From: Perkinsus chesapeaki ATCC PRA-425
Taxonomy: Eukaryota > Protista > Perkinsozoa
Reading direction: 5' to 3'
DNA: 64,000 nt
Assembly (NCBI GenBank): GCA_013115145.1
Contig: JAAPAO010000007.1
Location: 102,479 to 166,478, forward strand
The notes under the pieces are model-generated. The model made no database searches, was not told the origin of the DNA, and saw nothing but the letters and a program-made list of their open reading frames with translations. Shown here piece after piece: positions 1 to 64,000 of this stretch; position 1 is the first letter of the stretch, and every line of letters begins with the position of its first letter. The translations under genes were made by a program, and so were the position numbers.

Positions 1-1439
1 TATCTTAATTTGTGCGGACGTACTAGTCGATTAATACCACTAATATTCACATTATAACAGGCGAAGAGGAGGTGAATAGGTCAGAAAGAGAGTGTTCAGC
101 ATGGATAGAGGCCGTCATAGACGAGCATCTATCTTTAGGAGCTATATTAAGATCCAATCGGTATCGACAGAGATAGCAACATCGTTTAGCGTATTAATTA
201 ACGAACCCAACAAGCACTGATATGTGATATAATATCATCATAGATCGTCGAGTTCATTATTAACCCATCGGAAGGATAAACATCAGATTTACTAATAGGA
301 TTCATATCGTTTAAATTAAATTTGGCTGACAGCAACCAGCCCGAACATCACAAAATCCACACTTAAAACGATGTGAGAAGGCTCAAAACCGGATGATAAC
401 CACCATCAAAATAAGCTATAACATTATTAGAGTCAAACCGCACAAATAAGACTGTTAACAGCGTCATAGTGGAGTCAGTACAAGCAGCGCAAGCGGCCAT
501 CTCGAGCAAGTTCCGATCAGTTTCAATCTTGCGCTGTCACTTGCTTATCTTGCATTTCTTGTATTTTCTCAACGCAGCGCGCTATAACGCGTGTCGATCA
601 CGTCGCAACACTCGAAAATTTGTATGGAGTTGCTACTCCTCACTCTACTGATAAGCTCTGTATTTCCTGCTTGGTTCGTCATTACGTAATACGAACATGG
701 CATAGTAAGCGGAGCAATATCGTATCTAGTGATCATCGGGCTCGCTTTATCCTGTGCTCGTCGAGTGTAGGATTGACCAGTGTATCGCACACTTAACATT
801 TGACAAATAGACTAATACTGCTATCAGCGGTCCTCGTGGTCATTGATATGGCTCACAGGCATGTCCCACCTTAAGCGAGCAGACGGTTCCGAGCTACCGA
901 AAGGGTTATCGGCTTTGTACAAGTAAAGAGGGAATGTCGGTTAAAGCCTTCTACTTTATTATAGGCGGTTTTCGCAGAGCAGCTATAGTGATGACGACAA
1001 GGAAATGAATAAAGACACGGATGACTTGGACCATCTTAAAATATTGTTGGCCATTGAGGCTAGTAGACGGAAGAAGGCCACACAGTAGGCATGCATATCC
1101 AAGGTCGACCCGTGCACCACGGCCTCACTTAGCGATCTGCTCAAGATGAGACGGGCCCATGATCAGCAGTTTCTAGAGGAACAGCGCGTCAAACGAGCCG
1201 TTTTCGAAGAGAAGGATCGCGAGGTGAGGGAATGATGGTTAGCACGCAAGCCGCCGAGGAAGCTTAGGTCACCGACCTCCTGGATGAGCTCCACAGGCTC
1301 AAGTTCAACAACCAAACTTTGCGCCACAAACTCCAATCAAGAGAAGCACTCCGTTCTGCTTCCGACTATAAGAAACTGGTAAATCTAACTGAACATACGA
1401 TCCAAGGCTGGCTTGTAGGTTAGCGAATGTAATCGATCA

Positions 1440-2900
1440 TCGAGTCGCACTAGCGATGCTGCTCCATCCAAGAGTGCCCGTATGGCAAAGGAACACAACA
1501 CAACCACTGAAAGTTCCCGGCAGCTTGTACGTCCTGCCACACGGGAGCCGCCTCTCGCCGGCAGCGAGACAGCACTCGTGCAGAAACCTCATGTGACTTC
1601 TGAAGACGTCGGTGGAGCAATCACAGTTCCTAAGGTCCGGTCGACATCGAGCGCTGGCCAGGTTCGGTTGGCTACGGTATGATGATACAATGTAGACAGT
1701 GAGCAAGTGCTTCGTGGGTTCAGGCTGGCCAGGAACCGTGGGACAAGCGGCTGGAGCGTAAAGTGGCGATGCATCGCAAAAATGAAGAATTGCAGAAGTC
1801 TATCTGGGACATGTACTCGTTCGTTCACTTAGTTGCCGGTTTGAGTCTCCGAGTCTGTAGGTATTATATTTGGCATGATTCCTTCAACTACCATTAGCTA
1901 CCATTTACCATGCTTAGGTGTTGTAACATCATAATCATCATCAGCTTGTGTTAGCTTTAGTTCTCATTACTATAAACTCACACAAGGAGAGGTAACGACA
2001 AAATCTTGGTTGTATAAAATCATCATGCTTAACAATACAAATTAGTCAGATCAGGAACGACTACTTATTGAAATGATTTAGATGACGCTCTACGGCTCGT
2101 TGGGGCGGTCGACGGAGCTGAACCTGTGCGGTAATCAGGATACACTCCAGTTGACGAACCGTACCGGGTTGCCGTCGCTGCACCGGCAAAGTACTTGTCG
2201 GTAGCTTACCCAGCTTGTCTGGGGTTGGCTCCGGCACTACTGGTGCTACTACTGGTTTAGGGCTGCTACTCCGACATCGCACCAATGCGAGGAGCGATGA
2301 TCCTGAGTTAGACGTGTCGACAACTAGCATGCTAACCGCCCACCGAATCGCTTCAGGATTGGCTGTCTGCTCCTAGCCGTCTGCTTTCGTAAGGCCTCTG
2401 CAATGGCTAAAACATTAACACAATTTGACAGTGAAAGGTTTGATATTGAGGAACCTTTTTCCTCCTCAGCTTTTTCTTTATTATACTGTAGAACCATCGC
2501 CAGTAAATCTTGATCGTTATCCTGGACACTTGTGTGAATAGCCCGCGCGAGGTTAAATTACCCTTATCATGCCCTCAAGCAGGGGGTATAGCTTATACAT
2601 GGTCCTATCTTCAGACGGTGGTAGCATATCTACACGCTCTATCATTCCTCTTACCATACCTCACCAGCTCACCGTAGTCCCCATACATTAAATCGAAGGC
2701 ATTGGGCCGGTACGCTGTTCTGGTGAAAGGACCTAAACCGTCGCGATTGCCGCCGTCTCTCCAAAGTGGCTGATGCGTACGTGGTGGCTCCTCCAGTAGG
2801 CATCCCTCTCGAGGCAGAGACCGTCTTCTAACAGCATTACGACGAGCCACTACTGATGCAGCAACCGCTGCATGCATCATTAACACAGGGGATTGGGGAA
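1440..2900 (-). mobile_element. Degenerate LTR-retrotransposon pol-like relic (stop-interrupted)
   Basis: Minus-strand fragments resemble an integrase C-terminal tail (RQPGTVRQLECILITAQVQL..RAVERHLNHF, 2061-2330), integrase-like pieces (HVRISHFGETAAIATV, GMIERV) and an RNase H-like LHFCDAS near 1780. Frames are broken by stops and there is no intact ORF. Confidence 0.35.
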
Positions 2901-3320
2901 GAGGATGGTGACCTTGCCGTCATCAACGCCACGTCACGTCCGTTGAGGAAATGCAAGTGCGCAAGTGGTGGTGGAAATGGCAGGTTCGTTAGTGATTCAA
3001 TGAACGCGGTGAAGCACGGTGCCAGTTGGGCAGTAACGCTAGCGTAACAGTGACGTATTGGTACCTTCCAGCATTGTAGACTGATCATCTTGCTCTTGGT
3101 CCAAGTTGTACCCAGAGACGACTGGGCGAGGTGGCCCCTGAATTCCGGTCTGCGTCTCGAGCATGTTGGGGGTCGTCGAGTTGTTGGTGTATTGGTCATC
3201 CTTTCAGGAATTTCGGTTCTTCTTTCTACTCTCTACTAGACAGCTCCGGTCTAGTATTATCATTCACCTAACGACAGCGGTAGAAGTTAGCAACCTTACC
3301 AACGTCCTCATCACCACAGC

Positions 3321-6300
3321 ATGCTATCAACGAAGTCACTCTTCACCTCGTCGAGTGCCGCCGCTCGCACTGTAGCGGCTGCCGCGTCCGCCTCTCGGAT
3401 GCGAGCATTTGCCAGCAGCACTGTTAACCACTCATCATCGGAGGGTTATACGGAACTGGTAGAACCTGCATGGAAACGGAAAGGAGCCAAGGTAAGCAAA
3501 CTGTTAAGTGGTTATTCTTGTATCGTAACACTTTTGCTACTCAGGGTTTAAAGCAGTTCCCACAGAAGCAGCTCCCCTATGACGGTTGCACTGCAGCCGC
3601 CTATGTGGCATATGCTTGGTCGGAGCAAGCAATGGTAAGCAATAGAAATCAAGTCTCCTGTTGATGACTTCGACTTCAGATTTATCCGATCACGCCCGCC
3701 ACGCCAATGGGAGATGTTATGGCTAATTGGGCCGGTCAAGGTCGAAAGAATCTTTTCGGCAGCGTATCTAAGGTTACTCAAATGCAATCTGAGGGTGGCG
3801 CTGCTGGTGCCGTCCATGGTGTCCTCGATGTTGGTGCTCTTGGTACTACATTCACCTCCTCGCAAGGACTACTTTTGATGATCCCCAATATGTACATAAT
3901 TGCCGGGGCTCTCAACCCTTGTGTTTTCCACGTTGCCGCACGTGCCATCTCGAAGCATGCATTATGTATCTTTGGTGACCACACCGATGTCATGGGTACT
4001 CGACAGACCGGTTGGGCCCAGCTATCCGGCCATAGTGTGCAGGCCTCTATGGATATGGCATTGGTGGCTCATATTGCTACATTGAAGAGCTCTGTTCCCT
4101 TCGTTAACTTTTTTGATGGCTTCCGTACTTCACATGAGATCAACAAGATCAACATCATACCGTATGAGGCCATGGAGCAGCTTGTGCCGTGGACCGAGCT
4201 GGCAGCCTACCGTGCCCGAGGCTTGAATCCTAACAGACCCCATTCGCGTGGTCTAGGCCAGTTCGCTGACACATTTTTCCAGAACTCGGAGGCCGTCAAC
4301 AAGTACTATGACAACACCCCTGGCATTGTGCAGTCGGTTATGAACGATGTTGCCCACGTCACCGGCCGCCACTATAAAAACTTCTTCTACTACGGCCACC
4401 CTCAAGCTGAGTATGTCACTGTCATCATGGGCTCCGGCAGCTCTACTGTAGAGGAGACTGTAAACTACATGAGTGCTCGTGGAGAGAAGGTTGGCCTTAT
4501 CCGTGTCCATCTGTACAGGCCGTGGGACGCGGACTCCTTCCTGAGTGCCTTACCCCACTCGGTTAAGCGTCTTGCTGTCCTTGATCGCACCAAGGAGCAG
4601 ACTGCCATTGGTGAACCACTGTTCTTAGATGTTGCAGCTACACTGCAGTCTGTTGGCAGCACTATGAAGGTGGTGGGTGGTCGTTATGGTCTCGGATCCA
4701 AGGAGTTCACTCCAGCCATGGCTGAAGCTGTCTTTGACAACCTAAAGCAGTCCAGGCCAGTTGAGAACTTCTCCGTCGGTATCGAGGACGACATCACTCA
4801 TCGGTCTATTAAGGTTGGCCCAGAGCCGGATGTTTCCGCCCCGGGTACCAGACAGTGCTTGTTCTGGGGCATGGGATCGGATGGTACAGTATCTGCCAAT
4901 AAGAGTGCAATCAAGCTCATTGCCGACAACACCGACCAGTACGTCCAGGCCTACTTCGCCTATGATTCCAAGAAGTCCGGCGGTTGCACCATCTCCCATC
5001 TTCGTTTCGGCCCGGAGAAGATAGAGTCCCCTTACGCCATCATGAACGCCGACTATATCGCCGTGTCCCAGCGAACTTGGCCACACAAGTTTCCGAGGGT
5101 CATCGTTGAGACCCTGAAGCCCGGCGGTATTGCTGTCTTCAACTCTGCTTCCAAGACGGCCGAGGATTTCCTCGCTGAAATGCCTCAGCCAGTTATCAAC
5201 CAACTCGGTGAGAAGAAGGCTCACATCTACACCATCGATGCCTCTAAGGTGGCTCGGGACAACGGCTTAGGTCGCCATACCAACAACGTCCTGGCTGCTG
5301 TATTTTTTAAATTGGCTGATATTATCCCCTACGAGAGCGCTGAGAGGTTGCTGAAGGATGCAATGAAGAAGGCTTACTCGGCGAAGGGTGATGATCTTGT
5401 ACAGAGGAACTTTAAGGGTGTCGATGCGGCTATTGCTAATTTGGTCGAGATACAGTACGACCCGCAAGTCTTCAGTACCTACTCTAAGCCCGAGGATGTC
5501 GATCCTACTAGGCCCGCCTTCTGTACTGATCTCATGGATAAGCTCAATGCTTTAGAGGGCAACAATCTGCCCGTATCTTCCTTCGACCCTCGTGGTCACT
5601 ACCCACCAGCCACAACCCAGTATGAGAAGCGTGGTGTGGCTCTGACTATCCCTATAGTGGATATGGATAAGTGTACTCAGTGTAACAAATGCTCGGCTAT
5701 CTGCCCTCATGCCGCTATTCGCCCCTTCCTCATCTCACAACTCGAGGCTGATGTCGCCCCCAAGGCCTTTGACATGCGAATGGCCAAGGGTGGCAATGAC
5801 GTCGCTGGTATGATGTACCGTATCCAGGTTGCCCCTGAGGACTGTACTGGTTGCGAGGCCTGCTCCTGGGCATGCCCGGACAACGCCCTGACTATGACAC
5901 CGTTGGAGGATGTTGTAGAGGTGCAGCGTCCCAATTGGTCATTTGCCATGAGTATCCCCAACCGTGGCTATATGGTGGACCGCCACACCCTCAAGGGTTC
6001 ACAGTTCCAGCAACCTATGCTTGAATTCTCGGGTGCCTGTGAGGGCTGTGGTGAGACTCCTTATGCCAAGCTCGTCACGCAGCTCTTCGGTGAGAGGATG
6101 GTGGTTGCTAATGCCTCTGGTTGCTCCTCCGTCTGGGCTGGCACTGCTGCCTTCAATCCTTTGGCGGTCAACAGTAAGGGCCAGGGCCCTGCCTGGGGTA
6201 GGTCCCTTTTCGAAGATGCAGCTGAGTACGGTCTTGGTATGGCTAGAGCTGTTCAAGAGCGCCGTCTGAATCTGAAGGAGAAGGTTCAAGAGCTGGTCGA

Positions 6301-8926
6301 TGATGAGGAGTACAAGGTCTTGCTGAGCCCTGAACTTAACAACGCCTGTCACGAATGGTTGGAGAAGTACAATGACTCCAAGATCTGCCAGGAGCTTGCT
6401 GATGACATTCCCTCCATGCTCGAGGCTACTTCCGGCCTCCGCCATGTCCCTTTGGTCCAGGAGATCCTATCTATGAAGGACCTCTTCCCTAAGATATCGC
6501 AATGGGTGTGGGGAGGTGATGGCTGGGCTTATGATATCGGCTTCGGTGGCCTGGACCATGTCCTTGCTTCGCAGACCGATCTCAATGTTCTGGTCATGGA
6601 TACCGAGGGTTACTCCAACACTGGTGGTCAAGTGTCCAAGTCTACCAACTTGGGTGCTGTGCAGAAGTTCGCTCCCACTGGCTATCGTCGTGCCAAGAAG
6701 GACCTCGGTGCCATCGCCATAGCCTACGGTGACGTCTACGTTGCCTCGATCGCCATCGGTGCCAACTACGCACAATCGGTGAAGGCTCTTGTCGAGGCTG
6801 AGGCCTTCCCCGGTCCCTCGCTGGTCCTGTGCTACTCTCCTTGCATCGAGCATAAGATTCTCTATCCTCGTGGTTTGTCCCGTCTGGCTGAGGAAATGAA
6901 GAAGGCTGTCGACTCGGGTTATTGGACCCTCTACAGATACAACCCAGCTCTGACCCCTCACGGCCAGAACCCCTTCACTCTGGACTCTAAGCACTTATCT
7001 ATTGATGTGGGCCACTTCACCAAGCTCGAGAACCGTTTCGAGATTCTCAAGCGTACTCATCCCGAGGTGGCCGAGCAGCTCAAGACAAGCCTTCAGAAAT
7101 GGACACAGGAACGTCTTGAGAACTTCAAGTGGATGGAGAAGCGTGGCGCCCCCTCTGAGGAGGCCGCTGGTCCTGCGCTCGACGTCCTCGTTGGTTCCGA
7201 CACCGGCACCACTACAGAGTTAGCCAACCGCTTCGCCAATCTATGTCGGTCTAGGCAGTTCAACGTTGCTGTCCATGAGCTCGACGAGATCACTCCGGAG
7301 TCTCTGCGTGCCATGAGCAACGTGGTTGTGCTGTGCTCTACAGCTGGTGAGGGTGACTTCCCCAACAACGCCCATGCTTTCTGGGAAGGACTGTCAGATC
7401 CCGAACTTGAGGAGGATTTCCTTTCCTCTACCAAGTTCTCTGTATTCGGTCTCGGTGACACCGGCTACAAGCACTTCAATGCCGCCGCTAAGAACATCGA
7501 GCAGCGTATGCTTGAGCTTGGTGCTGTGAAGTCTCAGGACATCGGCCTCGGTGATGACAAGGATGAGGACAAGTACGAGACTGCCTTCGAGTCTTGGCTA
7601 CCCGACTTCTGGAAAATCCAGAACGCCCCTGAGTCGCCTGATGAGCATGAGATCCCAGAGCCTATTGTGGAGTTGGAGGTCGTCGGCAAGGAGTTGGCCT
7701 GCAAGTACCAGAGAGTGCATCCCCCGAAGACCAAGACCATCACTCTCACCAAGAATGAGCGTATCACTTCGCCCGATTACAACCGTATCATTCGTCATCT
7801 CATCTTTGACGTCCGTGGTGTCGACTTCTCTTACCTTCTTGGAGATGCTCTTACTATCTATCCAGACAACGACCCCGCCTTGGTGGAGGACTTCTTGGAT
7901 TGGTACAGGGTTGATCAGAGCCAGTGGTATCACGTCCGTGGCACTAAAGACCTGGACGCTCGCCGTGCCGCGAGCTATCGTCACCCTATGACAGCCAGGC
8001 AGATCTTTGGTGAAGTTGTGGATATTACTGGTAGACCTAATAAGTTCTTCTACAAGCAGCTGGCCAAGTTCGCTGTCGACGAGGATGAGCGTAAGGCACT
8101 CGAGACCATCGTGGCCGACACCCCCGAAGGCCATGCCGCTTACAGCGCCTTGTCTACCGAGTGTGTGAACTACATTGATGTCCTCAAGAAGTTCCCCAGC
8201 GCCCATCCACCACTGGAGCATCTTATGTCCCTTGTGCCGTGCATAAAGCCAAGGCTCTACTCCATTGCTTCCTCTCAGCGTTATGTCAATGACAAGGTTG
8301 AGCTTGTTATTGTTGTGAACGACTGGAAGACCCCCAGTGGTGCTCTGAAGCGCGGTCTCTGTACCAACTACGTCGACAGGCTGGCCACTGATGGACAGGA
8401 GGATCTCACTCACAAGGTGGTCGTGTCGGTTACGCCTGGCACCTTCAACTTGCCTCCAACTTTAATGGAGCCCTACATTATGACTGGTCTTGGTACTGGT
8501 TTGGCGCCCTTCCGAGCCTTCATTCAAGAGAGAGCTTTCTTCAAGAGACTTGGTTATGAGACTGGTCCCATGTGGTTGTTCTATGGCTGCCGATATCGCG
8601 CTAAGGACTACATCTTCGGTGACGAATTGGAGAAGTATGCCGAGGAAGGCGTCATCACCCATTTGAAGCCCGCTTTCTCACGCGATCAGAAGGAGAAGGT
8701 CTATGTTCAGCACAAGATGCTTGAGAGTAAAAATGAGTTGTACGAGGATCTCATCACCAAGGGTGGCTACTTCTATCTTTGCGGTCAAGCTGGTCAGTTG
8801 GAGATTGACGTCAGGAATGCTATTCTTACGGCAATCAAGGAGGGTGGAAACATGTCCGCTGAGGAGGCCCAGAAGGTATTTAGTAAGTTTGACGAAGAGG
8901 GCCGATACTGCCTCGAGCTCTACTAA
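3321..8926 (+). CDS. PNO: Pyruvate:NADP+ oxidoreductase (PFO fused to NADPH-cytochrome P450 reductase domain) with N-terminal mitochondrial presequence; about 1835 aa
   Basis: Exons 3321-3491, 3545-3634 and 3680-8926, joined by GT-AG introns. PFO motifs YPITP, SEGGAAG, GGRYGLGSKEF, two 4Fe-4S motifs (CTQCNKCSAICP, CTGCEACSWACP) and TPP-binding GGDGWAYDIG. These are followed by flavodoxin (GSDTGTT, FGLGD), FAD (RLYSIAS) and NADPH (GTGLAPFRAF, FYGCR, FYLCG) motifs. The N-terminus is Ser/Ala/Arg-rich with no acidic residues. Confidence 0.97.
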
Positions 8927-9663
8927 GCCCGTAGCGGTATTCGATGACTACTGAGGTTACTCTGCAAAATGCGTACCATTATGTCACGTCTTCAGCACTT
9001 TTCACTTGGTTGCCTGGTATTTACTGTCGGCATCCATTTTTACTGCAAAATAGGCTCTTGTGGTTCGGTGATGTAAAGTCGCCATCTTGCTCATTTTATC
9101 GCGTCCTGATCTGTGGCTGCTAGCACTAGAGATTTTTTAAAGGATTTCATTGGTTGGTTGTTGTTGCTGGTGCTACTGCTATCCGTGCGTGTGTGGCATT
9201 CATTAGCCCTGATATAATATGCTAACACTTTTTATCTCATTCAAGGTGGTGAAGCTATTCGGTAGTAATACGACATCTATTAGCTGTCTGTGAACGTTAT
9301 TAATCAGTAGTTGTTGAGTTATTCAGTTTGTCAGCGGAACCTGTTCATTTAGCTGGGCTTCAATTAGCTATTGTAATAGTGCCGTTTCGGAGAGTGTTAT
9401 TATGAACAGGGCTCGGCTGGTGCTACAGTTCTTTGGGCAGTAGTAGATACCGCATGTGAGTGGGCGGCGAAGTAACCTGCTCCACCCCACTGATAACGAT
9501 CCATAAATTACAGAAGCCAGTTATGTCACCAGAACGTGAAGTGTCTGTCGTTACTAATAAAGTGAGTTTTTGTTTGTGGCTCATGGTGGCTGTGGTGTTC
9601 ACTGGATAACACAAGACCCCTTTGCGATCAGTAGTGATGACACATAAAGTATACACGAGTAGC

Positions 9664-10755
9664 TCATAGATAATCCTCATTGGCGTTATCCATCGAAATG
9701 ATAGCATATCCGATTGCTGCAACAACGGCAACAACTACAACAATAACGGGCACCAGCGATTGGTTGTCATTAGCTAAGCCTATGGCAGCGAAACGGTCGT
9801 CTTCTTTTGAATTGGGGTCGAACACATTCTTCTCGCTTCCTCCAAGCCGTTTGCAAAACCTCGTGAAGTCCTGAGTGGAGGCATCATCCCAGCAGATAAC
9901 ATGTCGTTGTGACCCACCTTGCAGGCGAAGACAGCTTCGTCATTGGCAAAGCCGCACTCGGCACAAGTCTTGGCTCCGTCAGGCGGGGGTATCCGATTGA
10001 AATACCCATGGGTAGGATAGAACCTGCGTTCTGATAAATCTACCGGCATACCTAGCGACTTCCCCACCGCGAAGTATCCAAAAATTCGGGGAAGAGTTCT
10101 CGGAAGTCCTTGTCCTGGAAAAAAGAATAACAAAGTCTCAACAGCAGCAGCGCTTACAAATTTATTCTTGGCGAAACTATTGATGGCGCATTTCTCCCGA
10201 TAGGCTGCTGACGCCGACATTCCTCCGGTTGTCCGAGGCTCCGTTTTGTCCAACATAAAACTAACTAAACCTGATCGATGGAGAATAATCCGTATCTTTG
10301 CTACCAGCGAGGAGGAGCGCTACCAATGAGGATGGTCTCAACGCGCCAACTTGGATTCCAGGATTCTGGATGAAAGTCGGACATGGACAGGCAAAGCTTT
10401 GTATGAGTCTCGAACCTCCCTAAGATACATTGACCATCAGACTTCGGTGAAGTTGGCATCAGTGATACCATTGGGAGTGATCATATAGATCGCTGGTGGC
10501 TTGAGGGGGTACATCGGAGGGAACACCAATTTGCCATGGTACACTCCACCATAGTAAGGAGTGTCTTCGGGAAGATCGAAGACTACAAAGTGCCATTCAA
10601 GCATGCTTTTAGTAGAAGGCATCGCATCGATCTGAGCCGGGCATGACCTGCCAAGTGCCTACTGTCTTCTCTGCTGCTCGTACGCCCGTAACCTACTTTT
10701 TCAAAGCCTGTAGTTCACGAGTTAATCGCGAGACTGCTTGTCTGTTCTCAGACAT
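9664..10755 (-). CDS. UBC6: Ubc6/UBE2J2-type ubiquitin-conjugating enzyme, tail-anchored (multi-exon)
   Basis: Spliced reading MSENRQAVSRLTRELQALKK..LEWHFVV..YYGGVYHGKLVFPPMYPLKPPAIYMITPNGRFETHTKLCLSMSDFHPESWNPSWRVETILIGLVSFM. C-terminal TM helix LVPVIVVVAVVAAIGYAII; stop at 9664-9666. Confidence 0.92.
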
Positions 10756-10878
10756 ATTACAAAAACGTGTTAAATACTAAACATTGCATATCTTGCCATA
10801 GTACCCTCACTTATCGCCAGCAACCGGACACTGAAACTAGACTCTTGGTGCTTTTGAAACGTTGATTGTTGGTAAACT

Positions 10879-13800
10879 CTAATCGGTAGGAGTTGCCGCC
10901 GAAGCTGTCGCTTTGTCGAGCTCGGCTTTCCTCTCAGCCTCTCGAAGCCGCAGCGGAATGTAGTCTTTCATATCTTCCTCCTCCACCAAGTCGCCAACAT
11001 CAAGCTGGAGGATGTCGCAACTGCCAAGACGAGAACTATCGATCCGCCGAACGTCGCCTTCGGTAGTAGCCTACTGTCTCGAGCCGAGTAGCTCTGCCAT
11101 GGAGGGTCTGGTCCTGCCAAAGTCACCATGGACGAATTCCTTGATATACATTCCGGCACTGCACGCCAGGGACACCTGAGGGGAGTTCAGTAGGCCATGA
11201 TGGCTGAGCCTATGGTGCCCACTTTGAGGTAATGTGGATTTATCATCTCACAGGTGATGCTATGCATTATTTTAGTCCGCATGGCGTTGGCTCGTCTGTG
11301 CATGACTCGAAGAGGAGTCCTCTGATGGATCTCCAACTCCTTCATAGCGTTCACCCTCTCCACGACTTCCTCGGTAACCGGGTCCTCACACCACACGACA
11401 CACACGTACCTGAGGTTGTTAATAATAATAACAACATCTAAGGTATAGACCCTGAGAGAATTGAAGACTGATAATAAAAGACCCCATAGTAGTAATGATA
11501 TAATAAATGTAATGGTATAATAGTAACAAATGTAGCTCCCTCCATTCCCTTCCCCTGAGCATCGCCTACACTTTAGTGTGTCTCTCACTAGACCAGCCTA
11601 GCCATTCCATAACATGCTTATCAGCTGGATGGATGAACATAACTTCAAAGGCATCGGTCTTGGCAGCAAGAGAAGGCCAGTCCACCTTGTGGTGCGGGAG
11701 GAGCAGGTTCCTGTGGGCATCTGGTATCTAATGGACGATCTGGACCCCCTATGGAACGATCTGTATGGATCCACCCTACCTCTACAGCAAATGGTCGGCC
11801 GTTGCCAAGCATTCTAACATCCACGTCCTCTCGACCAGCACTGCAGAAGCTACACCGTTTCCAGTCAGCACCGAGGGCCTCGCAAATGGGCTCTGACCGG
11901 AACGCGTGGATCCCGCCGCGGAGAAGGTACAGATCGAGTACGAACTTTGGGGGTGTGTTCACAAAATGGGTTTTATATCGGCGGTAACTAATTTGGCTGC
12001 AGATATCCCTGCTGGAGGGGATCCAGCTTCATCGATGTGCTCTGATGACTCAATTTTAATAATATAGCACCGATGATCATGTTGCTACTTCAAAACAATA
12101 GTTCTACGATCTTTATGTCCTTACAGCCTCGTGGTAAGCAAATGGATATTATTACTAAGGGCAATCTCCGAGGCCGACGTCTCGCACCGGCTACGTGGCT
12201 TGGCACCATCCCGGACAACCCATGGTGTCTGGGATATCTTCCTGCTGAACTTCCTATACCTCCCAAAGAGGTAAATACTGTCACGATTGATAACAGCCTC
12301 TAGAGTTGGTCTAAACTGAGCTGTATTAGGATACGCCTTCATGCACTTCCTCAAGTCATCCACACCTACATTCGACATCATAACCCTCCGCCCTCCCCTC
12401 CACCCTACCAAGTAGCATTTCCAGGCGCTCGGAGCTCTGCCCTCTCATAGCCTTTATAATAGTGTTGGCCGATGGCAGGTCCTCTGGCTCAGAGCCCTCT
12501 GGTGATGATTCCGTGGAGGGCTGTTGAGAGATGATGCCTGCACTACGGTGACAGTGCCTACTACCTCCTCAGTGGAGGACGATTCTCCTCTATTTTTATC
12601 TCTTCGCCATCGGCCCTTCCCTTTGCCACCTTTCCGTGCAAACTTCCTATCATCTTTCCATTCTAGTGGGGAGGACAATCATAAGACATAATCATCACAG
12701 CAGTCCCTTCCTACTCGAAGGTGGTCTGATCCTCTGTTCACTGGCCAACGCTGAGCACTCTAACCTGTCCGCCTCCGGGGAGTTGACCTATAACAACCGA
12801 GCATCCCCGACCAACGATGCTTTACTATAAAAGTCCGATCTAGAGACTGACGTTCGAGTCCCGTGTATGAGGTCGAGGTAACGGTTACCTGGTGACCCCT
12901 AGCTACCCAAGCTAGTAATAACCGTCCCTATACACCCTCACGGAAACGACGCTGAATGATGGAATAAGCTTCCGAAGGCACTACAGTCTACTTTCCGTGG
13001 AAGAGTGAATATTTGTTACTACTTCTAGAGTAACTCTAAAGTAGGCATCTGCCACTGGTGGTGATGCAGCCAAGGTCTCCTGTGTCACACCAGGGGTCAT
13101 CTTACGCATCTTGTTGATCAGCTCGGGCAGCAACACCCACCGCAATACCTCCCGGACCTCTGGAACCTGATAACACTGCTACGTATCTGGTACGCTCTTC
13201 CAGAGGGATACAAATGAGTATAGCTTTTAAGGAGAAGGACACCAAGTGATGGCCTAAGAAGCGTCCCCGGTTTTGTATTGAAAATGCATCTTGCACAAAC
13301 CGTCACGATTCCCTAATGTATACTCTTTTCGTTGGGAACGCTGGTATGTACAAGGTAGATCACCGAGCACCAGGAAGCACCGAGCCCTCAAGATGGCACC
13401 GTAGTAGCACTCAGCTGCCTCCGCCGACCACCGCCCGCTATAGTACCTCCTCCACTTGATCCTTCTCGTATAGGACCTTCTCAATAAACCCACGGACTAC
13501 CAGCGCTGGTGGCAGACGAGTCGATAGGACCAGATCGTAGGTGTCCTCGAAACTGAGCAATACTTTACACCCACGGGAAGGCCACCTTCAATTTACCCTG
13601 ATGAGTTAATAGCCGCGATGATGTCCTCCATTACAGGGTTCTCATGCTTAATCCGACATGGGTCCTCTAGAAGCCCGAAACAGCCACCACAGAGATACTC
13701 CGGCTCCGGTCTGAAGCCATGGCAATGTCCTCTTCCCTCTCTGGAAGGCCCGCTGCTCCGGTTGTACTACCTGCTATCAGTTGGTGGGCCAACCCATTGC

Positions 13801-13889
13801 TCAGGTTTGTATCGTTCTGGCTCCTTGATGCCCTCATAACGCAGACCGCATCGCCAGCACAGATAATCTGCCGAGGGCGCGCTCGACAT
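10879..13889 (-). CDS. PUS10: tRNA pseudouridine synthase Pus10 (multi-exon)
   Basis: N-terminal Zn ligands (LCWRC..LCGGCFGLL), GRYRKFSRKISQTPW, catalytic SAGREDVDVRMLGNGRPF, QRTPLRVMHRR, YIKEFVHGDFGRTRPS and DILQLDV. Confidence 0.9.
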
Positions 13890-14246
13890 TATTAGACCGT
13901 CTCGAGCGTCTAGATCTTCGCCGTCACTTGAACGCAACTCAACTCCGTAGTACGGGAAAGTCTTAGTGGTCCGCTAGTAAATACGAAGGTCCTTGCTCCG
14001 AACTGCCGTCAGCAAGCAGCGTAACCAACACCAGTAGAGGACTGCGGGCCGGACAGCTGAGGAGCTAGAGGGGCTCCAACGCTCAAAAAGTCCACGAAGG
14101 AGAAAACTCTGGTGTGGTGGTGGAGCGAGATCTCGCTGCTACTGATGATGGGGAGAGGACGAAGAATGGAGGCTATTATTGCCTCTGGTCACACAAGGCA
14201 ACCGACTAGTGTTAATAATACAGACATGGTACTTATAGATTACTAG

Positions 14247-14353
14247 CGACAACAACAACAACACCGAAGTGTAGAACAGTTACAGTAGGGCTACGACAAC
14301 AACAACAACACCGAAGTGTAGAACAGTTACAGTAGGGCTACGACAACAACAAC
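14247..14353. repeat. 47-bp tandem repeat, about 2.3 copies
   Basis: Unit cgacaacaacaacaacaccgaagtgtagaacagttacagtagggcta starts at 14247 and 14294, with a partial copy at 14341. Confidence 0.95.
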
Positions 14354-14483
14354 AGCTGGGGGTAGTAATACGACAAGGAGGGACATCAGACATAGTCAAT
14401 AATGGTGCTGGTGATGATGGCAACAGCAACAACAATACACCTAGTGCAGAAGAACAGATGGGCTTAGATAATGATGTGCTTGT

Positions 14484-17395
14484 TCACTGTGGTGATGCTG
14501 CTGCTGGGATACTGGCATCACTTCTCGGTAATGATGTTACATCAACCTAGAAAGGATAACTAATGATGGAGTATACAATAGTTGCCTTACAGTTATAGGG
14601 CTCCCAGCTCCAGTGCTTGATGCTGCTGCTGCTGCTGATGCCTGCTTGCCTGTTGTTGTCGTTGCTGACTGCTTACCACTATTAATCTCTATAACGCCAT
14701 TAGAGGTAGAATGGGAGGAGGAGGAGCATGCTTCATCCTGGGGAAAAGGTACATGAACTGATGAGATGGACGGGCTTGATGGACTTGTAGAGGAGGCGGA
14801 GGAGGAGGATAGGCTAGCTATCAAGGACGCCAAGGTTGAAGGGTCTCCAACTACGGACAAAATGTAACCCAGCAAGCAGCTTCAACCTTACCTTCACTGC
14901 GATGACCAGGCATACTGTGGCTGGCATTGCCGGTAGCCACCACCGGGCGACGAGGGACATTCGGGGACCTATGACATGGTGAAGTGGGGAAGGGACAGGA
15001 GACGGGAAGGGTACTCTGAGATGGATGAGGAGGATACTGCCGAGTTGAGAGGGTTCCACCAACTCTGAAAAGGCAAAGTCACGCTGCTGCCGGTGCTGGG
15101 ACAAATAACAAGGGGGAACTTACAGAGTTGCTGGGAGTGAAGGTGGCTGCAGTGGCGCTGAGATGGCTGCTACTACTGCTGGCCCCGGAGGTCCCAGTAG
15201 TACCAAGATCTGAGGAAGAAGCGGTACAACCACCTGCTACTGGAGGTTTTACCAAACTGGCCGGAAAAACCGCCGAAGGAGCCGAAGTCAACACTGTCGC
15301 TGCTATTGCTAGCATTGGTGCTGCCAGTGTGAGGGCCAGATCCCGCCACGGACACGTTGGTGCCTGCAAAGATACTCACCATGGCAGCACTGAAATGACT
15401 GATGTGATGAGAAGGAGAGGAAGAGATGGTTACAATCCACTGATTTGTTAAAGAAGAAGCACCCATGGGAAAAAACCTTAATAGATTTGCGAAATTCCAG
15501 TCTCCCAATAGCAAAGCGAAGAGAGGGTCCTTACGTACCTGTAGTAGGGGCGTTCCGAGGTGATGTGGCAAGGGGGCCAAAGGGGCTGGCAGCCTCAGCT
15601 CGACCAAAGCCATAGGAGCGCATCAACTGCTCGGCAAGTTTGGCCAAGGAGTCACTGAAATTGAACACGCTCGGTTACCAGGTATGAAGGAGAATGCTTA
15701 CTCGGGGGCAAGTGAAGTGGTAGCAGGAGGGTCAGCAGCAGCAGGGACGGCATCCCAGGACGAAGTGAACCCACCTCGTGAGTAATCAACCTGCGCAGCA
15801 GGTGAGGTGGTGAGGTGGCGGCAAGGACCACTGGACTCACGCTAGGGGTAAAAGAGGGAGCATCAACACTTAGGTTGCTAGCGGCACTGCTGCCTCGTTC
15901 GGCCAGGACGGAGCCTGTTGTGAAGTTGTCAAACGAGGACAGGGATGGCGCCAAATCTTCCGAGTGCGCCGATGACGACAATGGAAGGGCTTGTGAGAAG
16001 GCATTGGGCATGATGGACTCGAACCCAGGAGGAGGGGTATTAACCTCAGACTCACTAAGCTCCTCTTGGGTGGGAACTAAGACACCACAAACAACGACTA
16101 TGCGGCTGCGGCGGGAGAGGAAGAAGGCTGCCTCCTACAAAACTGTGTATTGCGTCCATCGTAGCCTCCGCCATGCCTTGAGGCCGCTGGGCCATTGGAC
16201 GTCACTTGGGTCTGCTGCTGCTGGTGCTGCTGCTGTGTTGGTACACTGGATGGCATTCGGTTGCTACCACCCGCAACACCTGATGCCCGTCTAGTCTTGA
16301 GGAATGCTACTGAAGTCGTACTACCCATCTTGGATGCCACAGAGGCCGCTGTTGCCGCGACCTGCGGATCGGTCGGAATACTGGCGCCATTTTGAAAACC
16401 GCAATAGACCATGTAGTTCTCCATCAACTGCTCAGCGAGCTGGACGAACTGACTGTGCGAGCGAGACCTGCGGGAGCAAAGATATCTTTGCGCACTCGGA
16501 AGATTTTCACTTGATAGCGTTATATATCTGCCCCTTGAGATTGTATTCTTCTAAAAATGCATCGGGAGCATGTCGCCTAATGATGCGAAGGAGGTCTCGC
16601 TTGCTTAGATTAGCATAATCCGGCCCAAACTCTGCCAGGACCTATCACATGCCAATGGCTGGTGAAGGACAAAAGCATACAGCCTACCATCTCTGTTGTC
16701 GAGTACTGTGTAGGAGGGTACTGCTCGGCCAGTGGAGGGACCTCCCCTCGAACTTGACCGCTCACAGCCCCTGCACTGTGGTAATGGTTGCGTAGAGATT
16801 GCCTAGTCGGCCTGGATGGCGCCGGAGCACCTTGAGTGTAGGCTAAGGCTGTTGGTGACAAAGATGCTGATGAGGTGGGGGTGCTGCGGCTTGGAGCAGC
16901 TGCCACAGGATATGTGGCTGATGATGATGATGACGACGATAATAATAATAACTCTCCCAAAGCCGGTGAGGAGGCGGTTGATGCTAACTGAGGGGCAACC
17001 ATCGGATCTGACAAGGACATAGAAGGCATCCTAAGCCCAAGCGTACCTTGCAGGCTTCGACCTCTGATATGTGGGGGCATCCCTCCCTTTACGGTCCCTC
17101 TGGGCGGCATGCCTCCAGTCCACTGCGTCGGAGCTGCTGGATTAGCTGCTCTCATGCCTTCACTGGGCTGGTGGCCTTGCATGTGATTCGCACTTCCTTG
17201 ATGATGCCGTGGTCCTGAGGGGTTGTTAGTCGTCCAACCATTTGCTGTTGTTGCTGTTGATTGGGCGGCAAAGACAGAGTTGGCCAGGCCCTCTGTGCCT
17301 CCTAGATAGGCCTGGAAGGGATCGGAGGTGTTCCGATCGGCAGAAGAGGAAGAGGAGCCGATGCGAGGATTATGGGACGACGATGGCACCGCCAT
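14484..17395 (-). CDS. Low-complexity Ser/Ala/Pro-rich protein with a BTHB (FKBP25/HECTD1-type) domain and two PAM2-like motifs; ends approximate
   Basis: Several GT-AG-joined minus-strand exons. Spliced LSKRDLLRIIRRHAPDAFLEEYNLKGQIYNAIKSRSHSQFVQLAEQL (16420-16620), SNLSVDAPSFTP (15844-15879) and SHLSATAATFTP (15133-15168). Confidence 0.7.
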
Positions 17396-17581
17396 AATGG
17401 GTAATAACAAAAGCCCTTCCATACCGCACTTCCCTCAAATCATGCCCCCCACAACCCCCTGTTATCCACTTCCGTCACAAGCCAACACCACAAATGGTAG
17501 TGGAAACGACAGTCATCATATCATCAAAAGTAGCAGCCCTTATGGCCTGAGTCTGGGCTACTGGTAATATAACAGTGCTGC

Positions 17582-19561
<1,980 letters not shown>

Positions 19562-19900
19562 TTATTAAGTCAACTGAGAGGTTATTGCCAATATCCACTG
19601 TGTGACTTCTGACCATAGCGTTGGCATTCCAAAGGTCCCAGGTTCCAATCCCACCGGAGTCATTTTTCGGCAATTAATTCCCAACGCACCTTGAGACCGT
19701 GCCACTGGTCCATTCCTATAGCGGTGTTCTAACATCTATCCTAAGCACTCCAAACTCTGATATCTTCCTTCATATCGTTCACCATCACTTGCCGGTTTCT
19801 TTCCTATCTCCTCTAGCACGGCAGCTTGCCAATGGCTGTCTAGGGTCGGTCGCGAGAATGGTCATGGTAATGGTTGTTAGAGTTTCATATTACATCACTA

Positions 19901-22900
19901 ATGGGCCTCCTCCGTAGTGAGACCATGAAGCACGGGACACTGGTCCTGCCCACGGACAGGGCCAGAGAGTTCGTGGACGTCATTGGCTACTCTGTACGGC
20001 GATCAAACCAGATTATTAATACCACATTTCCTTCACTTCAGACTCGGATAGAGTTTGAGGACATGAACAGTGCTAGTATGAACCGGAACTATAGGAAATA
20101 CGTTCAAAGGTAATAGTGAGCTGACTGGGAGGGGCAGGAGGAGGCTTTGGTAGGATTGAGGAGCTTGAGAGGATCATACGGTTCTTGGAGGCCGAGATAG
20201 AGACAGCAGCGCCACACACTAAGATTCGGAAAGGGCATATAAATACATTTCTAATGGAGACGGCCGATGTACTAAAGGGGATATCGGTAGAGCTAGAGGG
20301 AGGCTGTTCAGAGCTACAGGCTTGATACTGTGGAGGTCGATCTTAAGAGGATCTACAAGCGATTTGTTAAGTTCCAAGAGAACAACGCGTAAGCACGCAG
20401 GGCTGGACGGTCGGGCGGGAATGGTGGCTGTGGTGGGCAGGGAGCTGGTCACGTCGAGGAACGCTGCGCTGGAGGAGAAATATGTGTGTTTTGCGGCCAG
20501 CAACTCGCAGGTGTATCTGAATAGTACGGGTGGAGATGGTAATATTATCTATTTATTATTACCTATATAAAATTGTATATAGGCCTTACTGGGACTGGTG
20601 TGATGGCTGGCAGCAGTCCACAGGAGGTAGTAAGTATCATTGTTAAGCAAGGATAGTATTGTCGTATAGGCGTCCCTGATAGAGGAAGGGGAGGCGCTGA
20701 CTGGAGGCTATGGTCGATCATCTCGGGCAACTGCTGGTGTCTCCTGTATTGCCGGTGTGCTCCTACAGGTGGGATGAGATGGGGTTGGGGTGGGAAGAGC
20801 TGGTATTATTTTAGTCGGACCAAGCACGATTCGCCAGAACGCTGTTTCGGGCAACTTTTGGCAATACGTAGGAGGAATCTTTGCGCACTGCGAAGAATTT
20901 GCAATTGCAGATTCACCGATTTCGTACAAATACCTGAGCCTCTACGAGACGCCAAGACCGGCGAGAACGAGTACTACAGCGTCTTCGTTGTCTATTTCCA
21001 GGTGAGGGAGTGGGGTATCTTGAGGTCGACTTCCGACCCTACGTGTTAGAACACCCTTTTGGTTGTCCTCTAGAACTTTCCCCGCCTTTCTGCTTGCGCA
21101 GAGGTGGAAAAAATAGTATCTTCTTCGCCGACATTCCTCCATCTCAGGGATACTCAGCCACTACTGGGAGCATGGCTCAGAAGATCAGGAGAATCTGTAC
21201 CGCCTTTGGTGCTCGTATGTACCCATGGCCACATAGCGAGGCTGAGGCCAACTCGAGGATGAGGGTAGCCATCTTTGCCACACCTCTTGTTACTGGTCCC
21301 TAGGTCCTAGATGAGCTGTTGATCGATAAGCTGCAGGCATTAGATGCATACAGGAGGTTCATTGGGGTAGTGCGGAAAAGGGGACGGGAGAATGGTAATG
21401 TGTTAGTATTCAGGAGGAGGTAGATCAACTAGTGGAGCCTGTGAGACTCGGAGGGAACTCCCTAATTGAGGATTGGTCATTGTTCTTGGCTAAGGTAGTA
21501 GTAGGTCAGGGCCGTGGATCCTATTATCGACCGGGCATGGTCCTGTCGGCATCCCCGATGGTCATTGGTCTTTATTTAGGAAAAGGGTATCTACACCTTA
21601 CTGAACAAGTTCGAAGGCGACGTGACACTACGGTGTGATTGCTGGTATCCAGCGGAGGAGGAGGATGACATTAGGCACACGCTATTTCGGATGAGTTCAA
21701 CTAACATGGTATGCTGGAAGTGGGGTATCTTGGGTCGACTGGAAAGATACTTTACAGGTCGGAGCGATGCTCCTTACTGACCATGATCGATTGTATTCTG
21801 CTGCTGCCGTGGATGAGGAGGATGCCAGTGGGCACAGTAAAGGCCCACCGACGTATATGAAGACCAATGAGGTCACCCAAGTCGCCCAGGATCTGGTCGA
21901 TACGTAAGTGGTCGCGGGTTCGATCCCGGCATCCAGCATCAGATACGGTGTTCCTCGGTATAAGGAGGCTAACCCGGCCCTGTTCACAATAGTGACATTC
22001 CCCTTCCTCTTTGGTGTTATGTTTGGTGATGTCGGCCACGGTGCTATGCTATTCCTCCTAGGCATGTGGGCTATCATACAGGTAACCTCCTCCTTGCCGT
22101 GTACAGTACAGTTCTGTTGTATGTGTCTTAGGGCCCTCAACTTGACCGCAGTTTTCCTATGCTACGCAAGCTCCGGTATATGGTCGTGGCCATGGGGTTC
22201 TTTGCCATATATGCTGGTAGCTTCCCCTGGTTCCTCCGCCCTATCTATCTCTTCTCAGGTCTGATGTATAACGATTTCTTCGCTGTTGGCCTTAATTTGT
22301 TTGGCAGCCGGTAGCGCCCTTATCCCTGTTGCACAAGAACTGTCTCCTTTTTAGATGGGACTGCTCCGGCATCACATGCCGTCCTCTATATGATATAACG
22401 AACACGGGAAATCAGAAGGGTAAGGCAGCATCTCCTCCTGTGGTAGTGGCGGCCACGGGCGATGGTTCAGGATCCTACCCCTACACTGGTCCCTACCCCT
22501 TTGGGCTTGATCCAGTCTGGCATGGCGCTACTAACGAGCTTGTATACGTTAATTCGATGAAGATGAAGACCTCAGTTCTGTTTGGTAATGCCGTCATAAG
22601 CTTTGACAAAGTGATGTTCCGTCAGGCGTTGTTCAAATGCTACTTGGCATCTTTCTTAAGTTCTCAAATGCTATATATGAGAGAAGCGCGCTTGACCTGT
22701 TTTGTGAGTGCATACCGCAGGTAGAGGATGATGTTAGCATTCCTGTATCACCCGGTTGTTTTTTTTAGTTGGTATTCCTCCTGAGCTTCTTCGGATATAT
22801 GGATTGGATGATTCTGTACGCCCCTCCCCTCCCCCTCCTCCATCGGGTACCTGCTGTTGTTGTTAGGTATAAGTGGACCCACGACATCACATTCAATCCG

Positions 22901-24028
22901 GCACCAGGGCTCATTAACACTCTCATCGCTATGGGCCTCGGCCAAGGTGTTAAGCCTGGTCAAGTTCTCTATCCCAGTAGGAAGAGCCTCATTCGGGTAT
23001 TGGTGATGGTATCTTTTGTCAGACCAGGGATGGTGGCAGTCTTTGCTCATATTACTAGCTTTGGTTAGCGTCCCTATTATGCTCATACCAAAGCCATTAA
23101 TCCTATGGTGGAGACATCGGGAAACAGAGTAAGATATAATATGTATTCAGGAGAATGATGCACTGTGTGTGCTGTTGTAGTGAGCAGTTTATGGAGCGTC
23201 AACGTGCCCATGCAGTGCGGCGTCGCGATGAGGCTGGAGTCGGGCTTATGGATGGTGGCGACTCTGTCGAGATGGTGAGTTGATGGGTTAGATGATGGTT
23301 ATGTCTGCTTAGGTTGAGGGTGGATCGTCGTCCTCCTCCTCATCCTCCTCTACAGCGGCTTGGGATACCACTCGCCCACATACCTCCTCCGGCCCATCCA
23401 AGAAGAAGGTCACCGAGGATGAAGAACAAGAGTTCGATCTTGGTGATGTTGTTATACATCAAGTCATAGAAACAATAGAGGTATCATCAAATCCTTGCTG
23501 CTGTTGCTGCTGTTGCTGCTGCTTCACGCTCATTCTCGATCAGTTCGTTCTCGGCACTGTATCTCATACTGCCTCCTATCTCCGTCTCTGGGCCCTATCA
23601 TTAGCTCATCAACAGCTTAGTCTGGTATTCCTCGAAATGACGGTAACACCACCCTCATCCTCACCCCAACTTGCCGCCATCCATGTCACCCTCAGGTCTT
23701 CAATGCTATGTCGAGCGGCCCATATATCCTCAACGCCATCGGTATCTATATCTCATTTGCAATATTTTTTGGCATTACCGTGGCGGTTCTGATGGGCATG
23801 GACGTTCTGGAGTGCTTCCTCCATGTTTTAAGGTGCGCCACTTGTGACACTTCGTCCCGCTAATTTCTGTCTCAAGGTTGCACTGGGTAGAATTCCAGTC
23901 GAAGTTCTTCCTTGGTGATGGCCATAAGTTTGAGCCCTATTCGCATGAGAGTGTAAGTCGAAGAGGATTGGGACGAACGTTCGCAGGTTGTTATGTGACA
24001 GGTATTAGAACAAGCTACTCAGACATGA
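19901..24028 (+). CDS. ATP6V0A: V-type H+-ATPase V0 subunit a (multi-exon)
   Basis: MGLLRSETM start, [75 protein letters not shown] (essential Arg retained) and [19 protein letters not shown]. Confidence 0.95.
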
Positions 24029-24299
24029 GCAGGGTTCAAGCTAAGATATGCATGCCAAGAGTAGCCAAATTCAGGCCAATATAGACTGTTCTGTCTTCGC
24101 TTGATCGATTGATTATGACGATATTGTTTGTTATTAATTATTGCTGTCACCGGGAATCGAACCTGCGTGGTGGTATAGTCCTGATGATTTGGTTAATTAC
24201 TACTAATAATACATTTAGATAAACTTCCTCTCCAAAGAGGGCATTGTAGACTTGTGCTTATCTTTCTTTTGCTATAGTGTTGTCAATGCCCGTAGGGTC

Positions 24300-25200
24300 T
24301 CAGTGAGACAGTCTGTGCTGGGCCGCGCAGTGCCTCCTTTATCTAGAGGTCATCTACAGTACTCTTCCCAGATACCGAGTTCCCCTTCAGGAATTCCGAA
24401 TCAGAACAAGAAACCGGTTATCCCTGGCATGAGTTGTCATAGGCCTTATCAAGATCGAATGATAGAGTCGTCTACCCCAGTAGTTACTATGTGAATACAG
24501 TTTTGCGACTGTATACTGTCCGCTGTTGCATGGAATGGTCAGACCCTGGATGCATCAGCTGTTTTGATGGCGAGTACAGGGAAAACGCGCCCGGCTTCTG
24601 CAGTACGTTTAAGTTCGAGGCGACTTCGTGGTAAAATGTACGAAATTCGTACATCAATCGTCCTCGGAGTGAGCAACGCCCTAGACTTGAAGAATTTTCA
24701 AGTTTAGAAACTCCTAAGAATACTTGGCCTGATGGCTCGAGGGTGAACCACAAGTCTAGGAAATACACGTTAATATCCGACTCTCTATTGCAACTCCCAC
24801 GCGCGTCGCAGAGTCACTGCGCCACAGATTAGACCGCAGGGCGACACACCTCGATTTGGGGTTCCCCTCCTGTGGAACAAACAGGACTTTGAAAGCTACT
24901 GTACTCCTTTTTGCACGGTGAAAACATGGAGATCTAAAAGAAAGCAAGGCTTGCGAGTGAACTCCGCGAAGTTCAGTGGCATGTGCCACCAGTTTCCTAA
25001 TAGACGGCTTAGCGACGATACGCGTACCATCCGCCGTTGCAGAATACTTGCTGGAGCCCTGGTTGATATCATAAGGGGAGTCGGGTTAGCTGCGGCTTGG
25101 TATAGGAAAAGACTATCCTGCTGACAGATGTGAAGGCACATGGCCCCCGAAGAAATGTATCGATGGTATCGTCAACTCCGTGTACGCGCCAAGTGGCGTC
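24300..25200 (-). CDS. Hypothetical protein (probable spliced gene, boundaries unresolved)
   Basis: Overlapping open minus-strand frames (e.g. DSPYDINQGSSKYSATADGTRIVAK.., VYFLDLWFTLEPSGQVFLGV..). No recognised motif. Confidence 0.25.
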
Positions 25201-25346
25201 ATATGCCTATGTGGCATATAGCTCACCTCAAAGCAAGCGGGGGGTTTGAGTTAAAACTTTTGAGCAACAAAGGAAGTATGTCAAGCATGGATGTGATCAG
25301 CGCTTTTGCTTTAATAGGATCCCCCTTACTGTGAAGTCGGGACGAA

Positions 25347-26118
25347 ATGCCTTCCTCGTCTCTGGAGCCTGTCCTATCTATCACAATTTTTACACTGGGG
25401 TATACATTTCTTCATTTATGGTTGAGAAAGTATCACAAAGTTGACACCAGAAGCATCTACTATACCCTTTTCGCTGTCAACACAGCATTTAATATTATCG
25501 TCGGCTTAATCTGTATGTGGATAAGCCGGTCTGAGTTCCCCTATGGGGCTGCCTTCGGGTGAGTGGTCGCGATTTCTCTGCACGGCTGTTAACTGCCGAG
25601 TCAGGTACAACCCGTCACAACCTTTGGTACAGCTCATCTTGGACCACGATCTGGGGCATATCCTATACGATCTGTATCATGTCATCACCTGGAATAAGAA
25701 ACTCAGGCTCCATCATTACATTTGCATTATAGGTAGTTCTGTACTGTCCGCCGAGGCTGATTACCGGTCGTCAGGTTTTGGGTCCGTAAGGGCTCTAAAG
25801 GTCGGTGGTATGATCGCGGTCGTGGACAGTATCTTGGCTGATACCGGATCCGCCGTAAGAGACGAGTATTATCGAAATCCTTCTATGCGTATGTTTAAGA
25901 TAGTTACAGCTACCTACGGTGTTACTAGGAGCTTACTGCTTTTATGGAGTTTGTTCATTGTTAACGAGTTATTCACTAGTCACAATCGGTATCGCCTTAT
26001 TACCCTTATATCTTGGCATTCGCCCAGTCTGCACTCATGGCTGTCAACATACAATTTTTCATCGTTCTCTGCAAGAAGTACCGTAGGAAGTGTGGAGAAC
26101 ACAAGGAGTAACTCTTGA
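25347..26118 (+). CDS. TLC (TRAM/LAG1/CLN8)-domain-like multi-pass membrane protein; 3' end uncertain
   Basis: Hydrophobic helices with GHILYDL..LRLHHYICII (TLC-type YD..HH) and a downstream TYGVTRSLLLLW helix. Confidence 0.55.
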
Positions 26119-27086
26119 ATCTAATCTCAGAATGGATTCGGCTCTTTCTAAAGCCCTCGCTGTGGTCCATATTTTCCGCAAGTTGGGGCTTCGCTGCATT
26201 GCACTGCGTACTGTACAGAGAGACTCTGCCAGAGTTGCTCGATGCATTCAGCCTATAACACTCAAGCTCTGTGTTCCGTACGCCAGCTGTTGTGTGTTAG
26301 TTGCTCTTGCGCAAAGCTTCCTTTACAATGAGCTGAGATCTCGTTGTGGTGTTCGTCAATCCCGGAAGTTCCTCTCGTCGCTGTTCACCCCGTTAACACT
26401 GAGCATATTCCTTCCGAAGAGGAATCGAAATTCGACAGCTGCTCTCCTGAACGACCCATGGCAGGTCACCTATTCTAGATTCTGGGGCTACACATCGTTC
26501 TGTCGAATTGAAAAAATGAAGATAACTCTGGATACATGGACAAACTATAAGTCGTTGCAGGTAGCACAGCAGTTGGTGCTGAGCCCGAATTAAATTATAC
26601 GTTGGATGTGACACCTAAGTAGTATTACAGTATGTCACCCGGGGATACTCGCTGTGATACAACACTTATAGTTGGAACTGTAAGGAGAACCGGAGGCCCC
26701 CTGGTCTCCTAGTTGCAGACTTATCCAGCGCAGTCAGCTGGTTCACAAGACGGCAATATCATCATCATGGCTGATTCCGCCGAGATGACTCAGGTCACAG
26801 CCGGCTCCAGCGAGCACCACTAACAGGTTAACAGCCAAAGACGATGACCATTACCGATCGTACTCCTCGCTGTCTCTACTGGTCACTGTCGTAGCACGGT
26901 TATTATTATTGTTGAGTGTTGAACTAACTCAAACGCAATAATATAAATAGTAGAGGATATCGCAACACCTTAACGAAGGTCAGGTGGTAAGCATGGTAGA
27001 AGAACCGAAGGAGAATCTTCTGCATTTAAGCAATCCGCAGTCCGACCTAAGATACATCCACCTTATAGCCATTTTGCACAGATTAA

Positions 27087-29771
27087 CTAACCTTCTTCCC
27101 GGTCTATCCTATTCGCCCTTATAAGCTCAATAAGTCGCCAAACAACACTATTGTTGTATGAACTACGATCGGCATACCACACAGAAGTGAAATCATCAGC
27201 AGTGACGAGAGGTACGCCTCTAGGGACGCCCCTACTCGGCGGTTTCATTCCAGCCAACAGCAGCCCGCCGATGTTCATTCTGGCCTCCTGCTCCTGGACC
27301 AGCATACCCTCCTTCACAAGAGCTAATAAAGCCTTGCCGTATATCCATGTTGGGCATCCTGGCCGCCACGAAGGAGCCTCCAAAGCGTCGACAGATTTGT
27401 TTTGATAGGCCAGCAGAATACGCGAGTTAAATGGCCGCTCAAGGTAGCCACACTCCCACAGCACACAGCCCAAGGACCAGACGTCACATGATGGTGATAC
27501 GTACCTGACAGGATGGTACGGAAATGGGGAGTGTGGAATACTAACCCATATCTTATCACTTCGGGGGCTGCCGTCCACAGAGTACCGACGAGACGATCTG
27601 AGAGAAATGCGGTGTGGGATAAGGCGAATATGAGAAAATTTATACAATGAAGAATGCGTATAACGTATGGGAGATACAGTCCGACAACACTCACTAGTAC
27701 GCGTGACTACAGTAAACAAGTAGACTGCATTATTAATCATAATCTGAAACTGTAAGTGATACTATCAATGAGCGTGGCTATTATCAATAGCCATATGAGA
27801 TGTTAGTGTCATATAACAACTTATAATCAAATACTCCGCTCTACATCATACGTAACTGTTTATAAGTACTGTTTGTTCCGAAGAGACACCTGATGATTTT
27901 ATTGCATCCCATCCTTCTGGTATAAATCGACTAGATCCGAAATCGCACAGCTTCCAAGACTTGCTCGCTGAATGATACACTAAGTTGTCGAGCTTCACGT
28001 CACAGTGAACCTGCCAGATGATCGTATGCCTTTTAAGCAACATAGGTAGCCGCCGCTTACCAGCCTGTTGGCGTGAAGATACGCCAAGGCCTTGCACGCA
28101 TGCTCAAAGATACGCACCACCTCATTTGGATGTAGCCTAACTCTCCAACTTGGGGCCTGAAGAGATGAACCTTGTCGAATGGAATGTGTTGTACACTGGT
28201 TATTTAATTTTGCATGTCAAAATTCCTGTTTAATCACCCGAAAGATGTAAATGAATTCATGTCGTTAATATCTCACAACTTCTGTCTACTGTACATGATT
28301 GTTAGTAGCCTGAGTACCTTGCAACTACCTATATCAGTCTAGTGCTTGCTACTACACTACTAGGTCTGAGCTAGCTCTCGGCCCTAACACTGGCTTATCC
28401 TGCCAACTATGAGCCCAATCTCTTGCTGTTGTGTTGTAATGTGAATCGCATTTCTCCTCTGACCATAGTGCTACTGAATTGCTTGAGATATTTACATTGA
28501 GCTTTAGTTGCTTCACTGAGGGGCTGGTGCAGAATGCGTTATCCCTGCTTAGTCTTTCAGAAGCCGCATTCGCCACACATATCAGGTCGTCCAAGCAAAA
28601 GTCGCACCTGTTGAGGGAATGCCCGGAGCAGCGCCACTATATGGTCCTACTTCTCCATAACAATCCCTATCTCTTGGTGAGTTGGTGATAGGAACCAGTC
28701 GGAGGCCCGAACCTGACGCCTGGTCTCCTATGAGGGCAAGCGGAGTGCCATACGAGATTTGTTATCTTTTCTGGCTCTCCCCCTTGCTCCTCCTTTTGTC
28801 TCTTCATCAATCCAAATAGCACAGCGAGCTGGTGACAGGATAATTCGACATCACTACAATCACGCCCCGTCCTGTCTCACCTCCTGTCGAGCATGTCGCT
28901 TAACTGCAGCCGAGCGGAGTTTGATGATTTTGATGCAGAGTCTCTCGGAGGGTTCGCTGGGTCGAGCTGCCACATACACCTAAGTCCAGCCCTGCCTTAA
29001 CAGCACCTCTATACGTTACCTACGTCCCCTTCGGAGCCCTGAGCCATCTGCCTAATGAGACTGTACCCCGATGAGGAGGAGGAGGAGCAGGAGGTTGATC
29101 TCGAAGGACTGCCAAGTTGATACACATCCTGACCGCTGCAGTAGCGTCCGAACTCAGCCAGGACCGATGTAGGATTCGATCGAGATGTCTCTGATGAAGT
29201 GAGCTGGCATCACATAGGTCCAAGCACCCTTTACTACTCAAAGCTGCCTTCCGCACAGGCGAAGCGCTCTGGCTGTCTGATCGGCACCGCCGCCCACTAT
29301 ACGTATGGGACCTGATCAAGGTCGATAACAATAGCTGAGCCTTGTAGTTGGTGGTACTACCTTCGAGGGCTCCTCCTCCTCCTCGTAGTGTCCAGAGAAG
29401 GCACCTCATCACTTGCGTACGGATGCGGTGCAGACATGTCGGTATTGTGGCATCAACGAAGAGGTGTGATGCAGTGCTACCAGATGCGAACCAATTGACC
29501 AACTCAACATCATTGCCCATAGCCCAATGCTTCATTACTACTATTATGTTACATGCTTTTATTAGCTGCTCCCCAACGGACTAGCTAAATTAGGTCTAGT
29601 ATCCATGCTGGTGATACTGGACGTGCCCGCCAGCCTACCGAGGGCTATCGGACGCTTGCCCCGGCTACTGCCAAGAGAGCCTCCCTCACGAGAGCACACT
29701 GAGCCTGATGTGGAACAGGTCCGAGAAGGTCGAGGATTATCAAACTTACTTCTGAGGCACGCCCCGGGCAT
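27087..29771 (-). CDS. Divergent Ser/Thr protein kinase (non-RD) with uncharacterised N-terminal region; ends approximate
   Basis: Spliced motifs in order: MAQGSEGD|VY (G-loop), LCIKIIK..RQE, IVMEKCDFCLDDL, VHCDVKLDN, WKLCDFG, GTLWTAAPE, CDVWSLGCVLWE. Confidence 0.8.
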
Positions 29772-29824
29772 ATGGTACCTGGTCGACGGGTAGGACCATA
29801 TCCAACGCAACAACGTGGTTGATA

Positions 29825-30845
29825 CTACTTTTCAGCTCTCAGACGTATTAAGTGCTGCTGGGCTTCAAGCTGGGTTTTAACATTATGGTATCTTTGTAGT
29901 AGACGCTCTAGTTCAGTCCTCCTTGCCGTTTTCTGTTCCTACTATACCAATCACCACCAGCAACAGCGATCCCCCACCTCTCTCCCCGACTGTATCCTCT
30001 TCATCAGGCCAGCCATTTCCAACTGTTGCTTATATGTGTGCTGGTCTAACAGCCCTACAGCAACGACCTTGGGACCGCCCCCGCCGCCAACCCCTCAGAG
30101 CTCTACCATTAATCTTTTTATCCCTTTTATTCTTCCACAATTCAGTCTCCTTTCTCTCTAGTAGATCTGCCTGTGCCTTCGATCTAGCTGCATCTGCGTA
30201 CTGTCTCTGTTTGCCTAAGGTATCCTGCAAGAAGCAGCCACCTCTGCTGCCCGCCTCCCCCCATGCCCGCTCCTTACTTGGATTCTTCTGAGGTTAAGCA
30301 GCTGCTTGCTGGGTCGAGGGTTCCTTGGTTGTGTCTCTCTATTCAGCTTGTCCGTATACCTATTTTCCCTCTCATCACCACTAAGCGCCCCTCCTGTCCT
30401 ACTCCAACTGCTCCTGCATCTGCCGCTCAGCCAACTGCTGCTGCAGTGATATAGCATGCTGCTCAAACTCAGCCACGTTCTTATCCCACATCTCATTGAA
30501 TTCCTGCGCGCCACTAAATACCTCCCCCCCCCAAGCCACAGACCTGAAGCTCCTTCATATGAGCCTCCTCCACGTTAAGTCTCTCCGCCAATTGCTGCGT
30601 TCTCAATTCCTAAATTGAGCCGTGATGAGCTTCACGGACGATTCCTTCACCTCGCGTGCTCTGTTTTGTTGATGTTCTCTCAACTGCTTTAACCGTTGCC
30701 TAGCGGCCTCGGCCTCGCTGTACCGTCCAGTCTTCTCACACTCCATTTGGTGTCTCTCTAATATGTCAATAAAGTCTTCCAGAGCGGAGCCATCCAGCCC
30801 CTGTGCTGGAGCTGCAAGGGGATCATCTACGTGTGGTGCCTCCAT
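29825..30845 (-). CDS. Conserved-looking coiled-coil protein, possibly flagellar (multi-exon)
   Basis: MEAP..LEDFIDILERHQMECEKTGRYSEAEAARQRLKQL..EFNEMWDK..ELERLLQRYHNVKTQLEAQQ*. Helical E/K/Q/R-rich composition; the family resemblance to protist proteins is from memory. Confidence 0.65.
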
Positions 30846-31165
30846 CAAGGGTTATCACTACAGCACAACGATACACCACCACTACGGCCCCATGCCGCCG
30901 GTCCAGCTGGGTACGTCTACGAGTCAGTGCGTCAAAGGCGTAGTTCAATCAACCACGTTAGACCAATACAACACAGTTGTTGAGCCGTTAGTTCGCCTGA
31001 GGCTTCCAATAATTTAACAAGCACCCATCTGCAAGGGCTGCTTCATGACCCAATACATGCGCTATAACGAGGAAAATGGTCTTGTAAATAGGGCGCGCCC
31101 ACCTGATCGATTTGTCTTCTAATAGCTATTGCCCACCGTCCTCAACTCGGCTTCACTCACCGACC

Positions 31166-31996
31166 ATGGGAATCAGCAGGGATAGTCGTCATAAGCACAG
31201 GTACTACCGTGGTCTCATACTGTGTTATTACGTTTATAATGAACTTAATGTTATATACTAACTCATTGTTCGATCTGACTCCCTCAAGTGCTCGTCTTAT
31301 TTCCACTTTGCCTTGTCCTTTAGAGCTACCGGAGGCGTCCGCGCCATCCATCAGAAGAAGCGCCAGTTCGAGCTCGGCCGCCCCGCTGCCATGACTAAGC
31401 TTGGCAACAGACGCGTCCGTGTCGTTAGGTGCCGCGGTGGCAACCTCAAGTTCCGGTAAGAATTACAACCGTGCTGCTGCAGCTTCTGTGGGACTTGTCC
31501 TTTTTTAGTGCCCTTCGTTTGGACACTGGTAACTTCTCTTGGGGTTCCGAGGGCGTCGCTCGTAAGACTCGTATCTTGAACACTGTGTACAATGCCTCCA
31601 ACAATGAGTTGGTCCGTACCAACACTTTGGTCAAGAACACCATCGTCCAGATCGATGCCGCTCCCTTCAAGCAGTGGTACGAGCAGCACTTCGGTGTCGA
31701 GCTCAGTAATATCTTTCTGCCCTCCGTTTTTATTTTATTACTCATTTTCAGCCAAGAAGGGTGCCGAGGTCGTTACTAGCGAGACCAAGAAATCGAACTC
31801 TGTTCTCGCCAAGCTGAAGGCTCGTCGTGCCGATCTCTACTTGGACCCCGCCGTTGAGGAGCAGTTCGCCGCTGGCCGTCTCTTGGCTTGCATCTCCAGC
31901 CGCCCCGGTCAGTCTGGCCGCGCTGACGGTTACATCCTTGAGGGTGAGGAGCTTGCCTTCTACAAGAAGAAGGTCGAAAAGAAGAGCAAGAAGTAA
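31166..31996 (+). CDS. RPS8: 40S ribosomal protein S8 (eS8), four exons
   Basis: [86 protein letters not shown]. Confidence 0.98.
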
Positions 31997-32169
31997 AGGA
32001 ATCCTCCGCTCTGGTGTTTCTCTACTTGACGAATATCCTTCAAGCCGTTCCGGTGGATGCATTCAAGTGTATTTTGTTTAGTATTAATTATAATGGGAAT
32101 TTAACTTAACAACTCAATGTCCAAAGCTATTAACATCTGGTGACATGTCCTGCATTCCTGCGCGCCGCT

Positions 32170-32962
32170 CTATTCCGTATAATACGGGCTCGGTGGGACA
32201 TTACGGTAGCTCGGAGGCTGCATCAATTCTATACCAGTTTTTACTCTCAATTCGTTACCTTTCTAACCGCTGGTGTAGTAGCATAAGGTGTCTTTATTCC
32301 GCCCCCCTTCACCGCCAATGCTCCATTGATCTTCTGGAAGACTTCCCTCGGTATCTGTGAAGGCCGCCAGTGGGACGGGAGGGGTAGGAGTATCAGCACC
32401 TTATTTGCTCCTCTGGGGTTGGCGCAGAACTGTGGAACGCCGGCCTTCTGCCCACCAAAGGCAGGAAGTCTGTCGGTAATTGTCGCCTCCCTTTTATTGC
32501 CTACCAAGGGAGCTGGTCAGCGGAGTCGTGGCGACTCGGTTACCTTCAGTGCAGCTGACACCAACTGGATCTACATCTTTCCTATCAAACTCGTGCTGGA
32601 AATCCTGCCACAGCTTGGTGTTCTTAAATAGTATATCGTGCTTCAACGTTGGCACATGGCCAGCGTAACCCGACGGGAAGTCACTGCGTACAGCCACTTC
32701 CCTCAAGTTAACCATGTCGTGATAGTTGGTCCGATACCTGTTCAAACACTGCACGGTCTTCGCGCTCTTTTCCTACATGTTCTTGGCGGTGTCTCTGAAG
32801 GCTTGGTGCCAATGCCACTGGCTGGATAGGTCAGTAGGGTCACGGGCGTCCAGTGGCACTTCTTCATCATCTGAAGGGAGCGCGGTGCGAGTTGCAACAA
32901 TTCGACCCACTACCGGTTGGATCCAAAGGAACTAGAGCCGGTGGAACCTCATTATCAGTCAT
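32170..32962 (-). CDS. Hypothetical protein with PSGYAGHVP motif (resembles microtubule inner protein repeats)
   Basis: Spliceable exons give MTDNEVPP..YRTNYHDMVNLREVAVRSDFPSGYAGHVPTLKHDILFKNT..PPSYRNVPPSPYYTE*. Confidence 0.55.
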
Positions 32963-33519
32963 GTCGTTTTGTGAAAGGGGCATCAGTCTGCCGTCGTTGT
33001 AAATCCCCTTGTATAAACGCAAATCACTTTAAGAGGGTGACAGCGGTGCTTGGCATAGCAAGCTCGATAACAAGTGACTTGTTAAAAATAATGGTGGTAA
33101 ACTTGTGGTGAATCACAATTAAAGCATAGGGATCGATATGATCATGTCGATACCAGCTCTTCAGAGGCGCCTTTGCGCTTCTCTAGATAAGCTTCATAAG
33201 GCGAATCCAAGCACCGCATCTTCTCTATCAAACCCTAAGTAACATAGGAATGTGTTGCTCGGGTTGCAAAGAGTGCCCCCCAACACGGAAATGCAATATA
33301 TATTCGTAGAGCAAAAAGGGAAAGCTAAATGCAAATATACGATGTTCCTATGTTCCTAATTCTAACGACGATCAACCACAGAACCGGCTCTTATCGTCTC
33401 GGTCAATCTCACCTGTTGCATCTCCTTTGAGAATGTCGCTGCTTTCATCTGGAGTTTGCTGCGCTCTATGTCCCGCATGTTCTCGTTATTAGCGCTTGCG
33501 GCCAAAATAGCGGTGCTGC

Positions 33520-34459
33520 CCGAGCAGCCGTCTGTCTCAGGGATCTCTGTTCGGATAGTGTGCCTGAACGGTGCGAAGCCATGGAGTACTGCCGAGACGA
33601 AATGCTCTATAAATAATATAGAGTTGAGTGTTATTCTGTCTTTATTAACTGATTTATGAGATTTCATAGAGCAAAATGTCGAGGCTATCCGTTTGTTGGT
33701 CCCTAATTCACCTGAGCTTCGTGACCAGTTCTTCCATCATCGATGTGAACTCCGATGCCATGTCATCTATCTTATCTCGTATCTGTTTCTCTTGTGCATC
33801 CAAAACAGCGAACTCATCCTCCTAAAAAAGGGAAGTCCCATGCCAATTGGAAAACAGCTGGTCAGACCTTGTCAATAAGCAGCTCTTCCATCTCATTAAC
33901 GCAAAGGTCACGGTCCTCTCGCAGTTCGGCAAGATTCGTTTCGAGGGCATTGATGTCTTGAATGAGGAGATCTTGTAGACTTTTGTAACTAAAAGTTATA
34001 ATCAATACAAGGGCGCGCCCGGATTTGAACCGAGGACCTGCTGATCTGCAGTCAGCCGCTCTACCACTGAGCTACACACCCTCACAGTGATATAGCCGCT
34101 GGGTCATGCGAAAGCCTCTCACCTTCTCGCGTGATCCGCCACTATGCTAGTAGTTATCATTCTGTCAGTGCTCAGCATCTCCTCCACTCGATCCACCTAT
34201 AACAATGGATGAATCTTCGATGAAACCCCCTCGAAGCGTTCTCCCACTTCACGCTTGTAATCTTCAAGCTTTCGTATCTCATCCTCAGCAAAACGCGTTC
34301 TTTCTTCAAGAACGAGCTCAGCGGCTCTCACTTCATTTTGAAGGTCTTCGTACATCTCTTCAGGTTTTAGTGGCACCTGCCACGTTCGCGTCTCAAGTGT
34401 GTTTATGCGTTCAGCATTACCCCGATGGGTTCCTCTTTGTTCGCGTCTTTCTTTCCCAT
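33520..34459 (-). CDS. DRC12/CCDC153-like coiled-coil (dynein regulatory complex) protein; 3' end approximate
   Basis: MGKKDANKEEP..SIVADHARSYKSLQDLLIQDINALE..IRDKIDDMASEFTSMMEELVTKL. Matches the remembered DRC12 pattern (ADMTRQYK.MQ..L...IN.LE; EF..ML). Confidence 0.6.
34010..34081 (-). tRNA. trnC-GCA: tRNA-Cys(GCA)
   Basis: GGGTGTG/CGCGCCC acceptor stem, TAGCTCAGTGGTAGAGC A-box, anticodon arm GCTGA-CTGCAGA-TCAGC, GGTTCAAATCC T-arm, U73 discriminator; 72 nt. Confidence 0.97.
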
Positions 34460-35123
34460 TTAAAGCAATGTTCTGTTTGTATGTAACGTACAGTACCCCT
34501 TATGAGAACACCACACAGCAATTATCAACAGAATCGTCTGACTATCGAAACCAACTGTACTATCAACACTCGATGATGATAACCATGCGCAAAAAATATG
34601 ATCTACACTATTATATATAAACCGCATCTACACGGTGTTCCTCAAGTGGCCGCAACCAGGTTTGGTAGAGGGCTCGGGCGATGATATCTTTCCCGGTTAT
34701 CTGAGTTACGTCCCAGAATCACCGAAACGGCCAACTTCGCCTACCAGCCGATGAATGGCCTTGAAAGCCTCTCGATCCGTTAGACGTTATTTCATCGTTA
34801 TCGTTCTCTAAATCTCTACCCTTGCCCATGGAGGACCCCCTCATACTGATAGAACCCTCGTCCTCCCTGAAAGTCGCGGCAACTGCACTCTCGCCCGCAT
34901 GTGACAAACCCAAGCACTTCAAAGATATATTTCCCTATTACGAATCGAAGGCAGGGAAATGGTCAAATTATAGCATCAATACTAGTAGTGGAATAATATA
35001 AGGTAGAAACATAACAACTTATTCATCATCATTATTGTTGTTGAGCTTTGCGCTCACAGTGCAGTTAAATAGGCCCAGCTTCACGCAGGACCGGAGGTCG
35101 AATCGATCAGGTGATCGATAAAT

Positions 35124-39780
<4,657 letters not shown>

Positions 39781-40009
39781 CTGAGCTAGACGACGGCCGA
39801 AAACAATTGTTAGACATCTTCAACACTTCCAAACACCTCGCTCACAAAGGAAAATAATCACGATTGAGAAAGCGCACGCCCCGTTGATCGATTTACATTT
39901 TTCCTCTCGATCTCCCCCGACTAACTCAAGGTGCAAGTAAAGACGACAAAGCCAACATGGATAAATATAAACATCATAACATGGCAGGAAGCCGTAAGAT
40001 CAATTACAC

Positions 40010-43000
40010 TCAACCGCGTTCCTGAGGCAGAGATAGTTTCGTGGCGCGTGACGGTGAGGCTGGCTGTACCGTAATAATCCTTTTGAGTTCCCTAGGTGGA
40101 ACGTATACTATACCATCATGCTCAGCAGCATGTGTATTGCCAACCTTATTTACCCTGTCCAATACCTAACACAATAAAGGGTTCGGGTTTTTGGGTTTCG
40201 GGTTTTCACGAAAGCCTCTATTACCTTTTTCATATCCTCAACTGAAACACTTGTCTCCATAGCCCACTCATCAGCCCATTGTGCAAGGTTATTAACCAGA
40301 TAGTTATCAGATTCATATAGGGAAGGTAACAATTGAACCTGACCAGGGAAGCAGCCTTGTGGTGAAGTAAACCAAGCTACATCCACGGAAAGCAGCAGCA
40401 TCATATGCCGCACAACACACTCTCTCGGACGTAACTCGAGTGTGGGGCAGGCAATAGCGGTGTTTATGAGCTTGAATAAGAACAGATAGATAAAGTGGAG
40501 CAGCAGCAGCACTGTAATTTCAAGTAGTAGGATTTAGCCTCTATCAATCTGGTGTCAATGAGTGGAGCGATCCAGCGCCCCTGGACAGACGGGACTGAAC
40601 TAAGCAGTACTCATTTCCTTTACGTTGAACACTCGTAACATATTCAAATTGCCTTAGCCGGGAATCGAACCTGCGTCACTTACTTGTAACAGGAACAGTG
40701 GAGCAACCAAGAACTCCAAGAAGCCTATCTGCGAGTGAGGCCTCGATACCGTATTCCTATCGTTCAACATCTGTACTGGTATATTCTGTGCCTTCTCCAG
40801 GTCACCCTAAAATCCCCCACCCTCATCACACTTTTCGTCTCATCCCATCCTAACCTGTGCGAAGAACTCATCCAACACTCTGTTAGCCCAGGCCTTGCAA
40901 CTCTTAAACGGCTTGGTGGGATTAGAGATATCAGCGGCATGCAAGAAAAGCTGCAGTAGTGTCATCCGAACCTGTAAAGAGCAGCAGTAGCTGCTGCCCA
41001 TAGCCCTCCGGCAGTAGCCGCCCTACGTCATTGGAAGAATATAACGTGACACATTCAGGAGACCAGTCCTCGATATCAGCGTTGTAACCATCATCAATTA
41101 TCTGAGCAACAGTAGCAAGGAGAATGCAGCCTTATGAAGTTGATCGAATGACCGATCCTAACAGTGAAACAGTTATATCTTATTATCTACGGCAATGTAA
41201 TTGTGATTACGAGTGGAGCAAATGCCCCGCCCCTCCTTGGTCTCTTCTTCTATTATTACCTCCCTATTAAGCTGATATAACATCTGTAAAGCCTTAATCA
41301 TCTCGAAGTGATGCGCATTATCAGTATGCAGTATACACTCTATCATAACCCGACGGACATCGCGGTACCTATAGGGACAATATAAGGCTACCGAACTTAT
41401 ATACAACATCAATAACAACCCAGTACACATCTAAGAATCTTAGGTTGATCCCTGCATTACAGCAACGATGCCTACACTATGATCATGTCATCTACACAAA
41501 AGGATCTTATAACTAATCCGGCCGGGTGGTGTTTTATAATTATCAACATCACATACAAAGGCTACGACGCGAAGATACGTTCCACAAGCAATACAAAAGG
41601 GCGCGTTATTTACGGGAATACAGGCTGTCATGTGTCTATGACTTCCTAATCTAAGATCAGCTTACTGTTGCTTAGATAGGCCCTTCAATATATTAGCTTC
41701 ATCTTCACCACACAACTCGAAGAATCTCGCACAATGCATGTTCTCTAATGGCGACTTATCGTTATATCTAAAACCCACAAGTGTCAACAAATCAACCTCG
41801 CTGGAATCTTTTCTTACCTCAATGCTAGCTCGTTGGCCGTCTCCACCAAGAAGGGGTTGTTGACTCCTGGATGACCTATATCGTGCACCACCGCCGCGAG
41901 CAGTATCGCCAGGCAGTCTAATGGCTGGAAGAATGCCACGCTCTTAGAGAGAACAAGGTACCTACAGGAGTGATGCCCGAATAGGTGATCGACCCTTCCA
42001 AAGTCATAAAATACTGACAATAAAAAACGCCTAAAAACCTCTTCCTGAGCTTCAATATTGTTGTCCTATAGCTCAAGTATACTAAGTCCATGAATACAGT
42101 GAAATAGCAGACGCTTATCAAACAGTAAAACTAGCCACCTTCTACCTTCAACTACAACACAACTGCTTAATGCAGCGCTACCATCACTTCCTCAATCCAC
42201 CGCCCGGTGGCCTCCCCCACTAGCACTACCTATACACAGTATGGGTAACATCCACTGCATGATACCAATTATGATAGGGATTATCAAGATAAGATTCCCG
42301 AGCTCGAGCTAGGAAGACCTGACACTTGAAGTCGGCAGGCTGGAAGAAGAAGAACACGTCGTCACCTCTAGAGTATCCATTTTAATAAAACCAGTCAAAA
42401 AATGGGACAACTCCGATCCCAAGAAAATATACCTACAACACCAAAGTCACGCGCCACAAAACTCGGATACTGTCCCGACTTGAGTAGCGCCTCATTCTGA
42501 GCGTTGCTCTTTTCTAATACGTCATAGTGCCAGCTGTCAGCCAGACCAGAGTCCAACAGACCCGCTTGCTCCAAATCCGTGACAAACGTGCGGAGGTTAG
42601 TCGTTCCTGAATGACAATAGATACTTAACGACAGAAGTCACCGGGAGGGCTGCTAATGAGACGGCAGCGATTCTGACAGAAAAGTAATAACACCATCCGA
42701 TAGGGGAAACTGCGGAGATCCAGAGTATGTGAGTCAAACCATTTCAAACCAATTCGACAGTGTCGATGTCGAATTCTCGGAAATTAACACTCGACGATCC
42801 CCGGCAACATATCCTTCGGTGCCTATATTCATTATACAATTATTACTCATCGTCTTCACCATAATCCACTACTATAACGCTGGATTTAAGGGCAATTTAA
42901 CAAACGGAATTACCACAAGGTTAAGAGGCGATGAAACATAGAGGCCCTCAGATGCCACCGTACTGTTTTCTCTACCACAGATGGTTGATCCTTATAATTG

Positions 43001-45795
43001 TATGGCGAGTTGCTGAGGTAGGCTGATGATCTATACCACGCTACCGCTACCTCTACCCTATAGAGACAAGTCTACAAGGGAATTCGATCCCAGCAAACCA
43101 ATTCTTCCCTATGGAGCAACCCGAGCCCCTTCGACTCAAAATTAATGCCTAAGCCCACTCCAAATTTTCCTATTTGGGGAACTGTATATCGGTCAATTCC
43201 AGCTATTACTTCTCCTAGCTTTCATATCTATGCTTTCGCTGTCCAGACTGGCCTTGCGTGCCTGACAATACTATCACCCCCTCCCTCCTCCTGCTGCCTC
43301 CAAAGCCTCACCTGATTCTGGGTGATCATGTCCAACACAGCTAAATCATCAGTGCCCAAATTCTTCATAGCTTCTTCATCTATAGGCTGCTTTGCTACGA
43401 ACATCTCCGAAAGTAGCGCCAGCTTCTCTACCACGGCTTCGAGGACCTAACATACTCATAGTGTCGAGGACCACATCTCATAGAATCCTATCAGACTCGT
43501 CAAAATATATACCCATAATTGGATATGGAAAACAACACGATCAGCATCCTCTTAAATTTCTTGAAAAATTTTCTGTCATGTTCGAAATTTTCGGAAAATT
43601 TCCTATAATATTCGGAATTGTCCGAAATTTTCTGTAATTTCCCCTAGCACCATGTCCGTCCCCTTTAATCCTGATCAAAGCTGCACATTGGACCAACTTC
43701 CCAAATTACCGATGCTTCACTCATAAACGCTCCGGTGTCATCTATATCCTCATCAGTGTAGTCATTAACTGGAGGAGAAGCTTTATCTTCTCCACGCTGA
43801 GACCAAAGATACGCGCTTCGCACTAGGAAGAATATTTTATACCTCCTCAACGGCGACTTTACTAATCTGGTTAACCGTTTTAAAGATATTTTTAGCCATG
43901 TCCCGCACTCTGCAGAATAGCCCCTCCAACGGGGACAGCACCTGCCATGAATTTTGTGGCGCTGCAAGAAATTCAATCAGACCGTACTATTTGAGACACA
44001 CTGTTACTAAGCAATGTGGCCGATAGGAGCATAACAATAATGACGGTAACCTGAAAAGCGAAAGGTCCCAGGTTCTATCCCTGGCTGCGGCATCTCCTAC
44101 AACCAACGCTATATTCATACTAGCTTCCGTTTTGCTGACCGAAGTGAAGTCGAACATAGCTTGGACCTTAGTGCTGCTGTAACCATAGCTGGTAACCCAA
44201 AGTTCATTCGATATCCTATTCGGGGGCTCGGCGAATGTCTCCCTGTACACAAGACCCTGTGGGTCCAGCTCTACTGTGAGAGCCACTGGGTTGTATTCCC
44301 GGAACTCATAGAAGTCCAGGAATTCAGTGATGCTTTGATTGAACGATCTGGAGAGATAGAATGTAGATTTGGAAGAAGTGGAGCTGTCTTACTCCCCACG
44401 AATGTAGCTGACACCGAATGTGCTGACGTGATTGGCAAACTGTTGCGTCCAGGCCTGCATGGAATGGTCCTCGTCGGGGTATCTGAGGTAGGGGATAGAA
44501 GGATGTATGTGGAAGGCATTCGGGAGAGAAATATAGCTGGAAACATGTTTAATACTGCGGCATAGAACATTCGTTCTTCCAGCGAGGAGATTTTCTAAAG
44601 GAAAGTTTGTCTTTGAAATCTCATAAAAAAGTTTCCTAAACCTTATAGGATGCCACGTCCTGACGAGTTAATCATCATCCAACATGCAAGAGCTTGACAG
44701 ATAGCTTACTTCATCATATCAAACAAAGGCAACACCATTACCAGCCCTATGGTCATCATAGATACCCTTGTCGATAATGCATTCATAAGCCTTGAGCCCA
44801 ACACCTGCCAACAATTATATGCACTGAGCAGCAGCTCCTCTTGCCTCCTCTTCATCTACCTTAGCTGTGCCAGCACTTTCGTCTTGAATGCTGGTAACTC
44901 CAGGAAGCCATTTCAATAGTCTCATGACACGAGTAATACGGCCAGCTCGAGCTCCTAGTTTGGTGGTACGGGCAGCACGGAGAAGGACGACATTCGACCC
45001 AACGCCAGAATTGACTGAAAAGGAATTGGCCGTTTGATGGTCACCACCCCATCCCTATTGGCAGGGTGCAAGGCAATTATAGACCGAATGGACAGAAGAA
45101 GAATTGGAGTTGTCAATTTTGTAATAATGATCAGTGTTGGAAATAATGGACCTTACATTTAAGACTGCTGTCGTTGTCACCGAGAGCCCAAGATATGTCC
45201 AGGAAAAGGGAGAATGCCCCGATGAAATCCATAATGAAGAAGAAGCCTCCAAAGTACCTAACAGACACTCTCATCTCCGGCTGACCTGTGCATTCTTACC
45301 GGCGGTTGCTCAACGTAAGGACAATCATTTCACCAACGAACAGTACGAATATGACAATCAATATGTGATCCAGAATCTCGTAGCTGTCCTCTATATCAAA
45401 TAGCGTCTGATAAAGGAGCTCATGCTTGGGGAAAGTAGTAGCGACGTACCCAACAGTCGGGAAGGAAGAGAGCGAGAAGCAATGCAACGTTCATAATGAA
45501 TTGGAAGGTGAAGGACCGGGATATCCTCAAAGCCATTCTTAATATAGCTGGTCTCCGCTTGAAGAACGGTATCCTACAGAAGCACTGTTGTAGGGGTGTA
45601 AGAGATTAAATCAATGCGCTACGTGGCAATGGATCGTCGGCGCTCTGGTGTAGGGCCTACGATCCGCACGGACTTTCTCTTGGCCACGCTCGTCATGGAT
45701 GAAGATTTCGCTATCCCGTTAACTGGTGCGACCTGATGAAGACATATTTGCGCTCCGTGTTACATCGGTGGGAAGGATTGTACCTTGGCACTCAT
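40010..45795 (-). CDS. Class I cyclic-nucleotide phosphodiesterase with N-terminal six-TM region including a voltage-sensor-like S1-S4; ends approximate
   Basis: PDE motifs NPYHNWYHAVDV, AAVVHDIGHPGVNN, YNDKSPLENMH, LHAADISNP, DEFFAQGD and SQIGFLEF. The upstream exons encode TM helices and the Arg-periodic segment LRAARTTKLGARAGRITRVMRLLK. Confidence 0.85.
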
Positions 45796-46041
45796 TCTTG
45801 ATGCTTCCGGGACTGGAATTATGTTCAGCAGATCGGTACAAAAATGACTGTCTCTGCCTCCACTTCAGATGATGCAGTTGTCGCAGATAAGAAGACTACG
45901 ACTGGAGCGAGTTGACAAAGGGTTGGCAACACACTCAAATGCGGGAAGCAACTAAAGTTGAATTCGTTATGGTATCATGCGCAGTTCCATGTAGAGTCAG
46001 TTTTTGCGCGAGAGAGAATTATTCCTTCAATTCCGAAATAA

Positions 46042-46113
46042 AGCCACCTGCCGGGATTGAACCGACGACCTTCTGCTTACGAAGCAGACGCTCTACCACT
46101 AAGCTAAGGTGGC
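46042..46113 (-). tRNA. trnT-CGT: tRNA-Thr(CGT)
   Basis: GCCACCT/AGGTGGC acceptor stem, TAGCTTAGTGGTAGAGC, anticodon arm TCTGC-TTCGTAA-GCAGA, GGTTCAATCCC; 72 nt. Confidence 0.96.
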
Positions 46114-46350
46114 TACCAATATGCAGCTAAAATTCCCAAGGCCCGTCGTTCTGTTGCAGGCAGGTGTGGTGAATAACTGTGAACCTAAGAAAAATTTGGT
46201 TTCTTGCTTGATTAGTGAAGGGTGTCCCACCCCGTCATCACATACTGGCAGGATCCATAAACCGGCTCTGAACGTTAATCGTCCGTCCGCTTGCAATGAC
46301 AACCTAAGTTTCCGGATTGTAGTGTTTGATTTAATCTCTCCTCATCTCCA

Positions 46351-49300
46351 ATGGACGGAGGAGGAGGATCTCAAGCAGCAGCCTCTAAGGCCCATCGAAA
46401 GCCTACCTCAGGTAGTATCCGGGAAACACGGCTCCGCGCCGTTGATGGTTACGGGAAGGAAGTTTTACCTAAGGAGTGTGGTGTCAGGTGGTAAGGCAAA
46501 GAAGAAGCGCGAGAAAGCTAACGTAGATCGACATAACCCAAAAGCCTTCACCTTCTCGGGCGGCATACACAGCGTTCAACGAAGAGTACAGAGAGGCCTT
46601 GATGTGAAGGCCAAAAGAGAAAAGATTGAAAAAATGGACAAACGCCCAGAAGGCGTTGAGGCTCCACCGTAGGGCTTTTTATGGCAGCATCATATTAAAC
46701 ACGCTGATTTTAGATATGTAGTGGTAGTGCAGGGGCCTCCAGGATGCGGTAAAACGACTTTAATAAGAAGTCTCGTCAAGCACTACACCAAGACAACGCT
46801 CGGTGCCACCATAGAGGGTAGTAGACCGTACTCGGTTCGGGAGGGACCAGCGTAATGATTGCAGGACCCATCACTGTGGTATCCGGCCGCAACCGTCGCT
46901 TAACCTTCATAGAGTGCCCGGCTAACGATATGCGAGCCATGATAGATCTGGCGAAGGTTGCTGACCTGGTAGGCTCCGCTGTCATACACAGGCCTTGAGC
47001 TGCTGCCTGAGTAGGTGCTCTTGATGGTGGATGCTGTCAGAGGATTTGAAATGGAAACGTTCGAGTTCATCAATATTATGCAGGTAATGCTTGTTGCCTT
47101 GTATTGCCTACTGTCCTCACCGGCTCACAGGTCCACGGTTTTCCCAGAGTTCTCGGCATCCTTACGCACTTGGATGGCTTCAAGGAGTCTAAAAGCAAGC
47201 CTTTCCATCAACGGGTAGCCTTGATAGGGGTATTGCAGGCATTCGCAAGATGAAGAAACGGTATAAAGCGAGGTTCTGGGCGGAGCTGTACGACGGGGCT
47301 AAAATGTTCTATCTAAGCGGTATCCAGTATAGTGGGACGCGCTACAACAAAACAGAGGTCACTAACTTGGCCAGGTAGGAATCTTTCCCTTCCACTGGCA
47401 TAGGAGGTTCGTCTAGGTTCATCGCCATCCAGAAATTTGCCCCTCTGTCCTGGCGGCAAGAGCACTCCTACATGGTGGCCCATCGGTGGGAGGACCGGAC
47501 CCTGGTCCCCAATAGTGATACAAGAACCCTTGCTCTATACGGCTACGTCTCGGGCTGTCGGTTACGTACCGAAGGCCAGGCTTTCCATATTGCGGGAGTT
47601 GGAGACTTCCCAGTGGCATCGGCAACGTCAGCTTTGGACCCTTGCCCACCTCCGACCAACCAGAACCCTAAGATGAAGGGATTGGCTTTGAGGACGTTAA
47701 GCGACAAGCAAAGGAATCTTTATGCACCTTATTGCGAGCATCAACATATTACGGTGGACTCCGAGGCTATGTATATTAATACTAGGGAGGCTGATGAGAG
47801 CTTTACTAGGAAAGAGGAAGAAGGTAGTAGGGAGGGAAGGTGTCTCATTACATTTATATATTATTGTTACGACGCTCCCTCATTACATTTATATATTATT
47901 GTTACGACGCTCCCTCATTACATTTATATATTATTGTTACGACGCTCCCTCAANNNNNNNNNNNNNNNNNNNNNNNNNNNNNNNNNNNNNNNNNNNNNNN
48001 NNNNNNNNNNNNNNNNNNNNNNNNNNNNNNNNNNNNNNNNNNNNNNNNNTCATTACATTTATATATTATTTTTATGCCTCCACTTCCACATTACATTTAT
48101 ATATTATTTTTATGCCTCCACTGCCTCATTACATTTATATACTATTTTTATGCCTCCACTTCCTCATTACTTTTATATTTTATTGTTACGACGCTCTCTC
48201 CAGGTACCGAGTCTACCGATGATGAAAGCCTCCCCGGAAGCGAGCCTTCGAGCGATGAGGAGGAGGATGATGAGATGGACCCCAGCGAGGCTGTTAAAAT
48301 GGTTCGAGAGCTCCAGGATGTCCACATTGACCTCAAAGATAGAGATGCACCTCTGCCACTATTAGCTGGTGGGGCCGAGGTACCACCGAGTAGGAGGCTT
48401 GCTGAGGCAGAGGAGGAAGAAGATGATGATGAAGGAGGGGAGCAGTGGAGCGATGAGGTAGTTGTGGGAAGGATGTGGCCGGGTTACATCGAGGTTCATA
48501 CCAACTTTTTCTCAAATCGTGGGTGTGTCAGGAAAAGGACGCTGATGACGATGAAGAGGATGATGATGAGTATGTGAATCCATTCCTGGAGGTGTCGGAT
48601 AAGCTAGATTCCGTAGCTAAAGGGTTCGAGGATGATGATGAGGATGAAGAAGAAGGCTCGACTGATGCTAGGACAGCTGCTCAGTGGGATGCTTTAGTGT
48701 ATGGTCAACATATAGACACTAATAGGGAGAATAAGGTAGTAGTAGGGGGGTGCGTGGAGAAGCGGAATGAGGGCTGGCGAGGTATCTCCTCTGTTTATAG
48801 GAAGTTGCAAGGATATTTGAGACTCCTCCCTCAATGCGAATCAACGTGGGATTCCCCCTGGGGCTGGGTGGCCTTGAGTCCAAGGTTCGTTTTGCTCTTT
48901 ACCCTAATCTTAGCACTTCTGCTGCTTGTAGACCTTATATAGGCACAGCTTCTCGGTGCTCGCGAGGATGTAGAGATATAAAAGGTCCGTGTGGACCAGC
49001 GGGCTTAATATTGACATGCTACAAGACGGGAGATGATTTGTGTCAGAAAGCGAAGGCTCCTGAGGTGGGCAGCGGTAAGGTGCAGCTATTTGAGGACGAT
49101 GAGGATGAGGAGGAGGACGATGGGGAGGTTGATGACGGTATCGACACATCCAAGCCTAGGATGCTGCCCTTTGGTGCCACAACCGAGGAGGAGGGGGAGG
49201 GGTTGGAGTCGGAGGTATACATCAGGCAGCTAAGATGCAGAAGGTTCTTTGTGGCTAAGAACATCACCAAGGAACTGGAGGGGGAGGTTAAGGTACGGTG

Positions 49301-52300
49301 CAGTGGTGGAAGGTGGTCGTGAGTAATGGTGGTAGGGTGGCTCTACCAGTGCTGAGGGAGGTATGGATCTGGATGCTGAGCGTGCGGCCAATGCAGAGGC
49401 AAAGGAGAAGGCGGCAATGGAGGGGCCTCAACAGGAGGACGAGGATGATGAGGTAGGGGAACTGGGTATCATCTATCACTCGTGTTGGGGCAATATGGAT
49501 GTGATCGCCGACATATGTTGGTGAGCTTATGCGACGTGGAAGTCCCCCGTGGAGTTGAGGAGTTTATATTTCATGGCGAGTAGCCGGCGAGGAAGTTAGG
49601 AAGGTTCAGCGACGACTTCCTGTCGGTCGTCGGCCTCAGCTGGGTTTCGAAAGCTGGACATAGTAAAGAGGTTTTCGGTCGCGTGGAACTGGGGGGGATC
49701 TCGTCAGGTTTCTTTATCGCTTGTATATGAACAGATGGTGGAGTGCTTCAGGACGCTGCTCGACTGAAGGGAGTGGTAGCTAGTAAATCCGAGCTGGATG
49801 AGGTTAGGGACTTCAGTGCTGATGATGGGACATTGACCATTGGGACATACGCCAAGGTGATGATTTGGAGGAAATATGGTATGATTTCCACCGGCTGTGT
49901 TCAGCTCGTCTTTGAGAACGTACCAGCAGAGTCGGTTGATGCCCTTAAGGACAGGAAGTGGCCCTTGATTCTTGGATCGCTGCTGCCTAGCGAGATGAAG
50001 ATGGGTTTTATACAGATGAGGGTAGGTGGGTTGGTGGGAATGGCGGATGTGGGTATGGCTAAGTCGTTGTTAAGGTGAAGCGGCATCGTTGGCATCCTAA
50101 GATCTTAAAGACAAGAGACGTGCTTCTGTTCTCGGTGGGCTGGAGGAGGTTCCAAGGCCTGCCGGTGTATGCATTGGAGGACAGGAATCATAGTCGTATT
50201 AGGATGCTGAAGTAAGGCAATCCTGGGAGGGGAGGGTAATAGCTTGTCGAAAATGGCGGTGGTAATTCCGAGTAGCTGAGCGAAGAGGTATCGGGGTGAT
50301 TCTCAGAGACTTCCCTAAAACATGGTTAAGACCTTTCCATCATTTCAGTGATATGTACTGCTGCAGCACTTAGGGATCCAAGGGGGTAGGAGATAGGTCC
50401 CTATAGACCTAAGTGTTGTGCTGCTGTAGCAGTAGCAGTAGCAGCAGTACATATAGCTGTTGTAAACTCGCCATCCGTGGCAGGTGGGGCATAGGGAATA
50501 AGCCGAAGTGCTATATATAGTAACGTATTCCCCAGTGTTGAGACTTAGCGACTAGGGAGTCACTGAGACATGCTATATTGTATTATATATCGATCAACCG
50601 TTTCATATATAGCTGTCATAATGACATAGTGGTGCTGCACATGTGTGCACATGAAACGGTTAATCGATTTATACAATACGATTCCATATAATTACGTTAA
50701 GCATAACACGATACTGATGTAGACCTAAAAATATACATGTTTGCAAGACTGCTGTATGGTATTTCATCGGGGGTCGATTCTTGAGCTCCATTCTCATCAG
50801 GTACACTCCTGAGCACATGCACTGTCTGGCTACGGTATATGGTCCTAGTATAGCCCCTAATACTGGTGTATTGGCCATACGCAACTGGAAGGCCGTACCA
50901 AGCTATAGGGTGGCTTTAACGGGACAGGTAGGGGATGTGGGAAGGGTGATAATGGGGAGCTTGCGGTGTGCAGGTTATGGAATCAGCAGAGAAGTTTGAC
51001 ATAGTGAAGAAGTTGAAGTTGGTTGGCGAGCCTACGAAGGTCTTTAAGAACACTGCCTTTATTAAGGGTAAGGCACTTGAGTAGGGGGATGTATTAAGGG
51101 GTAGTCTGTACTGGTAAAATGGCTTTGATTGCGATAGCATTGGAAGGATCATCCTTGGTGAACTATGAATGGTGTGTGTTTCATGGGGGGATAATGTAGG
51201 GTAATCAACCTAAGATATCTGAACGATATTGTATGTATAAATAATGCTTTCGTGGAGCTATGGTAACTTCCAATGGATAATGCATTATGTCTCCATATAT
51301 TCGTATGGTCGCCGCTGCTGCGGCATGTAGATGGTTTGTTAGGTATGTTCAACTCTGACCTGGAAGTGTCAAAGTGCGTGGGGGCTAAGATACAGACAGT
51401 CTCTGGTATACGAGGTGAAATCAAGAAGGCTCATAAAACTAACGGTGACTTCCGTGCCGGGTTCGAAGATAAGATTAAGATGTCGGACTTGGTGACATTG
51501 AAAGCGTGGGTTAACGTGCCCCTGCCGAAGTTCTATAATCCCATGCTTGATGTGCCTGAATGGAGGAGGATGAGAACTATAGCGGAGCTGAGAAGGGCTA
51601 CAAATACGCCTATACCTAATAAGCTGGACTCTAGTTATGGTCAAGGAAAGCAAGAGAGAATTGATAGGAAGTAGGTCGCGGGTTCGAACCCCGGTGGAGG
51701 CATTTTTATTGTCAGGTCTACTCCTCTGAATATACCTGACTCTCTGAAGAAGCAGTTGCCATTCAAGAGCAAGGCAAAGGTAACGATACGGGTTGTTATC
51801 ACTGCTTAATTTACTATATTACTGTATTAGGTCCAAGAGGCCAAGCAGAAGACTAAGCTTGATAAGAAGGCAGCTGTGGTTCGGAGCAAGGAAGATAAAG
51901 AGGTGGGGACGATAATAACATTTGGAAGAGAATACTATATTATATATAATAGTGCCCTTTGTATTATCAACTTTTATATCTTACAATTCAATCTATATCA
52001 ATTTATTACTTATATTATCACACTGCAACAAATATATAAAGGAATCTACGTACAGCCTATTAAGGGATTCATCTAGCCTTATGAAAACATATACCCGAAG
52101 TTAGTTGAAGTTTGTTCCTGATGCGGAGGTATATCATAAGTGCGGATATAAAAGACGTTACTAGGGCAAAACGAAAGATCGGATGTATTAGTTATAGGAG
52201 CATTTGACATTTTTGTACCTTCTCCTCCTACTTTTGATTACCGTACAGTGTGAGCTGTTGTATGGTCTGATATTATTTAATTGTTTAAGACTACTGTCCA

Positions 52301-52729
52301 CATCGTCATAGTGGAGCGATTATCCAAGATAATGCACTGAAATGTCTCATCATTTGGACTGGACCTGTTCAGAGCATCGGAAATTCCTACTCAGTTATTT
52401 ATCATACTGTTCGAAATTGTCCAGTTTTATTACAGGTGGCCTCGTTACTCCAAAGACTGTATACTATAAGGCAGCAAAGAACAAAGCAGAGGAGACAGGT
52501 AAGGAATAGGGGGTTGGTGTTGAAGGTATTGTTGAATCAGGCTAATGAAAGACGGTTGGCTAAGAAGAAGGCAGCCCAGCACGAGGTTGATGTTATTAGG
52601 GAGGAGAACTCTAAAGAGAACCGGAAGAAGAGGTTAGTTGCTGACGAAGCTCATCCGGTCTGCGGGAAATATGCCCCTCAAGGACATCAAGCGTTCCTAG
52701 CTCGGAGATCAAATGGAATGTGCTCCTAG
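46351..52729 (+). CDS. BMS1: Ribosome biogenesis GTPase BMS1 (multi-exon; 3' end approximate)
   Basis: HNPKAFTF, VVVQGPPGCGKTTLIRSLVKHYT, GPITVVSG..RRLTFIECPAND..IDLAKVADLVLLMVD, WRQEHSYMV.HRWED, acidic central spacer, KRHRWHPKILKTRD..SVGWRRFQ, GIRGEIKKA..FRAGFEDKIKMSDLVTLKAWV. Confidence 0.95.
47846..48199. repeat. AT-rich intronic minisatellite (35- and 38-bp unit variants) spanning an assembly gap
   Basis: cattacatttatatattattgttacgacgctccct at 47846, 47881 and 47916; 38-bp variant at 48051, 48089 and 48127; chimeric last unit at 48165; N-run 47954-48049. Confidence 0.95.
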
Positions 52730-53296
52730 TGAGGGCTGCATATCAAACTTGATAAGCCGGCCATCATTCAGATAACGAAATTGAAAGTCGGCCATAGTCA
52801 CCGTGGGAAAAATCGATCAGGCTTTTCCGATGTCTTTACAGCGTTCTATCCCACATTTCGACTCTGCAACGCCGATTGGGTGATAGAGAAGAATCTTGAG
52901 GTTGAAGGGTGCGTGAATTAGAACCACAAGATGCGTTGGGGTGTTATACTCGGGAACTATGAATGTTCGTTACACAGTGGGCGCCCAGAGTAACTACCTT
53001 GATATGTTCAACATAGAATTATGCTTTACTTCTTGGGAAACTGGTTATAATAATATATATAGACCCGCTGGTATAAAAGGATAGTGCAGGCTTATGTGAT
53101 CTGATATAAATTATAACGTTTAAGATTAGAGGACATAATTAATATAACTTACAGTATATCCATTAAGTGTAATTAGTTGCGGGTTTTGCTCGTCTTAAAT
53201 TGATTGATAAGAATCTCTATTTGGTCGAAGAGGGAGGTTAATTATAATTAGGTATGTTAAAGAAGGAATGCGACAAGAGCAGCAAAAGAAGCGTAT

Positions 53297-53370
53297 GCGC
53301 CTTGATCGCGCTGATTAGCCCTAGACTGGCGGGCGCCTTGATCGCGCTGATTAGCCCTAGACTGGCGGGC
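53297..53370. repeat. Exact 36-bp tandem duplication (intergenic)
   Basis: gcgccttgatcgcgctgattagccctagactggcgg at 53297 and 53333. Confidence 0.95.
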
Positions 53371-53476
53371 ACGGCTAATAACGTATTTACTACTACTACC
53401 AGCTGCTTCACCTACGTTCCTACCCCTCGTTGGTTGTTGTGTTAGAGTATGGTTTAAATGGGGTTAGTTTATTAAT

Positions 53477-56400
53477 ATGATGGATGAAATAGATACCATA
53501 GAGGATACCGTGGTGCCACCTCTGCCATCTAAGCCACCACGAAATGATCACATACCACCGGGGTCCGACGATGCAGCTAAAGGGAAGAAGAAATCGAGCA
53601 ACGGGGAGAGTGGTATGATGGATCGGAAGTTCCCTTCATGATTCCGTTGACCGTTTGACCGTTCATTCGGATAGTACCATGGATTGGATTCGTTATTCGC
53701 TTTTAAGTGGTAGTAAATGACAATGCGTATATGTTAATAGGAAAATACCATTATATCTGCCAAATGGACACCCGGCTCGACCAGGGGCTGTCTAGCTTCA
53801 CATCAATGTGTTTGTAGGAGGTCCAAGAGTGTTGCCATCAATGGTGAAATATGTCTGTGATTGTCTACAAGTTGGGACGAGAAATAAAAAAATTCAGGAG
53901 TTCAAAAAATCCAAAATTCCGATCGATTGCTGCATCTCGTGGCATGGAAAAGTATATTTCCTATGGTGATTTTACGAGGTTAATTCGCAAGTTCAACCAG
54001 GGGGGGGGAGAGAACAACAAATCGATACTCTATCGCTTCTTAATGGCATTTCGCTGCGAAGGGATATTCCTAGACCAAGAAGAAAGGTGAAATTGATTCC
54101 GGCAACGTAGACTCACCTTCCCCCTCCTATAGGACTCCCTGTACCGATAAGCTATAGAGGCTCGTTGGGCCATGTCTTAGCTAGGACGATGGCGTATCGT
54201 GTGGTTCCGTAGGTGATAAGGCTGCTGCTCCTGCCGATGGTGGTGAGGATAAGATAATATTTGTACCATCTAAAAGTGTACAGCTGGTTGACTCGGATCA
54301 TGCAGACCCCGAGCTTAAGACTGGTAGGCATGCACTATCACTGTTATATGCTACTATCTTCATCATAAATTGGAGGGCACGGTATGGGATGTTTTCACCC
54401 ATCATCAATTCCCTTTTTCTTCGTATCCACTTCATGTGACGATTCTCAAAGTACCCGCACTGGAGCCCCTTGCCTCTATTGCTTCGCCTGGCTAACCCTT
54501 CCACGCCATCTCCGATGGATTTCTCCAACAAGTGTGTTTGATTCAGCCATCGCCACCGCAGTTCCGGTCCAAGAGATATCTGAACACGATCGGCTTTTCT
54601 ACCTCGCACGAACGTCATGTTTTAAGGAGATAACGGATATGCCAGTTTGGACGGAGAACCCAACCATGTGCGCGTTCCGCAGTGCACGAGGCCTCGCAGC
54701 AGATCTTTATTCAGGATTCTTACCGCTAAAGATGACGAGGGTCACACACTGCTGCATTGGGCCGCGCTCGTAGATGACTTCAACTTCATCGAGTGAGCTA
54801 AGATGCGGGCAGTTGATGACTAGTTTTCCATTTAGGGCATTTTGTAACCTTCCAGGCTTCGACACGGTTGTCGGTCCCGACCCGAAGGCTAGTAATCTTC
54901 AAACGCCCCTTATGTGGGCAATTATAAAGGGCAACCTGAGGAGCATGGCTTGCTTGTATGCAAGAGGGGCCAGTCTGGCAGCAGCCGACTCACTTAAGGT
55001 AGGCAACTACTTGGAGCCATCTTTATAGGGCTTCACTGTCCAATACCGAAGCGAAGTATTTGCTGTAGAAACTCGGAAGCTTATAGCTATACAACCCTGC
55101 TGTGGATTACGGTGCTTCTATTTCGTAGCGTGGTACCTGGTAACGGTTCACTTGTATACTCAGTGACTTAGGCATTCAACTCGAAGCTTCCAGACATAAC
55201 TTGGTCAGTAATCTCATATCTTTAATCCCGCTGAATCTAGTAACGTTCCAGCGCCAACGTTTGGCTACCATCAGTGTATTCATACTCTATTTTACCCACG
55301 TGCAGTCCTGCCTTGAGGCCGGAGTCCGGGCTGATGTACGATCACATCTATCCATATTACTACGTATTTTGATACAGCATATACTCCTACTCGTAGCTCC
55401 CCCATAGGTTAGGAGTCCCCCCTCTCCGCTGTATGGTACTAGCTTATCTATCGCCAGCGTGTTGGCTGTGTTATGATTACTGTCTTTCAGGCTGATAGTG
55501 TTATACTTGCCTCCCAGCACAATCAGCTATTGGCCCTCTTGCTGCTGCATTATTGGTGTCAACAACAGGGAGATGTTAGCCCATTCCTCAACCACCACGA
55601 TCAAGTGGGCTGCTCACCCGTGCACTGGGCAGCGTACAAGGTAAACCAGTCCTGTCAGAACCTGTCCAAAGTTGGCCACTCTTTCAGGGCTATGTTAGCA
55701 TTCTGCGGTACCTTGATTACTTCGGCCTGCCGCTAGATGAACAGGACAACCAGGGGATGACACCATTGCACCGTGCAGCCCTCCAACAGTGGCCCGAGGT
55801 AAGCTCGCCGTAACCCCTTCATCGCATTCTAATAGAATGATTCTACCGTACGCTTTGTGTTGCATTATCTACTTTTATTGTTGGTGGTTTGTTCTTCATA
55901 AAGCCTTAAGGAGGCAGTATAATTGTTCTTGTTGGCAACCAAACGGAGCTGGTAGTCCTGCTGCCGTTTCCGGCCTTTCACTTCGCTCTGTACACACCTG
56001 TGACGCTTCCACTGTATGGAGATGTATTAATAAACGTCTCATTACACCAGCCCACCACTGTGGATGATATTACTCTGTCTTTTTTTCAGGCATGTGACTT
56101 CCTTATTGGTAAAGGGTGTAATCCTTTAGCTAAAAACAATAATGATGAGACACCACTGGATATCGCCAGGAAGCAGGTAAGTCCGGAGGAGGCAGGGGAA
56201 TGGTGAGTCGTAGATGCAAACAGATGGTATCTGTGTTCAGAAAAACAACTTCCTTGCTAATTCGATTTTAAAGTCAATCGTGAAGCACAAGAGCAAGCAA
56301 AAGCATGGATACAGACGCCTGGAAGAAGCCAATGAGCTCACCGTTAGAGGCGATAATTCTAATAATACCAGCCCGGTGAGAACACTTAAACACGTCTTTT

Positions 56401-64000: not shown

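What the first reader, a model, noticed from the sequence alone, without database searches (positions are those of the whole stretch)
15133..16700. Stand-alone BTHB domain plus two PAM2-like motifs in a disordered protein
Seen: after removing two short introns (the second is 16468-16510) the protein reads YSTTEMVLAEFGPDYANLSKRDLLRIIRRHAPDAFLEEYNLKGQIYNAIKSRSHSQFVQLAEQL. This aligns well, from memory, with the Basic Tilted Helix Bundle of FKBP25 (LPKKDII..H..D.FL.EHKL.G) and HECTD1. Downstream in-frame exons contain SNLSVDAPSFTP and SHLSATAATFTP, matching the PAM2 pattern L-[NS]-x-x-A-x-x-F-x-P. Established: BTHB binds nucleic acid and is described mainly with FKBP or HECT domains; PAM2 binds the MLLE domain of poly(A)-binding protein. 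Inference: a new architecture, a PABP-recruited RNA-binding or granule protein with no FKBP or HECT domain.
Basis: partly seen in the sequence, partly recalled or inferred. Interest (0 to 1): 0.7.

Follow-up and report, generated by a model that had tools for sequence, protein, structure and literature searches.

The report
Perkinsus BTHB protein with PAM2 motifs
This oyster-parasite (Perkinsus) gene encodes a mostly disordered protein with one small helical domain of the FKBP25/HECTD1 "BTHB" family and two conserved peptides that look like docking sites for poly(A)-binding protein. The combination has not been described, but the protein is already in the databases and nothing about its function has been tested.

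Summary
The finding lies in a 13-exon minus-strand gene (CDS 17395..14484). Its product is letter for letter the database protein P0013: 736 aa, Perkinsus chesapeaki FOL47_009737, auto-named in UniRef "FKBP3 basic tilted helix bundle domain-containing protein".

- **BTHB:** the call is supported by sequence. Pfam PF18410 scores 32.6 bits (cut-off 25.6). The three best PDB sequence hits are the three solved BTHB entries. Five helices are predicted. Fold comparison puts 2kfv and 2lc3 at ranks 1 and 2, but not significantly (E 1.3, TM about 0.4).
- **PAM2:** both motifs are in frame. They are the only two pattern matches in all six frames of the 64 kb. Their key positions are invariant in P. olseni inside poorly conserved disordered sequence. 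Both are below Pfam's PAM2 cut-off.
- **Other domains:** no FKBP or HECT domain was found.
- **Other conserved motifs:** PPPGF (a possible GYF ligand), a repeated LAEQLM helix and SWWNP.
- **Relatives:** found only in Perkinsus.
- **Not tested:** RNA binding, PABP binding and expression.

Verdict: a real gene and an undescribed combination of known modules, of moderate interest.

The parts
14484..17395 (-). Whole CDS: 13 exons, 736 codons plus stop. Equals P0013 (P. chesapeaki FOL47_009737). Exons: 16688-17395, 16511-16641, 16325-16467, 16139-16279, 15841-16076, 15702-15790, 15539-15654, 15253-15363, 15124-15209, 15015-15064, 14892-14968, 14591-14850, 14484-14546.
   Evidence: Exact spliced mapping of P0013 onto the window with GT..AG introns of 41-62 nt plus one of 175 nt. 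P0013 was retrieved.
16266..16750 (-). Conserved folded block, P0013 residues 216-332. It is 93% identical to P. olseni, against 33% for the N-terminal disordered region. It spans introns 1-3.
   Evidence: Alignment A1 and per-region identity. Exon 2 has 25 synonymous-only against 3 amino-acid-changing codon differences versus P. olseni; exon 3 has 20 against 4.
16404..16699 (-). BTHB-like five-helix domain, residues about 233-301. The Pfam BTHB match covers residues 247-296 (window 16419-16611). It is interrupted by introns 16642-16687 and 16468-16510.
   Evidence: Pfam PF18410 32.6 bits, E 7.6e-8, cut-off 25.6; exon 2 alone 26.1 bits. PDB phmmer top hits 2kfv and 2mph (FKBP3) and 2lc3 (HECTD1). 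AlphaFold2 predicts five helices. Foldseek ranks 2kfv and 2lc3 first and second at E 1.3.
16015..16038 (-). TPPPGFES, residues 388-395: a conserved PPGF-type proline motif and candidate GYF-domain ligand.
   Evidence: Invariant in four Perkinsus sequences. Of 8 codons, 3 differ synonymously and none changes the amino acid versus P. olseni. PPGF is described as a GYF-domain ligand in PMC7910438. The link to this protein is inference only.
15841..15879 (-). PAM2-like motif 1, SNLSVDAPSFTPS (residues 441-453). It is preceded by a conserved Ser-rich stretch (residues 417-440).
   Evidence: It fits the refined PAM2 definition at positions 3, 4, 5, 7, 10 and 12 (PMC2854688). Pfam PAM2 scores 18.5 bits, E 0.0016, below the cut-off of 20. 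Key residues are invariant in P. olseni. Of 13 codons, 6 differ synonymously and 3 change the amino acid, all at non-critical positions.
15600..15654 (-). Conserved helix-like motif DDSLAKLAEQLMRSYGFGR (residues 483-501). It repeats the LAEQLM..Y of the last BTHB helix (residues 289-298).
   Evidence: 84% identical to P. olseni, with flanks at 22-24%. The repeat is seen directly in P0013. Function unknown.
15130..15168 (-). PAM2-like motif 2, SHLSATAATFTPS (residues 573-585).
   Evidence: L3, S4, A7, F10 and P12 are present, but Ala sits at position 5 (for the definition). There is no Pfam PAM2 hit in P0013; the P. olseni copy scores 12.4 bits, E 0.14. Key residues are invariant. Of 13 codons, 6 differ synonymously and 2 change the amino acid, at positions 8 and 9.
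15050..15064 (-). SWWNP (residues 588-592): a conserved Trp motif directly after PAM2-like motif 2, at the start of exon 10.
   Evidence: Invariant in the alignment. Residues 586-592 are 86% identical. Function unknown.
17524..19561 (-). Upstream neighbour on the same strand: methionine aminopeptidase 2. Its stop lies about 130 nt before this gene's ATG. It is not part of the protein.
   Evidence: tblastn of the P. olseni proteins; ORF ending at 17524. The separate MetAP2 model P0007 and the separate P0012 model show two genes.

Best explanation
This is a genuine, selectively maintained Perkinsus gene for a 736-aa protein that is mostly disordered and rich in Ser, Ala, Pro, Gly and Thr. Its one folded module is a five-helix domain of the BTHB family (as in FKBP25/FKBP3 and HECTD1), extended by a conserved C-terminal helix. 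Its C-terminal half carries a string of conserved short linear motifs: PPPGF, PAM2-like 1, an LAEQLM helix, PAM2-like 2 and SWWNP. The most likely mode of action is inferred, not shown. It would be an mRNP adaptor: the two PAM2-type peptides dock on the MLLE domain of cytoplasmic poly(A)-binding protein, and the BTHB module contacts structured or double-stranded RNA, or another partner. The PPPGF motif may recruit a GYF-domain repressor. In logic it would resemble other RNA-binding-domain-plus-PAM2 proteins such as LARP4 or ataxin-2, with BTHB as the binding module. Shown: the gene structure, the domain and motif content, the conservation and the purifying selection. Inferred: every binding event and the cellular role. 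The confidence given is for the whole statement including the mechanism; for the anatomy alone it would be about 0.9.
For: - Exact 13-exon mapping of database protein P0013 onto the window.
- BTHB profile match above Pfam's curated cut-off: 32.6 bits on the domain, 28.7 on the full protein, 26.1 on exon 2 alone.
- The PDB sequence search returns the three BTHB entries as its top three hits: 2kfv E 5.9e-4, 2mph E 2.1e-3, 2lc3 E 0.18.
- In that alignment, FKBP25's dsRNA-contact residues K22, K23 and K52 (PMC5714180) correspond to K250, R251 and K280. K48 corresponds to Y276.
- Five helices are predicted at pLDDT about 70-88. Foldseek ranks 2kfv and 2lc3 first and second among 350,542 chains.
- Both PAM2-like motifs are in frame, are the only pattern matches in the window, and have an expected chance of two in this composition below 1/20,000.
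- Motif 1 satisfies every position of the refined PAM2 definition.
- Conservation islands against P. olseni: folded block 93%, PAM2-1 77%, PAM2-2 85%, PPPGF 79%, against 15-39% for the intervening disordered segments.
- Synonymous changes far exceed amino-acid changes in exons 2-3, and the motifs' key positions are kept despite codon drift.
- The gene order MetAP2, this gene, Pus10 is conserved in P. olseni.
- No other Pfam domain is found in the 736 aa.
Against: - Both PAM2 motifs are below Pfam's PAM2 gathering score of 20: 18.5 bits for motif 1 and no hit for motif 2.
- Motif 2 has Ala at position 5. A Pro-to-Ala change there lowered Paip2 affinity five-fold.
- The structural match to BTHB is not significant: Foldseek E 1.3, TM 0.37-0.43; VIA Z 3.6-3.7, with unrelated helical bundles scoring as high or higher. 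The models rest on a 4-sequence alignment.
- The domain as a whole is near neutral: pI 6.0, 8 K+R against 9 D+E. One of the four FKBP25 RNA-contact lysines is Tyr.
- A diverged Logan fragment has Glu at the K250 position.
- HECTD1's BTHB has no established RNA-binding role.
- No Perkinsus PABP or MLLE domain was examined here.
Confidence: 0.5

Rival explanations
1. The protein is a motif scaffold in which the BTHB-like domain is a protein-protein or self-association module, not an RNA binder. It would still sit on PABP through PAM2 and perhaps on a GYF protein through PPPGF, but bring no RNA contact of its own.
For: The domain is near neutral overall (pI 6.0). K48 of FKBP25 is replaced by Tyr. 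A diverged fragment has Glu at the K22-equivalent position. The LAEQLM helix of the domain is repeated in the disordered tail, which could mean an intramolecular or partner-mimicking contact. RNA binding has been shown only for FKBP25's BTHB.
Against: Over the 51 residues aligned to FKBP25 the Perkinsus domain carries 8 K+R against 6 D+E, at least as basic as the human stretch with 7 against 6 (counted from the alignment). Three of four RNA-contact positions stay basic.
Confidence: 0.25
2. The protein is a nuclear FKBP25-like factor without the isomerase, working in pre-ribosome or chromatin or dsRNA-associated processes. The PAM2-like peptides would then be unrelated to PABP: either ligands of another partner or simply conserved phospho-regulated segments.
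For: FKBP25's BTHB works in the nucleus with pre-60S and nucleolin and with dsRNA. The PAM2 motifs do not reach Pfam's cut-off. The N-terminal 215 residues are strongly basic, pI 11.1.
Against: There are two copies of the full L-S-x-x-A-x-x-F-x-P spacing, each with key positions invariant across species in otherwise fast-evolving sequence. This is what a functional PAM2 would look like. First-reader notes, unverified, list several other PAM2-bearing RNA-binding proteins in this genome.
Confidence: 0.15
3. It is a gene-model artefact or non-functional locus: the exons are not expressed or not joined as annotated.
For: No transcript evidence could be obtained. One P. olseni model fuses the gene to MetAP2 (P0010), which shows that the annotation here is unstable. 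One intron (16280-16324) is in frame, so its retention cannot be excluded.
Against: Independent annotations in two species give the same junctions. Synonymous differences far exceed amino-acid changes in the domain exons, 45 against 7 codons over exons 2-3. The frame is kept through 12 introns. Synteny is conserved.
Confidence: 0.03

Closest known systems
FKBP25 / FKBP3 N-terminal BTHB domain (PDB 2KFV, 2MPH; Pfam PF18410)
   Same: It is the best sequence match in the PDB (E 5.9e-4 over 50 residues) and the match lies above Pfam's cut-off. The same five-helix order is predicted. Basic residues are kept at the positions of K22, K23 and K52, which contact dsRNA in FKBP25.
   Different: There is no FKBP_C isomerase domain. 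The domain is embedded in the middle of a 736-aa disordered protein rather than at the N terminus of a 224-aa enzyme. K48 is Tyr and the domain is near neutral overall (pI 6.0). It has an extra conserved C-terminal helix (residues about 314-327). Identity in the structural alignments is only about 23-26%.
HECTD1 BTHB domain (PDB 2LC3)
   Same: It is the third PDB sequence hit (E 0.18) over the same 50 residues and the Foldseek rank 2. As here, the domain sits inside a large multi-part protein.
   Different: No HECT, ankyrin or MIB/SUN domains are present. A weak ankyrin-like hit to my first exon-3 reading fell largely on sequence that is an intron in the database model, so it is spurious.
PAM2-bearing RNA-binding adaptors of PABP (LARP4/4B, ataxin-2, and multi-PAM2 proteins such as Ustilago Upa1/Upa2)
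   Same: The layout is a folded nucleic-acid-binding-type domain plus PAM2-type peptides in long disordered regions, here with more than one PAM2 per protein. Motif 1 fits the refined definition at every position.
   Different: The folded module is BTHB rather than La/RRM, LSm or FYVE. There is no sequence homology outside the motifs. The motifs carry Ser at position 4 (the less common choice) and score below Pfam's cut-off. Binding is untested.
GYF-ligand-bearing mRNA regulators (TNRC6/GW182, plant URT1)
   Same: A conserved PPGF-type motif lies in a disordered region of a putative mRNA-associated protein. TNRC6 also combines a PAM2 with a PPG-hydrophobic motif.
   Different: This is a resemblance of motif content only. 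No GYF protein of Perkinsus was examined, and there are no GW repeats or Ago-binding region.

Membership tests
BTHB domain family (Pfam PF18410) | Profile match at or above Pfam's curated gathering score (25.6 bits) | tested here: met
   32.6 bits (E 7.6e-8) for P0013:225-345, 28.7 bits for full P0013, and 26.1 bits for exon 2 alone. Profile positions 13-63 of 72 are matched.
BTHB domain family (Pfam PF18410) | Sequence similarity to the solved BTHB domains | tested here: met
   The top three of 177,635 distinct PDB sequences are 2kfv (E 5.9e-4), 2mph (E 2.1e-3) and 2lc3 (E 0.18), all over the same 50 residues.
BTHB domain family (Pfam PF18410) | Compact five-helix bundle with the BTHB topology | tested here: inconclusive
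   AlphaFold2 predicts five helices in the right order at pLDDT about 70-88, from a 4-sequence alignment. Foldseek ranks 2kfv and 2lc3 first and second, but at E 1.3 and TM 0.37-0.43. VIA Z is 3.6-3.7, no better than unrelated bundles.
BTHB domain family (Pfam PF18410) | Basic surface, with the dsRNA-contact lysines K22, K23, K48 and K52 of FKBP25 | tested here: inconclusive
   K250, R251 and K280 are retained and Y276 replaces K48. The aligned core has 8 K+R against 6 D+E, but the whole domain has pI 6.0.
BTHB domain family (Pfam PF18410) | Binding of double-stranded RNA or DNA | not testable with these tools
   Needs EMSA, NMR or fluorescence polarisation with purified residues 216-332.
FKBP25-type immunophilins | C-terminal FKBP_C peptidyl-prolyl isomerase domain | tested here: not met
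   No FKBP_C hit in P0013 or P0012 even at E up to 10.
HECTD1-type E3 ligases | HECT catalytic domain and ankyrin repeats | tested here: not met
   No HECT or Ank Pfam hit. The weak ankyrin-like PDB hit fell largely on intron-encoded sequence.
PAM2 motif (Pfam PF07145; refined definition of Kozlov et al., PMC2854688) | Hydrophobic residue (Leu) at 3, Asn/Ser at 4, Pro/Val(/Thr) at 5, Ala at 7, Phe at 10, Pro at 12 | tested here: met
   Motif 1 has L3 S4 V5 A7 F10 P12, so all are met. Motif 2 has L3 S4 A5 A7 F10 P12, so all are met except position 5.
PAM2 motif (Pfam PF07145; refined definition of Kozlov et al., PMC2854688) | Pfam gathering score (20 bits) | tested here: not met
   Motif 1 scores 18.5 bits isolated and 16.6 in the full protein. 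Motif 2 has no hit in P0013 and 12.4 bits in P. olseni P0012.
PAM2 motif (Pfam PF07145; refined definition of Kozlov et al., PMC2854688) | Lies in disordered sequence and is conserved as an island among orthologues | tested here: met
   The composition is 18.6% Ser, 12.2% Ala and 9.1% Pro. The Atlas model of the whole protein has mean pLDDT 0.38. The motifs are 77-85% identical against 22-39% for their flanks, and key positions are invariant.
PAM2 motif (Pfam PF07145; refined definition of Kozlov et al., PMC2854688) | An MLLE-domain partner (PABP) exists in the organism and binds the peptide | not tested
   No Perkinsus PABP sequence was available by reference. There is only an unverified first-reader note of a PABC domain gene in this genome and the general presence of MLLE in alveolate PABP1 (Plasmodium, PMC5760745). 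Binding needs a pull-down or ITC.

The most novel reading that the evidence does not exclude
A Perkinsus-lineage invention in which a BTHB dsRNA-binding module is tethered by two PAM2 peptides to PABP, and by PPPGF to a GYF/4EHP-type repressor. The protein would then read double-stranded or highly structured regions of polyadenylated RNAs and couple them to poly(A)-dependent control. This would happen in a lineage that relies on post-transcriptional regulation and spliced-leader trans-splicing. In its dinoflagellate relatives eIF4G lacks the PABP-binding region (PMC6027434). It would be the first BTHB protein with a cytoplasmic mRNA role and the first functional context for BTHB outside FKBP25 and HECTD1.
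Probability: 0.15. Interest if true: 0.6.

Novelty: new variant of a known kind. Interest (0 to 1): 0.38.

Why it matters
BTHB is a small and little-studied fold. A nucleic-acid-binding role has been shown only for human FKBP25, and HECTD1's copy has no assigned function. A protein that carries BTHB without an enzyme domain but with PABP-type and GYF-type docking peptides would give the fold an independent functional context in cytoplasmic mRNA control. It would also give a simple, testable system: one 110-residue domain and two 13-residue peptides. For Perkinsus, a parasite of oysters and clams that is related to dinoflagellates, it would add a lineage-specific node to the PABP interaction network, in organisms thought to regulate genes mainly after transcription. 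If the motifs do not bind PABP, what remains is an ordinary lineage-restricted disordered protein with an automatically annotated domain.

Tried and rejected
- **Fungal origin.** I first took the short introns to mean a fungus. The database hits show Perkinsus.
- **Single long exon 3 (16140-16466).** My first model was wrong. The database model removes an in-frame 45-nt intron (16280-16324), and P. olseni agrees. The weak ankyrin-like hit to that exon fell largely on the intron and is rejected.
- **ESM Atlas searches.** Searches by features and by structure, and the 'atlas' fold search, gave only unrelated bacterial helical proteins.
- **Repeat proteins P0003, P0005 and P0006** from the 43-aa phmmer search are leucine-rich or low-complexity repeats, not relatives.
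- **MetAP2-BTHB fusion (P0010, P. olseni).** Rejected as an annotation merge. Separate MetAP2 (P0007) and separate full-length models (P0012, P0013) exist, and the window has an in-frame stop at 17435-17437 upstream of the ATG.
- **Logan contig L001.** It carries only the exon-1 end and exon 2 (77% identical), with no downstream exons or PAM2 pattern. It is a fragment or pseudogene copy and is of no use for testing motif conservation.
- **Hand-joined model.** I did not search with one. Searches went exon by exon by reference, and then used the database protein P0013 that the tools returned.
Full report
**What is there**

The finding lies on the minus strand, inside a multi-exon gene. I first searched exon by exon, by reference. 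Exon 2 (window 16513-16641, 43 codons) alone matched Pfam BTHB (PF18410) at 26.1 bits and E 8e-6, just above the curated cut-off of 25.6. The exon holding the first PAM2-like peptide gave a weak PAM2 hit (14.7 bits, cut-off 20). The second gave none.

An exhaustive phmmer search with exon 2 against 1.84 billion representatives found only three true relatives, all from Perkinsus. The other three hits were repeat proteins. A word-index search with the P. olseni orthologue then returned P0013, a 736-aa protein. NCBI lists it as 'hypothetical protein FOL47_009737 [Perkinsus chesapeaki]'. UniRef names it 'FKBP3 basic tilted helix bundle domain-containing protein'.

P0013 maps onto the window residue for residue, including the stop. 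It forms 13 exons on the minus strand, with the CDS running from 17395 to 14484. The introns are GT..AG, 41-62 nt long, plus one of 175 nt. So the window is P. chesapeaki DNA, or something identical over this gene, and the gene is already deposited.

I did not search with a hand-joined spliced sequence. Full-length analyses used the database protein P0013 that the tools returned.

**Check of the observation**

- Intron 2 is 16468-16510, exactly as stated. Intron 1 is 16642-16687.
- The two PAM2-like peptides are residues 441-453 (window 15841-15879) and 573-585 (15130-15168), both in frame.
- The pattern L-[NS]-x-x-A-x-x-F-x-P occurs exactly twice in all six reading frames of the 64-kb window, both times in this protein.
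- In 20,000 shuffles of P0013 it occurred at least once in 0.3% and at least twice in none.

**The BTHB domain**

Sequence evidence is good.
- On the isolated region P0013:225-345 the Pfam score rises to 32.6 bits (E 7.6e-8), covering profile positions 13-63 of 72.
- A phmmer search of all PDB sequences returns the three BTHB entries as its top three hits: FKBP3 2kfv (E 5.9e-4), FKBP3 2mph (E 2.1e-3) and HECTD1 2lc3 (E 0.18). All three align over the same 50 residues.
- In the 2mph alignment, three of FKBP25's dsRNA-contact residues (PMC5714180) stay basic: K22, K23 and K52 correspond to K250, R251 and K280. K48 corresponds to Y276.

Structural evidence is only suggestive.
- AlphaFold2, run on 4-sequence alignments, predicts five helices in the expected order at pLDDT about 70-88. 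A sixth conserved helix lies at residues about 314-327.
- With the trimmed model, Foldseek ranks 2kfv and 2lc3 first and second of 350,542 chains, but at E 1.3 and TM 0.37-0.43.
- VIA-align gives Z 3.6-3.7, no better than unrelated helical bundles.

I therefore treat family membership as met by profile and the fold test as inconclusive.

The domain as a whole is not basic: pI 6.0, with 8 K+R against 9 D+E. The 51 residues aligned to FKBP25 do carry 8 K+R against 6 D+E (counted).

No FKBP_C, HECT or any other Pfam domain is found in the 736 residues.

**The PAM2-like motifs**

The refined PAM2 definition is a hydrophobic residue (usually Leu) at position 3, Asn or less often Ser at 4, Pro/Val (occasionally Thr) at 5, invariant Ala at 7, invariant Phe at 10, and usually Pro at 12 (PMC2854688).
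- Motif 1 (S-N-L-S-V-D-A-P-S-F-T-P-S) satisfies every position.
- Motif 2 (S-H-L-S-A-T-A-A-T-F-T-P-S) satisfies all but position 5, which is Ala. A Pro-to-Ala change there cost Paip2 five-fold in affinity.
- Neither motif reaches Pfam's PAM2 cut-off. Motif 1 scores 18.5 bits and motif 2 gives no hit. The P. olseni copy of motif 2 scores 12.4 bits.

**Conservation**

Identity between P. chesapeaki and P. olseni is 48% overall and strongly patchy.

| Region (P0013 residues) | Identity |
|---|---|
| Folded block 216-332 | 93% |
| N-terminal disordered region 1-215 | 33% |
| Linkers | 15-39% |
| PPPGF segment 385-398 | 79% |
| Stretch 417-440 | 79% |
| PAM2-1 | 77% |
| Helix motif 483-501 | 84% |
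| Block 511-532 | 95% |
| PAM2-2 | 85% |
| SWWNP | 86% |

All key PAM2 positions are invariant in the four sequences.

At the codon level, against P. olseni locus L002:
- Exon 2 has 25 synonymous-only and 3 amino-acid-changing differences in 43 codons.
- Exon 3 has 20 and 4 in 47 codons.
- PAM2-1 has 6 synonymous and 3 changing codons. PAM2-2 has 6 and 2. All changes fall at positions that do not contact MLLE or are non-critical.

This is strong evidence that the frames are translated and that the peptides themselves are under selection.

The gene order MetAP2, this gene, Pus10 is the same in P. olseni.

**Relatives**

Three searches found only Perkinsus proteins: exhaustive phmmer with exon 2, the word index on the domain region, and the word index on the whole protein. 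They come from P. chesapeaki, P. olseni and a P. marinus fragment. A Logan contig also carries only the exon-1 end and exon 2.

These searches are weak for distant BTHB domains. The queries were short, or needed shared 5-residue words. Absence outside Perkinsus is therefore not established.

No paper in the library holds both 'BTHB' and 'PAM2'.

**Interpretation**

The anatomy is one small conserved fold in the middle of a long disordered chain, followed by at least five conserved short motifs. This is typical of an adaptor.

The best-supported reading is a PABP-tethered mRNP adaptor. Its BTHB module contacts structured RNA or a protein partner. The PPPGF motif is a candidate ligand for a GYF-domain repressor (PPGF and GYF: PMC7910438).

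Every binding step is inference. I could not examine a Perkinsus PABP. The only hints are:
- an unverified first-reader note of a PABC-domain gene in this genome;
- the presence of MLLE in Plasmodium PABP1.

First-reader notes also list four other PAM2-bearing loci on other DNA of this genome. They are unverified, and I use them only as leads.

**Rivals**

- The BTHB domain is a protein-interaction module with no RNA contact (0.25).
- The protein is a nuclear FKBP25-like factor and the PAM2-like peptides serve another partner (0.15).
- The locus is an annotation artefact (0.03). This is argued against by the selection pattern and by independent models in two species.

**Novelty and score**

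The gene, its product and the BTHB call are already in public databases through automatic annotation. The two PAM2-type motifs, the PPPGF motif, the repeated LAEQLM helix and the overall architecture are not described anywhere I could search.

It is a new combination of known modules, restricted as far as seen to Perkinsus, with no functional data.

Noticed in passing
window 17524-19561 (-): The methionine aminopeptidase 2 gene lies directly upstream on the same strand. Its stop is only about 130 nt before this gene's ATG. One P. olseni GenBank model (P0010, 1106 aa, 'Methionine aminopeptidase 2, partial') fuses the two genes. Separate models (P0007, P0012) indicate that this is an annotation merge.
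   Followed up: partly
window 16280-16324 (-): A 45-nt intron lies in frame with no stop. Its retention would insert 15 residues just after the conserved block. My first model read through it, and its translation produced a spurious ankyrin-like PDB hit.
   Followed up: partly
window 15364-15538 (-): One intron of 175 nt stands out among eleven of 41-62 nt. It was not examined for a repeat or introner-like element, although first-reader notes mention introner-like elements in this genome.
   Followed up: no
window 15600-15654 and 16419-16445 (-): The peptide LAEQLM..Y of the last BTHB helix recurs in the disordered tail (residues 486-497), with 12 identical bases (GAGCAGTTGATG) at the DNA level. 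Both copies are conserved in P. olseni. Whether this reflects internal duplication or convergence is unexplained.
   Followed up: partly
window 3707-8926 (+): An intronless 1739-aa ORF has PFOR domains (POR_N, PFOR_II, POR, EKR, 4Fe-4S) fused to flavodoxin, FAD-binding and NAD-binding domains. This is a pyruvate:NADP+ oxidoreductase-type fusion.
   Followed up: no
window 11187-12411 (-): ORFs downstream of the gene resemble a Pus10-type pseudouridine synthase. The syntenic P. olseni gene carries Pfam Pus10_C.
   Followed up: no
window 47472-48365 (+): An ORF has an AARP2CN (NUC121) domain, so it is part of a Bms1/Tsr1-type ribosome-biogenesis GTPase gene.
   Followed up: no
L001:1142-1446 (Logan SRR12548988): This contig carries a 77%-identical copy of exon 2 and the conserved end of exon 1. 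It has an in-frame stop upstream and no detectable downstream exons or PAM2 pattern. It is probably a pseudogene or partial paralogue in another Perkinsus-like genome. It has Glu where K250 sits.
   Followed up: partly
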